Below, one piece after another: positions 1 to 64,000 of a stretch of 64,000 nt of DNA. Every line of letters starts with the position of its first letter. The stretch's first letter is position 1. The translations under genes and the position numbers were made by a program. Source of the stretch: an uncultured candidate division Zixibacteria bacterium (GTDB taxonomy: Bacteria > Zixibacteria > MSB-5A5 > UBA10806 > 4484-95); assembly GCA_963668625.2 (NCBI GenBank), contig CAXXKA010000004.1, forward strand, positions 96,001 through 160,000. Direction: 5' to 3'. The notes below the pieces were generated by a model that saw only the letters and a list, made by a program, of their open reading frames with translations, was not told the origin of the DNA and searched no databases.

Positions 1-865
1 CGCCATTTTGTTGGAAAATTTGCGATTCTACAAACAGGAAACCGATAACAACGCCGAATTCGCCGAGAAATTGGCCTCACTCGGCGATATATATGTTAAC
101 GATGCGTTCGGTACCGCACACCGTGCGCACGCCTCAACCGAGGGAGTGACTCATCATATTAAGCCTGCCGTAGCCGGCTACCTGATGCGAAAAGAGATCG
201 ATTACCTGGGTAACGCCCTGGCCGATCCCAAACGTCCGTTCGTTGCAATTATTGGTGGAGCTAAAATATCGGGCAAAATAGATGTCATAAAAAACTTGCT
301 GGGCAAGGTCGATACGCTTCTTATCGGAGGTGGAATGATCTTTACGTTCTATAAAGCTATGGGACTAAATATCGGCAATTCCCTTCTGGAGGAGGATAAG
401 ATTGATGAGGCTGAGAGTATAAACAATATGCCTCTGCCCTCCAATGTACGGATGGTTTTACCCGAAGATGTGCTGCTTGCCGATAAGCTGGAGAAACCTT
501 TCAAGGTAAAAGAGGAGTTGATCTCAGCAATCCCGGATAACTGGATTGGCGTTGATATCGGCTCGAAGACCCAAAAGAATTTCGTTGAAATTATCAAGAC
601 AGCGAAAACCATAGTCTGGAACGGCCCGATGGGCATATTCGAGACCGACGAATTCGCTAAAGGTACCCTGACCATGGCTAAGGCGATCACTGAGGCAACC
701 ACCGGGGGGGCTGTCAGTATAGTAGGCGGCGGTGATTCCGTGGCGGCCCTGGCAAAAATGGGAATGAAAGATAAAGTCAGTCATGCCTCGACCGGAGGCG
801 GCGCCTCATTGGAATTTTTAGAGGGTAAAACATTGCCGGGGCTGGCAGCGTTGACTGATAAATAA
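1..865 (+). CDS. pgk: Phosphoglycerate kinase (5'-truncated by window edge)
   Basis: [38 protein letters not shown] and [13 protein letters not shown] motifs. Confidence 0.98.
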
Positions 866-882
866 ACTGGAGAATATTGATT

Positions 883-1626
883 ATGAGAAAAACATTGGTT
901 GCCGGTAACTGGAAATTGAACACCTTACACGATGACGCCGTGGAACTTGCCTCGGGAGTAGCCGCCGCACGAAGCGATTTTGGCAATACGGAGGTTCTTA
1001 TCTGCCCGCCGTTTATCTGGATCGGAGCGGTCGCGGAGGCGATCAAGAATTCACCTGTCAAACTGGGCGCGCAAAACCTGTATTGGGAGGACAAAGGCGC
1101 TTTTACGGCGGAAATATCCGGCCCGATGCTGAAATCGGCGGGTTGTCAGTATGTAATAATTGGTCATTCCGAAAGAAGACAATTTTTTAATGAAACGAAT
1201 GAAACGGTCAATAATCGACTCAAAAAGGCGTTGGAACATAACCTGACACCAATTGTCTGTGTGGGCGAGAATCTTGCCGAACGCGAAAGCGGCATAACCG
1301 AGGTTGTAATCAAAAAGCAGTTTGACGAGGGATTCGCATCTTTCGCCGATTTCGATAAAGTAGTGATCGCTTACGAGCCGGTCTGGGCAATAGGAACCGG
1401 CAAAACCGCAACCCCGGATCAGGCACAGGAGATACACAAGCTTCTACGGGGGCTGCTTGCCGGAGTGACTAATGCCGCTGAGGATATCAGGATTTTATAC
1501 GGCGGTTCGGTCAAACCGGGCAATGCCGCCGAGTTAATATCCAAACCTGATATCGATGGTTTCTTAGTCGGCGGAGCAAGCTTGAAAGCGGTTGATTTCA
1601 ATGGAATTATAAAAGCGACCGCTTAA
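883..1626 (+). CDS. tpiA: Triosephosphate isomerase
   Basis: [31 protein letters not shown] and LVGGASL motifs; ATG at 883 preferred over TTG 877 on spacing from GGAG (869-872). Confidence 0.98.
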
Positions 1627-1726
1627 TATTTCATCGATTTCAAAAAAACACTAATTTTGACTTGACTGAGGCTGTTTTTCAAGTATCTTTACAATCTGTC
1701 GAAATTATGGAAAAAAGGAGATTTAG

Positions 1727-2134
1727 GTGTACCCTTTATTGATTGTAATACATGTTCTGATTTGTCTGGCCCTGATCATCGTGATCCTCATGCAATCCTC
1801 GAAAGGTGAGGGTTTGGCCGGGGCTTTCGGCGGTACCGCTTTAACAGGCGCGGTTTTCGGTGGACGAGGCGCAGCCACGTTTTTATCGAAAGCTACATCT
1901 TTCGCGGCGATTGCGTTCATGGTTTCGTGCCTGGTGCTGGCATTCGTTTCGCCATCCCGCCAGGTGACAAAGCAGGAATCAGCTTTGAAGCAACAGCTTC
2001 AAAACGCGCAGCCGATGTTACCTGCCGATCAGGAATCGGGTTTACCGGGCGAGGCTATCGAGCTTCCCGCCGGCGACCAGCAGACTCCTGCGGGTGAAGG
2101 CACGACAGAACAAGCTCCCGCCGAGGGCGAATAA
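1727..2134 (+). CDS. secG: Preprotein translocase subunit SecG
   Basis: Two TM segments, ILMQSSKGEGLAGAFGG and FLSKAT motifs; conserved tpiA-secG-tRNA-Leu synteny. Confidence 0.95.
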   Translation: MYPLLIVIHVLICLALIIVILMQSSKGEGLAGAFGGTALTGAVFGGRGAATFLSKATSFAAIAFMVSCLVLAFVSPSRQVTKQESALKQQLQNAQPMLPADQESGLPGEAIELPAGDQQTPAGEGTTEQAPAEGE

Positions 2135-2163
2135 AGCGAATAGCTTACAATAGAAGATTTTTT

Positions 2164-2245
2164 GCGGAAGTGGTGGAACCGGTAGACACGCCATCTTGAG
2201 GGGGTGGTGCCGCAAGGTGTGAGGGTTCAAATCCCTCCTTCCGCA
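2164..2245 (+). tRNA. tRNA-Leu (anticodon GAG), CCA not encoded
   Basis: GCGGAAG/CTTCCGC acceptor stem, D-loop GGTA, anticodon arm CCATC-TTGAGGG-GGTGG, long variable arm, GGTTCAAATCC T-arm. Confidence 0.96.
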
Positions 2246-2302
2246 TTTTTTTGTTTATCATGTTATTCAACTTGTATAAGAAACTATTACATGTATTTAT
2301 TT

Positions 2303-2936
2303 ATTGATATTAAAAAACATCGGTTTTCCCGATGCGTGCGTTAGTGGCGAAGCATTTGCAGAAAGTTTTATTATCAACAGTCACTAGTGTCCGGTGTTTT
2401 TCGGTATATTTTAAATCTCTCCTTGGAATTGTCAGTGAAAGATATTTTCCGATATAATTGTATATTCAGTGTATCATACATCCTGATATGTCCTGCCGAT
2501 GTTAGGCTTAGTTTCCTGGTTTCCAAGAGATGCCTGGAAACCTGCTTGAGTCATGTAAAATGCTCATTCTGCAGGCAAACAAGCCACGTTGCGAAGCAGC
2601 GCTTCGCAACGAGATGGAAAGGCCGGACAGTGGTGATCAACAGTAACGACAGAGTCTCTCAATAGCAGCACTTTTTTATATCTGTTCTTACCCCGGAGGA
2701 TGTAATCCGGTACGGCCTTTTCTTTTTATAACACTAGACTCTATTTCTATTAAGTTAGCTTATATGAAAGGGAGACAAAACGAAATATTTAGAATACGGT
2801 TGGTTACAAAATCGGAGTTTTGTAACCAGCACACCTCTTCCCCAACCCCTATATCCTGAATCAAGTTCAAGATGACATAGCCGGCTTAAGCCTGCAGGAT
2901 AAAAGCCGCCGGACCTGTAGCCGGTGTTAGTTTACT
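2303..2936 (+). repeat. Copy A of a ~380 bp dispersed non-coding element (contains MITE 2382-2635); inverted homolog of 26666-27187
   Basis: Manual alignment to the reverse complement of 26666-27187, e.g. TACGGCCTTTTCTTTTTATAACA, GGGAGACAAAACGAAAT, CCTGCAGGATAAAAGCC, CATTTGCAGAAA. Confidence 0.85.
2382..2635. mobile_element. 254 bp MITE-like insertion
   Basis: Imperfect terminal inverted repeats CACTAGTGTCCGG / CCGGACAGTGGTG (11/13), flanking 9 bp direct repeat ATCAACAGT (2373-2381, 2636-2644); absent from homologous copy B. Confidence 0.8.
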
Positions 2937-3199
2937 GATATGGGCGGTTGATGTCCTCATCTGCCCCATCTATTTCATGCGCTACTACAAAGCGGCAGAC
3001 GGGGAAGGTTGCCCAGCCACTTAACACCAAACCTACCTCATAATGTCACTCCTTCCATCATGAGGTAGATGATATAATTCTATTTAGGCGACAGATGTCC
3101 TCATCTGCTGCATGTGATTAGTAAATGTCCTTCAACCAACAGAAACTCAGTCCGCCGACGATAGGAACTCGCCACCTCGCATGCTCTGCAAAAAAGTGC

Positions 3200-3228
3200 T
3201 TGACAAACTTTATTATATTCATTAGGTT
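3200..3228 (+). promoter_or_regulatory. Putative sigma70 promoter upstream of the dockerin gene cluster
   Basis: TTGACA-N17-TAGGTT. Confidence 0.4.
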
Positions 3229-3733
3229 AATTTTAGGTTTGGCAACAAAGTAATTGCTCCACAATGAAATAACTTTTAAAATTTGCATCTTTGGTTTTTC
3301 ACTCATTGGGCTTTGTGTCTATTGACACGATGTGTTTAAAACTTATTCGGTTCAAGCGTATAGCTGGGGTAGCTATATGTGTGAGTTTATTTGATTAGCT
3401 TAATAATTTAAGTAAGTGTAGAAGTCCCTTTAATAACTGGAAGTCAGGTCAAAGTAACAGGAAGGTAAAACAGTTTTTCAACAGGGAGGTTTGTAAGCAC
3501 TCAGATATCACTAAGCCTTTTATATTTCTTCTTTCATAGTAATGTTTAACGTGTTCCCGAATGCAGGGGCATCGGGGATAGCGAAAAAGTGTATATACGA
3601 TCGGTTTTACAATCGGTCTATTGAAGCGAATATGCTCATTGTGCGAACATTGTAACGTTAACTGCAAATTGCGGAAATCAGGGTAAGTTTTTAAAGGGTG
3701 TAATTCATTAACAAATGATTTTGGAGTAAAGAT

Positions 3734-6700
3734 ATGAAGAAAACCATTTTTCTAACAATTATCTGTTTAATAACCATCAGTGCCTTAACCGCCTGGGCGG
3801 GCATTTCGACCTCCAATTATGCCGAAAGAAGCGTAGCAAATCTTCCGGCTGCAACTGATGTCGAAAACAAAATAGCCTTATACGGTAATGATTCTTATCA
3901 GCCCTTAAGGTTAGATACCGAGGTCACCGGTGACGATTGTTCCGATCCATTCGTGATAGGGGGGTTCCCCTACCAGGATACACAGGATAATACCACTTTC
4001 CTGGATGACTACAACTATAACGGCGGCTTGACCGGTCCGGATCTGGTTTATGAATTTACAATTACCGAGTGTAAGGATGTAACCATATCCCTGTGTAATT
4101 CGCCGGATAATACAATGGATTTGGCCGTTTCACTCTATGGCCCCGGCGACTGCGGCGGCACGGCAATCGGTTTCGATGATGATGCCTGTGTTGCTCCAGA
4201 TTTTGGTACACCTGAATTAGTCGCCAGGCTCGCGGCCGGCACCTACTACTTCATTATCGATGCTTATGATGGATTCCTGGGCACTTACGTTGTCGATGTT
4301 ACTGTCGAGGACTGCCCGATTCCCCCGCCATACGATGATTGTACTGATGTCGATCCGGCCGATTCGGTTCTGGCTATTGGCGATAGTTTGTTCTATGTCG
4401 GTGATAACGCAGGCGCCACTCTCGATTCCAACTGCGACTCATTGACAACCGAAATGTCCTGGATTGGTTTCACTACCACTGAGCTATCCGATGTCACGAT
4501 CGAATTCTGCGGTACGGTTCCGGTTCGTCAGGGCTACTATCGCGTGCTTTCCGCGTATTGTCCTTGCGACGGCGATAATTTCTATTTTGCCTCCGAAGAG
4601 AACTATACCGACTGTGCCGATGAAAACCCGACTCTCTATTTCAACCGTCTCCCTGCCGGAGAATGGTGGTATCCGGTTATTGCCGGCCCTACTCTCGAGG
4701 GCCCGTATAACATTACAGTAATGGCCGGCCCGCCGACAGGCTATTGCGATTACACCTGTGACGGCGGCGCAACGCCTGAAGGCGAAGTCTGCGGCGATGA
4801 CGATAACGGCGGCTGCAACTCCGAGCCTCCGGAGTTCGGTTCGATTAGCTGTGGCGAACACATTTGTGGTGAACTCTGGGCCGATGGCGGAACACGTGAT
4901 ACCGATTGGTTCTCGTTCACACCGGCTACCGACACGTTCATTACCTGGAGCGCGGCGGGAGCTATGCCGATTTCGCTTATTCTTATCGACTACACTGTCG
5001 GTTGCGATACTTCAGAAACTGTTTATCTCGGCGGTGGCGGTACTACCGAATGCGATACTATCAGCTTAACCGCTTTCGTGGAAGCCGGTCACTCGATCGC
5101 TTGCTTTATCTCCGCTAACGATATTTACAGCGGTTATCCCTGCGAGGATGGTCCGTTCTACTATGAGGCATGGTTGACCTGCGAGGTCTTCGAAGCCCCG
5201 GAAAACGACAACTGCGTAGACGCCATCGAAATTGGCGAGGTTACCGAATATGCCTGGACTAACCTGGGCGCGACTACCGATAACAACGGTACCTGCGGTA
5301 CCGATCTCCAGGCGGATGTCTGGTATCGTTACACGCCATCCTGCACCGGCGCGGCGACTCTTGATCTGTGCTTGCCTGAAAACGCCGGTTTTGACACGTA
5401 TATTGGTGTATTCACCGATGATTGTGTCGATCCCGAATGTATCGTGTTCGGCGATGATGACTGCGGCGAAGGCGGCGGCCCGTCAAGGGTTAGCTGGGCT
5501 GTAGTGGCCGGTGAGCCGGTACTTCTCTGTCTCGGCGGCTGGGCAGGCACTATGGGCGAAGGCCTGTTTACGGTATCCTGCTCGCCTCCGGCTACTATCG
5601 ACGTACAACCTACCTCTGTTTCCGGCGCTGCCGCCCCCGGCGGTGTTGATATGGAAGCTCTGACAGTTTCCAATACCGGTGACGGTACCCTGTACTGGGA
5701 AATCATCACATACCAGGATTTCCCGACAATGACCTCCAACTCGAATGGCGCCCCGATTGGCGAACGCTACTCGATCAACAACGATCTTCTCTCGGCCGAG
5801 AAAAATTTCTCATTGGTCGAAAAGGAAGCTTCGGCAGAGAAAAAAGAGGTTAACGAGAATAACCTGGTTAAGGGTTTACGCGCTGACCAGACCGGTGATT
5901 TCCCTGAACCACCTTCGATAACCGATTATTGCGAGATTCTGACAACCGGCGACGCCTACTATACGGGCGGCGGCTGGTTTACCGGCGGTGAAATGTACGC
6001 TGTCTATCAGGATCCCGAAGTTTGCGGCTACTCCCCGACTTATCCGTTCACAGTTACAAGCCTGAGTTGGGCCCTGGCCAAGGATGATACCTCCGCCGCT
6101 ACTGCCGAATATGTCTACTATCAACCTGTCATATTTGGCGCCGACTTGACTAATCCATCCTGCCCGGTTCCCGACACGAGCGTATTACTCTATGCCGGTG
6201 CGCTTGACTCGGTATTTTTCGAGCCTGGTGATTACTTATGGATTGGCAATAATATTTCTGCAGTCGTAAACGGGCCATATTTCATGGCAGTGATCTTCCC
6301 GTATACGCATAACTTCATAAGATTACCTCTCGAGCAAACCAATACCGGAACCTGTTTATCTTATAACGAGTATGGCAGCGGTTGGATTGACTTAGGAGAG
6401 AATGTCTGGAACCTGAACCTGGCCAACTACTGGAGAACCGACGGCTTAACCCCGACGGTATGCGATGTTGAATGTCCTGCAGGTGGTATAGCCGAGGCTG
6501 AGGTTTGCGGCGATGAAAACAACAACGGTTGTAACATGGATCCTGTTACATTCGAAACCATCAACTGCAATACTACGATTTGCGGTACTGGTTGGGCAAC
6601 CGGTGGATTCAGAGATACCGACTGGTATGAATTTACTCTAACCGCACCTACATTCATCCATATTTCCGTAGAAACAGAATTCCCCACTGATGTATATTTA

Positions 6701-7402
6701 CTTGATGTACCAAGCTGTGATAGTATCGGAGCATATGCTATTATAAGTCTTACTCCCTGTGATCCTGGCACCATAACCGGTACACTTCCTGCAGGAACGT
6801 ATGTCATATTCGTAGGAGCATCGGTAGGTGAGAACGTACTCTGTGATGGAACCGGCCTGTATGGTTATGAGTATTATGTGACCTTACAGTGCATGGATCC
6901 GTGGTTGTCAGTAGATACCTACAGCGGTGAATGCCCGCCGAATGCTACTGTCAATGTCATCATGGATGCCACATATCTGTCTGAGGGCACCTACTATGGC
7001 GATGTCGTATTCTACTCCAGCGATACTGCGACTCCTGAACTGGATATCCCGGTTGAGTTCGTGGTTGCCGCTGGTGGTTACGAATATCTGCCTGGTGATG
7101 CCAATATGGCTGCCGGTGCCTGGCCGCCGAACGTAATCGGCGCTGACGTGACCTACCTGGTCAACTACTTCCGCGCTATCGCCTCGCCGTGTCTGCTCGG
7201 TGGTTACTATGCCTCCGGTGACGCTAACGGTGATTGCTTGGTAATCGGTGCCGACGTTACTTATCTCGTCCAGTATTTCCGCGGCGCTAATACGATCAAG
7301 TATTGCGGCGATGATGTTGGCGAGGATGACTACACACCTGCATGGCTCAATACTGGGGAACTACCTCCGAGTGCGCCTGCAGGTTGGCCGAACTGCGAAT
7401 AG
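3734..7402 (+). CDS. Large secreted Cys-rich acidic modular protein (repeated PPC-like and Ig-like modules) with C-terminal variant dockerin
   Basis: Signal peptide; duplicated EVCGDxxNxGC..CGxxWAxGGxRDTDW module; GDANMAAGAWPPNVIGADVTYLVNYFR..GDANGDCLVIGADVTYLVQYFRG; no catalytic motif recognised. Confidence 0.75.
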   Translation: MKKTIFLTIICLITISALTAWAGISTSNYAERSVANLPAATDVENKIALYGNDSYQPLRLDTEVTGDDCSDPFVIGGFPYQDTQDNTTFLDDYNYNGGLTGPDLVYEFTITECKDVTISLCNSPDNTMDLAVSLYGPGDCGGTAIGFDDDACVAPDFGTPELVARLAAGTYYFIIDAYDGFLGTYVVDVTVEDCPIPPPYDDCTDVDPADSVLAIGDSLFYVGDNAGATLDSNCDSLTTEMSWIGFTTTELSDVTIEFCGTVPVRQGYYRVLSAYCPCDGDNFYFASEENYTDCADENPTLYFNRLPAGEWWYPVIAGPTLEGPYNITVMAGPPTGYCDYTCDGGATPEGEVCGDDDNGGCNSEPPEFGSISCGEHICGELWADGGTRDTDWFSFTPATDTFITWSAAGAMPISLILIDYTVGCDTSETVYLGGGGTTECDTISLTAFVEAGHSIACFISANDIYSGYPCEDGPFYYEAWLTCEVFEAPENDNCVDAIEIGEVTEYAWTNLGATTDNNGTCGTDLQADVWYRYTPSCTGAATLDLCLPENAGFDTYIGVFTDDCVDPECIVFGDDDCGEGGGPSRVSWAVVAGEPVLLCLGGWAGTMGEGLFTVSCSPPATIDVQPTSVSGAAAPGGVDMEALTVSNTGDGTLYWEIITYQDFPTMTSNSNGAPIGERYSINNDLLSAEKNFSLVEKEASAEKKEVNENNLVKGLRADQTGDFPEPPSITDYCEILTTGDAYYTGGGWFTGGEMYAVYQDPEVCGYSPTYPFTVTSLSWALAKDDTSAATAEYVYYQPVIFGADLTNPSCPVPDTSVLLYAGALDSVFFEPGDYLWIGNNISAVVNGPYFMAVIFPYTHNFIRLPLEQTNTGTCLSYNEYGSGWIDLGENVWNLNLANYWRTDGLTPTVCDVECPAGGIAEAEVCGDENNNGCNMDPVTFETINCNTTICGTGWATGGFRDTDWYEFTLTAPTFIHISVETEFPTDVYLLDVPSCDSIGAYAIISLTPCDPGTITGTLPAGTYVIFVGASVGENVLCDGTGLYGYEYYVTLQCMDPWLSVDTYSGECPPNATVNVIMDATYLSEGTYYGDVVFYSSDTATPELDIPVEFVVAAGGYEYLPGDANMAAGAWPPNVIGADVTYLVNYFRAIASPCLLGGYYASGDANGDCLVIGADVTYLVQYFRGANTIKYCGDDVGEDDYTPAWLNTGELPPSAPAGWPNCE

Positions 7403-7427
7403 TAGTTATAAGGAAAGGATTTAAACA

Positions 7428-7456
7428 CGGTTGTTCCGCATTTTGCGGAGCAACCG
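7428..7456 (+). terminator. Stem-loop downstream of ORF3734 (terminator or stabiliser)
   Basis: CGGTTGTTCCGC-ATTTT-GCGGAGCAACCG hairpin; no strong U-tract. Confidence 0.45.
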
Positions 7457-7747
7457 TCACTAAACCGAAAAACATCGAAAGACTGAAATGAAAATAGAAT
7501 TCCGATTACCTTTCCTGATTACCTTTTCCTGATTAACGATTCTGCTAACCGAATTCGTTTCCAAATGATAGCGGGAGTGTGGCAGAACGCTCCCGCTTAA
7601 TAATAACAGCTACATCCTGGGAATAAAAAAATATTGACAATATACTTGATTTAAATTATTTTTAACATGCAAGTAGAAGCTTCTGTTTTAGCTGTATTAT
7701 TAGAAGGTATCATCTTTCAATCAAAATAAGTCCGGACGGAGCAGCGA

Positions 7748-9208
7748 ATGTTAAAATTAAAATTAGCTGTACATGTAGTTCTGGTGCTTTTTTCGTTTTC
7801 ATTTTCGTATGCCGATACAATCGATCAATATGTTCCAATAACCTACGGTGAACTTATCACTATGGAGTATAATTCTAAACATGGGGTTAGCTCTTATTAC
7901 GCCCGCAATAGAACTCAATTAACTACCGATTTTCAAGATATCCCTGCAAATGATTCCTGCGAAAATGCCGAGTTGATACCATACCCATATCCATATAGCG
8001 GAACCGGAACGAGTATTGATGCTACTCTCGATTGCCCCTCTCTATTATATTGGTATGGAGTATGGTACATGATTGAACTTCCCTATGAATATAACGACCT
8101 GACAATTACCATCTGTGGTTTATCCGAGGATTTGATTGATGCCGGTATTATTATTATGGATGATTGCAATTGTGATGATTTAATCGGCGCATCCACCATA
8201 ACATTCCTTGATCAAAGCGAATGTTCCACCGGTTTTTCAGGGCTTAAACTAGAATTCAACTCGATTCCCATAAGTTTTAACTCCGATAGCCTGGTTTATT
8301 GGCCAGTTTTTACATCCAATAGCGAAGGTCAGCCCATTGATTTCGAGTATGAGGTTAATATTACGGAAGGCGAGCCGCCTCCGATTGGTGATACCTGTGA
8401 AGATCCTATAATTATTCCGGGATTGCCATATGCTGATACACTCAATAGCTGTGATTTTAATAATGAATATAATTTTAGCGGAAATGATGTCGTTTATGAA
8501 TTCGAACTCGATAGCTGCCGCATTGTGGATATCTCATTATGCGATACCGATCCGATATTCGATAGTTATTTGCTTCTTTATAACATCTCCGATTGCGGCA
8601 ATATCCCTATCGCTACCGATGATGATGCCTGTATGGGCCCCGGAGAATACGGTACTTCGAGGATTATCGACACGCTTGAGGCAGGCGTTTATAACGTCGT
8701 TATCGATGCTTATTCCGGCGAGTGCGGCGAATATGTCCTTGAGATAACAACTACTACCTGCCCGATCTACGGCGCTTGCTGCATTGAGACCGAATGCGTG
8801 GCGACAATACTGGAGCAAAGCTGTGATTCGCTGGGAGGCGAATGGATAGCTAATGAGGACTGTGGTTTAGGCTATATGTGCCCCGGAAGCTGCCAGGAGT
8901 TTTTGCTCGGGGATATCAATATGGCGGGAGGCGCCTGGCCACCGGTGGTTATCGGAGCTGATGTAACCTACCTGGTGTATTATTTTCGAGGTTCGGAGTT
9001 GCATTCCAGTTGCCTGTTAAATGATTTCTGGTGCTCGGCGGATGTTAATGGGGATTGTCTCATAATCGGCAGCGATGTTACTCTTCTGGTGAATTATTTC
9101 AGGGGATTGGCAACACTAGTCCATTGTGAGGACTGCTCCTCATGCTGGTTAGCCCCAGAGGATATTCCAGATGACGAGCCCGAAGGCTGGCCTAACTGTG
9201 ATGAATAG
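7748..9208 (+). CDS. Secreted Cys-rich protein with PPC-like modules, a GACC motif and C-terminal variant dockerin
   Basis: Signal peptide; GDTCEDPIIIPGLPY..DVVYEF..DDDAC module homologous to ORF3734; GDINMAGGAWPPVVIGADVTYLV..ADVNGDCLIIGSDVTLLVNYFRG..GWPNCDE. Confidence 0.75.
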   Translation: MLKLKLAVHVVLVLFSFSFSYADTIDQYVPITYGELITMEYNSKHGVSSYYARNRTQLTTDFQDIPANDSCENAELIPYPYPYSGTGTSIDATLDCPSLLYWYGVWYMIELPYEYNDLTITICGLSEDLIDAGIIIMDDCNCDDLIGASTITFLDQSECSTGFSGLKLEFNSIPISFNSDSLVYWPVFTSNSEGQPIDFEYEVNITEGEPPPIGDTCEDPIIIPGLPYADTLNSCDFNNEYNFSGNDVVYEFELDSCRIVDISLCDTDPIFDSYLLLYNISDCGNIPIATDDDACMGPGEYGTSRIIDTLEAGVYNVVIDAYSGECGEYVLEITTTTCPIYGACCIETECVATILEQSCDSLGGEWIANEDCGLGYMCPGSCQEFLLGDINMAGGAWPPVVIGADVTYLVYYFRGSELHSSCLLNDFWCSADVNGDCLIIGSDVTLLVNYFRGLATLVHCEDCSSCWLAPEDIPDDEPEGWPNCDE

Positions 9209-9529
9209 GCTATTAGAGTACCTGTTTTAATGCAGATTAATTAAATAAATGATTGACAATAATAATGAGCTCCGTATATATTAAATAAGCCTCTGGTATT
9301 TCTTCATTTAAACTTTTTAGGAGGCCAGAAATAGCATTCCGAAAACTATTGAAAATTACAAAATCAGATAATTTTTTAGTGTGTTTGGACTAACGGTTGA
9401 GGTAAATAATAATTAACGAGAAAATAACATATGGTTAAGCTTATCTTAACACTGATGTTGCTGATATGTTGAACTTACTTAATCCATGGGAAAAAAGTAA
9501 TTTTTAAATTCACATTGGAGGTGGACAAT

Positions 9530-12139
9530 ATGAGAAACAAAAATTTCCTGTTAATGATTATGTTAGCAGGCATTCTACTATTAAGCTCGGTAGTCCAAGC
9601 CCAGGAGGATGTTGGGGTGTCGGCTATTTTAAGCCCTCCCGATACGGTGGCATTAAATGCCTCCTATCCTCTCAAGGCAGTTATTTTTAATCTGGGCAGT
9701 CAACCGAGTTCATTTGAAGTAGTATTCACCGTCGAGCTTTCAGGCGCCGGTACTTTTGATGTTGCCGATACGGTCAGTATCACGGATATGCCAAACGGCA
9801 TGATCGATACTGTCGAGTTTGCCGCATCGTTTACACCAGCTACCGAGGGCACTTACGATGTGGTATCTTACACGGTACTGCTCGGGGATGAAAACCCAGG
9901 CAACGATCTGTACGAAAAACAAACAATGACGCACTGGGGCCTGGTATTATGGTTCGGCAATGTTTCGGGAGATCCGATTTCTACGGATATTAACAGTCGG
10001 ATTGATATCGATGTATATGCCCAAACCAACGATGACGTTGAGGTGGCCGATTGCCATGTGTGTCTGGGCGTGAATTTAACTTATATTGACAGCATGTTTT
10101 CATTAAATGAGGGAGTCTGGTACAGTCCGTTCACCAGTTGGGATGTCAACCAGTTCTATGATCCTGAATATGAACCTATTAGGATGCCCGAGGGATTCGG
10201 CAGTCAATCGTTCCAGGGATTCGCCAACATCATACCGCCATATGACGCACCCTTATTGCACTCGCTGGTTCCGATTAAGATATTGACTTTTGTCTGTAAA
10301 ACCGCAAACGACTCCTCTATTATAGGTGCAACCGCCGAGGCTCTGGTTAAGGGCGATAACAGCATCCAGGGACCATCGAATGCGGGTGATCCATCAGGAT
10401 CGATTATATATCCGATTCTCGAACACTACACGCCATTGTATTTTCGTGGCGCAGGTATTCTTCGCGGCACGGTCACCGATCAGATAGGTGATCCGCTGGG
10501 CGGCGTGCTGGTTACGGATATTAACTCATCCCGTACGACTTATACCGAACCAAACGGCTCTTACCGACTCGAAAACCTCTTCCCCGGCAGTCACGATATC
10601 AGCTTTTCGCATTCAAGCCAACGTGACACCATAGTGACCGATGTAAATATTCCGGCTAACGGTACCAGGGTGTTGAATGTCCAGATGGAAGAACTGCCGT
10701 TTGATGATGTCGGTGTCACCGCGATTTTGAGCCCGCCGGCTTTCGTGCAGCAAAACATCAACTATCCGTTAAAATCTCAGGTAGCTAATATGGGAACGGC
10801 CACGAGTTCATTCGAGGTCATATTCGAGGCTTATATCCTGGGAGAGGCTACTCCACTGGTTGCAGACACGTTCGATGTAGTTGACATGGCAGGCGGAACG
10901 ATCGATACGATTACTTTCAGTCAGACTCTTTTTACCGCTTTAGATACTACTTATGAATTCGTTTCGTACTCACTCCTGGGCGCGGATGTCGACATTTCCA
11001 ACGACACTTCTTATGCCTCCAGTTCGATATTTTTCGGAGTAAATGCCTGGTACGGGTCGATCGAATCCGATCCGCTGGCGGCCAATATTGGAGACAGGCT
11101 GCCGATTGATGTTTATATCGAAACGGTCGAAGATATTTATCTGTCGTTTATCCATCTAAGCTTAGGAGCGAAAAAGCAGTTCATTGACAGCCTGTTGAGC
11201 AAAGATGAAGGCGTACTTCACTACCCGTTCACTGAATGGGATATTGCCCAATTCTCATCCACTCAGGGAACTCCCCCGAATCCCGATGGTTGGGCAAGCC
11301 AGTCATTTATCGGATTCAGCAGTATCGGTTCCGCTCGAAATCCCTGGCTTCATTTCGAAACCCCGACGAAGATTTTGACATTCATGGCGAAGGTGGTGGA
11401 CGACCCACTGCTTGTCGGAGATACAATCCAATGTTTCGGCCCGGGTGAAAACACAACATTCGGACCATCGAACGCCAGTGATACTCTTGTTCTCAACAAT
11501 TATCCGATAGTCGAGATTTTCTCGCCGATCTATTTCAAAGCGGTTGGTTTTGTTACCGGTACGGTAAGAGACGCCGCCGATGATCCGATCGAGGGAGTAA
11601 CCGTAACGGCTATAGGCTCCGGTATATCCGATAGCACCAACGGCCTCGGCGTTTACGCACTGGATAGCGTAACGGTTGGAATCTACGATATTTTATTTAC
11701 GCATCCGGTTTATCGTGAAACGACCGTCACCGACGTTGAAGTGCTTTTACGCGAAACAACCATACTCGACATGGTGCTGGCCTTCCCCTGCGAATATCTG
11801 CCGGGCGATGTTAACGCCGACGGCCACATATACGGCGCGGATGTCAGCTATCTCGTGAATTACCTTCGCGGAGCCGGACCTCAACCTCCTGATAGCTGTT
11901 TCAATACCAACGAAGACGAATGGCTTTATTCAGCGGCGGATGTCAACGCAGATTGCAGAATTACCGGCGCTGATGTTTCCGTACTGGTTAACTATTTCAG
12001 GGGTCTGCTGGCCTTGAGTTATTGCCCGTTTACTCCTCCGCCAAGTGGCGTTTTAGAATCAATAGCTAAGCAAAATCTTGAATATCCTATAAAGAAACCC
12101 GAATCATCAATCTCACTGGATATGGAGGATGAGCGATGA
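9530..12139 (+). CDS. Secreted scaffoldin-like protein: 2x [CARDB/Ig-like + cohesin-like + carboxypeptidase-regulatory-like] + canonical dockerin
   Basis: Signal peptide; internal duplication starting DVGV(S/T)AILSPP; GTVxDxxxDPxxGVxVT modules; GDVNADGHIYGADVSYLV..ADVNADCRITGADVSVLV. The cohesin assignment rests on pattern only. Confidence 0.65.
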   Translation: MRNKNFLLMIMLAGILLLSSVVQAQEDVGVSAILSPPDTVALNASYPLKAVIFNLGSQPSSFEVVFTVELSGAGTFDVADTVSITDMPNGMIDTVEFAASFTPATEGTYDVVSYTVLLGDENPGNDLYEKQTMTHWGLVLWFGNVSGDPISTDINSRIDIDVYAQTNDDVEVADCHVCLGVNLTYIDSMFSLNEGVWYSPFTSWDVNQFYDPEYEPIRMPEGFGSQSFQGFANIIPPYDAPLLHSLVPIKILTFVCKTANDSSIIGATAEALVKGDNSIQGPSNAGDPSGSIIYPILEHYTPLYFRGAGILRGTVTDQIGDPLGGVLVTDINSSRTTYTEPNGSYRLENLFPGSHDISFSHSSQRDTIVTDVNIPANGTRVLNVQMEELPFDDVGVTAILSPPAFVQQNINYPLKSQVANMGTATSSFEVIFEAYILGEATPLVADTFDVVDMAGGTIDTITFSQTLFTALDTTYEFVSYSLLGADVDISNDTSYASSSIFFGVNAWYGSIESDPLAANIGDRLPIDVYIETVEDIYLSFIHLSLGAKKQFIDSLLSKDEGVLHYPFTEWDIAQFSSTQGTPPNPDGWASQSFIGFSSIGSARNPWLHFETPTKILTFMAKVVDDPLLVGDTIQCFGPGENTTFGPSNASDTLVLNNYPIVEIFSPIYFKAVGFVTGTVRDAADDPIEGVTVTAIGSGISDSTNGLGVYALDSVTVGIYDILFTHPVYRETTVTDVEVLLRETTILDMVLAFPCEYLPGDVNADGHIYGADVSYLVNYLRGAGPQPPDSCFNTNEDEWLYSAADVNADCRITGADVSVLVNYFRGLLALSYCPFTPPPSGVLESIAKQNLEYPIKKPESSISLDMEDER

Positions 12140-14010
12140 AAAAGCTTTTGATTATATTACTGATTATAGCAGGCGTCGTTTCGGCATATGCTATAACACC
12201 TTTTAGCACCGATGATCCCACGGCATTAGTAGCGAAAAAAACAGCCATCTCTCCTGCTAATAAGGCGCAATCCGATGAATCCGTAAAACTGGCGACCGAC
12301 AACAATCGTCCGGGCACTCCCCTGCTGTCATCCGTGGACTGCCCCGCCGGAGCGAACTCCGAGGCCGAAGTATGCGGTGATGATACCAACGGCGGTTGCT
12401 TGATGGCTCCCGGAACCGAGCAGTTCGAAGCTATTAGCTGCGGTGATGCCGTATGCGGTACTTACTGGTCGGATGATGTCGATAGGGATCTCGACTGGTA
12501 TGAGCTCAATCTCACCGAGCGCGGTTTCATAAAATGGACAGCCGTCGGCGAAGCACCTACTCGTATCTGGATGTATGACGGCAGCGCCGGCTGTGCCGAC
12601 CCGGTGTATTTAGCATCGACCGCAGCCGATCCCGAGGATACGGCGATGGTTGAAATCGAGCTAACGGCCGGTACTTACTGGCTTGTAGTCGGGCCGGATG
12701 ACTGGTACGATATGCCCTGTGACGGCAGTGGTGACTACCCCAACGACTATGTCGTGATGGTCGAGTGCGAACTGGGGACTCCGGTTATTGATGTCACCCC
12801 GGATAGCATTTACGGTGAGGCTCTCGAGGGTTATTCGACTACGGAAAACCTGACTATAGCCAACACTGGAGCCGGTAGATTAAAATTCACGGTTGCGGCG
12901 ACTCAGGATTTCATAATGACCTTGTCCAACTCTGAAAATGAAAGGGACATAGACTTTGATCAACTCGATATCGAGACATTAATTTCCAGAGAATATTCCG
13001 ATGCCTATCGGGAATTCATCGAAAGCAATAATCTGAGTATGGAAAACCGGCAATCGGAGAATCCGCTTATCAGCGCTGTCGATTGCCCGCCCGATGGCGT
13101 GGCCGAAGCGGAAGCTTGCGGCGATAACACAAACGGCGGCTGTGCCATGTCGCCCGGTACCGAGGCATGGGAAACGATCTCCTGCAACTCCAGCGTATGT
13201 GGTACTGTCTGGTCGGATGGTACGAACCGTGACACTGACTGGTATCTCATGAGCCTGACCGAGTCAACTCTTTTGAACTGGTCGGTTACGGCTGATTTTC
13301 CGCTCATGACTATACTTCTGTTACCCGGCGAATTGGGTAATGGTTGCGGAGATTACGAAGCGTTGTTTATCGATTTAGCAGATCCCGGCGATACTGCTAA
13401 AGTAATCGCCAACTTGCCTGCCGGTGATTACTGGCTCTGGGTCGGGCCGACAGCCTGGTATGATATGCCCTGTGATGGCAGTGGTGATTATCCCAATGAC
13501 TATGTCGGTAGCCTCACTTGCGATCCGCCATGGCTGAATATCGATATTGCCGGGGGTACCATTCATCAGGGTGATGCTCCGGTTGAGATATCGATTCTTC
13601 TTGACGCCGCTGATCTGGTACCCGGAACGTATACAGGAGCTTTGCAGGTCAATTCGAATGATGATAGTAACAATCCGGTAGATATACCGATCGTTTTCGT
13701 TGTCAATAAAGTATTCGGATATATGCCCGGTGACGCTAACATGGCGGCAGGTATATGGCCAGCAACCGTTGATAATACCGATATCACCTACATGGTGGAG
13801 TATTTCAGAAAACACAATGATGGTTGTGAATTCGAGGGGTTTTTCGCCTCGGCGGATGCCAACGGTGACTGCCGGGTGAACGTAACTGATGTTACTTACC
13901 TGGTGCGCTACCTGGCGGGATTAGGCGGAACGCCACTTCATTGCCCGGCTTTCCCGGCTATGCCTCCGGTTCAGGAAACATATCCCGAATGCCAGATTAT
14001 AGAGTACTAG
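12136..14010 (+). CDS. Secreted Cys-rich protein with two PPC-like repeats and C-terminal variant dockerin
   Basis: Signal peptide; 2x DCPxxxxxEAExCGDxTNGGC..RDxDWY..WYDMPCDGSGDYPNDYV; GDANMAAGIWPATVDNTDITYMV..ADANGDCRVNVTDVTYLV; ATGA overlap with upstream gene. Confidence 0.75.
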   Translation: MKKLLIILLIIAGVVSAYAITPFSTDDPTALVAKKTAISPANKAQSDESVKLATDNNRPGTPLLSSVDCPAGANSEAEVCGDDTNGGCLMAPGTEQFEAISCGDAVCGTYWSDDVDRDLDWYELNLTERGFIKWTAVGEAPTRIWMYDGSAGCADPVYLASTAADPEDTAMVEIELTAGTYWLVVGPDDWYDMPCDGSGDYPNDYVVMVECELGTPVIDVTPDSIYGEALEGYSTTENLTIANTGAGRLKFTVAATQDFIMTLSNSENERDIDFDQLDIETLISREYSDAYREFIESNNLSMENRQSENPLISAVDCPPDGVAEAEACGDNTNGGCAMSPGTEAWETISCNSSVCGTVWSDGTNRDTDWYLMSLTESTLLNWSVTADFPLMTILLLPGELGNGCGDYEALFIDLADPGDTAKVIANLPAGDYWLWVGPTAWYDMPCDGSGDYPNDYVGSLTCDPPWLNIDIAGGTIHQGDAPVEISILLDAADLVPGTYTGALQVNSNDDSNNPVDIPIVFVVNKVFGYMPGDANMAAGIWPATVDNTDITYMVEYFRKHNDGCEFEGFFASADANGDCRVNVTDVTYLVRYLAGLGGTPLHCPAFPAMPPVQETYPECQIIEY

Positions 14011-14039
14011 TAATCGCATAAATCGTTAAGGCAAATTTA

Positions 14040-14066
14040 AAGCCGCTCGAATCCGGGCGGCTTTTT
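14040..14066. terminator. Bidirectional intrinsic terminator between convergent genes
   Basis: AAGCCGCTCG-AATC-CGGGCGGCTT followed by a T-run. Confidence 0.7.
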
Positions 14067-15678
14067 AATTAATGGGCTGCAGGGAAAAATCAATCTCATC
14101 CGAGGGTGGAACCGATATCGAATACGTTTCGGGATAATACCCGCTCTTGCTAATCTCCACCTGATATTCAGCCGAATTCAAATTAGGCAGAAGGAAATAT
14201 CCTGAGCTATCGGAGCTTATCGATAATTCCTCGTCGGTTTCGTTTTTCAAAGCGATATCAGCAACAATACCTCTATTGGTGATACTATCAACGATATACC
14301 CGGAAAGCGAGGGATAGTTAATAGCATCCCTGACATTGATAATACCCCAACCGAAACGGATATCAGGACGATTAGCCCGGCTGCCGGTTTCCAAAATCGC
14401 TTCTTTCACCTGCATGGGGGCCCAGTCCGGATGCGCCTGGATGATAAGCGCCGCCGCCCCGGCAACCAGAGGGCAAGAAAGCGAAGTACCGTTCCACTTG
14501 CCGAAACTATCGGTGGTATAAGGCGAGGCGGCAATAGTTGCCACCGCCCGGGCGCATATATCCGGCTTTATTCTACCATCGGTAGTCGGCCCCCAGGAGG
14601 AGCGACGGTATAGCAAACCGTTCCACTGCACACCGCCTATGCCTAATGACTTCGGCGAATCGGCAGGCGCTCCCAGAGTAAAACGACCCGGCCCGGAGTT
14701 ACCCATAGAGGAACAGAGTATCATCCCCTTATCGAACGCTATATTAGCTGCAATGGTGGTAACGCAGGTCACGCCATCGAAATCATCATCACTGTACCAA
14801 TTAGAGTAAGACAGTGAGGATGAGGCCAGATCAGCTCCCATCAACTCGCCCCATTCCAGCCCGGCTACGTAGTAGTCCTCCTCGACTGCCGTTTCCGAAC
14901 CTGTCTCCTCGGTTTTGCATAATATGTATGAGGCGGCAAACGCCGGTCCTATAAGCTCTCCCGGATAATAACCGCCGATAGTACCGAGACATCCCGTACC
15001 ATGCCTGGCTTGCCCCGGCCTGTCCTGACTATCATCCTGTCCCACGAAATCATCATCGTTGATAAAATCATGGCTGGCAATGATATTCATATGGTTGAAA
15101 GCATGATGGTATAACTCGAAGCCCGTATCGAGGAAACAGATAATGATATCCTCACCGTGAAATCCCCGCTCATGTGCCCAGATAGCGTTCATCTGCTCCA
15201 ACTGACGAAACGAAGCGCCATAATCCATTCCGGTTGGATGCTCCTGGTAGTTCCTCTCGCCCGCTTGCCAGCTTTCGGTTATCTCGTAGTTTAGAGATTG
15301 CGGATCGGAACTTGCGACCGGCTGTATTCGATCTATGATTTCCAGTTTTTCGATCTCTGCCAAATTCGGGATTAATACTACGACACTGACGGCGTTCAAC
15401 CATCTGCTTTGCTGCCTGATATCGACTACATGTTCGGTAATTATATCGAGGTATTTTTCATAAATCGGCAAATCATCATAATCGGCAACTATACCCGAAC
15501 CAAGCGCTTTAGCTCGTCTCTGAATAGTCCTTTCCGGTAGACTTTTTTGGAATTCGACTATACGCGATTCGATATCGGGGCCTTTATCTTTGAAAAATAA
15601 CCAGTACACCCCGGTGCTATCATCGGCATTTGCAACTGCCAGCACAAACAGCAATATTATCGTAATTATATATCTCAT
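14065..15678 (-). CDS. Secreted subtilisin-like S8 serine peptidase with C-terminal carboxypeptidase-regulatory-like domain
   Basis: Catalytic triad motifs FLDTG, HGT, GTSLSCPLVAG; oxyanion GNSG; signal peptide and prodomain. Confidence 0.93.
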   Translation of the reverse strand: MRYIITIILLFVLAVANADDSTGVYWLFFKDKGPDIESRIVEFQKSLPERTIQRRAKALGSGIVADYDDLPIYEKYLDIITEHVVDIRQQSRWLNAVSVVVLIPNLAEIEKLEIIDRIQPVASSDPQSLNYEITESWQAGERNYQEHPTGMDYGASFRQLEQMNAIWAHERGFHGEDIIICFLDTGFELYHHAFNHMNIIASHDFINDDDFVGQDDSQDRPGQARHGTGCLGTIGGYYPGELIGPAFAASYILCKTEETGSETAVEEDYYVAGLEWGELMGADLASSSLSYSNWYSDDDFDGVTCVTTIAANIAFDKGMILCSSMGNSGPGRFTLGAPADSPKSLGIGGVQWNGLLYRRSSWGPTTDGRIKPDICARAVATIAASPYTTDSFGKWNGTSLSCPLVAGAAALIIQAHPDWAPMQVKEAILETGSRANRPDIRFGWGIINVRDAINYPSLSGYIVDSITNRGIVADIALKNETDEELSISSDSSGYFLLPNLNSAEYQVEISKSGYYPETYSISVPPSDEIDFSLQPIN

Positions 15679-17003
15679 CAATAACTATACTCCACTGAGT
15701 AAGTGAGCGTTTTCTCCTGCCCGGGTTTGACAATCAGGTTGAATTCGATATTTTGAAAATCCTTCTTGATGAAATCATCACTTTCTGAAACGATATCCCA
15801 GTAACCGTACAGTTCCTCGGCTACTATCACCATCACGCTCTCGCTTTTATGATTGCGAATTTTGATCTCGAACGTATCCGAGTTACGATTGCGGCCGATT
15901 TTTTTGTGCTCGATACGCTTGCGCTCGGCGGTAATATCGAACGCCGTGCCCAGGTATATCTCGGCTTTTTCGCCGGAGGGAGTGCCCTCGAACATACCTG
16001 AGCCCAAAAACGAACCGGTTTTCTTATCGAAAATATTCATCCTGCCCGCCGGTAACGGCAGACCGAGTCCGGAGGTTTTATCATTTTTAAAAGATATCAT
16101 AGCTTTAACATCGGATTTAGTCTCCGACCATTCGTACTTATAATAATGCTCGACCTCTATCTCGGGCTGTTCGAACATATACGCCTGCTTATTCTCTCTC
16201 TCGCCGATAGTCACCCTGAAAGGCAGTCTATAACGATGGTAATCCACCAGCGGTTCGAGCTTTGCCTCGCGGGCTTTCACGGCCGTGCCGGAAACCGCCT
16301 GCTCGGCGGAGCCTGAGGTGGCCTCCTCACGCTCGACCTGTCCGGCAACGAGAATGATATCGGCATTGGGGAAAGCCACGCCGCACTCGTTTACGAAATT
16401 CACCCGGGCCGAAAGATCAGCGCTTTTGCCGCCATCGTATATCAGATGGTATTCGGTATGCCAGCTTAAGCCCCCGGTGAGATACGACAGGGTAATCTCA
16501 CCGCTCCCGGTCGCTTTGGAGTCGATGGTGACCTGGATTTGCGGTTGGGTAATCAATTCGGCCGGGATATCGGGCAGCTTGATATATTCGAAATCTTTAC
16601 GTTCGTAAATAAATACGCCTCCCTTGTAAATATTGGAGGCGATATACAGATAATCATCATCGTAGGAAAGTAGTTTGCCGGTATACAGTGAATCATCCTT
16701 TTTATATTCGATATTCTCGCCGAGGTATTTCTGGTATATACGTTCACCGCAAATTAAATCGTACTGGTAATCGATAGTCCTGATATCGAATTTATTGCTC
16801 CTGACATCAATGGATGCCGGATCGAGTTTCACCGCTATATCATCCAGTGAGATAACGTCCTCGCCTTTGGTGATATTGACCCGGCGTCCCTCGGTAACCT
16901 GCGAGAAACCATCATTATAGATATTAATAGTTATGTCTCTGTCATCCGCCACGGACACGGCGCATATAACGATTGCCAGGATAAGCGTTAACACGAATCT
17001 CAT
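15678..17003 (-). CDS. Secreted DUF4139-domain protein
   Basis: ITINIYNDGF, LSYLTGGLSW, LGLPLPAGR, IYLGTAFDI and C-terminal LTYSVEY patterns typical of DUF4139/DUF4140 proteins. Confidence 0.8.
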   Translation of the reverse strand: MRFVLTLILAIVICAVSVADDRDITINIYNDGFSQVTEGRRVNITKGEDVISLDDIAVKLDPASIDVRSNKFDIRTIDYQYDLICGERIYQKYLGENIEYKKDDSLYTGKLLSYDDDYLYIASNIYKGGVFIYERKDFEYIKLPDIPAELITQPQIQVTIDSKATGSGEITLSYLTGGLSWHTEYHLIYDGGKSADLSARVNFVNECGVAFPNADIILVAGQVEREEATSGSAEQAVSGTAVKAREAKLEPLVDYHRYRLPFRVTIGERENKQAYMFEQPEIEVEHYYKYEWSETKSDVKAMISFKNDKTSGLGLPLPAGRMNIFDKKTGSFLGSGMFEGTPSGEKAEIYLGTAFDITAERKRIEHKKIGRNRNSDTFEIKIRNHKSESVMVIVAEELYGYWDIVSESDDFIKKDFQNIEFNLIVKPGQEKTLTYSVEYSY

Positions 17004-17179
17004 CATTCCTCCGATTATGCTAAATAGGTATTCTATTTTCAAAAGCCATATTTTAAATTGATATTACATTTTACTTTATCGGGTCAAGATCATTTTGTAT
17101 TATATGCATAACTGTACTATTCGGGCGGGAACAAAGGCGCTTGATGGTAGTTTAGCATCATAAGAGACAAGGAGCAATA

Positions 17180-18451
17180 ATGAAAAAGATAATTTTCAGC
17201 GTGGTTTTCATTGCTATTATCGCATTATTAATAATATTCAACCCGTTCGGATCATCCGGCAAATCCGATGCCTCCATCGTACGCTCCTCTACCGCCGTCA
17301 TCGACAAAGGCAATATAGTAATATCGATAATTTCCACGGGTATAATAGAACCGATTCACACCGTCGAGCTAAAATCGAAAGCCTCCGGCGAGATCATCGA
17401 TTTCTCGTTCGAGGAGGGTGATCGGGTCAAAAAAGGCGAGCTGATACTCAGGCTCGACCCGATTACCGCCAGAAACGAGTACGATCAGGCAAAAGCCGAT
17501 CTGGACGTTGCCGAGGCCTCCCTGAGCAAAGCCGAAAAACAGGCCGCCCGCGCGGAGAAAATGTTCTCGCAGGAAATGATATCCGAGGAAGAGTTCGAGA
17601 ACATCGTTCTGGAAAAAGAGCAGGCAAACTCGAGCCTGGTGCGAGCCAGGACATCTTTATCGGACGCTGAGGAGCAATTATCTGATACCGAGATCGAGTC
17701 GCCGATCAATGGCCTTATCCTAACCAAGCTGGTCGAGGAGGGGCAAATTATAGCCTCTGGTATCTCGGCGGTTTCAGGCGGCACCACGATCGCCACTATC
17801 GCCGATCTATCCAGGGTATATGTCCGCGCCTCGGTTGATGAGGTCGATATCGGCCAGATACAGGCAGGCCAGAAAGCCACGGTAATCGCCGAATCATATC
17901 CTGATCGGGAATTCGAGGGCATAATAAAGCGCATACATCCACAGGCAATAGTCGAAAGCAACGTTACTACTTTCGATGTCACTATCGAGATCGATAACAG
18001 CGATGAACTCCTGATGGCCGGCATGAACGCCAGTGTCGAGATCACCGCCGGTTTTAAAGAGAACGTTCTATTAGTACCCCGCGAGGCGCTTAGCGATGCC
18101 CGGTCTATGTTCAGGATGGCCGGTATGAATCCCTCCGGCAATCGTAATGGCGGCGGTGGTGGACGGCCTCAGCAGGCGATCAATCACCAATCAGGACAGG
18201 GCGATAATCCAGGCGGCGGAAATGACGGTAAATCAGGGAAAAGCACTAAGATGGTTATAGTCACCAACAACGGCGAACAGGATCCCCGACCGGTAGAGAT
18301 CGGCCTGGCTAATTTCGAGGTGGCCGAGGTTGTCTCGGGGCTGGCCGAGGGCGATACCGTCTTGACAACCGTATCCTCGAAGGCTTTGCAGGATAGAGAA
18401 CAATTACTGGAACGTATGAAACGCTGGAATCAGCTTCCGGGAAGGAAATAG
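17180..18451 (+). CDS. MacA-like periplasmic adaptor (membrane fusion protein)
   Basis: N-terminal TM, lipoyl/hairpin motifs (EEGDRVKKGELI, IESPING), VDEVDIG, GLAEGDTV. Confidence 0.9.
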   Translation: MKKIIFSVVFIAIIALLIIFNPFGSSGKSDASIVRSSTAVIDKGNIVISIISTGIIEPIHTVELKSKASGEIIDFSFEEGDRVKKGELILRLDPITARNEYDQAKADLDVAEASLSKAEKQAARAEKMFSQEMISEEEFENIVLEKEQANSSLVRARTSLSDAEEQLSDTEIESPINGLILTKLVEEGQIIASGISAVSGGTTIATIADLSRVYVRASVDEVDIGQIQAGQKATVIAESYPDREFEGIIKRIHPQAIVESNVTTFDVTIEIDNSDELLMAGMNASVEITAGFKENVLLVPREALSDARSMFRMAGMNPSGNRNGGGGGRPQQAINHQSGQGDNPGGGNDGKSGKSTKMVIVTNNGEQDPRPVEIGLANFEVAEVVSGLAEGDTVLTTVSSKALQDREQLLERMKRWNQLPGRK

Positions 18452-18456
18452 CCGGT

Positions 18457-19677
18457 ATGAACTGGTTTCAATTCATTGGCGTGAGTTTCAGCTCACTTCT
18501 GGCAAATAAAGTCCGTTCGTTTCTCACCATGCTGGGTATCATTATAGGAGTTGGAGCGGTTATCACCATGATATCTCTGGGGCAAGGCGCGCAAAAAGCA
18601 GTCTCGGACCGCCTGGAGGCGTTAGGCACTAACTTGCTATATGTCCGCTCGGGGGCGATGCATGGTCCGGGTAGAGTACGGTCAGCGGCCGGCTCGGTGG
18701 AACGGCTGAATGAGAAAGATATGAAACGCCTTCAAGCGGAATGCGAGGCTATCGATTATGTAGTACCTGAAATTCGAGGTAACTCGCAGGTCATATACGG
18801 CAACAAAAACTGGAACACGACTGTCATTGGCACCAGCCCGGAATATTCCTTGCTGCGTAATTTCACGATCGGCGAGGGTGAGATGTTCTCTCATCACGAT
18901 GTAAACGCTATTGCCAGAACCGCTGTGATAGGCCCGACCGTGGCCGAAAATCTGTTCGGCGATTCGTTTCCTCTGGGCAAGACAATCCGTGTCGGTCGGC
19001 TGCGTTTTACGGTGGTCGGCGTAACCGAATCCAAAGGCGTATCGGGCGGCTGGATGGATTATGATGATATAATCTTGATACCGTATACTACCGCCCAGAA
19101 ACGCGTTTTCGGCATAGATAATTTGAACAGGTTTATCGCGCGTTTGAAAGATGAAAATATGCTGCGCGCCGCTTACGTGGAAATCGAGAGCGTCCTGCGT
19201 AAATCACATCGCCTGCGACCTGATCAGGACAACGATTTCTTCATTCAATCGATGACTGATTATGCCTCGGCCCGCGAGGAAACTACCAACACACTAACCT
19301 ACCTTCTGGCGGGTGTGGCGCTGGTATCGCTCATTGTAGGCGGTATCGGAATCATGAATATCATGCTGGTTTCGGTCACCGAGCGTACCCGCGAGATCGG
19401 AGTGCGTATGGCGGTCGGCGCTAAACGTCGCGATATACTGATCCAGTTCATACTGGAGTCGATTACGCTATCATTGCTCGGCGGCTTGCTGGGTATAGTT
19501 GCGGGTATCGGCGCGTCTTATTCGATGTCGGAATTTTTCGGCTGGACTACGCTTATCGCTCCGGCGGCGGTGGTTGTCTCGTTTTTATTCGCGTTCGCGG
19601 TTGGCGTATTTTTCGGTATCTACCCCGCTCGTAAAGCCTCGCTGATGGACCCGATAGAGGCATTGAGGTGGGAGTAG
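18457..19677 (+). CDS. MacB/FtsX-family ABC permease (no fused ATPase)
   Basis: RSFLTMLGIIIGVGAV, GGIGIMNIMLVSVTERTREIGVRMAVGA, YPARKAS..DPIEALRWE. Confidence 0.93.
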   Translation: MNWFQFIGVSFSSLLANKVRSFLTMLGIIIGVGAVITMISLGQGAQKAVSDRLEALGTNLLYVRSGAMHGPGRVRSAAGSVERLNEKDMKRLQAECEAIDYVVPEIRGNSQVIYGNKNWNTTVIGTSPEYSLLRNFTIGEGEMFSHHDVNAIARTAVIGPTVAENLFGDSFPLGKTIRVGRLRFTVVGVTESKGVSGGWMDYDDIILIPYTTAQKRVFGIDNLNRFIARLKDENMLRAAYVEIESVLRKSHRLRPDQDNDFFIQSMTDYASAREETTNTLTYLLAGVALVSLIVGGIGIMNIMLVSVTERTREIGVRMAVGAKRRDILIQFILESITLSLLGGLLGIVAGIGASYSMSEFFGWTTLIAPAAVVVSFLFAFAVGVFFGIYPARKASLMDPIEALRWE

Positions 19678-19692
19678 TTTTATTTAAAACAA

Positions 19693-19714
19693 AAGGCGGC
19701 ACTAAGGCCGCCTT
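19693..19714. terminator. Hairpin terminator between convergent genes
   Basis: AAGGCGGC-ACTAAG-GCCGCCTT with a flanking A-run. Confidence 0.6.
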
Positions 19715-19740
19715 CCGGAATTTGCAATTTTCGTTAACTT

Positions 19741-22700
19741 TTATTTCCGTTTTTGCGGAATTATCATTTTTATTTTATTTTTTTCACTAAGATCATCTTT
19801 TAGGTCATCTTTTATTATTGGATAGGAGTTCAGCAGTACAGAATTTTCGCAGTTTGGCCAACTATATGGAGCTGATGCAGGCAAATCACCAGAAGTTGGC
19901 CATGAGGGATAGTAATTAGGGCAATAAGTAGGCGGATTTCCTCCTCTAAAGTAAGTAGTTAAATATGTTACATCAGATCCAATTACAGCACAATCACCGT
20001 TTATATCTCCTGATGCGTAAAATCCACCTAATAAACAAGCTTCAGTTGTTCCGCGAAAATAATTCACCAAATAAGTTACGTCAGCACCCAGTATGTTTGG
20101 CGGCCACGCGCCAGCGTACATACTAGCATCACCTGGAAGATAATCATATAGGATTGTGGTTGTATCCACTGTTACATTATCCAGATAAAACTTGTTAGTT
20201 GAATTAGTAGTCAAGTTTTTAGCTAATGATGTATAATCGTAAGTCTGCTTAAAACAGATAACAAAACTAGAATTTAAAGATATACCAAGGTCATCAGCTA
20301 ACCCCACGACATCAAGCTGAACATGTTGCCAGGAATTGCTAGGTTCGATCGTGTAAGCAAGATATAAACTATCCGCGGAGTTATCGGAGAAATAAATCTC
20401 TTCTTCATAAGGATAATTTGCTGGGGTATATTCGCATTTGTAATTAAAGCCCAGCGTTACTTTCGCCTGTTCGTTCAGGTTAATAAATAACCAGGATTGA
20501 TTCGTACTATTTTCAGTATGTTCTTCAGTATCTACAGAAAGACATCGATTTCCAGAGGGACTTTCATATTCTCGTTGAAAACGACCATGTGCCGAACTGC
20601 TTTTAAACATCCAGCAATCACCTATATCATCAGCTGTACTTGTTATTGCTTCGAAATCAACTGAATATGGAAATGCTGTGGGCTTAGGCAATGATGAACT
20701 ATTTGGTTCATCAACTATTTTAAACAAACCAGCAGCTAATGCTCTAACCGATTGGGAGCCACCATATACTTCTATGGATGTCCCGCCATACAAACTCGTT
20801 CCATCCTCGCTCAAGTAGCATTTCTCATCATCGAAAGCGGTTAGTACTTCATCATCACCATCACCATCAAAATCACCTACAACCATTTTCACAACATAGC
20901 GTTGACCTATATAAACGACTTGTGTGTTACCTTCACCAATACCTCCACCAAGATTCATTCCATCCTCACTCAGATAACATGTATTATCAAAAGCAGTTAT
21001 AACTTCATCATCACCATCACCATCAAAATCACCTACGGCAAATGCGCGGACTTCTTGTAGTGAACTGCTATTATAAGCAATTGGACTGCTGCCCAGATTA
21101 AAACCATCCTCACTCTTATAAATAATTTTTTCAGAAAATGCGGTCAAGACTTCATCATCGCCATCACCGTCAAAGTCACCTACGGCAAATTTATGAACAT
21201 ATTGTTGTCCATTGTATGCAATTGGGCTACTTCCAAGATTTAAACCATTGTCACTTAAATAACACAAATTATCAAAAGCTGTAATAACATCATCGTCGCC
21301 ATCGCCGTCAAAATCACCTATAGCGAATCCTTTTGTCATCTGTAAATTATTAAGGTCTTCAGTGATGTATGCAATCTGAGTATTTCCGCCTCCTCCAAGT
21401 TTGTATCCATCAGGGCTTTTATAGATTACGCCAACACTGAAAGCTGTTAAGACCTCATCAATACCATCACCATCGAAATCACCTGAAGCCATATTGACAA
21501 CGGACTGGTTACCGCTATAAACTCGCTTTGTAGATCCTCCACCATCAAGATAGAAGCCGTTATCGCTTAAATATATAAATTCATTATTAAAAACTGCAAT
21601 AACATCATCATCGTTATCGCCATCAAAATCTCCAGACACCATATGAGTAATATACTGCTTTTCCTCCGGCCAATCAGAACCGTATACTATATTGGTAGCT
21701 ATTCCACCACCAAGGAAATGGCCATTATCAGATATATAAGCCAAACTATTGAAAGCAGCAATTACATCTTCATTAACAAAAGGTTCGAATTGATCAGCAA
21801 AATATACAAACATATGTCCTCTATTGGCGCCGATATAAACGTTTGTATTAGTAGTATCTGTACTAACAGTAAGACTGAGCGCTTTATCCTGATATTCTGA
21901 AGTAGCGGTGCTGGGAACGGGAAGTTTTCCACAATCAACATAATTATGTGCATTGTTCATTACTCCAAGCCTGTCTCCGCTTGCAATATAAATATATCCA
22001 TCATTACCCTTTATTATATCGTTGATACTCCTTCCAAGATTTATAGCCATTATAGGAGTTGCTGTTAAAAAGCCAGAACTAATTATATCATCAACATTGT
22101 ATATACTCAAAGTATCGTGTTTTGACGTATAAAGTAAATTAGTTGAATGATCTAAAAAAAGCGAATTTAAAACATACTCCTCATTAAAAATAAGTGTGCC
22201 ACTATTCAAGTTATAAACAAATGAACGTGAGGGCCATCGACTGATCATAACTAAATATTTAACTTCACTAGCATCTTTATAAAATTCAAGATCATAGATT
22301 TCATCAACCCCTGGAACCTGCTTGATGTGGTCAATTTGGCCAGGGTTTAAAGCGCCAGCAGTATAAAATTTAATGATATAAGGATTATCTCCACTCGTTC
22401 CATCAGTTGATGAACCCGTCCCTATGTATATTGCGTGTTCTTCATCATCTACAGAAAAACATCGCACACGAACAAGAAATTCATCGGTAATGTCGGCTCC
22501 ATTTGTTTGAATCTTCAGATTCCTCTGTAATGGATTAGAATAGTCACTCGGCTCATATAAAGAATCAGTATTATCTATATGTACTCCGTATTCATAATCA
22601 GGCGAATAAATCCCTAAGGACAATTGAGGATAACACCCAAGATATGTATAATTGCCATAAGTGATCATCTCATCCGCGTTAGCGCATGCGCATGGGGCTA

Positions 22701-23904
22701 ACATTTCTACCGTGTCATCTGCTCCCGAACTATCATCGGCAATTGAGTGCTTTAAAAATGTAGCTCCGTATACGTTGACATCATCAGCTGCTATAGCGTT
22801 TATATCACAACCTATATCACTGGCAGCATTAAGATGGGGATACGGATTAATCGGATCAATGACTATTTCAACTGATCCGCTATCTGTATTATAACCTTTG
22901 AAACTCCAGACACTATCCCCGGAATTCTGGTAGAATACACCAATGTAATCAGTATCATTAGTATTAAAACTACAGTATCTACCATAAATCCCAGTTCCAC
23001 TTTCTACGAGTGTTGGAGGATTGGTAGACAAGTCAAACTTGCACCCCATCCTTGAAGTATACAAGTTATCTCCAAGTAGCGTCATGTAGGAGCCTGGCAG
23101 GATACTATTCCCAGGACCATAAAGATGCTGTATACTATGTGCAGGGAAATCAATTAAAATAGTGCCAATATTAGCTGTATCACCTGTGACTCCTCCACAG
23201 ACATATGTGTTATTTGCTTCAAGATAATATAAAAAGCCTGACCCAATATCCATAATTTGACTAGAGTCATTGGCAGGATTATACTCTAAGGCCTTTCCAC
23301 ATTCAGTTCCGCCATATATTTTGCCTCCTGGCCCGGTAGCCAAACACCTTAAATATTTGCAGGAGTCTCCTACGGCAAAACAACTAAATACATCGGAAAT
23401 CTCAAAATGAGATCCAGCTTTGTAACATTTAATTAGTAGTGCGTGTGGATATGTACCATAATATACATAATCGCCTGAAGCGGTAGCACTCCAAATATAT
23501 GTTTCATTTTTTAAATCCGGATGACTGGTCCATTCTATAACGTTTGTAATATCATTACTCGGATTATATTTAAAGACTCTTGTTTCTTCATTGCATGTAC
23601 CGCCATATATGATCCCAGCCTCATCCGAACAAAGATCCCAAATTACGGCCTTATTAAAATCATCTGCTATTTTATGGGAGTTCAACCTGTATAAACTTGA
23701 GTGATCGGCAGACAGTTTAAATTCAAATAAATAACCGTTTATAGTAGATCCTACTACAAACACGTCTTCAGATTCACTATAAGCAACTCCAGCTAATCCT
23801 GGAATTTCCTGCCCCAAACCTAAATCTTTCATAACAGTATCCCCAGAAACAAACTGCGATAATACAAACAAAAGTGAAATTGTCAAACAACATAAGCGTT
23901 TCAT
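19741..23904 (-). CDS. Large AT-rich secreted protein: beta-propeller region + FG-GAP/VCBS-like repeats + C-terminal variant dockerin
   Basis: Signal peptide; six GDFDGDxxD(E/D)VxxxF repeats; GDASMYAGAWPPNILGADVTYLVNYFRG..GDINGDCAVIGSDVTYL..SWPNCE. Confidence 0.75.
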   Translation of the reverse strand: MKRLCCLTISLLFVLSQFVSGDTVMKDLGLGQEIPGLAGVAYSESEDVFVVGSTINGYLFEFKLSADHSSLYRLNSHKIADDFNKAVIWDLCSDEAGIIYGGTCNEETRVFKYNPSNDITNVIEWTSHPDLKNETYIWSATASGDYVYYGTYPHALLIKCYKAGSHFEISDVFSCFAVGDSCKYLRCLATGPGGKIYGGTECGKALEYNPANDSSQIMDIGSGFLYYLEANNTYVCGGVTGDTANIGTILIDFPAHSIQHLYGPGNSILPGSYMTLLGDNLYTSRMGCKFDLSTNPPTLVESGTGIYGRYCSFNTNDTDYIGVFYQNSGDSVWSFKGYNTDSGSVEIVIDPINPYPHLNAASDIGCDINAIAADDVNVYGATFLKHSIADDSSGADDTVEMLAPCACANADEMITYGNYTYLGCYPQLSLGIYSPDYEYGVHIDNTDSLYEPSDYSNPLQRNLKIQTNGADITDEFLVRVRCFSVDDEEHAIYIGTGSSTDGTSGDNPYIIKFYTAGALNPGQIDHIKQVPGVDEIYDLEFYKDASEVKYLVMISRWPSRSFVYNLNSGTLIFNEEYVLNSLFLDHSTNLLYTSKHDTLSIYNVDDIISSGFLTATPIMAINLGRSINDIIKGNDGYIYIASGDRLGVMNNAHNYVDCGKLPVPSTATSEYQDKALSLTVSTDTTNTNVYIGANRGHMFVYFADQFEPFVNEDVIAAFNSLAYISDNGHFLGGGIATNIVYGSDWPEEKQYITHMVSGDFDGDNDDDVIAVFNNEFIYLSDNGFYLDGGGSTKRVYSGNQSVVNMASGDFDGDGIDEVLTAFSVGVIYKSPDGYKLGGGGNTQIAYITEDLNNLQMTKGFAIGDFDGDGDDDVITAFDNLCYLSDNGLNLGSSPIAYNGQQYVHKFAVGDFDGDGDDEVLTAFSEKIIYKSEDGFNLGSSPIAYNSSSLQEVRAFAVGDFDGDGDDEVITAFDNTCYLSEDGMNLGGGIGEGNTQVVYIGQRYVVKMVVGDFDGDGDDEVLTAFDDEKCYLSEDGTSLYGGTSIEVYGGSQSVRALAAGLFKIVDEPNSSSLPKPTAFPYSVDFEAITSTADDIGDCWMFKSSSAHGRFQREYESPSGNRCLSVDTEEHTENSTNQSWLFINLNEQAKVTLGFNYKCEYTPANYPYEEEIYFSDNSADSLYLAYTIEPSNSWQHVQLDVVGLADDLGISLNSSFVICFKQTYDYTSLAKNLTTNSTNKFYLDNVTVDTTTILYDYLPGDASMYAGAWPPNILGADVTYLVNYFRGTTEACLLGGFYASGDINGDCAVIGSDVTYLTTYFRGGNPPTYCPNYYPSWPTSGDLPASAPYSWPNCENSVLLNSYPIIKDDLKDDLSEKNKIKMIIPQKRK

Positions 23905-24123
23905 AACATACCTTTCTTTTAAACACTTCCTGAATGAGCGTTGAATTCACTCATCCATTTACTCGTTGTCAAATTATATAAACCAGTTGAATGGCTATAT
24001 ATCACATTAACATATATGTCAACACTTAAAACATGAGAAAATTATAATAAGTTGGAATCATAATTTATGGTTTGGTTTAATACTTTAAAAATAGTTTTAG
24101 AAATGATCATCTTAACCAAACAT

Positions 24124-24156
24124 AAAACGCCCCCGGGGGGCTATTGGGGGCGTTTT
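24124..24156 (-). terminator. Intrinsic terminator of the cohesin-like gene
   Basis: AAAACGCCCCC..GGGGGCGTTTT inverted repeat. Confidence 0.65.
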
Positions 24157-24229
24157 GCGGTCGAAATCATCTTCACTGTGGGATAGGGCAAAAGTTCGTT
24201 TCTCTCGCCTGAGTGTAGATGAGTTCTAA

Positions 24230-25090
24230 TTATTTTAACATTATCATTTTCTTGGTATCACTGAATTTATCAGCTTTTATAGTATAAAAATAAATACCCG
24301 AGGGTACCTTCTCGCCATCGTTATTGGCGCCGTTCCAATGTGCTTTATGAATACCGGCTTGCTGGTTTTCAGCAACGAGAGTTTTCACGTTCTGGCCCAG
24401 GATATTGTACACGCTTATATCGACATAACCCGCAGTAGGCAATTGATATTCGATATTGGTTTCCGGGTTGAACGGGTTCGGGTAGTTCTGGTTTATAGCA
24501 TATTCCGTAGGCAGAAGACCACTGTTATCATCGATATCAACCGCGCCATAACGGATATAACCGTCCGAGACTATCGGGGTGATATCTTCGTCGGTAGTGG
24601 TGGTCATCAAACCGAAATTAAGCGGCAGGCCATTGGGGCCCTCACCGATCGTTATCCATACTAGCTGTTCCTCGGCCTCAGCAGAGATATGGAACTCGAG
24701 CACGAGTTCTTGAACACGCGCGCCATCGGTAAATAATAAAGGCTCGCCCCCTTCACCACCTAAATCGTGAAAACCGACGAACCAGGTTAAATCATCACTA
24801 TGATAAACATCTTCCCAGTTTTCGAGCGTTGCGCCCCATGTAGCCGATATGCATGTAATGTTGCCATCAGTGCTAGCCCATTCGATCGGAATCATCACCG
24901 AAGCAATCGAGTCATCTGTGACAAAATATACCGGCACATCTACGTAAATATCACTTCCGGGGCTGTAATTAACATCAACACCGCTAAAAATAAGGCTATC
25001 CGGCATACCCGGATCATCGGGATCCTGGGCATAAACCAGGGCGGATAACATCATGAAAATCCCCACAATAACTAATAACGACCGCTTCAT
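24230..25090 (-). CDS. Secreted protein with cohesin-like domain and C-terminal FlgD-Ig/T9SS type A sorting-like domain
   Basis: Start MKRSLL after AGGAGGT; QNYPNPFNPETNIEY..VYNILGQ..SGIYFY..KKMIMLK tail; N-domain VDVPVYFVTDD..W..GFHD..PLL resembles the ORF9530 repeats. Confidence 0.75.
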   Translation of the reverse strand: MKRSLLVIVGIFMMLSALVYAQDPDDPGMPDSLIFSGVDVNYSPGSDIYVDVPVYFVTDDSIASVMIPIEWASTDGNITCISATWGATLENWEDVYHSDDLTWFVGFHDLGGEGGEPLLFTDGARVQELVLEFHISAEAEEQLVWITIGEGPNGLPLNFGLMTTTTDEDITPIVSDGYIRYGAVDIDDNSGLLPTEYAINQNYPNPFNPETNIEYQLPTAGYVDISVYNILGQNVKTLVAENQQAGIHKAHWNGANNDGEKVPSGIYFYTIKADKFSDTKKMIMLK

Positions 25091-25240
25091 CAAACTACCT
25101 CCTGAATTTATTCCCTGCAGTGTGCCCCAACAATTCACGAGTTAATACAAGTTTAAGCTAATTTTTCAAAGAAAATCCTTAACCATAAAATATACTATTT
25201 ATAGAGATTGTCAAGTCTTTTTTAACTTATTGTATGATAA

Positions 25241-26535
25241 GATCTTATCAAGGGAATTGTGTAAATTTGTAATGATTTTCAGATTTTCGGTTATCCAGCA
25301 CATAAGCGACTATTCCATAAACGATTCGATCAACACTTTTGGCATTAACAAATTTCCTGAACGGTTTTATCCTCCTTTGCAATTCCTCCAGATATCGCTC
25401 CAGAGGATTATTGGTCTTTATTTGAGTTCTTTCAGGTTCAGCATATTCTCGATAAATCAGTGTTCGATCAAAGCCGCGAATAAATGATCGAACAGCTTTA
25501 GGTTCTTTCAATCGCCATTTGGCCTTGAAAGCTTTCAATCGTGCCTTCAACTCTTTCTCCGTCTCGGCCTGATAGACCGCAGCAGCATCCCTGGTGATTC
25601 GGCTGCGGTTTTTACGTTCATCCAGATTCTGGCTGATATTCGACAGCTTGTGGAAGACACATTGCTGTGATTTCACCCGCGGATATAACCCGGCCAGAGC
25701 TTTAATCAGCCCCTTACCACCATCGTGAACAACAACCTCCAACAAATGACCGCGCAGACCTCGCTGCTTGAGATCCGACAGAAAGCCCCACCAGTAGGCC
25801 TCGCTCTCAGAGCCAGCCAGCATGAAGTCGATAAGCTCACGGCTGCCATCGTGACGGACACCGTAGGCCACAAGCAACACCTTCTTCACCTTAACCGGAG
25901 AGGTTATCTTCACCCATAAACCATCCAGATGAATAAAACGATAATCATCGCCCAAAGCCCGACAGTGGAAGCTGCCAACCTCATCGTTTAATGCCTTAAC
26001 TACGTTCGAGACAGCCTGGGCGCTGATGCTTTCACCATAGGCCCGCTTGAACATCCGTGCTGTCTTGCGGGTAGAATGACCAAGCAGAAAGCCCTCTAAA
26101 ATCAGCCGATCCAATAGCTGCGAACGCCGTTTGTGCTTCCGCAAGACACTCGACTCAAAGCTGCCATAACGCAGCCGGGGAACCTTTACCTCCTCTAACC
26201 AGCCGTATAAACTCAGCAAACCCCGACGGTAATAACCATTCCGATAATCCGCCCGCTCCTCACTCCGCTCATACTTTCCGCAGCCAACCGCTATCCTAAA
26301 CTCAACATTCAACATCCGTTCCAAATGACGGCGAGCATGCTTCAACACCACACCCCGAACATCCTCCTCCCAATAACTCTTGACTCCGGCAAATACATAA
26401 CCTACATTTTCATCAGCAAACCTAAGTGGTTTCACGGGTATATCCTCCTTGAAGATTAGCGTTTTCTGCTGGATATACCCGTAATTCTTTAATACATCAA
26501 TAAATACAAATTTACACAATTGAATTTACACTAAT
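25241..26535 (-). mobile_element. Complete IS256-family insertion sequence (1295 bp)
   Basis: 8 bp target duplication TATGATAA (25233-25240, 26536-26543); inner 17 bp perfect IR AATTGTGTAAATTTGTA (25255-25271 / 26505-26521). Confidence 0.92.
25248..26435 (-). CDS. IS256 (Mutator-type DDE) transposase
   Basis: YRNGYY, VPRLR, LDG, HDG, QQCVFHK, TNNPLERYLEE motifs; GTG start after AAGGAGG. Confidence 0.92.
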   Translation of the reverse strand: MKPLRFADENVGYVFAGVKSYWEEDVRGVVLKHARRHLERMLNVEFRIAVGCGKYERSEERADYRNGYYRRGLLSLYGWLEEVKVPRLRYGSFESSVLRKHKRRSQLLDRLILEGFLLGHSTRKTARMFKRAYGESISAQAVSNVVKALNDEVGSFHCRALGDDYRFIHLDGLWVKITSPVKVKKVLLVAYGVRHDGSRELIDFMLAGSESEAYWWGFLSDLKQRGLRGHLLEVVVHDGGKGLIKALAGLYPRVKSQQCVFHKLSNISQNLDERKNRSRITRDAAAVYQAETEKELKARLKAFKAKWRLKEPKAVRSFIRGFDRTLIYREYAEPERTQIKTNNPLERYLEELQRRIKPFRKFVNAKSVDRIVYGIVAYVLDNRKSENHYKFTQFP

Positions 26536-26665
26536 TATGATAAGGCTTTGCATCAATCAAATCGGCTATTTCATATAGGACAATACACTCCATTGAAATT
26601 GTATATTTTCGCTAAACAGCAGATGAAAAATATGCCGTTTCCACTGCTACCAATCGAGATACGAT

Positions 26666-27187
26666 AGTAAACTACCACCGCCCACATGACCGGTGGCTTT
26701 TATCCTGCAGGCTCATGCAGCCTATGCCATCCTGAACTTGATTCAGGATCGAGAGGTTGGGGAAGGTATATACTGGCTATAAAACCCCGATTTTGTAACC
26801 CTCCGTATTCTAAAAATTTCGTTTTGTCTCCCCTCCATATAAGCTACTTAATAATAATTGAGTTTAATGTTATAAAAAGAAAAGGCCGTACTGAATTACC
26901 TCCTCCTAGCTTGATGTAAAAGTCCTTGTCGGATGACGGTGGTGGCAGGAATCCATTCCTGACACCTGATTTCATGCGGCATGTCGCCGGGAAAGGATGA
27001 ACAAAGGACTTCGTCCGCCCAGCGACTCAAGTAAATGACTTTTTCAACAACCTCCTCCGAGATAATAACTGATAAAGGATAGTGCCGCTATTGAGAGAAT
27101 CAGTCGTAGCTGTTTATAATAATATTTTCTGCAAATGGTTCGCTTTAAACGCACACACCGTATAATCCAGTTGTTTTTAATATCAAT
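26666..27187 (-). repeat. Copy B of the ~380 bp dispersed non-coding element (contains MITE ~26907-27054)
   Basis: Reverse complement aligns with 2303-2936; includes the hairpin ATCCTGAACTTGATTCAGGAT. Confidence 0.85.
26907..27054. mobile_element. ~145 bp MITE-like insertion
   Basis: Imperfect IR TAGCTTGATGTAAAAGTC / GACTTTTTCAACAACCTC (14/18); direct repeat ACCTCCTCC at 26898-26906 and 27050-27058; absent from copy A. Confidence 0.7.
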
Positions 27188-27190
27188 CAC

Positions 27191-27220
27191 AAAAAAATCC
27201 CCACTATGGCGGGGATTTTC
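27191..27220 (-). terminator. Intrinsic terminator of the sigma54 activator gene
   Basis: AAAAAAATCCCC-ACTATGGC-GGGGATTTT. Confidence 0.7.
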
Positions 27221-27245
27221 AATCACTAAAGATATGTAAATCAGA

Positions 27246-28625
27246 TCAATAAGAATCGCTGTTTTTCTTTTGCAAGCCGTACTTTTTCAATTTCTCGAAA
27301 AGCGTCGTATAATCGACTTTAAGTATCTCGGCGGCTTTGCGCTTATTACCGTTTGTCTGGGTAAGTACGCGCTTTATCATACCTGCCTCGGCTTTGGCCT
27401 GCGCCTGGGCGGCAACCTCTTTAAGGCCGGCGCCTTCCCGCAAACGGATATCATCGGCTGAGGGCAGCCTTATCGCCAGATGTTCAGGCGTAATGGTTTT
27501 GCCTGTACAAAGGATTATGGCGCGCTCGATCGTATTCTCGAGTTCCCTGACATTGCCCGGCCAATGGTATTTTTCCAACAAAGCTTGAGAATCTTTGGAT
27601 AGATTTTTTTGCGGCTTGTTCATTTCTCTACAGTATTTCTCCGTAAAATAACTCGCCAGTAACAGCACATCATCGCGACGGTCGCGCAGGGGCGGCAGGG
27701 TGATCGGAAACACCGATAGCCGATAGTACAAATCCTCCCTGAAAGTGCCTTTAGCCGAGGCCTCCTTGATATCGACATTCGAAGCTACCACGACCCGCAC
27801 GTCAACATCGATGACTTTGGTACCACCGAGGCGCTCGAAATTTTTCTCCTGTAGTACACGCAGAAGTTTTGCCTGAAGGGACATATCCATATCGCCTATC
27901 TCATCGAGGAATATAGTGCCGCCGTTGGCAATCTCGAATTTGCCGATCTTACGGGCTACTGCCCCGGTGAAAGCGCCTTTTTCCGAGCCGAACAGTTCGT
28001 TTTCCAGAAGCTCCCTGGGAATGGCCGCACAGTTAATCGCTACGAACGCGCCGTTCGAGCGGTTGGATACGTTATGTATCGCACGGGCAAACAGCTCCTT
28101 ACCCGTACCAGATTCACCCAGGAGTAAAACAGTGGTATCGGAGGGGGCGACCTTTTTCACCAGGTCCATCGACTCGTTTATTTGAGGCGAATTACCGATG
28201 ATTTTCTTTATGCCTAAACTGTTGGCCAGTTCCTCGCGCAGGATAGTATTCTCGGCCACCAACCTGCGATTCTCCAGAGCGCGCTTGATAATCACCGAGA
28301 GATGATCGGTATCGAACGGCTTGGTAAGGAAATCGTACGCGCCTAAACGCATAGCCTCGACTGCTGTCTCGATCGTACCATAAGCAGTCATCAAAATAAC
28401 AGAGGTGTCAGGGTCCGCCTCTTTGACCTCGGAGAGTACTCCCATGCCATCCACTTTGGGTAATTTCAGATCGGTTAACACCAGATCGTATTTCTTACTT
28501 TTAGCACGCTCTACTCCACTCTGGCCATCCGAGGCCGTGTCTACCTCGTACCCCTCAGACTCCAGAGTAGCTGAGAGCATTTTTTGCATGCTGTCTTTAT
28601 CCTCGATAACTAAAATTGATGGCAT
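27246..28625 (-). CDS. NtrC/AtoC-family sigma54-dependent response regulator (REC-AAA+-HTH)
   Basis: REC domain, GESGTGKE, GAFTGA, FLDEIG, WPGNVRELEN, Fis-type HTH. Confidence 0.95.
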   Translation of the reverse strand: MPSILVIEDKDSMQKMLSATLESEGYEVDTASDGQSGVERAKSKKYDLVLTDLKLPKVDGMGVLSEVKEADPDTSVILMTAYGTIETAVEAMRLGAYDFLTKPFDTDHLSVIIKRALENRRLVAENTILREELANSLGIKKIIGNSPQINESMDLVKKVAPSDTTVLLLGESGTGKELFARAIHNVSNRSNGAFVAINCAAIPRELLENELFGSEKGAFTGAVARKIGKFEIANGGTIFLDEIGDMDMSLQAKLLRVLQEKNFERLGGTKVIDVDVRVVVASNVDIKEASAKGTFREDLYYRLSVFPITLPPLRDRRDDVLLLASYFTEKYCREMNKPQKNLSKDSQALLEKYHWPGNVRELENTIERAIILCTGKTITPEHLAIRLPSADDIRLREGAGLKEVAAQAQAKAEAGMIKRVLTQTNGNKRKAAEILKVDYTTLFEKLKKYGLQKKNSDSY

Positions 28626-28662
28626 ATCTCACCTCTTCTATATTGGATTTGTCCTATAGTGA

Positions 28663-28689
28663 GTATCGGCAATATATTGGGCCGCTTGA
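28663..28689 (-). promoter_or_regulatory. Putative sigma28 (FliA/SigD-type) promoter
   Basis: TCAA-N15-GCCGATAC about 40 bp upstream of the start codon. Confidence 0.6.
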
Positions 28690-28848
28690 GATAGAGCCTA
28701 CGGTTTGCATGTTCTGCAAGGCAATTACTGCAGGTGGCAGGTGGACATCGTCCTTTTTTCATCCTTTCCTGCAGGATTGTTGAAAAAATTCTAATAGAAC
28801 GCCTGCGGTGTCGGGAATCCTTTCCTGATACCTGATTTCATGCATCGC

Positions 28849-29508
28849 CTACGGTTTGCACGTTCGGCAGGGCGAAAGTCCGGCTTTTAGCGCCTCCTCC
28901 CTGTTTTCATATCGTCTGAATCTCGAGGGATCGGAGTTTTTTATATGGCCGCATAATGGGCGATGAAACCGGTATGAGCCGCTTATACTAATATAGAACT
29001 CCTCAGCCACCGGCCCGGGTAGTGCCCACAATCCCACATCACGCGAAATAGCTGAGTTTTGGGCAGGCAAGTAGTTGTCTATCAGGTGCTTAGTGTTACT
29101 ATAAGGGTACATCACCGCGTAACCATCATAAAGCATGCGACAGCCGATATTGATCGTATCGAGCATGACCTCAGCCAGCACCCGGCCGTAGCGATCGTGG
29201 CCCTCCCCCGATCTTATCAACCTGACCGCTTTATGGCTAATCATGCTGTCGAGATGCGCCCCCGCCTCGTGATATAACGGCTCATGCTTTTCGGGCGTAT
29301 CGATCATAACAATGCGGACGGTCTCGTTATTGGAAAGCACGAATGTGTCGCCATCAATGATTTTCGTTACATAGATACTGTCAGATTGAGAGATTAGCTT
29401 TTGATCATCGGTGGAGGTATTTCTGCGATTCTCAGATGTATTAGAACATCCCACGTAAAATATTACTATTGAACAAAGAAAACACCTTATTATGACAGTT
29501 AGTTTCAT
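28849..29508 (-). CDS. Thermonuclease (SNase)-family lipoprotein with C-terminal Ada-like metal-binding domain
   Basis: IIDGDT, VRIVMIDTPE, DRYGRVLA, GLW; FHRPLC..GLSPCRTCKP; possible lipobox YVGC. Confidence 0.85.
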   Translation of the reverse strand: MKLTVIIRCFLCSIVIFYVGCSNTSENRRNTSTDDQKLISQSDSIYVTKIIDGDTFVLSNNETVRIVMIDTPEKHEPLYHEAGAHLDSMISHKAVRLIRSGEGHDRYGRVLAEVMLDTINIGCRMLYDGYAVMYPYSNTKHLIDNYLPAQNSAISRDVGLWALPGPVAEEFYISISGSYRFHRPLCGHIKNSDPSRFRRYENREEALKAGLSPCRTCKP

Positions 29509-29515
29509 GTGATGA

Positions 29516-30274
29516 TTACGGATTAATAGATACACCAATATTAAGTAAGAAACCTGAAAAATCGAAACACTCGTTTTCTAAATCTCTAATAGTTGTGTTG
29601 CTAAGATAAAGCGAGCTTGTTTTATCTCCAGTGAAACTGAAATCATCACTAACAAGATATCTGTAGCCAAAAAATATTTTTGCCGGCAGAAAACTGAATA
29701 ATTTCCCTCTTGTGCTGAATCCAGCAACAACTCCGAATCCCTGAGCGGTATATGAGATATTATTCGATTGATTGGACAAACTGGCATATTCTTTGGAATC
29801 GAACTTCAATTTACCGAATCCATAACCCGCGCTTAATTCCATAAAGATAGATTTATCCGAGGTCAGGGCATGGCTGCCTTTTACATAAGGAAACCAGAAA
29901 TTATAGGATGTTTTAACTTTAAGATACTTGCTGCTGCTTCCATAATCATCCCAATAATCAGAATAGGTGTGCGATTCCTTGTTATTACCAAAAAGATACG
30001 ATAAACCCAGCCCCAGGAACATACCATTTTTCACTTCATATTCTGATTCAATAAATATAGAGAATCCCCTGGTAATATTAGACGATAAAGGAGAATGATA
30101 TGAAGTATATTCGAATGGATAAATGTTATAAGCGTTTTTGGTATAGTCATAGCTATAGATTGAATAACCCGTACCGACATTGAATATCAGCTTATCGAAT
30201 TCAAATGCGGTTGCAGTATTTGATAAAATCAATGAGTATATTATAACGCTGAGGATAACTATTGCCTTTTTCAT
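29516..30274 (-). CDS. Outer-membrane beta-barrel protein, array paralog 6
   Basis: Signal peptide, alternating aromatic/Gly strands, GYRY, YWDDYG, DFSGFLLNIGVSIN. Confidence 0.7.
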   Translation of the reverse strand: MKKAIVILSVIIYSLILSNTATAFEFDKLIFNVGTGYSIYSYDYTKNAYNIYPFEYTSYHSPLSSNITRGFSIFIESEYEVKNGMFLGLGLSYLFGNNKESHTYSDYWDDYGSSSKYLKVKTSYNFWFPYVKGSHALTSDKSIFMELSAGYGFGKLKFDSKEYASLSNQSNNISYTAQGFGVVAGFSTRGKLFSFLPAKIFFGYRYLVSDDFSFTGDKTSSLYLSNTTIRDLENECFDFSGFLLNIGVSINP

Positions 30275-30311
30275 TATAACTCCTATGATAAAAGTCTACT
30301 CCAAATTTCAG

Positions 30312-31325
30312 TTATCTGTTTGCTAACACAAAGTTAGGGAAATCTTCAAACACCCAATTATTTTTCAAGGTGTCATAGATTATTCCCAGTAATTTTCTGG
30401 CTGTGGCAATGATAGCCTTACCGCTGCCACGACGGTTTTTTATACGATTGTAATATTTACTCAAGTAATGGTTATATCGTATGGCAACAAGCGTACACTG
30501 CACCAGTGTAGTCCGACCAATCTTAGAACCACGCTTGGTAATCCGACCATGATGCTGAATCTCGTTTGAATTGGAAACTCGCGGCACTACGCCAAAATAT
30601 GAGGCCAATTTATCTTTGTCCGAAAAATCAGCAACATCACCAATTACCGAAAGCAACACTGTAGCTGATTTGCTGCCGATTCCTTTGATGCTGGTCAGGT
30701 TCTTATGCCCGTTCAACTTGCGACCCTGATCCTCTATCTGTTTGTCCAGCTTTTTTATCCCCTCATTCAAACTGCGAATCTGATCAACCAATACCTCAAG
30801 CTCAACAGAAACAACCTCATCAAAATTCATCTTTAGAACCCGCTCCAAACTCTTGTTGCTGGAGTAGGCCTCCTTTTTACTCTTGATACCATGATGATTG
30901 AGTATGTTGTGTATTTTATTCTTCAAAGCTGTACGTAACTTGACCAGCTTGTCCCGTGTCCCAACAAGTGAACTGATCTGCGCTTTATCTTTCGTCTTTA
31001 ATCGGGCTTTCGGCAACATGTCTTTGCTCATAAAATAGGCTAAGTTCCTGGCATCGTTTTCATCCGTCTTACTGACTGATGATTTGATTATCTCAAATTT
31101 GTTCGGATCGACGACAACAACTCGCTTGACCAAATGCGATATCTCATCAACGAAATAACGAGTGTTGCCAGTGGCCTCAACCGCTACACAATCCGTCTTT
31201 TTTAATCCTCGTTTAAATTCCTTTAGATCCTTTAGCCGATACTCCTTGATCCTCTCCCGACCACCGGCTGTCAGGTAACACACGGTCAAACTGTTTGTGT
31301 GAAGGTCTACTCCTAAGTACCTCAT
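30312..31325 (-). CDS. IS110-family DEDD recombinase/transposase
   Basis: YLGVDLH, VEATG, KTDENDA, SIKGIG, SYFGVVPRVSNS, GRITKRGS, IATARKL. Confidence 0.95.
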   Translation of the reverse strand: MRYLGVDLHTNSLTVCYLTAGGRERIKEYRLKDLKEFKRGLKKTDCVAVEATGNTRYFVDEISHLVKRVVVVDPNKFEIIKSSVSKTDENDARNLAYFMSKDMLPKARLKTKDKAQISSLVGTRDKLVKLRTALKNKIHNILNHHGIKSKKEAYSSNKSLERVLKMNFDEVVSVELEVLVDQIRSLNEGIKKLDKQIEDQGRKLNGHKNLTSIKGIGSKSATVLLSVIGDVADFSDKDKLASYFGVVPRVSNSNEIQHHGRITKRGSKIGRTTLVQCTLVAIRYNHYLSKYYNRIKNRRGSGKAIIATARKLLGIIYDTLKNNWVFEDFPNFVLANR

Positions 31326-31339
31326 CTTCTTGCTCCATT

Positions 31340-31545
31340 CTATGGTTATCACTGGAGCAGACTCTCTGTCGGCGCCTACCAAACTCCTATTCAAGGTCTT
31401 TGCCTTATGGTGGCAATTCGGTTACAGGTCTGATTAATCTCCTTTACGAGGTCTGGCCTCAAGCATTCAGTTCAGCCTATAACCTATCCGCTCCAGTTAG
31501 AAATTCATTACCGAAGCTCTAACACCAACAGAATAGATTAGCAAG
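31340..31545 (-). ncRNA. Putative IS110 bridge RNA / seekRNA
   Basis: ~240 nt 5' non-coding end; 12 bp closing stem ACUGGAGCGGAU/GUCUGCUCCAGU; guides AAAGGAG (31439-31445, matches target) and AUAGGAG (31384-31390, matches donor), each in a unit starting AGACCU. Boundaries approximate. Confidence 0.7.
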
Positions 31546-31577
31546 ATGCTTTTATCGTACCATCTCCTTTTGATTAT

Positions 31578-32321
31578 TTATAGGCTAAATGATATACTCG
31601 TCCGGGCGTAAATACCGCTGAGATCGACAGTCAAACCGTTAAGATACTGCCAGTAGGCTGAACCATCATGATAATTAATGCTAATCGATTCGGTTTTAAG
31701 ATATCTGTAGCCTATCTCCCCCCCTATAGGTCGATCTTTAAGATTGATAACCGTGCCGCCTAAAGCCAACGTAAAGCTCGCGCCGGTTAATGAGAAGCTT
31801 TTGTCTTCATCATATATAGATGCGTTAAACCTGCACAGACCGATTCCCATGGTAGCCTTGAAATACGGCGAAAGGGATAGAAAAGTGAAATGATTTTTAA
31901 GAATGATATATGGGTTGACGAAAAACGCTTTAGAATTGAAAATCCCGCTTGCGGATCCCCTCGGATCGCCAGTCAGGCTATACCTCTCGGCATCAAAAAC
32001 CGATGAATTATCATCATTACTTCCTGAGCCATAAAGAAATTCCAGTCCGAAACCGATATCATATTTTTCAGTCTCGGCGTATAGTAACTCCGCAGAGAAA
32101 CTAAACCCGTGCTCAACAGCCCATCGTGATGCCACACTACTTATCGAGGGATCCGGAGGCATTTCGTTATAAATAGAAATATTTCCACCGTCATTATTAA
32201 AACCTGTCATCCTAAAATCAGTATAGCCGCCGCTTAAGCTCAGTGTGTATTTATCACCGGCGAAAGCGGTTGTGGCAATTATCACTATTATGAGAAGCGC
32301 TGTTAGTAAAACCTGTTTCAT
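31578..32321 (-). CDS. Outer-membrane beta-barrel protein, array paralog 5
   Basis: Signal peptide, EIGYRY, DLSGIYARTSISFSL. Confidence 0.7.
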   Translation of the reverse strand: MKQVLLTALLIIVIIATTAFAGDKYTLSLSGGYTDFRMTGFNNDGGNISIYNEMPPDPSISSVASRWAVEHGFSFSAELLYAETEKYDIGFGLEFLYGSGSNDDNSSVFDAERYSLTGDPRGSASGIFNSKAFFVNPYIILKNHFTFLSLSPYFKATMGIGLCRFNASIYDEDKSFSLTGASFTLALGGTVINLKDRPIGGEIGYRYLKTESISINYHDGSAYWQYLNGLTVDLSGIYARTSISFSL

Positions 32322-32333
32322 GATACCATCCTT

Positions 32334-32981
32334 TTATAAGCTAAATGATATCCCTGTCTGGAAAAACCATCCGCTTAATCCGTATTGTTTATTATCATAG
32401 TTTATGTATAACCTGTCATCCAATTTTCCTGATTTAACGAACCTGTACCCCCCCTCAACATTAAACCCGTATGTATTACTTTTGATAATTGTTTTTCCCA
32501 GGCTGGGCACCACCCCCACAACATACGTATCGTTAGTAATTGCATACTTATTGTCATTGCAGATAAGCTTCGATACGCCATAGCCGATCCCAATGGACAG
32601 CTTAGAATACATTTTGAATCTCAATACGTCGAAATTATTTCTCATTACAAAGTATGGCAGTACTATATCCACTGACCGACTATAATGATAATAATCAACA
32701 TTCCGCCTTCGATTATCGTAATCATCCTGAAACGTGTGATAGCCATAGCTCAAACGATTTGAACCAGCAAATAAGTATTGTATTCCGCCACCAAGCGATA
32801 AAACATCATTAACTTTGAATATAACTTCACCATATATATTAAAACCTGTATTAGTAGTATGCCCGGATTCATAGTTAAACCCTTCGCCGATAGTAAATGT
32901 CACATTCTCGGATGACAAGACGAACCCCTGGGTTGCTATAATTAGTACAGCAAATGCCGCTATCGTTATTTTACTGTTCAT
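32334..32981 (-). CDS. Outer-membrane beta-barrel protein, array paralog 4
   Basis: Signal peptide, FQDDYDNR, EGGYRF, SGWFFQTGISFSL. Confidence 0.72.
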   Translation of the reverse strand: MNSKITIAAFAVLIIATQGFVLSSENVTFTIGEGFNYESGHTTNTGFNIYGEVIFKVNDVLSLGGGIQYLFAGSNRLSYGYHTFQDDYDNRRRNVDYYHYSRSVDIVLPYFVMRNNFDVLRFKMYSKLSIGIGYGVSKLICNDNKYAITNDTYVVGVVPSLGKTIIKSNTYGFNVEGGYRFVKSGKLDDRLYINYDNKQYGLSGWFFQTGISFSL

Positions 32982-32993
32982 ACCAAACTCCTT

Positions 32994-33695
32994 TTATAAG
33001 CTAAATGATATCCCCGTCTGGAAAAACCATCCGCTGAAATCTATTTCAGTATTATCATCATTTATGAAGAGATTATCATTCATCTCACTGGTCTTAATAA
33101 ACCTGTACCCAGTTTCGATATTTAGACCCCACTTTTTATTACTGATAATTGTCGTCCCGATGCCGGGGATAATACTTGCTACGAATATATCCCTTTCGGT
33201 TATGCTCCCATATCTACTGATATAAAATTTCGATATACCATAACCAAGCCCCACTGATAGCTTCGTATACCAACCGGCTTCGAACAATTTAAACTCGTTT
33301 TTAAAAACCAAATACGGTACTATAAAATCAATATCTCGATAGTATTCCTCGCTAGGCGGTTTACGATTATCGTAGTCATCCTGAAATGTCAAATAGCCAT
33401 CATTGCCTTGAGAGGAAGCAAACATGTACTGTATTCCCGCGCCCAGTGAAACATTGTTATTAATTTCGTATAGCCCCTCGCCATATATATTGTAGCCGTG
33501 ATTAATAGCATGCTCGTTTTCATAAACCCAGTAGTACAAATGGCCATAGTCTAATCTTATATATCTTCCGGTCTCGTTTTGAAAACTATTGAACCCGCCG
33601 CCAAACGTAAATGTTAAATTCTCGGATGATAAGGCGAACGCCTGAGCAGCCATCAATAAGACAACGAAAGCCGCTATCGTGAATTTTCTAGTCAT
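32994..33695 (-). CDS. Outer-membrane beta-barrel protein, array paralog 3
   Basis: Signal peptide, FQDDYDNR, ETGYRF, DFSGWFFQTGISFSL. Confidence 0.72.
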   Translation of the reverse strand: MTRKFTIAAFVVLLMAAQAFALSSENLTFTFGGGFNSFQNETGRYIRLDYGHLYYWVYENEHAINHGYNIYGEGLYEINNNVSLGAGIQYMFASSQGNDGYLTFQDDYDNRKPPSEEYYRDIDFIVPYLVFKNEFKLFEAGWYTKLSVGLGYGISKFYISRYGSITERDIFVASIIPGIGTTIISNKKWGLNIETGYRFIKTSEMNDNLFINDDNTEIDFSGWFFQTGISFSL

Positions 33696-33707
33696 ACCAA
33701 GCTCCCT

Positions 33708-34409
33708 CTATAACCCGAATGATAAACCGGTTTGGAAAAAGACCCCGCTGAAATCCAGTCTTTCATTGTTTTCATTAAGCGTATCTGATTTATCCTTTAA
33801 TCTGGATGTTTTTATAATTCTATATCCTAACTCCAAGTTAATATATGTAGATGAGTAAAGATAAAAAGATGTTCCAATCGAGGGAATTGCTCCAACAGCG
33901 AAACCATTATACATACGCTTTTCAATATGATTGTAATCGAGAAGTTTAGTATAACCAAAGCCTATATCTAGCTTCGTGAAAAAATCCAATTTCACAAATT
34001 GGAAATGATAGCTGCCGGTGATGTAAGGCATAAAAATACGGCCTTTTACTGGTTCATCAGGATTAAACTGTCCGGAGGGTCGCCGGTTATCATAATCATC
34101 CCAATAAGTAGGTTCCGGATATATAATCTCATTCCCGTTATATAAGTAATATACTCCACCACCTAAATACAATTTGTCGGTCTCAGGATAAACAAACTCA
34201 ACATAAAAACTATAAACTTTAGAATGATTACTTTCAGTTTGATTATAATTATCAAGGTTGTAAGCTTCATGAACATAGTTAAAATCTCTATTTATCTCAG
34301 TCTGCCCAAGCCCGCCGCCTATATTTATACGAAACTTTGCCTCAGCCCCGGCGATGTTGATTGTTAAAAGCATGAAAAGTATTGCTAATAATAAAGTATT
34401 TCTACTCAT
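33708..34409 (-). CDS. Outer-membrane beta-barrel protein, array paralog 2
   Basis: Signal peptide, YWDDYDNR, ELGYRI, DFSGVFFQTGLSFGL. Confidence 0.72.
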   Translation of the reverse strand: MSRNTLLLAILFMLLTINIAGAEAKFRINIGGGLGQTEINRDFNYVHEAYNLDNYNQTESNHSKVYSFYVEFVYPETDKLYLGGGVYYLYNGNEIIYPEPTYWDDYDNRRPSGQFNPDEPVKGRIFMPYITGSYHFQFVKLDFFTKLDIGFGYTKLLDYNHIEKRMYNGFAVGAIPSIGTSFYLYSSTYINLELGYRIIKTSRLKDKSDTLNENNERLDFSGVFFQTGLSFGL

Positions 34410-34421
34410 ACCAAGCTCCCT

Positions 34422-35099
34422 TTATAACCCGAATGATATGCCGATTTGGAAAAAGACCCCGCTATACCTGAGTTCGCTTTTAGCCCACTGCTCGCCATAG
34501 AGATCGTATCTGCTTGTCACCTGATACTCATCCAAATTCGCTTCAATCACTCTATAGCCAAGTTCAACATTAAAAACTGGCAGATATCTTAAGTTAATAT
34601 TTTTACCGAGAGTAAAAACTAAACCTGCTCCATATCCGCTGGTTTTGAAATTCTCGATTAGATTATCATAATCGCTCAGCTTCGCATACCCATATCCCAC
34701 AGAAATCCGCGAGTATGATATAAATGATGAGAAATTGATTTTAGCCGTAACAAAAGGCATTACGAATCTTGACTCATCATAGAATTTGTTCGGTTCCCGT
34801 GTATAGTGGTTACCATCGCCGTAATCATCCAAAGGTACATCGTTATTAGCTTTAATATCATTAGCCCATAGATATTCTACACCCAGGCCAGCCTCATGAC
34901 CATTTGCAAACCGGTAAAGAACTTCAGCGCTATAGTTATAACCATGACAATGAATCGATGTAACATTACTTGATCCACCCAGCATACCACCCCCTCCCCA
35001 GCCAATATTAAATGAAATTTTATCCGATGATATACCGTACGCCTGGGCTGCCATAAATAAAACAGCCAACATTACTATAACACTTTTACAGTTTCGCAT
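34422..35099 (-). CDS. Outer-membrane beta-barrel protein, array paralog 1
   Basis: Start MRNCKS after GGAGGGAG; LDDYGD, ELGYRV, SGVFFQIGISFGL. Confidence 0.72.
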   Translation of the reverse strand: MRNCKSVIVMLAVLFMAAQAYGISSDKISFNIGWGGGGMLGGSSNVTSIHCHGYNYSAEVLYRFANGHEAGLGVEYLWANDIKANNDVPLDDYGDGNHYTREPNKFYDESRFVMPFVTAKINFSSFISYSRISVGYGYAKLSDYDNLIENFKTSGYGAGLVFTLGKNINLRYLPVFNVELGYRVIEANLDEYQVTSRYDLYGEQWAKSELRYSGVFFQIGISFGL

Positions 35100-35134
35100 A
35101 ATACTCCCTCCGATAGTTAACTTATAATACAACA

Positions 35135-35863
35135 TCAAATGGATTTATTCAAGCGATAAATAGCTATCATTCCACCAAAAATATTCTCGTAGCTACCCTC
35201 AAGCTTGCCGGCTTTGAGCTTCTCCAGCACCTCGGGTTGCTCATAGAAAGTCTTCAATGATACCGGCAGATAATCGTAAGCGTAGCGGTTTCTGGTAAAA
35301 AGCGAGCTAAACCAGGGGGTAAATTTATAATAGTAGATATGAAACAGCCAGGCCAGCAGCCTGTTCGGTGGATGAGCCATGTCGATAATCGAGGCGTGGC
35401 CGCCCGGCCTCAGCACCCGCTCTATCTCCGAGCCGAAACCGTCAACCTGCCCCAGGTTGCGCAGAGAATAACCGTTGACCACGCCCTCGAAAACACCAGG
35501 CTTGAACGGCAGGTTCTCGGCATCACAGTTGATAAAGCAGACATTATCATTGCCGCGAAGTTTCGCTTTGGCCAGCTTATTCATCTCCTGCGCGAAATCC
35601 CCCAGCACGATGAAGCCCTCGAAACCGGGCATGTCGGCTATCTCTTTAGCCATATCGCCCGTGCCTGAGCAGATATCCAATATGAGCTTATCAGTCAGGT
35701 GAGGCTTAACCGTGCGCCTTCGCCAATGAGCATCCATACCAAGCGAGATTACCTTATTGAGAAGATCGTACCTGCCGCTGATATCATCGAACATGCGCCG
35801 TACGAAATTGCGTTTCTCGCTGATATCTTTGAACGGGCCGGTTGTTTTTGGGGTGTTTGTCAT
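35135..35863 (-). CDS. menG: UbiE/MenG-family demethylmenaquinone methyltransferase
   Basis: MFDDISGRYDLLNKVISLG..WR, LDICSGTGD, DAENLPF, LRN, RVLRPGG, AYDYLPVS. Confidence 0.85.
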   Translation of the reverse strand: MTNTPKTTGPFKDISEKRNFVRRMFDDISGRYDLLNKVISLGMDAHWRRRTVKPHLTDKLILDICSGTGDMAKEIADMPGFEGFIVLGDFAQEMNKLAKAKLRGNDNVCFINCDAENLPFKPGVFEGVVNGYSLRNLGQVDGFGSEIERVLRPGGHASIIDMAHPPNRLLAWLFHIYYYKFTPWFSSLFTRNRYAYDYLPVSLKTFYEQPEVLEKLKAGKLEGSYENIFGGMIAIYRLNKSI

Positions 35864-35894
35864 AGAATTCCGCAATAATAACGGTTCAGCTCAT

Positions 35895-36175
35895 ATCGAA
35901 CGGATTGCCGCGTCGATCCGCTCCTGGCAATGATAGGTAATTTTTGCTTTTGCAATGATAGGCGCTTAATATAATAATGTTTATTTGAGTCGTCAGGAAT
36001 CCTTTCCTGACGATATTCTTCAGGTGCCCGGATTGGCAAGAAAAGAACAGTAAAGAATTCTGCTCGCTTGTAACCTCGTAAATGTCTGTTTTCTCGCTCC
36101 GGTCGGAATGCGAGCCTACACTTTTTTTATGATCTCGACAGATTGGTTCGTGCAATCCGTATCCTCGCAATAACT
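35895..36175. repeat. Cluster of REP-like palindromes in an intergenic spacer
   Basis: GTCAGGAATCCTTTCCTGAC (related to 26941 and 28807), GATTGCCGCGTCGATCCGCTCCTGGCAATGA and related GATTGGTTCG..CCTCGCAATAAC. Confidence 0.55.
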
Positions 36176-36214
36176 GGTGTTTCATATAATGATGTCGTAC
36201 GTCGGGATACATGC

Positions 36215-37243
36215 TTAGAATTTTCTGTTGATCATGAAATCAATCATCTGAAGGATAACGCCTCGCTTGTCAGGATCGATTTTGCCATCGAGTTTAGCGA
36301 AACTGGCTTTAGCCTTGGAGGCAAGCTCGACAGAGACAGCGATAGCGCGATCGATACAACCATAGCCCTTTATCATTTCCAGAATCGTATTCATGTCCGC
36401 GGCGTTTTTCTCATCACGGGGCATATCGAATGCCTGACGGAGGAACGCTTTCTCTTTTTCGGTAGCGTGCTCCATCAAATCGATAGTGATCAGGGTGCGT
36501 TTGGCCTCCCACAAATCACCGGCGATCTCCTTGCCGTAAACCTTCTCATTGCCGATCAAGTTCAGTACATCATCCTGTATCTGAAATGCAATACCCAGAT
36601 CTATGCCATAATCGTATATAATATCACGATTTTCCGGCTCGGCTCCGGCGATCATCGCGCCTGTCCACGAGGGCGTAGCGCAGGTATACCAGGAGGTTTT
36701 GCGCTGGCACATCTTGAAATAATCATCACCGGTTAAATCCCAGCGCTTGTTCTGCACCCATGAAAGCTCGATGTGCTGGCCGGCGGTGGTTTTATGGTAC
36801 ATTCTCAAGAACTGATCGATCACGTTCATGGCCATTTCAGCGCCCAGTATCTCGCGGTTAGCGTGCAGGAACTCCCACATCTTCCCCGCCAGGGCATCCC
36901 CGGCGTTCAACGCCAACGGTATACCGTAGGTTACGTGAAGAGCTGGTTTTCCTCGGCGAAGTTCCGAACCATCTTCAATATCATCATGGATAACTATCCA
37001 GTTCTGGAATATCTCCAGCGCCGCCGCCGTGTTTAGAGATTTCTCGATATCGCCGCCGAATGCCTCGCAAAACATCATTAATATTGATGGCCGGAGACCC
37101 TTTCCACCGCGACGAGGGTAATCGTTTATCATCTCGAATAGATTATCTATTTCAGGTATATCGTGGGATTGCGGCAGGATATCGAAAATGTGCTTATCAA
37201 CAAGCTCCTTATAGCCCTTCAGTATTTCAAAAAAGTCTGCCAT
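36215..37243 (-). CDS. Polyprenyl diphosphate synthase (short-chain, GGPP-synthase/IdsA-like)
   Basis: GGKGLRP, HDDIED..RRGKP, GQ, KT, AFQIQDD, GDLWEAKRT. Confidence 0.92.
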   Translation of the reverse strand: MADFFEILKGYKELVDKHIFDILPQSHDIPEIDNLFEMINDYPRRGGKGLRPSILMMFCEAFGGDIEKSLNTAAALEIFQNWIVIHDDIEDGSELRRGKPALHVTYGIPLALNAGDALAGKMWEFLHANREILGAEMAMNVIDQFLRMYHKTTAGQHIELSWVQNKRWDLTGDDYFKMCQRKTSWYTCATPSWTGAMIAGAEPENRDIIYDYGIDLGIAFQIQDDVLNLIGNEKVYGKEIAGDLWEAKRTLITIDLMEHATEKEKAFLRQAFDMPRDEKNAADMNTILEMIKGYGCIDRAIAVSVELASKAKASFAKLDGKIDPDKRGVILQMIDFMINRKF

Positions 37244-37557
37244 TGGGATTATTTATAGGGAATAATACGCCAAAGGTCAAAGGATTTTTAAAAGAGAGTT
37301 TCGCCGTATATTGGCGCAAACGGCTTGGAGCGAAACCAGCAACATGCAGATGAGACACATTGCTGTATTCCAACGGTTTTGGCTATCGATAAAGCAGGTA
37401 AAAGAGTATATCTGCAGCCAGTAAAATTCTAGCGATTCGGACACGGGAACTGGTTGAGAAAACCTGTTACCCGTGTCGTTGGGTGGAAATCATTTTTTCC
37501 TGATTCTTGTGATTGGAGTACAACCTGATGCCTTAACTGGCATGCCTGTGATTGTAC

Positions 37558-39717
37558 TTATACCGCTTTCGTTGGTGTATCGATCGAGCTATCGGAACGC
37601 TTGGCCAGTACGGTCTGGATCATTTCCTTGATTTTATTCATCTCGAACGGCTTGGACATGATTGCCGAGAGACCACTTTCCTCGACCTTCTGGCTGTCAA
37701 TCTGGTTTCCCCAACCCGAGATCATCACCACCGGAACATTCGGCTTGAGCTCTTTACAGATACGGGTTACCTCCCAACCGCTGATACCCGGCATACCCAG
37801 ATCCGTCAATACGATATCGAACTCCTCGGCTTTGAACAGCTCTATACCCTCCTCGCCAGATTCGACCGCCTGTACGTTATGATCCATGAACTCGAGCATA
37901 TCCTTGATTACCTCGCGAATGTTGGTATCATCATCGATAACCAGTATGCGCGCCTTGATATCCTTGGTGATCTCCACCTGTTTGCCGGCTTTACGTTCGG
38001 CTCTATGGGCAATCGGGAAATACAGAGTGCAGGTAGTTCCCTCGCCAAGATTGGAGGTCACATCAATTTCGCCATTATGACGGTTAATAATGCCATAGAC
38101 TACCGCCAATCCCATACCGGTGTTTTTCATACCTTTGGTGGTAAAGAACGGGTAAAACACCCGGTTTAAAGTCGAATCAGCCATACCTACACCATCATCC
38201 TCGACCTTTATCACCGCCCGGTTATCGCTTTCGTAGGCGCTGATTTTGATCAAACCACCCTCGGTTAAAGCATCAACAGCGTTTAGTATTACATTCGACA
38301 CCGCCTCGACCAGTTCGGTTTTGGCGCCCAGCACCAGGCTTAGCTCGCCGATATTCTTCTCGAATTCGACATATATACCCAGACGCTGGCATTCATCTTT
38401 CCACCTCGGTTTGGTCAACTCGATAGAATCCTCGATTACCTTGGCGAGGTCGACATGCTCGAACCTGCCTTTATTGGATATACGGGTGAAATTCTGAAGT
38501 TTCCTGACTGTTTTCGCGCCTGACAGGGTAACTTCCTCTATTTGCTTGAGATGTTCCTCCCATTTGGGATCGCTGACCTCGCGCAACAGTAGCTGCGTTC
38601 TTCCCAGAATAGTACCCAGCACATTGTTGAAATCATGAGCCACACCGCCGGCCATTTCGCCTAAAGCGCGAAGTTTCTCTGTCATTACCAGTTGTTCCTG
38701 AGTGCTTGTCAGTTCTTTATAGGCTTTCTCGAGGCTTTCGTATAACTTTGCGTTTTCTATAGCATCAGCGGTTTGACGGGCGAAAATGGTTAACACATCC
38801 AGATCATCCTGCACGAACGTTTTACCATCCTCTGACCTCAACGTGATTGCCCCGATAACCTCTCCCGACCAGGTAAGAGGCGCGATGATAAGTGATTCGT
38901 GATCATCCGGAGTGCCGGGTATCTGGTAGGCACGGGGATCATCCTCACTGTTGTTGGATATCAATCCGACGCCGGTTTGCACTACGCGGCCGGTCAAGCC
39001 CTCGCCCGGCTTGAGCTCGACTTTCGATATCTGCTCCTCGTGCGAGTTATCAACAGTCATCAAAGGACGAATGCGACTATCCTTTTTATCGAGTATCATC
39101 ACTGAACCACCATCGGCCCCGATAATTTTCATGGAAAGATGCAACGCTTTCTCGAGCACCTCGGTATAGTTCAACGAGGAATAAATCGCGGTGGAAAGTT
39201 CCAGTAAAGCGGCCATTCTCGCAGCCAGTTCCTGCCCTTTCTGTTCTTTCAATGCAAGGTTTAGCGAAAGCTTTATCTGCTCAGCGATAAGTTTGGCTTT
39301 TTCGAGATAATTTTCGGAAAAATTATCCGGTTTCTCTTTCCAGCCCCAGAATAACATTCCACCGCACGCGCCTTTCAGCTCGAAAGGTATACGAATGAAA
39401 ATAGTACAATCGAATGTATGCATAAAAAACAGGCAGGGATTGGATTCGGATTCCCTCTCGAATTCGGCTATTTTCTCGCAGGTTACTTTAAATCCTTCAC
39501 GCTTGCTGGATAGCCAAACCATCGAGGCGTTTTTCTTGATAGTATCCAACCTGGTCTCATCGACAGGTGATTCGCTCCTGAAGTAAATTTCACTATCCAT
39601 TGCTTTCGGGTCAATCAGGGCAAGTGTAAAAACATCGGATTCGAAGCTCTGGCTTGATCTCGTAGAAACAGCCTCGAATAACGAAGCAATTGATTCTTTA
39701 TGCAATACTGTTAGCAC
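37558..39717 (-). CDS. GAF-domain hybrid sensor histidine kinase/response regulator
   Basis: GAF domain, AHDFNN H-box, PFFTTK and GMGL G-boxes, C-terminal REC (LTDLGMP); start approximate (GTG 39717). Confidence 0.9.
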   Translation of the reverse strand: MLTVLHKESIASLFEAVSTRSSQSFESDVFTLALIDPKAMDSEIYFRSESPVDETRLDTIKKNASMVWLSSKREGFKVTCEKIAEFERESESNPCLFFMHTFDCTIFIRIPFELKGACGGMLFWGWKEKPDNFSENYLEKAKLIAEQIKLSLNLALKEQKGQELAARMAALLELSTAIYSSLNYTEVLEKALHLSMKIIGADGGSVMILDKKDSRIRPLMTVDNSHEEQISKVELKPGEGLTGRVVQTGVGLISNNSEDDPRAYQIPGTPDDHESLIIAPLTWSGEVIGAITLRSEDGKTFVQDDLDVLTIFARQTADAIENAKLYESLEKAYKELTSTQEQLVMTEKLRALGEMAGGVAHDFNNVLGTILGRTQLLLREVSDPKWEEHLKQIEEVTLSGAKTVRKLQNFTRISNKGRFEHVDLAKVIEDSIELTKPRWKDECQRLGIYVEFEKNIGELSLVLGAKTELVEAVSNVILNAVDALTEGGLIKISAYESDNRAVIKVEDDGVGMADSTLNRVFYPFFTTKGMKNTGMGLAVVYGIINRHNGEIDVTSNLGEGTTCTLYFPIAHRAERKAGKQVEITKDIKARILVIDDDTNIREVIKDMLEFMDHNVQAVESGEEGIELFKAEEFDIVLTDLGMPGISGWEVTRICKELKPNVPVVMISGWGNQIDSQKVEESGLSAIMSKPFEMNKIKEMIQTVLAKRSDSSIDTPTKAV

Positions 39718-42700
39718 TGGATTTCCTCTTGTATTCGAATTTTTGTACAATCTTATATACATCATCGAGACTAAACGGCTTTTTAAGAATATCCGTTATA
39801 CCTCGTGATAACATCTCGCTGCTTTGTATTTCCCTGTTCCAGCCGGTCATCGGTATTAAATAACTATCCGGCGATGAGGCTTTTACTGAGTCTATTACTC
39901 CCCAGCCATCCTTATCGGGAAGGCCTAAATCGGTAAATATTATATCAAAATTATGTTCATTCAGAATCATCATAGCCGTTTCATAGTTTTCGGCAAGCAT
40001 GACATCGGCATTTAACTCTATGAAATATTCTTTTAGCACGTTTCTAAGATTAACGTCATCCTCAACTATAAGAATCGAAAAAGACTCTGAAACGACGGCC
40101 TCGTTAGCGATCGGCAACGTTATTTTAAACTCGGTGCCCCGACCGGATTCGCTTTCAACGGTGATAGATCCGCTATGCCCCTCGATAATCGAATAGACCA
40201 TCGCCAATCCCAATCCCGTACCTAGCCGCTGTTTCGTTGTGAAAAACGGATCGAAAATCTTCGATAAAATATCCTCCGGGATACCACTACCGTTATCAGC
40301 CAGGTCTATCCTTACATTATTTTTCTCAATATAAGCTTTTATTCTAATCTCACCCGTACCATCGATAGCATCAATAGCGTTGTTTATCAGGTTGGAAAAC
40401 ACCTCTACCATCATAGGTCTATCGCCATCGATAATCAGGTCATCCTCGAGATTCGTCTTGATTGATATATGATTATCTGAAATCGTATTATCCCATTTAG
40501 CCCTGGTGAGTTCTATGGTGTCATTTATTATCACCCTAAGGTCTATACGATCGAAATTCGGTACGTTCTTGGTTTTGGTAAATTCATTAATACGAGATAA
40601 TATTTTAACACCGTCATCCGCGGACTTTTCGATTATCCCCAGACCCCGTTTCAGTACATCCGGCGATATTCCGCCATCGGGTGCGCTGGCAATTGAAAGC
40701 ATCTGAACTCTCCCGATGATTGCGGCCATGATATTCTTGAAATCATGAGCGATACCGGCGGCGATTTCACCCAGCGCTTTGAATTTCTCGTTCTGTATGA
40801 TTTTCTCCTGAGCCATGGAGAGATCGTTGTAAGCCTTTTTAAGGTCGCTATAGAGAATAGCGTTTTTCATGGCAATCTTAAGATGCTGGGAGATATCGGC
40901 CAGCAAATACTGATCCTGTGTGCGGAAACCATCCTGACTGGGATTGCCGACAAGCAACAGGCAAATGCTGCCCTCATTTTCGATTACGGGCACGACAACG
41001 AGGTAATTAACTCTCTGAATCGAGAAGTACTCGCTAAGATTATTGGATAATTCCATCCGGTTGATATTGTAGTAAACCGGCTTATTATGAACCAATACCT
41101 CATCGAAATACTTGCTCAGGCCGTTTATCTGCTTTTCGCCCCAGCCCTCGGGATTAAAATTACTGAAATAATCGAGATTGGTTTTATATTTATCTTGTAC
41201 CTTAAACACCAAGGTTACCCAATGATAACCGGTTGATTGCGCCAGCGACTGAATTACCCTGGTAAACAACTCTTCCAGATCGAGCGTCGAGGTTATTGCC
41301 TGGTTTATCCGGTCTACCAGCGTCAGCCGTTCTGCTTTGTCGGTTTTATCCTGATACAGCGATATATTATCCAGAGTCAAAGCTAGAAAATCGGCAATCG
41401 TTTGGAGCGTCGACTTATCGATTGAAGTTACCGCCAATGAGCGCGTATCCTGTACCACCAGCACGCCATGAACATTTTTTATCCCCATCAACGGGATACA
41501 ATAATGCGTATTTATACGGTCTATACCGGTAACGGGATCACTTTCGCTGATACTATCGGAGGATTTATTCTCCTGGTCCCGATACGCCTGCATAATGAGG
41601 CTTTCTTTTACCTCCAGATGTGTCCCTGGTTCGTAACCATAACCGTACTGGCAACTTTGCTGGGCAAGATCGAGACCGTTCATCTTATCTGCAATAAATA
41701 CCGCAACCAGGTCGAAACGGAATCCTTCCCTGACACTTTTAACGGCCTCTCCTAAAAGATCGTTTCGATCCAGTATACCCGAGAGTTTCTTCACGATATG
41801 ATTGGTTATAGCCAGCTTATTGGAACGTTCTTTCTCCTGCTGCTTTAGTTTGAGCTTTTCGATTGCCGCGGCTACCTGGTCGACTATCGATACCAGCAAA
41901 TTAACATCCTTGGGCGAAAACGCGTAGGTAGAGGATGATTCTATATCCAGCACGCCGACAGCTTTATCGTTTAACATGATCGGTACCGCCAATTCCGAAC
42001 CCATTATGCCCGAGGTAGGTATGAATCTTTCATCTTTGGTTGTATCGTTGATATTTATAGGTTTTCTGTAGTACAGGGCGGTGCCTATAATCCCCTCGCC
42101 AACCCGGAACCGTCTGCCCAAAGATTCCTGCGAATATTCACCTGCAATCGCTGCCACGAACAGCTCGTTGGAGTTTTCATCCAGGAGAAGGAATGTGCAA
42201 TGAGGAAGGTTTAAATTCCTGGCGATTGTCAGGAGAACTCTTTCCAGAAACGGAATCAAATCCAGGTCGGTGTTCAGCGCCTGACCGACATCGGTAAGCA
42301 CCGCCATATGGGCGACCCTGTCCGAAAGCTGGGTATACATTCGGGCGTTCTCTATAGCGGCCGAGGCCTGAGCCACGATCGCGGCGGTAAGGTTGACCAC
42401 CTCGCTATCCATCGAGGCTCGTTCGGTGGAACGTTGTTCAACCATTACCAATAGTCCCTCGAATTTGCCGCCATGTTTCAAAGGCGAGATCATCACCCGG
42501 GTCGCGCCCTCGAATTTAAGCAGTTCCCTGTCTTTTTTAGGTATACTCGCTATCTCATCTTTTTCCAGGAGAACAGGATTTCCCATGTAGATTATGTCCT
42601 GAATCCAGGATATCTTTTCGATATTGAGTTGTTTCTCTTCATCACCGAATACTTTGTCGGCCCTTATCGAGAATACCTGGCGAACGCGCATGGAGTCATC

Positions 42701-43654
42701 ATTATCATCCGAAAGCATTATATAACTGAAACTGCAACCGTAGTAATTCCCCAGATGCTCGACCAGTATCGTGCAGACTTTATCGAGGTCGAGGGACATC
42801 GAGATAGCCAGCGAGGTTTTTACCAGCATCCGGGAACGCTTGTTTTCTTTTTCGGCGAGTACCTGGGATGAATGGTTTTCATAGAACCATGAAACCGCCA
42901 GGCCGACGAAATCGAGCTTGGAGAAATAATCCTCGCGATGTTCGGGGATATCGTTATGTAAAAATACGATAATACCGACCGGATTTCCCTGAGGTACCAG
43001 CGGCAACAGCCAGGCCGATTTATAACCGTCGAACAAACCGTGATACTTCCCGGGTATACGGGAAAGATCGGTTACGAACCTGGGAAAATCGGATTTCATG
43101 AGTTCATGCATATTGCCGGTCAGGTTTACGGTGTAACTCGTTTGCGGTTCGGGTTTCAATCCCGAATAGCCGAACAGCGACATGTTTTGTTGATCGCTTA
43201 TCAGGAAAACCGCGCCCGCGTTAAAGCCCAGATGTTCGCAGGAGAGATCGAGTAAATGACGGTAGCCCAGGGTCAGCGTATCGAGATTACCGATATTATC
43301 TTTGATATGTTGGAATATTTTTACGACGCCTGTTCCGATTCCCGAATCCGCGTACTCTCTTTTATCCAGTTTCTTTTTTATCGAAAGTAATTCTTCGATT
43401 TTGATATCGGAGGTGGAATCGTTAAACAGTTTCAATCCGGAAAGAAGTTTTCTTAAGGAATGTCTGTTTTTGATTATAGCGTAACCGACCGTGAGCAAAG
43501 CGATACTTATTAACAGGAATAAAGGTACCGCCAGGTTTGCCGAAAGTTGAGCTGACCGGCTATCGTGGACGGTATCGTAACCGAACCATACCGAAGCCAG
43601 CGCCAATAATATTAGTATAATGCCCCTATATGCTGAATCATTTTTCTGTTTCAT
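39698..43654 (-). CDS. Membrane-anchored multi-GAF hybrid histidine kinase
   Basis: Two N-terminal TMs, about five tandem GAF-like repeats, AHDFKN, DNGSG, GTGLGL, REC (FTDLGLP). Confidence 0.9.
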
Positions 43655-43660
43655 TCATCT

Positions 43661-45550
43661 CTATTTATCTACTAAATGGCTAACCGCTCTCCTGGCCTCG
43701 GCAAATTGGCCGGACAGTTTGTGTATTTTCCGGGCGTTTTTATCTATAACGTTCAGATACCTGTACACGTTCTCTTTGGACATCCCCTCGTTAGCCTTCA
43801 TGAACTCGCATGATGCCAGGATACCTGCCAACGGGCCGTTGAGTCGACTGTTGAAACCATCTACGATTTCGAACGAATCAGCCCGATTTTGCAAGCTGGA
43901 CAATTTCTCAGAGGCGATCCTGGTCGATGCGGCCAGTCTCTGCTGTCTGGTCATTTGTTCCTTCTGCATCAAAAGCATAGAGATTACATTGGTTAACAGA
44001 AGCGCGAACACTATCTCTTGAGAACCTATCTGATTTCTTTCAGCGATCCGGCTTTCACCGATCGTAACCACGCCCCTGGTTTTACCATCGATTATGATAG
44101 GATTTATGATACACTGTGACACTCCCTCGGGCATCAGCAGTTTGCTTTCCAATTCCGATATCTTGAGTTTCGAGTCGAGCTGTTTTATTACCTCCGGTTT
44201 ACCGGTGGTGATAACCTTACGGTGAGTGTATAGCTCGGAAAGCGGCAATCCGGCAATAGTCCTCTCATCCCAGGTCAACTGCCTGCGTTGATAGATAGCG
44301 ACAGTCCGGAAATTATCGCGGGCCTCGTTCAAAAGCATTATGCGGCAGAATGTAGCCGGCATCTTCTCCACTATTATCCTCGCCAGCTCACGGTAAATCA
44401 TATTGGAGGGCTTATCGGACATGGTGGTTTCGATCGAGTACTTGATCGCGCCGATTCTATCGAACGTATTTTCCGCCTGCTCGTTGTTCATATCCTCTAA
44501 TAACGCCGAGGATACCACCGAGCAAATAGCATCGCAGGCGATCTTGTCATTCTGGTTGAACGCATGCACCCGGGGAACATCCAGACGAAGTACACCCGCC
44601 ACCTCGCCGTTTAAAACGACCGGCGTATATAGCGAACGTAATTTCTGATCCATGGCCCAGGAATGACCGAAAAGATTTAACTCATCGGGCAACGCCAGGC
44701 TACGTTTCTTCAAACTAATCCAGTTTATGGGACGGTACTGTTTCCCTCCGAAAAACCCTTTTTCGATGATCAGTTTCGCGCCTCCGGTTAAATTAAATTC
44801 CAACGATTGCGGAGCGCCGCTCGATTTCAGGTAAAGATGGATATTCTTGAATTTGATGTATTGTCCCATGAGTTTAGCCAGACGAATTATTCTGGTATTG
44901 AGATTGTCATCGCCGCGGGATGATTTGAGTATTACGGCGATAAAATCTTTGAAAGCCTTATTGTGGGTGATTGATTTCTGAAGACCGTCCTTGTAGAACG
45001 CCAACCCGAGATTGGCGCAAACAGAATCAAGAGCGCTTAATTCTTCCTGCGAGAATACACGTGGGTGGTCCGTATATACCGCCATTACACCTACCCTGCT
45101 TGTGCCGAAATTAACCGGCAAAGCCAGGGCATCTACAACCGGGCCGTCCTCGGTTTCGACTATAACATCGCGATGAACACGTACGCTCTCATCGGCCTGG
45201 AATATCTCATCGGTATCGTAAACTTTATTATACAGGCTGTCATTAACGGTCTGGATAAGATCACGCGATTGTTTCGGTATTCCCACCGAGGTAAAAAGCG
45301 AAAGCTTGCCGTATTTATCGGGGATATGAAGCGAGGCGGCCTGATAGCCGTAGCTTTCGATCAGGTTCTCCGCTATTTTGTTGAAAGTAGCCGGCGAGGC
45401 ATCCCCATAACCGGACACCTTCGTTATCGCCTCGTACAATTGAAGCGACTTGTTTTTTTTCTGAAGCCGGGTTGTCACCGAAAAAAGGTATGGTAACCAT
45501 TCGACCATGCCCCAGATGATAAGCGCCCAACCGCCGATATAGCCAATCAC
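43661..45550 (-). CDS. Multi-GAF protein with degenerate HisKA tail (probable 3' part of a frameshifted gene starting at 45777)
   Basis: GAF-like segments; C-terminal FNSRLNGPLAGI lacks the phospho-His; no HATPase domain. Confidence 0.7.
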   Translation of the reverse strand: MIGYIGGWALIIWGMVEWLPYLFSVTTRLQKKNKSLQLYEAITKVSGYGDASPATFNKIAENLIESYGYQAASLHIPDKYGKLSLFTSVGIPKQSRDLIQTVNDSLYNKVYDTDEIFQADESVRVHRDVIVETEDGPVVDALALPVNFGTSRVGVMAVYTDHPRVFSQEELSALDSVCANLGLAFYKDGLQKSITHNKAFKDFIAVILKSSRGDDNLNTRIIRLAKLMGQYIKFKNIHLYLKSSGAPQSLEFNLTGGAKLIIEKGFFGGKQYRPINWISLKKRSLALPDELNLFGHSWAMDQKLRSLYTPVVLNGEVAGVLRLDVPRVHAFNQNDKIACDAICSVVSSALLEDMNNEQAENTFDRIGAIKYSIETTMSDKPSNMIYRELARIIVEKMPATFCRIMLLNEARDNFRTVAIYQRRQLTWDERTIAGLPLSELYTHRKVITTGKPEVIKQLDSKLKISELESKLLMPEGVSQCIINPIIIDGKTRGVVTIGESRIAERNQIGSQEIVFALLLTNVISMLLMQKEQMTRQQRLAASTRIASEKLSSLQNRADSFEIVDGFNSRLNGPLAGILASCEFMKANEGMSKENVYRYLNVIDKNARKIHKLSGQFAEARRAVSHLVDK

Positions 45551-45777
45551 CGACTCGGCGATAAAAACGGCAGCGATTTGATATAGCCGGCGCCGAAAAG
45601 CCCCATGCTGCCGGCCAACCCGATAGAAGCTCCGAATATTACCAGCGAACTGCCAAGTGTCATCAATCTCATAGCCCGGGTGCTATAAAGATGGTATCCG
45701 GACTTTAGTTTCGCAAAAGCTATTAAAACGGCCACAAATGCCATCAAAAGTATGAGTTTTTGATGTGCTAGTACCAT
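45547..45777 (-). CDS. Small two-TM ORF; probable 5' part of the GAF gene
   Basis: Hydrophobic; one extra base in the A5 run at 45563-45567 fuses it in frame to the downstream ORF. Confidence 0.5.
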   Translation of the reverse strand: MVLAHQKLILLMAFVAVLIAFAKLKSGYHLYSTRAMRLMTLGSSLVIFGASIGLAGSMGLFGAGYIKSLPFLSPSR

Positions 45778-45818
45778 AAAAACTTCACCCACTTTCTTTC
45801 AATAATTATCTGATATAT

Positions 45819-45845
45819 ATATCGGTTGATTGGCGGATATTTTGA
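45819..45845 (-). promoter_or_regulatory. Putative sigma28 promoter of the GAF-kinase operon
   Basis: TCAA-N15-ACCGATAT. Confidence 0.45.
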
Positions 45846-46153
45846 GTAATTTGACGTTGATTAGCGCATAAATAACCTATGAATAGCTATAAGTTGAAAT
45901 CCGATACAGTTATCTTGTATATAGGGCTTGTCTACGAGGGAGAATTATTTAAATAAGATAAAACATTTTGCTCAGTTTTATGGGCATATCCGCATTTATT
46001 TTATACTTCACCAGCAGGTTGATGGTATATGCATGTTGATAGGTAACCAGTCAAACGGGTAGTACGTAATTTATAAGAGGCTATGTTATTTGAAAATTGC
46101 AGTGGTAGTCCAGACTAGAGCAACCCTTACTCTAGAGAAAGTATTAAATCAGC

Positions 46154-47506
46154 CTATTCCCTGCTGCGATATTCATTTAATTTATTGCGCAGGGTTCGGG
46201 TGGTTATGCCCAGAGCATCAGCCGTTTGAGCTTTATTGAACTCGTTGGCTTCCAATGTCTTATATATAAGTTTCCGCTCCATTTCGGCGATTGTGGTAAT
46301 CTCAAGTTCCGAACTGCTATCAGCCGGTGATGATCCGACTGCTACCTCTACGGGGAAATCGGAAAGCCTCAACTCTTGCTCGGGAGACATCACGACTGCC
46401 CGCTGAATATAGTTTTCCAATTCACGAACATTGCCCGGCCAATTGTAACTCATGAAATGCTTGATCACTTTATCGGTCAGAGTTTTATATGGCACTCCCT
46501 CGCGTTCGCAATAATGGGCGATAAAATGCTCGCTTAACAGCGGGATATCATCGAGGCGTTTGCGAAGCGGCGGAATATCCACCGGGATTACCTGCAAACG
46601 GAAGAATAAATCATCCCTGAAACGACCCTCGTTGACCTCTTTTTTAAGATCACGGTTGGAGGTTGCGATAATTCGAACATCAATAGGAATAGTTTGCCCT
46701 GAACCGAGCCTCTCCAGTTCCCTCTCCTGTATTACGCGAAGTAGTTTTGCCTGGATCGCCGGCGGTATCTCGGATATCTCATCCAGAAGAAGCGTGCCGC
46801 CGTTGGCCTGCTCAAACCTGCCAACAGTGGATTTTACCGCACCGGTAAAGGCGCCTTTTTCGTGACCGAATAATTCAGACTCGATCAATCCCTCGGGCAA
46901 AGCGGCGCAATTCATCTTTATGAACGGTTTCCCGGCACGATTGGAATTGTAATGTATCGCCCGAGCTACCATCTCTTTGCCAGTTCCTGTCTCGCCGCTA
47001 ATCAACACGGTCGAGGGCGAATTGGCTACATTAGTTATGATATCGAAAATCTTGATCATTCCCGGCGAACGGCCTACCAGATTTTCGTATGAATATTGAT
47101 CTGCTATTTCTTTGCGCAGTTGACGGTTTTCGGCTTTGAGCTTTTTAACCTCGAGAGAGCGCTCCACGAGTATCTCCAACTCGTTGGCCGAAAAGGGTTT
47201 TGTCACATAATCAGAGGCTCCTATCTTCATCGCCTCAACCGCGTTATCGATAGTACCGAAAGCGGTCACCATAATAATCCGGCATTCGGGATTGGTGAAG
47301 ACAGCTGCCTTCAGGACATCGATACCGCTCAAGCCTTTCATTTTCAAATCGGTGACAACTAAATCGAACGATTCCTCACGGAGGATTTCAACGGCTGATT
47401 CTCCGCAATCGGCCTGTTCGATATCATAGCCCTTGCGAGTTAATACCTCAACTATAAATTCTCTGACTAAAGCGTCATCATCGACTACTAATATTCTTGC
47501 GCTCAT
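46154..47506 (-). CDS. Sigma54-dependent response regulator (FlgR/FleR-like)
   Basis: REC, GETGTGKE, GAFTGA, WPGNVRELEN, TRTLRNKLNEY HTH; follows a PAS kinase in a chemotaxis operon. Confidence 0.9.
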   Translation of the reverse strand: MSARILVVDDDALVREFIVEVLTRKGYDIEQADCGESAVEILREESFDLVVTDLKMKGLSGIDVLKAAVFTNPECRIIMVTAFGTIDNAVEAMKIGASDYVTKPFSANELEILVERSLEVKKLKAENRQLRKEIADQYSYENLVGRSPGMIKIFDIITNVANSPSTVLISGETGTGKEMVARAIHYNSNRAGKPFIKMNCAALPEGLIESELFGHEKGAFTGAVKSTVGRFEQANGGTLLLDEISEIPPAIQAKLLRVIQERELERLGSGQTIPIDVRIIATSNRDLKKEVNEGRFRDDLFFRLQVIPVDIPPLRKRLDDIPLLSEHFIAHYCEREGVPYKTLTDKVIKHFMSYNWPGNVRELENYIQRAVVMSPEQELRLSDFPVEVAVGSSPADSSSELEITTIAEMERKLIYKTLEANEFNKAQTADALGITTRTLRNKLNEYRSRE

Positions 47507-47517
47507 AAATTCACCCC

Positions 47518-48723
47518 TCACAGAGGTAGCTTAATGATAAAAACTGCCCCGCCATCTTTGCTATTGTAAGCCTCTAATTGACCATTATGGTAGTCTACTG
47601 CTTTTTTAACCATCGACAATCCCAGTCCTACGCCATCACTGCGCGTGGTATAGAAAGGCTTGAACAAATTTTCGGGATCATCCTCGGGTAAACCTTTACC
47701 TGTATCGGAAAAAATCATATCCAGGTATTTTTCATCGGCATCCAGCACTAAGGATAACTTCAATGTACCACCATCAGGTTCCATCGCCTGGCAGGCGTTA
47801 TGGATGATATTACCTATAGCTTGACGCATCAAAAGCGGATCGAAACGGCAAATACATTCCTCGAATTCCGCCTCTACCGTTACCTCGCTTTTATCCATAT
47901 AGCCTTCTTGATAAAGCGAACGAATGGTATCATTGATGAATTTCAAGATATCCATTTCACGAAAATCGGGCTCCGTTTTACGGGTGTACTCGAGTAAGCT
48001 GGTAATGATTCGGTTAAGTTCCCTGGCGCCTCGCGAGATTTTATCGACTAATTTAATGCTGCGATGTTCCCCGCCCAAATCGCGCTTGAGCAAATCGGCG
48101 AAACCGATTATGCCGGCTAACGGGTTTCTCACCTGATGAGCCACCGTAGCGGCCATCTCGCCTACCGCCGCCAAAGCCGAAACGTGGCGGATAGTTTCGC
48201 GAAGCTGTTTCTCGGAGGATAAATCGTAGAGGATTTCAACTATCCCGCAATATTCGCCTTCCTTGTCGAGGATACGCGAGGCTGAATAGCCGACAGGCTG
48301 ATTGCCATACCATTTTTCACCTTTGACTTTTACCTCATTGCCAGCAAGTAAATCCGCGGTCGGTCGATGTTCATCGCCGGAGAAAATACCGCTATAGGTT
48401 TTGGCCAGAGCGTTATCACGGCTGATACCGGTTAGTCGTTCGGCGGCCTGATTGAATAAATTTATCTGCCCATCGCTATCGATGACGATCACGCCGGCAT
48501 CGAGGGCCTCCAGGCTATTGTTCAAATACGCCGAAAGTTGCCCATTAATAGCAACGGCATCGGAAAGCTGAGAATTCATATCCTCGAGTTGTTTACTCTG
48601 GCGTTCGAACTCGCCGGATAATTCCTGATAATCCTTTTGAAGTTTATCAGTCAACTCGGTAAGAGAAATATATGAGTCTGCTGCTTTTTTAAATTCGTTT
48701 ACGCGACCTTTTCCTGATTCCAT
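47518..48723 (-). CDS. Cytoplasmic PAS sensor histidine kinase (FlgS/FleS-like)
   Basis: Coiled coil, PAS (FNQAAE), AHQVRNPL, DTGKG, GVGLGL; no TM. Confidence 0.88.
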   Translation of the reverse strand: MESGKGRVNEFKKAADSYISLTELTDKLQKDYQELSGEFERQSKQLEDMNSQLSDAVAINGQLSAYLNNSLEALDAGVIVIDSDGQINLFNQAAERLTGISRDNALAKTYSGIFSGDEHRPTADLLAGNEVKVKGEKWYGNQPVGYSASRILDKEGEYCGIVEILYDLSSEKQLRETIRHVSALAAVGEMAATVAHQVRNPLAGIIGFADLLKRDLGGEHRSIKLVDKISRGARELNRIITSLLEYTRKTEPDFREMDILKFINDTIRSLYQEGYMDKSEVTVEAEFEECICRFDPLLMRQAIGNIIHNACQAMEPDGGTLKLSLVLDADEKYLDMIFSDTGKGLPEDDPENLFKPFYTTRSDGVGLGLSMVKKAVDYHNGQLEAYNSKDGGAVFIIKLPL

Positions 48724-48776
48724 GTCGCTTAATGTAATAAAATTTCAGGAAATTTCAATGCTTTTATTGTTAATAC

Positions 48777-49865
48777 TTAAAAACAACCGACAATTTCCTG
48801 TGCCATTTTATCGATATGAATCACTTTATCCGCTAAATCGGCCTCAACAACCGAGCGTGGCATTCCATATACTACGCAGGACTCCTCATTCTGGGCGAAC
48901 ACGCAGCCACCCTTTTCCTTAACCAGGCGTAAACCCTCCATACCATCATTGCCCATTCCGGTTAATATAACTCCCAGGGTACTACGGCCGTGAATTCCGG
49001 CAACGGATTTCATCATGACATTTACGGCGGGTTTATGAAGCGTATCGGTTGGCTCATCGGATAGGAGTATACGGCCTTTAGTGGCTGTTCCCTTCACGAT
49101 CAAATGTTTATCGCCGGGTGCAATATATACGACACCGGGATTCAACGGCTCATCCGCCTCCGCCTCTTTAACCTGAACACTGGAAAGAGAGTTCAATCTA
49201 TCTGCTAGCGATTTCGTGAATGTCGGCGGCATGTGCTGAACGACTGTCACCGGTACCGGCAGGTTTTTAGGTAGTTTCGGGATGATTGCCTGGAGCGCCG
49301 GAGGACCGCCTGTGGATGAACCTATCGCAATGATACTCCTACTACCTTTTCCCTTGCAAACCAGGGTCGTAGTCGGCCCGGTTGGGTATTTTATATTTGC
49401 CGGTTTTGATGCTGACAGCAACGCAGCTTTGGATTGCATACGAACCCTGCTCATCAACAAACGTTTATTCTTGGCGATATGCTTGATTTTCGCCAACAAC
49501 TCCTCTTTGATCTTTACGATATCAAGAGCTACGAAAGAAAGCTGCTTGGGAATAAAATCAACGGCTCCCAGGTTCAATGCGTCCAGGGTTGCCGAGGCGC
49601 CGTCCGTAGTAAGCGAACTTACCATCATAACCGGCGTGGGATTTTTAGCCATGATATGTTTGAGTGCGGTCAAGCCATCCATGCGTGGCATCTCAATATC
49701 CAGCGTAACGACATCAGGTTTGAGCTTTTCTACCAGCTCGACACCTTCCTCTCCATTACGCCCCATGCCGACCACCTTGATATCCGGGTCGGACTCGAGC
49801 ATCATGGAAATAGCTTTCCGCATAAAAGCGGAATCATCTACTACTAGTACTCTTACTTGAGCCAT
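48777..49865 (-). CDS. cheB: Chemotaxis methylesterase
   Basis: REC domain + IGSSTGGP, VQHMP, ILTGMGNDG, VVYGMP. Confidence 0.97.
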   Translation of the reverse strand: MAQVRVLVVDDSAFMRKAISMMLESDPDIKVVGMGRNGEEGVELVEKLKPDVVTLDIEMPRMDGLTALKHIMAKNPTPVMMVSSLTTDGASATLDALNLGAVDFIPKQLSFVALDIVKIKEELLAKIKHIAKNKRLLMSRVRMQSKAALLSASKPANIKYPTGPTTTLVCKGKGSRSIIAIGSSTGGPPALQAIIPKLPKNLPVPVTVVQHMPPTFTKSLADRLNSLSSVQVKEAEADEPLNPGVVYIAPGDKHLIVKGTATKGRILLSDEPTDTLHKPAVNVMMKSVAGIHGRSTLGVILTGMGNDGMEGLRLVKEKGGCVFAQNEESCVVYGMPRSVVEADLADKVIHIDKMAQEIVGCF

Positions 49866-51724
49866 CACCAGGCCTTTGATACTAGATTAAACAAACTAGC
49901 CAGATCGACGATCAATCGAACACGTCCATCTCCCATGATAGTAGCGCCGGCGATACCGGGAGTATCTCCGAGATACTCGCCCATGCTCTTGATTACGACT
50001 TCCTCCTGCCCGATCAATGAATCGACTATTAGGCCGAGTTGCTTTTCGGCCAGTCCGACGACCACTACGCGAATCTGTCCATCGCGGGTCTCATGCTTGT
50101 TGAACAGGACATCCGTTAGCTCTACCAGGGGCAGGATACTATCGCGCAATTTTATCACGGGTTTCTGATTAACGTATTTGATCTGGTTCGGATTTATCAC
50201 CACTGTTTCTTTTACCGAAGTCAGCGGAATAGCGAAGATATCATCACCGCAACGAATAAGTAATCCCTGCACTATAGCCAGTGTCAACGGCAGCTTGATA
50301 GTAACCAGCGAGCCTTTGCCCTCTTCGGTTTCCAGTTCGAGCGTGCCTTTCAGCTTTTCGATATTCGTTTTGACAACATCCATTCCGACGCCGCGTCCGG
50401 AAACGTTGGTGGTTTTGACCGCGGTGGAAAATCCCGGCTGAAGAATGAAATCTATGATCTCTTTATCGGCCAAGGTCTCCAATCGTTCGGGGGTTGTCAG
50501 ACCTTTCTCGATTGCTTTCTTTTTGATAATCTCGAGATTCATTCCCTTGCCGTCATCACGAACCTGTATGATAATGTTATTGCCTTCCTGAAAAGCAGAC
50601 AGGTGTATATTACCGCGTTCGGTTTTCCCGGCTTTGATCCTTTCCTCGGGAGTCTCGACACCGTGATCTACCGAGTTACGGATCAGGTGAACCAGCGGAT
50701 CGTTGATCTCCTCGATCACCGATTTATCCAGTTCCGTCTCCTCGCCCGAGATATGAAGATCGATTTTCTTTTTCAACTCACGGGATAAATCACGGACGAC
50801 ACGGGGATACTTATTGAATACGTTACCGACCTGAAGCATACGCATTTTCATGATCGCCATATGCAGTTCGGTGGTAATAAAATTGATCTGCGAGGCAGCT
50901 TGAGTCAGATGTTCGAACTCGCGGTCGCTTTCGTAACGATGCTGCATTATTCCGGAGGACTGCATCAAGGCGTTTCTACCCAGCACCAGCTCTCCGACCA
51001 TATTCACCAGCGAATCCAGCCTGTCGACTCCAACCCTGATAGTCGAGTCGATTCGTTTCTGGAAATCCTTCTTGGTATTCTTACCGGCCGCCGGAGCTTC
51101 GGCTTTTGCAGCCTCCGCTTTCGGCGCCTGAGCAACCGCTACGGGCTCGGCTGCCTCAGCAGCATGCTCCGGTTCAGCGGCCGCTTCGGTTTCGACTTCG
51201 ACCTCGGCTTCAGGTTCCGCTTCGGCCTCCGCTACTACCGCCTGATCGGATTCTGTCGGAGCCGCTTGAGTTTGAGGTTGTTCGGGCGAGGCGCTTTCAC
51301 CTCCACCACCGGAGTTAACATCACCCTCTTTATATACCATCTCCAGTTTGGCAATGATATCATCCAGTTCGGTACTACCCTGTTTATTTTCGATAATATC
51401 CTGGAGAACGAGTTTCACGAAATCGACCGCCTCCAGTAACACATCCATGATATTCTCGGTTACCTTGATCTCGCCTTTACGCAAGCGATTGAGGACATCC
51501 TCCATGCGATGAGTGAGTCTTGTCAGCTCGGTAAAACCTAAAAAGCCAGAAGTCCCTTTCATCGTATGAGCGCCCCGGAATATTTCGTTCAGAAGGTCAA
51601 GGTTGTCCGGTTCATTTTCAAGTTTAACCAAATTCGAATCGAGCGCATCCACGATCTCATTTGTTTCAACCATGAACTCATCTATAATAGATTGCAACTC
51701 GTCGAGTTCAAAATTATCGCTCAT
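49865..51724 (-). CDS. cheA: Chemotaxis histidine kinase
   Basis: HPt FRGAHTMKG, IRVGVDRLD, HLIRNSVDHG, SGRGVGMDVV, C-terminal CheW domain; Ala/Glu/Pro linker in place of P2. Confidence 0.97.
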   Translation of the reverse strand: MSDNFELDELQSIIDEFMVETNEIVDALDSNLVKLENEPDNLDLLNEIFRGAHTMKGTSGFLGFTELTRLTHRMEDVLNRLRKGEIKVTENIMDVLLEAVDFVKLVLQDIIENKQGSTELDDIIAKLEMVYKEGDVNSGGGGESASPEQPQTQAAPTESDQAVVAEAEAEPEAEVEVETEAAAEPEHAAEAAEPVAVAQAPKAEAAKAEAPAAGKNTKKDFQKRIDSTIRVGVDRLDSLVNMVGELVLGRNALMQSSGIMQHRYESDREFEHLTQAASQINFITTELHMAIMKMRMLQVGNVFNKYPRVVRDLSRELKKKIDLHISGEETELDKSVIEEINDPLVHLIRNSVDHGVETPEERIKAGKTERGNIHLSAFQEGNNIIIQVRDDGKGMNLEIIKKKAIEKGLTTPERLETLADKEIIDFILQPGFSTAVKTTNVSGRGVGMDVVKTNIEKLKGTLELETEEGKGSLVTIKLPLTLAIVQGLLIRCGDDIFAIPLTSVKETVVINPNQIKYVNQKPVIKLRDSILPLVELTDVLFNKHETRDGQIRVVVVGLAEKQLGLIVDSLIGQEEVVIKSMGEYLGDTPGIAGATIMGDGRVRLIVDLASLFNLVSKAW

Positions 51725-51770
51725 CGCACACTCCTATATCTGCAATAATCCTTGCCTGTAATATGCCCTG

Positions 51771-52370
51771 TTACTTAAGACCTGAAAATATCTGGTCTAT
51801 ATCCTCCTGCTGCGTCTTATTCTCACCTGAAACATTCAGGTTCGGATCAAACGCTTTTTGGCGCTTCTTGCTCGGTACGAGTTTATCCGGTTTGATACCC
51901 ACAGCCTTTAGCATGGTGTGAAGCTTACCCTCGACATCATCCAGAAGCGAAATAGCGTGATCGATCTGCTGCGTGGTAATATCCTGGAACTGCAAAGCAT
52001 CCATGATATTATAAGCATCATTGATATTCGCCTCCGAGTTTTTCCCGATACTTTCCAGCAGCTCTTTCAACTGCTCGTTGTTCTCGATCTTGCCTTCCGC
52101 GACAAGCTCTTTCGCCTTGTTGATCTCCGAGGATATATCGGCCTCACGATTACTAATCGATTCGATCATGTCCAGCACCTTGTTAGCGGCGTTCTCGGTC
52201 TGCTCGGTTACCTTCTCGAGCTGCGAGGTGGTAGTCGGCAACTGGTCGGATGATTCCTGCATCGGTTTCTTGATCGAACGGAAAGTCGACATCATGACGC
52301 CGATCGAATCGGTAAGCTCTTTGAGCTCGCTGCGGATCTGCTCCGTTACTTTTGACTTATTCTCTGCCAT
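51771..52370 (-). CDS. cheZ: CheZ-family phosphatase
   Basis: VTEQTENAANKVLD, ALQFQDITTQQI (DxxxQ), C-terminal QEDIDQIF peptide. Confidence 0.85.
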   Translation of the reverse strand: MAENKSKVTEQIRSELKELTDSIGVMMSTFRSIKKPMQESSDQLPTTTSQLEKVTEQTENAANKVLDMIESISNREADISSEINKAKELVAEGKIENNEQLKELLESIGKNSEANINDAYNIMDALQFQDITTQQIDHAISLLDDVEGKLHTMLKAVGIKPDKLVPSKKRQKAFDPNLNVSGENKTQQEDIDQIFSGLK

Positions 52371-52380
52371 GATACTCCCC

Positions 52381-52776
52381 CTATACGCTCTCTAATACCT
52401 TGTTGATCTTCTCAGCAAGGGTCTCAGGAGTAAATGGTTTGACAATGTAATTATTCACTCCGGCTTTCATAGCCTCGATAATATCCTCCTTGACCGACCT
52501 GGTAGTAACCATTAAAACAGGCATCGACTGCAGATCGGGATCGGATCTCATAGTGCTAACGAAAGTTAAGCCATCCATCTCCGGCATATTCCAGTCGGTG
52601 ATAACGAAATTGAAATTATCGGTTTTCAGCTTGGCCAGCGCGTCTTTGCCGTCCGATGCCTCGACGACATCCTCGAAACCGGCGCGCTTCAATGTGTTGA
52701 TGATGATCCTTCGCATCGTCGGAGAATCATCAACTGCCAGTATTTTTAAGTCAGCAGCCAACTTACTACCCTCCAT
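52381..52776 (-). CDS. cheY: Chemotaxis response regulator
   Basis: VDDSPTMRRII, ITDWNMPEMDG, VLMVT, YIVKPFT; true start may be TTG 52761. Confidence 0.92.
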   Translation of the reverse strand: MEGSKLAADLKILAVDDSPTMRRIIINTLKRAGFEDVVEASDGKDALAKLKTDNFNFVITDWNMPEMDGLTFVSTMRSDPDLQSMPVLMVTTRSVKEDIIEAMKAGVNNYIVKPFTPETLAEKINKVLESV

Positions 52777-53166
52777 TTATGTAGGTTGTTTTATTTGCAA
52801 AAATTTGGAAACCTCAGCCAACAAAACATTCGGCTTGAACGGTTTCACCAGGTAGGATGTCGCCCCTACCTCATCTCCCAGCTTCTTATCCTTCTCCTCC
52901 TCTTCCGAGGATAAAATTATAATCGGCAACTGCCGGTATTGCTGGTTTTCTCTGACGGTCTTGATGAACTCGTAGCCATCAACGTTCGGCATATTCAGAT
53001 CAGTGATAATCAAATCTACCCCGTCAGGCATCGCTGAAAGTTTCTCCAGCGCATCCATACCATCGGTAGCGGTCACGACTTTCAGGCCGGCAGACCTCAA
53101 AGCGAACGATACGAATTTTACCACCGTCGGGGAATCATCCACTGCCATTACTGTATAATCAGCCAT
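52777..53166 (-). CDS. Second CheY-like single-domain response regulator
   Basis: VDDS, ITDLNMP, YLVKPF. Confidence 0.88.
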   Translation of the reverse strand: MADYTVMAVDDSPTVVKFVSFALRSAGLKVVTATDGMDALEKLSAMPDGVDLIITDLNMPNVDGYEFIKTVRENQQYRQLPIIILSSEEEEKDKKLGDEVGATSYLVKPFKPNVLLAEVSKFLQIKQPT

Positions 53167-53181
53167 ACTGTCACCCCTATG

Positions 53182-54108
53182 TTAATCCTTTTTGTAAACA
53201 AGCCCGTTTTTAAGATAAACCAACTTGAAGGCCTTGCTGATTCCATGGAGAGATTCGGAATGTCCGATAAAATAATACCCTCCTTTGACAAGACTGTTGT
53301 AAAAGAATTTGGTTATCTTACGTTTCACATCATCTGAAAAGTATATCGTAACATTTCTGCAAAATATTATATCCACGTTCTTCACCAGCGACATTTTTAA
53401 TTGATCGGTCATATTAATTTGCGAGAATTTAACCATCCGTTTGATATCATCATTGATCCTATAAACCGAACCTGTTTTGGTAAAGTGCTTATCAATATAA
53501 GGTTTAGGCGTGGTTCTGAGTGCCAGTTCGTGATAAATGCCTTTTCTCGCGGCTTGAAGTACGTTTTCGGATATATCGTTGGCGATGATCTCGCAATTGA
53601 AACCTTTCAACTGGATTTCCTTCTCTCTGAGATACATCGCGATAGTATAAGGTTCTTCACCCGTCGAACAACCGGCGCTCCAAATTCTAAGAGTTTTATT
53701 ATGTGATTTATTCTTCTCGTCTATCACCAACGGCAACACCTCATCGGAAAACGCTTTCAACTGCGGCAGATTCCTGAAAAACGACGTCTCGTTAGTGGTC
53801 AGAAGATTCATCAGCATGTTGAACTCTTTCATGGTGGTATCGTATTTGACCATATAGAAATAGTCTTTGTAGCTTTTGATACCGAGTTCTTTCATACGAT
53901 TGGCGAGCCTGTTTTTCACCAGATACATCTTGGCCTCCGGGAAATACATACCCGACTTCTCATGTACGAAATCCCGAAATTGAATAAACTCTTCCATCTT
54001 CATCTCCACGCCTGCCTTGAAAGCCGAGGGTGGAGGGACGGACGGCGCTTTCTGCTGCACTGGCGCAGCCGCCGGTTTTGGTTTAGCTAGTGTATTTTGA
54101 AGAGCCAT
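53182..54108 (-). CDS. cheR: Chemotaxis methyltransferase
   Basis: TTNETSFFR, IWSAGCSTGEEPY, IFCRNV, IGHSES. Confidence 0.96.
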   Translation of the reverse strand: MALQNTLAKPKPAAAPVQQKAPSVPPPSAFKAGVEMKMEEFIQFRDFVHEKSGMYFPEAKMYLVKNRLANRMKELGIKSYKDYFYMVKYDTTMKEFNMLMNLLTTNETSFFRNLPQLKAFSDEVLPLVIDEKNKSHNKTLRIWSAGCSTGEEPYTIAMYLREKEIQLKGFNCEIIANDISENVLQAARKGIYHELALRTTPKPYIDKHFTKTGSVYRINDDIKRMVKFSQINMTDQLKMSLVKNVDIIFCRNVTIYFSDDVKRKITKFFYNSLVKGGYYFIGHSESLHGISKAFKLVYLKNGLVYKKD

Positions 54109-54165
54109 TTTTCACCCGCATTTCATTAAGTTTTACTAAGTTGCCCCATCCTTTTATAGGATTCC

Positions 54166-54609
54166 CTATTCATTGCCCGAGACAGCATTTGCTTTTTTGG
54201 GAACGTAACCGCTTTCGGTCCTCGCCCGGTATTCGGAGATCGCCTTGCCTACGGCCTCGCTTAACTCGGCAATTTTAAAAGGCTTTATCAAATAATCGAA
54301 AACTCCGTTGCGAATCGATTCGATCGCGCTGTTCATCGAGGGGTAAGCTGTCATGATTATTACCGGTATCGAAGGCAGCCGCTGTTGAAGTATGCCGGTG
54401 AATTCTACTCCATCTATCTCCGGCATTTTCAAATCAACGAGCGCCACTTCGAACTCGATACTATCGAGCATCGCAACGGCCTTCTTGCCGTTTTCGGCAA
54501 GATGTACGTTGTAGCCTTCTGAGGTCAGGAAATCGAACAGAAGATCCCTGATCAACAACTCGTCATCCACAACCAGAACACCCGATTTATTTAATTTATC
54601 TTGATTCAA
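54166..54609 (-). CDS. Single-domain response regulator
   Basis: LVVDDE, LVDLKMP, IMTAY, YLIKPF; TTG start at 54609 inferred. Confidence 0.82.
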   Translation of the reverse strand: MNQDKLNKSGVLVVDDELLIRDLLFDFLTSEGYNVHLAENGKKAVAMLDSIEFEVALVDLKMPEIDGVEFTGILQQRLPSIPVIIMTAYPSMNSAIESIRNGVFDYLIKPFKIAELSEAVGKAISEYRARTESGYVPKKANAVSGNE

Positions 54610-56434
54610 GAGCTTCCTTTGCAGAATTGGCGATATCTTCGTTATCGCTTTCACTGAATTTGCGCAACTGATCGGTAGCCCGCTGATCATCATAAGTTCC
54701 GATCAAATTCACTATCGCGATTTGAACGAACGGCGGTTGCTCGTTGAATATCTCCAGTAGTTTATCCAGCGATGTTTTATCCTCTATTGAGGCCAGGGCG
54801 TTTATCGTATAGAATCTCACCCACATGTCGCCGTCGTCCAACAACACTTTTATATTTTCGGCGGCTTCCGCCCCCTTGATAGTGATATAGGCGTCGACAA
54901 CAGCTTTTCTTACTTCGGGATTTTCATCGGACAATAATAGTATCAGGCTTTCCTCGAGCTTCGAGTAGTTCATCTTGGCCAAACCCGTAATCGAATGATG
55001 CCTGACCTCGGCTTCCTCGTGATTCAGCGCCTCGACCATTATCTCGATCGATTCATCCTCGCCTATCCAGCCGAGTCCCCTGACCGCCAGTATTTTACTT
55101 TCGACATCCTCGCCGTGCGCCAGGTTATTTTTGAATATCTCTATAGCCTTCTGTCCGCCTATCAACACCAGCGAACCAAGCGTAGCCTCCCTGACATCGG
55201 GATACTCGTCATTCAGATGTTCGGCTATCTGCTCGACATACGCCTCATCGGCAACCAGCCCAAGCGAGTTAATCGCCTGCGCCCGGACATGACCGACCTC
55301 ATCTTTGGTCAAGTCCAGAAGAGTTTGGATGGATTCCTGGTTGGAGTACTTATTGAGCGTTTTGGCCACGGCCATACGAACATCGGGATTTTCCGATTTT
55401 GCCTGGTTTAAAATGACATCCAAAAGCTCCGGCGATTTCAAGAATGATGAGACCTCGATCAATACGATACGGCTCTCATCGCGGGCATTTTTTAAGCCCT
55501 CGACAAACCTGTTAATTCCGGAATTACCGCAAATCCTCAAAGCTCCCTGAGCAAGATTGATAATCTCCTCATTATCGGAATCGAGAGAATCTACCAGGGC
55601 GCCGACGACTTTATCGCCGCTCCAGAACGCCAGTTCGCTGAGTACCGCTTTTTTGACATCCATATCATCACTGGCAGCCGCTTCAACGAGGTAGTCTATG
55701 AACCTGCCGCCGGTGACATTGAATAAATCTTCGCGGTTTCCCGTACCGGCTATTTTCAGTACCGTTGTTAATACCACATTCCTGAGTTCGGGATTACCGA
55801 CCTTAAGAAGATTTATAAGTTTATTTATAGCTTTCGATGATCCTATTTTGCCTACCGCCTCTACAGCGGCATAGGCCAGCACGACATTGTCCGAGTCGAG
55901 TATTATCGAGAGCTCGGGTAATGCTTCATCCGAACCGATTTTGCCCAGCGACTCAACCGCCTGCAAACTCGAATCGGGATGACTCTTCATGCATTTGATG
56001 AGGGAATTCACCGCTCGGGCCTCTCCGATATGTCCGAGAGCCTCGGCGGCCGAACCAACGACGTTTTCGTTCTTGTCATCAAGCATATTTTCTAAAACTG
56101 AAATGAATTCCGTATCTTTTATCAGCGCCATTATATCAGCAACGAATTTCCGGACATCATGATCCGGTGACTTTGCCTCTTTGATGAGGGCCTTACTGGC
56201 AACACTGCCCATTTTAACCAGCACCTCGGCAACCAGATTTCGTAGGGATATATCAGGATCGGATAACAGCGCGCATAACTGCTCGGCAGCCTCCGGTGTA
56301 GGGTTGGATGACAACTCATAAGCGGCATCCTCCCGCACCATTCGATCGGAGTCTTTAAGCTTTAATACGTTTTCGTTTAAAGCAACATCCGATGCTGCAC
56401 CTGGCTTAAGTAAAGTCGTAGATGTGGGCGACAT
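54596..56434 (-). CDS. HEAT-repeat protein
   Basis: Repeated (D/E)VRxxAxxxLG helical units over the whole length. Confidence 0.9.
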   Translation of the reverse strand: MSPTSTTLLKPGAASDVALNENVLKLKDSDRMVREDAAYELSSNPTPEAAEQLCALLSDPDISLRNLVAEVLVKMGSVASKALIKEAKSPDHDVRKFVADIMALIKDTEFISVLENMLDDKNENVVGSAAEALGHIGEARAVNSLIKCMKSHPDSSLQAVESLGKIGSDEALPELSIILDSDNVVLAYAAVEAVGKIGSSKAINKLINLLKVGNPELRNVVLTTVLKIAGTGNREDLFNVTGGRFIDYLVEAAASDDMDVKKAVLSELAFWSGDKVVGALVDSLDSDNEEIINLAQGALRICGNSGINRFVEGLKNARDESRIVLIEVSSFLKSPELLDVILNQAKSENPDVRMAVAKTLNKYSNQESIQTLLDLTKDEVGHVRAQAINSLGLVADEAYVEQIAEHLNDEYPDVREATLGSLVLIGGQKAIEIFKNNLAHGEDVESKILAVRGLGWIGEDESIEIMVEALNHEEAEVRHHSITGLAKMNYSKLEESLILLLSDENPEVRKAVVDAYITIKGAEAAENIKVLLDDGDMWVRFYTINALASIEDKTSLDKLLEIFNEQPPFVQIAIVNLIGTYDDQRATDQLRKFSESDNEDIANSAKEALESR

Positions 56435-56451
56435 TTTTCCCCCCGTCTATA

Positions 56452-56784
56452 TTAAAAGCTGGAAATTGCTTGCTTCTCATCTGGAAATATTTCGAAAATG
56501 TTCGTTAACTGAGTGATATCGAAAATCTCTTTTACATAAGGCGCCAAATTCGTAAGACGCATATTGCCCTGAGAATTTCTCACCTCTTTAAGTATAGATA
56601 CCAGTGCGCCCAGGCCGGAGCTGTTTATGAAATCGACCTTATCCATGTTTAAAATCATGTTCTTGGCTTCCCCCGCCAATACTTCTTTGGATACCTCTTT
56701 GAGGGACGACGCGCTGGTCAGATCAAGTCTGCCATGAAGGCATAGAACCGCGACATTGCCCTCTAAACGTTTCTGAATATCCAT
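56452..56784 (-). CDS. STAS anti-anti-sigma factor (RsbV/SpoIIAA-like)
   Basis: GRLD, VDFINSSGLGALV with phosphorylatable Ser. Confidence 0.92.
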   Translation of the reverse strand: MDIQKRLEGNVAVLCLHGRLDLTSASSLKEVSKEVLAGEAKNMILNMDKVDFINSSGLGALVSILKEVRNSQGNMRLTNLAPYVKEIFDITQLTNIFEIFPDEKQAISSF

Positions 56785-56800
56785 ATCAACCTCCAAGTAT

Positions 56801-57235
56801 TTATTTATTCTCTATCTTTTGTTCAGCCCTGGTTGAAAATTCCATGTACACTTCGAATTTATTATTTTCATGTTTATTGAATTCCACCTTGTCGGATAGT
56901 TTTTTTATAATCCGTAAACCCCTTCCAGATTCTGCTGTCTCCGATGGAAAATCGTTCCATTTTATTGTTTTATCGGCAAAACCTGAACCGTCATTGATAA
57001 TTGATGCAACAAACTTATTGTTATTGAAACAGAAGTTAAATTCGACCAGGGCATTACCTGAATCTTTATCGCAATACAAAAAAGCGTTATTGAATGCTTC
57101 AGAAAGAGCGGTGCGAATTCTATAACTCGTCTTATCATCCTTGATCAGATTCCGGGTGACTGTCTCGAAAATCTCCTCAGCCAGGCTAACCGAGGAAATG
57201 GTGACCGGAAATATAACCCTTACCTTATTGGTCAT
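56801..57235 (-). CDS. Anti-sigma factor / Ser kinase (RsbW/SpoIIAB-like)
   Basis: LSEAFNNA, NDGSGF, ESGRGLRII. Confidence 0.85.
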   Translation of the reverse strand: MTNKVRVIFPVTISSVSLAEEIFETVTRNLIKDDKTSYRIRTALSEAFNNAFLYCDKDSGNALVEFNFCFNNNKFVASIINDGSGFADKTIKWNDFPSETAESGRGLRIIKKLSDKVEFNKHENNKFEVYMEFSTRAEQKIENK

Positions 57236-58548
57236 TTTTTCACCTCGATTAATAATAGGGTGGTATCATCTACTCGCCCCTGGTCGAATGAGTATTCGAT
57301 CAAAAGGTCTTTCAGCTTTTTGGAAAACTCTGGCCAGTCATCATCCTTATTTTGTTTGAAAAACTCCAGCGAGCCGGCCAATCCCAGCATCTCGCCCTCG
57401 GAATTGACACATTCGAAAATACCGTCGGTGTAAACTATCAACCTGTCGCCTTTGGAAATCTTCACTATGGATTCGGTATATTCCAACTCGGGGAACTGGC
57501 CGACGAATGGACCACCTGTTTTAAGCGATTCGAAACCATCCTTTTTAAACAGGTAGCTCGGAGGATGACCGGCGTTGACTGTTTGAAGAGTATGTTCTTT
57601 CATATCTATCAAGCTGAAAAACATAGTTACGAACATCCCGCCTACATTCGTCATATCTCGGCTCAGATGTTCATTAACTTTGGATACCATATCAGCCAGC
57701 GACTCCATAGAGCCAGCCAGTACTCTTACATATGATCTCACCGAGGTCATAATCAAGGCCGCCGGAATACCCTTGTTCGAGACATCCCCGACGACTATTA
57801 GATATTTCTCATCCCCCATCCCGATTATATCGTAGAAATCACCGCCTACCTGACCGGCCATGTCATAATATGTATGTATTTTTAAACTTTCGTTTTCAAC
57901 AAGGTTGGAGGGCATCAGGGTACTTTGCACATGTTCTGCTATCTGCAACTCGTTTTCCAGCTTCTGGCTGGCTAACGCCTCATGGTGAAGAACCGCGTTT
58001 TTAACCGCCACAGCCGCGAAACTGCCGATCAAATCGAGAGAGAGATTATCGTCGGAGTCGAACTCCTCATCATCTTCCTTATTAGCGATTGCAATTACTC
58101 CTAAAACCTCATCCTGAGATTTCAGGGGCGCGACGATGATCGAGTTGATATTGATAGCAAGATTCTCGACAATTCCATTAATCTGGTAATCAAGATTGTT
58201 AAGCGCCACGACCTCGCCGGTTTCCTTGACTTCATCGATAATACTTTTACCCGACTCGGCCTTGATCTGATTGACGATTTGGATATTTAATCCCCAGCTT
58301 ACTGATTTTGGCTTACCCTCATAATCGAATATCAGGACCTCGCCAACTTCGCCTTTTACCAGACTAAGCGCCGTCTCGATAACCGTCGGAAGGATAATAT
58401 CAAGATTTAGATATGAGGTAAATGCCGAGCCTATGCGTGAGATATCGAGTACTTTGTTAATCTGGTCCTCGAGGCTATCCTCGAGTTGCACCAGTCGTTG
58501 CTCGAGTACCTCGCCAAGTTGAAAGATGTTTTCCATTGATTCAGACAT
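57232..58548 (-). CDS. GAF + SpoIIE/PP2C phosphatase (RsbU/RsbP-like)
   Basis: VGGDFYD, GDVSNKGIPAAL, NAGH, YTDG, DDTT. Confidence 0.92.
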   Translation of the reverse strand: MSESMENIFQLGEVLEQRLVQLEDSLEDQINKVLDISRIGSAFTSYLNLDIILPTVIETALSLVKGEVGEVLIFDYEGKPKSVSWGLNIQIVNQIKAESGKSIIDEVKETGEVVALNNLDYQINGIVENLAININSIIVAPLKSQDEVLGVIAIANKEDDEEFDSDDNLSLDLIGSFAAVAVKNAVLHHEALASQKLENELQIAEHVQSTLMPSNLVENESLKIHTYYDMAGQVGGDFYDIIGMGDEKYLIVVGDVSNKGIPAALIMTSVRSYVRVLAGSMESLADMVSKVNEHLSRDMTNVGGMFVTMFFSLIDMKEHTLQTVNAGHPPSYLFKKDGFESLKTGGPFVGQFPELEYTESIVKISKGDRLIVYTDGIFECVNSEGEMLGLAGSLEFFKQNKDDDWPEFSKKLKDLLIEYSFDQGRVDDTTLLLIEVKK

Positions 58549-58567
58549 ATTTTCACTCCTGATAAAC

Positions 58568-58594
58568 TAATCGGCCTTTTCTCTGGGGAGGTTA
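58568..58594 (-). promoter_or_regulatory. Putative sigma28 promoter of the partner-switch/chemotaxis operon
   Basis: TAAC-N15-GCCGATTA about 20 bp upstream of the start codon. Confidence 0.65.
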
Positions 58595-58640
58595 AAAGGA
58601 TGCTGATTTTATATGCTTATTATACGATTTTTGAAACAGG

Positions 58641-59471
58641 TCAGGCCTTCGACACTTTCTGTAAAGCAGAGGCTACCATCTCTTTTACCGAATTGAAAAA
58701 TACCGGTTTACGATAGACTTTCTCTATACCGAATAGCTTCTGGAGGTTCTCCATCTCTTTATCGAAATAGCCTGAGATTAATGCTACGAAAACATTGGGG
58801 TATTTATTATGAAGCCCGCGAACGAGGTCGAATCCGTTTTTACCGGGCATGATAACATCCGAGATGACCATGAGATATTTATCGGGATCGTACCTGGCCA
58901 ATGCCTCATCAACATCAGCGACAATATCCGGCACGAAACCGATTTGCTCGACATAATTGCCGACAAGCGTAGCTACCTCGGGTTGATCATCAACGATCAG
59001 TATCAGTTTGGGAATATGCCTGCCGTGCTCCTCCGGCTCTATTTGTGGCGGCGCGGCAGCGGGCTCCGCTTTCTTCACGGGTTTCGGGGCTGCTTTCTTT
59101 TCGGCAACAACGGCAGCCGCCGGCGGCACGTATTTATCGAAATCACGAATAACATTTACGACTTTGCCGTCTTTATAATCATTATCAACAAACACCATAA
59201 GATGTTTTTTGTAATGAGCCCCCAGATCGGATTCATTATCATCCATTTCGAGAGCCTGCTTCAACCGTTTAATACGGTGAAGGTTCTCCTCATCATGAGT
59301 TAGTACCGCCCAGATATGTTTCATACTCTGGGCAAGTTCGAACTCGATATGGCTGGATGTGATATCGTTATTATCTTTCTCGACATGACCTATCAATATT
59401 GCTTCATACCAATCAGCCTTTATTGCCTGGCTTTTTTCAACGTTGATTTTCTGAGTATTCGGCAGAGCCAT
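58641..59471 (-). CDS. Response regulator with unknown N-terminal domain and C-terminal REC
   Basis: LIVDDQ, ISDVIMPG, LISGY, RKP; Pro/Ala/Lys linker. Confidence 0.8.
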   Translation of the reverse strand: MALPNTQKINVEKSQAIKADWYEAILIGHVEKDNNDITSSHIEFELAQSMKHIWAVLTHDEENLHRIKRLKQALEMDDNESDLGAHYKKHLMVFVDNDYKDGKVVNVIRDFDKYVPPAAAVVAEKKAAPKPVKKAEPAAAPPQIEPEEHGRHIPKLILIVDDQPEVATLVGNYVEQIGFVPDIVADVDEALARYDPDKYLMVISDVIMPGKNGFDLVRGLHNKYPNVFVALISGYFDKEMENLQKLFGIEKVYRKPVFFNSVKEMVASALQKVSKA

Positions 59472-59536
59472 TTCAGTAATACCCCGAATCGGTTAAATTG
59501 AGTACCCGCGCGTATAACATCGACCTTCGTATATGT

Positions 59537-59563
59537 TAATCGGCATCAATAAATAAAGGATTA
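59537..59563 (-). promoter_or_regulatory. Putative sigma28 promoter
   Basis: TAAT-N15-GCCGATTA. Confidence 0.6.
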
Positions 59564-59665
59564 AATGTTTTTTTCGTTATTTATGGGATGATTCAAGTTG
59601 AAAATGGATTATTATAAGTGCTATTAGACAGGATAATTGGACGATAAGCTGGATTTAGCTGATAC

Positions 59666-60460
59666 CTATCGTGCCCCGATTGGCAATTGATTGTAATAGA
59701 AATTACCGCCCCGGTAAGCATCGTCGATATAATTACCGGCTATGCCGAGACTGATATGCTGGATATTATAGCCAACCCCGATCTGGAATCTACCATCAGT
59801 CAAATACTGCGCGGCCAGGCGGAGTTTACTGTCTATGGTGAACTCCATCCGCAACTTCGCCCGGACATCCTCCAATTGCTCGTTCTCCCGCATCCAGGCA
59901 TCCGCCGACACCCTCAGCTTGAGATTATTGGCTTTGATTCCTATGCCAACCACATACAAGCGCTTAACCTGGTAGCCATCGAATTTGGGCTGGTTGATAT
60001 CATCCACCACGGCCGCCAGATTGACAAAGGGCATGGGTGTATACAGCGTACCCAATTTCCAGATCTGCTTATCCTTGTACATTTCATTGCCATTGAAATA
60101 AGCGATCGATAAACCCCAGTAGAAATTTGGGAATAGAAGCTTACTGCCGGCGAACAGGAATTTACGCCGGAAAACACCATTGGTATGATTAAGCCATTGC
60201 ACCGAAAGCAGTGTGCCCCTGGTTGCCAGCATGAAACCATCATCGCCTTTGATAGTGGAGTCGGTGGTGGCGTGCATATAGCGGAGGGCCATCATGGGGC
60301 CGTTTGCCAGGTTAGCGGGATTGAAAAATCCGACCGAGATATCATCCCCGGTAGCGATAGACTGGCTGAACACATCCATATCGGAGTCGATATCGCCCTG
60401 GGCGAATATGGAGGGAGCGAGTAATAGGATCAGGCAAACCATGACAAACAGGTATTTCAT
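59666..60460 (-). CDS. Probable outer-membrane beta-barrel (PorV/FadL-like N-terminal motif)
   Basis: Signal peptide, ATGDDISVGFFNPANLA motif, amphipathic strands. Confidence 0.5.
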   Translation of the reverse strand: MKYLFVMVCLILLLAPSIFAQGDIDSDMDVFSQSIATGDDISVGFFNPANLANGPMMALRYMHATTDSTIKGDDGFMLATRGTLLSVQWLNHTNGVFRRKFLFAGSKLLFPNFYWGLSIAYFNGNEMYKDKQIWKLGTLYTPMPFVNLAAVVDDINQPKFDGYQVKRLYVVGIGIKANNLKLRVSADAWMRENEQLEDVRAKLRMEFTIDSKLRLAAQYLTDGRFQIGVGYNIQHISLGIAGNYIDDAYRGGNFYYNQLPIGAR

Positions 60461-60558
60461 AATGGCTTGTATGATATGCAACAACTATAGTTCCGGGCAA
60501 GCTATTTTTTTATTTTTGTGTATGGGGTGGAAACCAACGAATCTCTCTATCAAAAACC

Positions 60559-60647
60559 GTAGGGGCTGGTCTAAGACCAGACCGGGAGAGCATATAATAG
60601 CTGTACTGCTGAAATTAAACACGGAGCGATCTTAGATCGCCCCCTAA
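60559..60647 (+). repeat. 89 bp GTAG-family REP doublet (REPIN-like), copy 1
   Basis: GTAGGGGCTGGTCTAAGACCAGACC..GGAGCGATCTTAGATCGCCCCCTA. Confidence 0.88.
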
Positions 60648-60940
60648 TTTTCAATTACACTGAGCAGGAAGAAATCCTTTCCTTCCTGCTTTATTCATGC
60701 AGTATGTTGCTGGAAGAGTAATAATAACATGAAAAAACCGATGCCCCATCTCACGGCGAAGCCTGAGGTGGGACAGTATGAATCTGGCAGTCTGCTAATA
60801 TTCCAGCAGTCTGCCCGGCGCGTATATCGATATACCCCTGCTCGCCCTCTCTCTGCTTTCCCCTCTCATTACGAAGCGCTGCTTCGTAATGCTGCTGTTA
60901 GCGGCAGAATAGCACATCTCCACCAGCGCCAACATTTTCC

Positions 60941-61029
60941 GTAGGGGCTGGTCTAAGACCAGACCGCGAGAGCCTACAACAGCTGTACTGCTGAAATTAA
61001 ACACGGAGCGATCTTAGATCGCCCCCTAC
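60941..61029 (+). repeat. 89 bp REP doublet, copy 2 (overlaps the TPR gene stop codon)
   Basis: Near-identical to copies 1 and 3. Confidence 0.88.
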
Positions 61030-63068
61030 TCGCTCTCTCGCTGCTTTCTCTCCGCCTCGATTTCGGCTTTGATCTGGGCCAGTTCGTGGTCGGGGTTGCC
61101 GCCTAGCATTTTGATACCGGAAAACGATTTTAAAGTTCTTTCATTATTAGCACCTAATATTCTATACCATATCTTGAATGCATCAATGAAATATGGTAAT
61201 CCCTTATTAGGTTTCTTTAACATGTTATAACAATAAGCTATATTTTCATTGCTTGTAGCTATAGATGGATGTTCCTCTATAAGCAGTTCTAATTTAATTC
61301 CAAGCGCTTTTTTAAAATAAACCATTGCATTTTCATAATCATCTTTCGAAAAATATATTCCGCCAATATTGTTATAACACGTTGCAACCGATAGATTCTT
61401 TTCTCCAAAAATATTTCTTAATATCGTAAGTGCTTTACTATAATTATATAGAGCTATATCAAAATCACACTGAGTTTTATAAACAATACCTAAATTATTG
61501 TAACTCATAGCTACTTCTGGATGATTTTCACCATAGATTTTTAACCTAATTACATACGCTTTTTTAAAATATTCAAGAGCACCATTGTAATCGCCTTGCA
61601 AAAATAATAAACCGCCGATATTGCCATAAGTTGACGCAACATCTGGATGTCTTTCTCCAAATATCTTAATATTAATAATTATTGCTTTATTAAAATTACC
61701 TAAAGCTTTGTCATAGTTTTCTTTGACCTTTTGAATTGAACCAATATTATTATAACTTGTAGCTACTAATGGATGATATTCTCCAAGCATTTTTTTAGAT
61801 ATGCTAAGCGCCTTAGAATAATAATTATGTGCTTCGTTATATTTTCCTTGCTTCTCTAATATGCCACCGATATTGTTATAACTAATTGCTACCAATGGAT
61901 GTTTTTCTGTAAAGATGGCTCTTAAAATACTAAGAGCTTTGTTAAAAAACTCAAACGCTTTTCTATAATCACCTCTTGTGCTAAAAACGCTGCCAATATT
62001 ATTGTAAGTTGATGCAATATAGTGATAATTCTCACAATTAATTTCAAGCAATATATTAAGAGCTTTTTTATAATAATTCAAAGCACTATCATAATCTGCT
62101 GTTGATTCTAGTATTAAACCTATATTATTATAATCTACTGCTGTTCTAGGGTGCTTATCTCCTTTAACTTTAATATCAATTTTCAATGCTCTATAGAAAT
62201 AATCCAATGCTCTATTATAATCGCTTTTAAGCCGCAATACTTCTCCAATATTATTTAAGAGCATAGAATATTCATCGTCTTGTATTTCCGTTTTATTTTC
62301 TTTTAGAATTAAAGCTTCTCTATAGTATCTCAGTGCATCATCATATAAACCCAATTCATCACTTACTAAGCCAACAAAGTTTAATATCTCAATATCATCC
62401 GGCTTATATTTAACTGCCTCTTTATAACATTCAAGCGCATCCTGATATTTCAACTGATAATAAGCTGAATCACCTTTGGCTTTGTAGGCTAATGCCATCT
62501 CCTTATTACGTTGTTCCTCAAGCTGCCGCCAGGCCGTATCCATCATTTTGATATATTCATCAGCCAGTTTCTCACCATCAACGTATTCGCCAATTGTAAT
62601 TAAAGCAATAGCCTCATCAAGCTCCGCAGATATCGGCAGTTTTTCGCCGGTATCTTTTAAAGCCTGCAAACGTTCTAATAAGCTCTGGGCTTTTTGTTTT
62701 GCTTCCTCGGAAGGTTTCGGCTTATCGAATTCTGAGGCTCCAGACATTTTTGGCGATAGTTCATTGATAATTTCCATCGTTGCCGCACGGATTGAAGCTT
62801 TAATTTCATCTTTAGATTCAATTACTACTTTTTTTGTGTCTTCAATTTCTCTAATAATTAGATTTGAATGAATCTCTATCACTTCTGTGATTTCAGTAAT
62901 AGTAGTAATCCGCGCATTTTTAACATCATACTTTGTAGCATTACCCCTGAGATGTGTATCAATCCCGGCATCCCTGTAAGCCTGCCTCACAGCGCGATCC
63001 ATCAGCAGCTTATAGCCATCCTTTGCGAGGCCGTAAACGCCGGTTACTATTCCGAATATGTCTGCCAA
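61026..63068 (-). CDS. AT-rich tetratricopeptide-repeat protein (42-aa kinesin-light-chain-type TPRs)
   Basis: Repeated HPxVAxSYNNIG..Y..AL.Y..KAL.I units; helical N-terminal domain. Confidence 0.9.
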   Translation of the reverse strand: MADIFGIVTGVYGLAKDGYKLLMDRAVRQAYRDAGIDTHLRGNATKYDVKNARITTITEITEVIEIHSNLIIREIEDTKKVVIESKDEIKASIRAATMEIINELSPKMSGASEFDKPKPSEEAKQKAQSLLERLQALKDTGEKLPISAELDEAIALITIGEYVDGEKLADEYIKMMDTAWRQLEEQRNKEMALAYKAKGDSAYYQLKYQDALECYKEAVKYKPDDIEILNFVGLVSDELGLYDDALRYYREALILKENKTEIQDDEYSMLLNNIGEVLRLKSDYNRALDYFYRALKIDIKVKGDKHPRTAVDYNNIGLILESTADYDSALNYYKKALNILLEINCENYHYIASTYNNIGSVFSTRGDYRKAFEFFNKALSILRAIFTEKHPLVAISYNNIGGILEKQGKYNEAHNYYSKALSISKKMLGEYHPLVATSYNNIGSIQKVKENYDKALGNFNKAIIINIKIFGERHPDVASTYGNIGGLLFLQGDYNGALEYFKKAYVIRLKIYGENHPEVAMSYNNLGIVYKTQCDFDIALYNYSKALTILRNIFGEKNLSVATCYNNIGGIYFSKDDYENAMVYFKKALGIKLELLIEEHPSIATSNENIAYCYNMLKKPNKGLPYFIDAFKIWYRILGANNERTLKSFSGIKMLGGNPDHELAQIKAEIEAERKQRESE

Positions 63069-63171
63069 TTCATTTCCCCCGTACGTATCAAAAGCAGTTT
63101 ATTGATTTACCCCTGTGGTTTTATTATAACACATAGCACATTAACAGGCAAGACAATAGCATAATTCACCC

Positions 63172-63260
63172 GTAGGGGCTGGTCTAAGACCAGACCGGGA
63201 GAGCATATAACAGCTGTACTGCTGAAATTAAACACGGAGCGATCTTAGATCGCCCCCTAC
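63172..63260 (+). repeat. 89 bp REP doublet, copy 3
   Basis: Near-identical to copies 1 and 2. Confidence 0.88.
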
Positions 63261-63280
63261 GTAAGTTAAATAAATATTCC

Positions 63281-64000
63281 CTACGTCCGCTCACCAAGCG
63301 TATCCACCAGACGATGCAAATCCCCGCCGGTCGGATTCTGAAATACCCGCAAATCAAAGCGCGGAATTACCGCCAATATGTGATCGAAAATATCCGCCTG
63401 TATCGCCTCGTAGTTGGCCCATACCTGATCGTTGGAGAAGACATAAATCTGAATCGGCAAACCATGCTCGCCGGGCGCCAGGTGACGGACTAAAAATGTC
63501 ATATCCTGATGCACTTTGGGATGGCTTTTCAGATAGGCAACCACATAGGCCCGGAATGTGCCGAGGTTAGTCATGTTGCGGCCGTTTACCAGTTCGGAGG
63601 TGTCAACTTTATGCTCGGCGTTATATCTGTCTATCTCATCCTTACGGGTCACGAGATAGTCCTTGATCAGATGGATTTTCTTGAAACGTTCCAGCATCTC
63701 CGGGCTAACGAATTTGACCGTGTTCATATCGATATTGATCGCCCGCTTTATCCGCCGTCCCCCCGACTCACTCATGCCCCGCCAGTTTTTGAACGAGTCG
63801 GATATCAGCGTGTATGTCGGGATGGTTGCGATCGTCTTATCCCAGTTCTGCACTTTCACGGTGTGCAAACTGATATCGATAACATCACCATCCGCGCCGT
63901 ATTTCGGCATCTCGATCCAATCACCGATTCGCACCATATCGTTCGAGGATAGCTGCACGCTGGCCACCAGCCCGAGAATCGTATCCTTGAATACCAGGAT
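63281..64000 (-). CDS. MscS-family mechanosensitive channel, YbdG-like (5'-truncated by window edge)
   Basis: GDWIEMPKYGADGDV, VKVQNWDKT, SFKNWRGMSESGGRRIKR, FDLRVFQNP. Confidence 0.92.
   Translation of the reverse strand: MLVFKDTILGLVASVQLSSNDMVRIGDWIEMPKYGADGDVIDISLHTVKVQNWDKTIATIPTYTLISDSFKNWRGMSESGGRRIKRAINIDMNTVKFVSPEMLERFKKIHLIKDYLVTRKDEIDRYNAEHKVDTSELVNGRNMTNLGTFRAYVVAYLKSHPKVHQDMTFLVRHLAPGEHGLPIQIYVFSNDQVWANYEAIQADIFDHILAVIPRFDLRVFQNPTGGDLHRLVDTLGERT

Follow-up and report, generated by a model that had tools for sequence, protein, structure and literature searches.

How does a mobile element come to lie within a ribosome-binding site (RBS) and yet leave the gene downstream with an intact one? 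The question is raised by a 1289-bp span on the minus strand (positions 30280–31568) of the window, by which we mean the whole 64,000-nucleotide stretch of DNA that was analysed. The span is made up of a 1284-bp IS110-family element plus one common AGGAG, a motif present at both ends. To its left, an upstream co-oriented host gene (31578–32321, minus strand) has its stop codon 9 nt ahead of the first AGGAG, such that the minus strand reads TAA, ATAATCAAA, AGGAG (31568–31564), and ATGGTACGAT across this boundary. At the other boundary it reads CTTTTATCAT, AGGAG (30284–30280), TTATA, and ATG (30274), the ATG being the start codon of the downstream host gene whose RBS was entered (29516–30274, minus strand; 252 aa with a signal-peptide-like N-terminus and without a Pfam family). 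The left AGGAG, which adjoins the left end of the element, corresponds to the target's original Shine-Dalgarno motif, and the right AGGAG gives the gene downstream a Shine-Dalgarno motif at a spacing of 5 nt.

This arrangement is not peculiar to one locus. The genome carries 11 copies of the element that are 99.92–100% identical across exactly the 30280–31568 span, a near-identity indicating that the element is recently active. AGGAG is found at both ends of all 11 copies, an ATG follows the right AGGAG after 5–7 nt in all 11, and all 11 carry the recombinase in the orientation of the target gene; a preliminary description of the locus had claimed a Shine-Dalgarno target in sense orientation and a downstream gene that keeps its AGGAG, and both claims hold for every copy. 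The left AGGAG is preceded by A-A in nine copies and by T-A in two. Chance association with start codons is improbable, because, of the genome's 1530 unoccupied AAGGAG sites, only 280 (18.3%) have an ATG at 5–7-nt spacing; relative to these free sites, the probability that all 11 copies would have such an ATG is 7.7e-9. Downstream of the 11 sites, nine ORFs are at least 116 aa long and the other two are 34 and 39 aa, and seven of the eight ORFs that were scanned contain Pfam families, including M32 and M14 peptidases, glyoxalase, and SnoaL.

The assemblies reflect this repetition. In run X1, the element is collapsed into a 1290-nt unitig (30280–31569) with a depth of 51 compared with 3.6–3.9 in the flanks, and the contigs from X1, X4, X5, and X6 over 30100–31750 end at the repeat boundaries; they contain neither a circle junction nor a joint across the element, an absence that carries no weight in either direction. 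None of the sequencing runs listed for the organism is recorded as RNA. Fragments that are at least 99% alike are contained in X4–X6. Among the 30 relatives searched, the recombinase is absent at E ≤ 1e-40, and a 380-nt query from the downstream gene has a DNA match in its own genome and in none of the 30. The empty site, with AGGAG, and the circle junction of the element are what we infer.

The recombinase gene (30312–31325, minus strand) encodes a DEDD/Ser-type protein of 337 aa plus a stop codon. The two domains that define the IS110 family are joined in this one protein, a RuvC-like DEDD domain at the N-terminus (DEDD_Tnp_IS110, PF01548, E 5.7e-13) and a Transposase_20 domain at the C-terminus (PF02371, E 5.4e-22), and the NCBIfam model NF033542, "IS110 family RNA-guided transposase," scores 242.7 bits (cut-off 140), in agreement with the family assignment made beforehand. 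Homologues align from residue 1–2. The match to IS621 and ISCro4 has an E value of about 1e-12 (about 3e-12 for IS621) and involves the C-terminal domain only. Identity to the IS1111-group recombinases of IS4321/IS5075 is 25–26% over 93–96% of the length, and a tblastn search of plasmids returned one relative at 52.7%, with all others at 33% or less. Metagenomes hold thousands of relatives of this recombinase family.

The RBS pattern is shared by about 140 further insertions of relatives with recombinases that are 52–71% identical. These come from many phyla, with Acidobacteriota, Omnitrophota, Spirochaetota, and Alphaproteobacteria among the host groups. In a first set of 83 unique right flanks, 79 are followed by a start codon 3–12 nt downstream; an ORF of at least 50 aa, or one running off the contig, is found in 65 of the 83, and a start codon at the right spacing with an ORF under 50 aa in 13. 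An independent metagenome set gives an ATG after the right flank in 50 of 58 cases. Examination of homologues' flanks had been proposed as a check on the preliminary description, and the AGGAG-type motif before a start codon was indeed what most of these flanks contained. Relatives, too, have recombinase and target gene in one orientation, and GGAG bounds each of about 150 insertions, including those of lineages with an altered left flank. One element (L011) was left out because its left end was unrecognisable. Of the 80 left and 80 right ends in the metagenome set, 8 and 12, respectively, were missed by the end patterns or cut by a contig end, and four "left ends" that read CGAG or AGAG (L107, L155, L177, and L178) are probably false pattern matches that were kept in the counts.

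RBS targeting is not new for the IS110 family, having already been published for IS900 and IS901. These elements of Mycobacterium avium are described as inserting between a Shine-Dalgarno motif and a start codon in one orientation (PMC2942039, citing Doran 1997 and Inglis 2003), and the IS900 motif as published, CATGNNNNNNTCTCCTT, corresponds to AAGGAGA-N6-CATG on the complementary strand (PMC8141618). The present element, compared here with the published target motif, likewise lies between a Shine-Dalgarno motif and a start codon. With the motif as written, the IS900 transposase is antisense to its target gene, whereas the recombinase considered here is co-oriented, and an antisense ORF of IS900 (hed) is said to use host signals. 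Unlike IS900 and IS901 as described, the element here returns AGGAG to the target gene, and its hosts span many phyla. A literature search found nothing that connects the target of IS900 to a bridge-RNA guide and no paper joining the terms "IS110 family," "Shine-Dalgarno," and "insertion site"; in the single preprint containing both IS110 and Shine-Dalgarno, the latter term concerns a riboswitch. A 2026 preprint is said to deal with half-match recombination. The main texts of PMC11208160 and PMC11187229 do not name the ribosome, Shine-Dalgarno, or RBS as a target, and their supplementary tables of natural targets may contain the family.

What could direct an element to such sites is suggested by its 5' end. 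The 243 nt there have a predicted fold of −80.5 kcal/mol (z = −4.57 compared with 200 shuffles) and, to judge from covariation, constitute a two-loop bridge RNA. All of its parts lie on the minus strand. A 5' stem-loop (31498–31521) in the minimum-free-energy fold stands ahead of the core (31352–31496), in which a closing stem, P1 (31496–31486 with 31362–31352), encloses a target-binding and a donor-binding domain. The target-binding domain (31420–31484) consists of helix P2 (31484–31473 with 31432–31420), an 11-nt 5' loop strand (31472–31462), hairpin P3 (31461–31447), and a 3' loop strand (31446–31433). The donor-binding domain (31374–31414) consists of helix P4 (31414–31409 with 31380–31374), one unpaired base (31408), hairpin P5 (31407–31392), and a 3' loop strand (31391–31381). 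Over the 39 pairs of the core, 87.6% of cells are paired compared with 30–46% when slid, compensatory changes are seen in 21 pairs, and none of 500 shuffles reaches the real score. The input to this calculation was 35 of 57 unique cores, near-duplicates and four cores with long hairpin insertions having been left out; three elements for which the anchor was missing in the alignment (L045, L067, and L070) were read by eye. No Rfam family matches positions 29800–32000 (all families, E ≤ 1). A structured non-coding RNA with two loops that covary with the target and the element ends is characteristic of the IS110 family and is what we find here.

In each loop, AGACCU and three further nucleotides precede a heptamer on the 3' strand, AAAGGAG in the target loop (31439–31445) and AUAGGAG in the donor loop (31384–31390); their general forms are N3+GGAG and AU(A/G)GGAG. 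The first has the same sense as the left flank plus GGAG and would therefore pair with the bottom strand; the second has the same sense as the right end of the element, which closes with CATAGGAG. Among relatives, the target guide agrees with the left flank at positions −1, −2, and −3 in 71, 69, and 59 of 71 pairs, for a total of 199 of 213 matches compared with 160.7 ± 6.5 in shuffles, none of 5000 of which reach it. Agreement in the second (metagenome) set is 60, 58, and 47 of 64. Positions −4 and −5 do not covary, with 16 and 4 of 71 pairs agreeing. When the guide is other than AAA (TTA, AGA, TGA, GAA, TAA, and CAC are examples), all three positions match in 16 of 20 pairs, and one lineage has been retargeted to non-genic CAC-GGAG repeats with a CAC guide. 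The donor guide matches the right end of its element at −3 to −1 in 59 of 59 elements, and its −1 base switches with that end (A/A in 46, G/G in 13). There are also lineages with a CATGGGAG right end and AAAGGAG on the left, in which GGAG alone is common to both. That the 5' end is a bispecific guide RNA, with AAAGGAG as the target guide and AUAGGAG as the donor guide, had been proposed from the letters of this one copy and is borne out by the way both guides track their DNA partners in relatives.

The target guide is followed by two bases, AU (31437–31438), that repeat the opening AT of the element and resemble a handshake guide. Among 60 unique elements, the two positions agree in 59 and 60, respectively, including a switch between U/T (53) and C/C (7), and agreement is found in 62 of 68 cases in the metagenome set; the third base matches in 0 of 60. 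One or two evolutionary events may be all that underlies the C/T switch.

Guide–target covariation, another check proposed at the outset, speaks for the left guides and fails for right-arm guides. A right-arm (top-strand) guide was not found when the 5' loop strand was compared with GGAG plus 10 nt of right flank by cell-by-cell complementarity (72 pairs, two anchors, 200 shuffles); z values of 3–4.6 are scattered at single cells and form no antiparallel diagonal. Two candidate pairings were rejected: in this genome the loop begins with AACU, which could pair with AG+TT, but relatives have NAUN there, and GUGCC could pair with G+GCAC in the retargeted lineage, but does so at one of three site types only and in a register that is not transferable. 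The right guides named in the preliminary description are rejected as well, being stem residues that do not covary as guides. UAAC (31424–31421), put forward as the target right guide, is part of helix P2, which covaries as a helix, and its proposed partner GTTA is present at only 1 of 11 sites. The ACCAU put forward as the donor right guide (31411–31407; the sequence recurs at 31346–31342) belongs to the upper part of helix P4 together with one base of the loop, and CACC(A/G)U is nearly constant in relatives while the element start varies (ATGGT, ATGGC, ATGAT, ATGAG, and ACGAC, among others). The 5' strands of the two loops amount to 11 nt without covariation (target) and 1 nt (donor). With right-side guides not found and the donor 5' strand reduced to one base, the RNA does not conform to the IS621-type model of four guides.

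Further features are found at the ends of the element. Its left subterminal arm (31549–31559, minus strand) pairs with a right arm, CTTTTATCATA (30284–30294, minus strand), over 11 nt with one mismatch (91% complementary). Subterminal inverted repeats measure 8–14 bp in the family, with an exact run whose median is 9 nt in 55 relatives; their sequence is lineage-specific, and the inversion is kept. The combination of a 5' non-coding RNA with long subterminal inverted repeats, also part of the original proposal, is in this way found in relatives as well. A −35-like TAGACT (30293–30298, minus strand) and a −10-like TACGAT (31554–31559, minus strand), the latter also within the left repeat arm, would be 17 nt apart when the ends are joined and are the predicted halves of a junction promoter. 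Of 57 unique junctions computed from relatives, 53 have a spanning −35/−10 pair at this position, and the −35-like half in relatives is TTGACA, TTGACT, or TAGACA. IS110 circles are reported to reconstitute a promoter (PMC11208160).

We consider it highly probable that this is an active IS110-family insertion sequence in which an RNA-guided DEDD/Ser recombinase works with a 5'-end bridge RNA that has the Shine-Dalgarno motif as its target guide. If IS621 is taken as the model, the element would excise as a circle with the predicted junction CTTTTATCAT-AGGAG-ATGGTACG, and the bridge RNA would gain a sigma-70-type promoter from the joined ends. Because the guide spells the Shine-Dalgarno motif, an IS110-type element can find translation-initiation sites, and because the element supplies an AGGAG of its own at its right end, a normally spaced RBS is left to the gene downstream. 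Insertion in sense orientation into a 5' leader could allow host transcription to drive the integrated copy, which is promoter-less, with read-through feeding the downstream gene. Crossing over probably takes place at the last two bases of GGAG, given that the bases after the guides resemble the IS621 handshake and that AG is complementary to CT, which is the core of IS621.

About 1500 AAGGAG sites in the genome would be open to the 7-nt guide alone, so restriction to gene starts would need either selection, by which gene-breaking insertions would be lost, or an extra cue. The chances seem to us evenly balanced that the machinery recognizes only (A/T)AAGGAG, anywhere in the genome, with the association with gene starts made afterwards by selection, the RBS being a coincidence of sequence and translation signals not being sensed at all. 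Covariation that covers seven guide positions and stops before −4 and −5 is consistent with such recognition, as are the failure of the 5' loop strand scan to find a right-side guide and the presence of a changed-guide lineage in non-genic repeats. The share of long ORFs is the same at occupied sites (9 of 11) and at free AAGGAG-plus-ATG sites (233 of 280, 83%). The complementary strand of the single 16S rRNA 3' end matches all 7 nt perfectly and carries no insertion, which is what a loss of lethal hits would produce. However, selection on this scale would require about 82% of possible insertions to vanish in each of many genomes, and none of the 11 copies, identical and hence recent, is inside an ORF. 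Moreover, T is found at +1 in 9 of 11 occupied sites compared with 71 of 396 (18%) comparable free sites (P ~7e-6), an excess that points to some extra specificity.

The bridge RNA combines features of two known groups. With IS621 and the IS110 group, the element shares a recombinase with DEDD and Transposase_20 domains (Durrant et al. 2024, PMC11208160; Hiraizumi et al. 2024, PMC11208158) and, going by the published accounts of IS621, a guide RNA in a long left end upstream of the recombinase gene, two internal-loop domains of which one serves the target and one the joined ends, a short sequence common to donor and target, two handshake-like bases, and a promoter, here a predicted one, split between the ends. 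In IS621, each loop's 5' side is reported to pair with the bottom strand (8–9 nt) and the 3' side with the top strand (4–7 nt) (PMC11208160), whereas the same-sense (bottom-strand) guides are on the 3' side here and comprise 7 nt rather than 8–9 plus 4–7, with top-strand guides undetected. The common sequence is GGAG instead of CT, the subterminal repeats are 8–14 bp instead of the 2–3 bp given for IS621, and the recombinase is only remotely similar.

Subterminal inverted repeats of 7–17 bp, usually 11–13, are described for the IS1111 group (Siddiquee et al. 2024, PMC11187229; PMC11208160), and those found here fall within that range. Repeats some 11 bp long that are flanked by short extensions at the termini (PMC11187229), a bottom-strand match located 3' in the RNA as in IS1111 seekRNAs, and joined ends that form a promoter, here a predicted one, are points of likeness to IS1111 as published. 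In contrast, the non-coding region precedes the recombinase gene here and normally lies downstream of it in IS1111, and the terminal extensions sum to about 8 bp compared with 9–10. A few IS1111 exceptions, such as ISMtsp17, are reported to have an upstream non-coding region with subterminal repeats (PMC11187229), a paper that also mentions an sTIR-bearing deep branch. The family is a natural example of IS1111 guide order with IS110 gene order, and its very short guides, with no visible top-strand guide, bear on the minimum pairing that the enzyme needs.

It is only a little less probable than the selection account that the site polarity is opposite to that of IS621, and that we are looking at an IS1111- or IS900-style machine with its genes reversed relative to the crossover site. 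Were the antisense strand taken as "top," the target would read CAT-N5-7-CT-CCTTT and the donor ACCAT-CT-CCTAT; the 3'-side guides would then be the top-strand RTG and RDG (5 nt plus a CT core) followed by 2-nt handshake guides, and the 5'-side bottom-strand guides would have been lost. This reading would be in keeping with the CT core of IS621, reported to be cut after T (PMC11208160, PMC11208158), with IS1111 seekRNAs described as placing the top-strand complement 5' of the bottom-strand match (PMC11187229), and with the published IS900 motif, which is of the same form in IS900 orientation. It also fits the equality between the bases after the target guide and the donor's adjacent bases and, in the source genome, between the base after the donor guide (U) and the target +1 T at 9 of 11 sites. 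The donor-loop handshake has no family-wide signal, however: the two bases after the donor guide match the target right flank in 32 of 74 cases compared with 26.2 ± 4.8 in shuffles, and in 23 of 63 compared with 22.2 when this genome is left out.

A bolder proposal, which we regard as unlikely though worth stating, is that these elements form a cross-phylum IS110 lineage with a minimal, one-sided bridge RNA of inverted polarity relative to IS621, for which the Shine-Dalgarno motif is both address and payload and which travels as a near-neutral passenger. Each loop would then hold a single 7-nt bottom-strand guide and two handshake bases, and an element that borrows host transcription for its promoter-less RNA and recombinase and returns AGGAG might be near-neutral in any host using AGGAG. 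On this proposal the guide, a mimic of the Shine-Dalgarno motif, may also interact with the anti-Shine-Dalgarno tail of 16S rRNA, and GGAGTAGAC, a right-end sequence that repeats a strand of the closing stem, may act as a further RNA–DNA or RNA–RNA switch.

That AGGAG is instead a 5-bp target-site duplication from staggered cuts at a preferred motif, with the RNA motifs coincidental, is highly improbable: the flank of the locus has no DNA match in 30 relatives and thus no unoccupied allele for comparison, but the same GGAG is found at all ~150 insertions, changed-left-flank lineages included, CATGGGAG-ended lineages with AAAGGAG on the left have only GGAG in common, the element's RNA carries both junction sequences and both covary, and an IS110-family member is reported to move without target duplication (PMC11187229).

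A guide RNA that spells the Shine-Dalgarno motif offers a sequence-level explanation for the habit of IS900 and IS901, which was described before guide RNAs were known. The RBS is repaired by the element's own end, and this solution is widespread across phyla. Because the downstream gene keeps an intact RBS, copies in operons or 5' leaders should not be assumed to be inactivating.

The right end of the element is compact, with only 27 nt from the recombinase stop codon to AGGAG, and contains one more sequence related to the bridge RNA. This is GGAGTAGAC (30294–30302, minus strand), which repeats the closing stem's 5' strand in its consensus form and is complementary to the 3' strand of that stem. 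It pairs at nine of nine positions (one G-T) with 31362–31354. The best right-end 9-mer pairs at no fewer than eight of nine positions in 33 of 44 unique relatives, one of which (L072) does so with three compensatory changes.

The insertion sequence occupies positions 31568–30280 of the minus strand. Its left boundary reads as the stop codon of a 247-aa ORF followed by ATAATCAAA and AGGAG (31568–31564), and its right boundary as a second AGGAG (30284–30280), then TTATA, then the ATG of a 252-aa ORF, so that the downstream gene retains AGGAG at normal spacing. The 1279-bp body between the two AGGAG has a single gene (31325–30312, minus strand), which encodes a recombinase of 337 aa. This protein contains both Pfam domains of IS110-family recombinases and scores 242.7 bits against the NCBI model "IS110 family RNA-guided transposase" (cut-off 140), but the IS621 and ISCro4 proteins of solved structure are far removed from it (E ~1e-12, with good alignment in the C-terminal domain only). 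The element is inserted between the first two of four tandem, co-oriented paralogous ORFs (29516–33695, minus strand; 215–252 aa) whose N-termini resemble signal peptides and whose C-termini are alike, ..GISFSL in three of the four; no Pfam family was found in the two that were tested.

The 4.30-Mb assembly (10 contigs, 45.2% G+C) holds 11 copies of the element, eight identical and three with one base difference, all spanning an identical 1289 bp. Each has AGGAG at both ends; the left one is always preceded by A and, one base further out, by A in nine copies and T in two. In all 11 an ATG follows the right AGGAG after 5–7 nt, co-oriented with the recombinase gene, which confirms the placement at AGGAG before a start codon noted in the preliminary description. 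Outside the copies, AAGGAG occurs at 1530 sites on both strands of the genome, 280 of which (18.3%) have an ATG at spacing 5–7, and 233 of these 280 unoccupied sites open an ORF of at least 80 aa; the probability of 11 out of 11 by random pick among AAGGAG sites is 7.7e-9. The ORFs downstream of the copies are 116–758 aa long at nine sites and 34 and 39 aa at the other two. Pfam families were found in seven of eight further downstream ORFs (M32 and M14 peptidases, a glyoxalase, SnoaL, a cytochrome c domain, and secreted repeat proteins that carry type IX sorting tails); no family was found for the eighth (L084) or for the window's own downstream gene. At three sites a long co-oriented ORF ends 0–45 nt upstream of the element, making these operon-internal ribosome-binding sites. 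A search at E ≤ 1e-40 found no match to the recombinase in 30 relatives of the host (two from the genus, seven from the family, 14 from the order, and seven from the class), which, together with the near-identity of the copies, points to a recent arrival and spread. In a sequencing run of the same organism (X1), the element forms a 1290-nt unitig at a depth of 51, with flanks at 3.6–3.9.

Related elements are found at similar sites. A species-level scan (one genome each) yielded 80 loci whose recombinases are 52–64% identical to that of the window, in Acidobacteriota, Omnitrophota, Spirochaetota, Alphaproteobacteria, Planctomycetota, Nitrospira, and others; a metagenome scan added 80 loci (58–71% identical), and a protein database contains 4827 recombinase relatives at E ≤ 0.001. 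The ends are conserved among relatives: the left one reads ..(A)A-GGAG-A(T/C)G.. and the right one ..CAT(A/G)-GGAG. The species scan gave 83 unique right flanks of at least 60 nt, the 11 sites of this genome included; ATG, GTG, or TTG lies 3–12 nt downstream in 79 of them, with a spacing peak at 6–7, and 65 lead into an ORF of at least 50 aa or one that runs off the contig. In the metagenome set, 50 of 58 unique right flanks have an ATG at 3–12 nt, compared with an estimated chance of roughly 15% in a ten-position window. Collecting homologous elements, as had been proposed, thus places AGGAG or GGAG flanks before start codons well beyond this genome. The four flanks with no start codon (L058, L064, L066, and L068) belong to one lineage.

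The approximately 240 nt of noncoding sequence upstream of the recombinase gene folds with −80.5 kcal/mol (z −4.57 versus shuffles) and matches no family in an Rfam search. An alignment of 35 of 57 unique RNA cores supports two domains enclosed by a closing stem (P1); in each domain an internal loop separates an outer helix (P2, P4) from an inner hairpin (P3, P5). In this alignment 87.6% of cells are paired, versus 30–46% with slid partners, and 21 of 39 pairs show compensatory change; none of 500 shuffles reached the observed values. The long loop strand is the 3′ strand in both domains, reading (G)U-AAAGGAG-AUUAAU in the target-binding domain and GA-AUAGGAG-UUU in the donor-binding domain, and the 5′ loop strand consists of 11 variable nt and of one base, respectively. 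The two parallel AGACCU units, the closing stem, the AGGAG repeat, and the subterminal repeat of the preliminary description are all real.

Covariation between RNA and DNA identifies the guides. The target guide (AAAGGAG, 31445–31439) matches the left flank at the three bases before GGAG in 71, 69, and 59 of 71 unique pairs (−1, −2, and −3) and at the next two positions in no more than 16 and 4; altogether 199 of 213 positions match, more than in any of 5000 lineage shuffles (mean 160.7, S.D. 6.5), and the guide–target covariation proposed as a check is therefore present. The metagenome set gives 60, 58, 47, 13, and 3 of 64 for positions −1 to −5. Among pairs with non-AAA guides, 16 of 20 match at all three positions (GAA, AGA, TAA, TTA, CAC), and inspection by eye showed the guides of L020 (TGA) and L070 (AAT) to agree with their sites as well. 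The CAC guide is that of the lineage with no start codons, found in Acidobacteriaceae MAGs, where elements with the target guide ACAC-GGAG are located in CAC-GGAG repeats and several copies lie near each insertion site; in this sub-lineage, targeting has naturally shifted away from ribosome-binding sites. In 59 of 59 elements, the donor guide (AUAGGAG, 31390–31384) is identical to the three bases that immediately precede the right GGAG, with an A-to-G switch in 13. The two bases after the target-loop GGAG match the element's first two in 59 of 60 and 60 of 60 cases (U/T 53, C/C 7; 62 of 68 in the metagenome set), and the third never matches. The donor-loop bases after the guide do not follow the target right flank (32 of 74 versus 26.2 ± 4.8 shuffled), and a scan of the 5′ loop strand against right flanks found no complement. 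Lineages that combine a CATG-GGAG right end with AAA-GGAG on the left indicate that donor and target share at most GGAG. These comparisons establish the guide identities, the target rule, and the conserved anatomy of the element.

The same test ruled out UAAC and ACCAU, which had been taken for right-arm guides. UAAC (31424–31421), the supposed target guide, is part of the P2 3′ strand, whose pairs covary, and its supposed partner GTTA follows AGGAG at the window site only. ACCAU (31411–31407), the supposed donor guide, comprises three P4 bases, a lone loop base, and the first P5 base; CACC(A/G)U is nearly invariant, whereas the first five bases of the element vary by lineage. The core of the earlier interpretation is right; these arms of it are wrong.

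By its sequence, the target guide is in effect a Shine-Dalgarno mimic, predicted to be complementary to the anti-Shine-Dalgarno tail. The complement of the single 16S rRNA 3′ end (contig C4 of this genome, position 249145) is GAAAGGAG-G, a perfect, unoccupied match to the 7-nt guide. Such a guide by itself is unable to tell gene starts apart, and thus either gene-breaking insertions are removed by selection or a cue beyond the guide is read. A T directly follows the right AGGAG at nine of 11 occupied sites versus 71 of 396 (18%) comparable free sites (P ~7e-6), which hints at further specificity through the donor-loop U or the AACU that opens the target loop; however, neither generalises. With sense insertion in a leader, host promoters would plausibly transcribe the promoter-less RNA and recombinase, and read-through would plausibly serve the downstream gene, as there are just 27 nt between the stop codon and the right AGGAG.

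By analogy with what is described for IS621, the element would excise as a circle, a junction promoter would transcribe the bridge RNA, each guide would base-pair to the bottom strand, of target and of donor, and strand exchange would occur inside the bases common to both. In IS621, guides for the bottom strand are described on the 5′ loop side and those for the top strand on the 3′ side; the window element has its bottom-strand guides on the 3′ side and shows no top-strand guide. According to Siddiquee et al. (PMC11187229), IS1111 seekRNAs have the bottom-strand match 3′, exactly the order of the window element, and an IS110-type element has the reverse order. All features become regular if the antisense strand is read as "top", a reading with about even odds of being right: the target would be CAT-N5–7-CT-CCTTT, the guides, as ordinary top-strand guides on the 3′ side, would terminate in a CT core, and the two bases after them would be handshake guides in the definition given by Hiraizumi et al. 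(PMC11208158).

The left arm of an 11-nt inverted repeat starts 4 nt inward from the left AGGAG, and its right arm abuts the right GGAG directly. The repeat is kept in 55 unique relatives, where exact runs have a median of 9 nt and reach 14, with a sequence that differs by lineage; long subterminal repeats together with an upstream noncoding region are on record as rare exceptions (PMC11187229). Scripted end-joining gave −35-like and −10-like hexamers in 53 of 57 unique junctions, the former ending 13–14 nt before the right end and the latter starting 4 nt into the left end (TAGACT-17-TACGAT in the window element, TTGACA-17-TATGAT in a Spirochaetota relative). The −35 half is missing from the integrated copy, and the computed promoter fits that described for IS110 circles in PMC11208160 and PMC11187229. 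The element begins with A(T/C)G directly after the left AGGAG, without a spacer (31554–31563, and left ends of relatives), with an in-frame TGA or TAA within 3–4 codons (ATG GTA CGA TAA in the window); this conserved start is probably due to the overlapping −10 hexamer. The right end also contains GGAGTAGAC, 9–21 nt from the tip (30294–30302, minus strand; L002–L077), a copy of the consensus P1 5′ strand that is complementary to the P1 3′ strand. In L072 the motif and its stem partner are both changed at three positions. The motif overlaps the −35 hexamer in most lineages and lies apart from it in Omnitrophota relatives.

PMC2942039 refers to Doran 1997 ("IS900 targets translation initiation signals...") and, for IS901, to Inglis 2003; the IS900 motif is given as CATGNNNNNNTCTCCTT, and gene interruption by IS900 is reported to be rare (2021 genome study, PMC8141618). 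Targeting of translation-initiation signals was thus already known in the IS110 family, and the novelty is smaller than first claimed. Our literature search found no bridge-RNA-guide account of such a target, no co-oriented motif-restoring element, and no description of the breadth of this recombinase family; the family may be included in the target tables that supplement the 2024 papers or in a 2026 preprint's set of 86 covariance models.

Some loci may bear traces of neighboring copies. At L014 (2552–2583) and in the right flank of L168, the final 16 nt of the right end (ACAAACATCATAGGAG) occur as a tandem pair before the host start codon, which may be the footprint of insertion beside, or excision from, an earlier copy. 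At L041, ..CTCTCATA precedes GGAG in the left flank, like the right end of a related element and unlike an A-rich ribosome-binding site; this locus may represent insertion next to a remnant of another copy. Fragments at least 99% identical to the element, with few base differences, occur on wetland and rhizosphere metagenome contigs from three studies (runs X4, X5, and X6), and one X5 contig carries a diverged relative.
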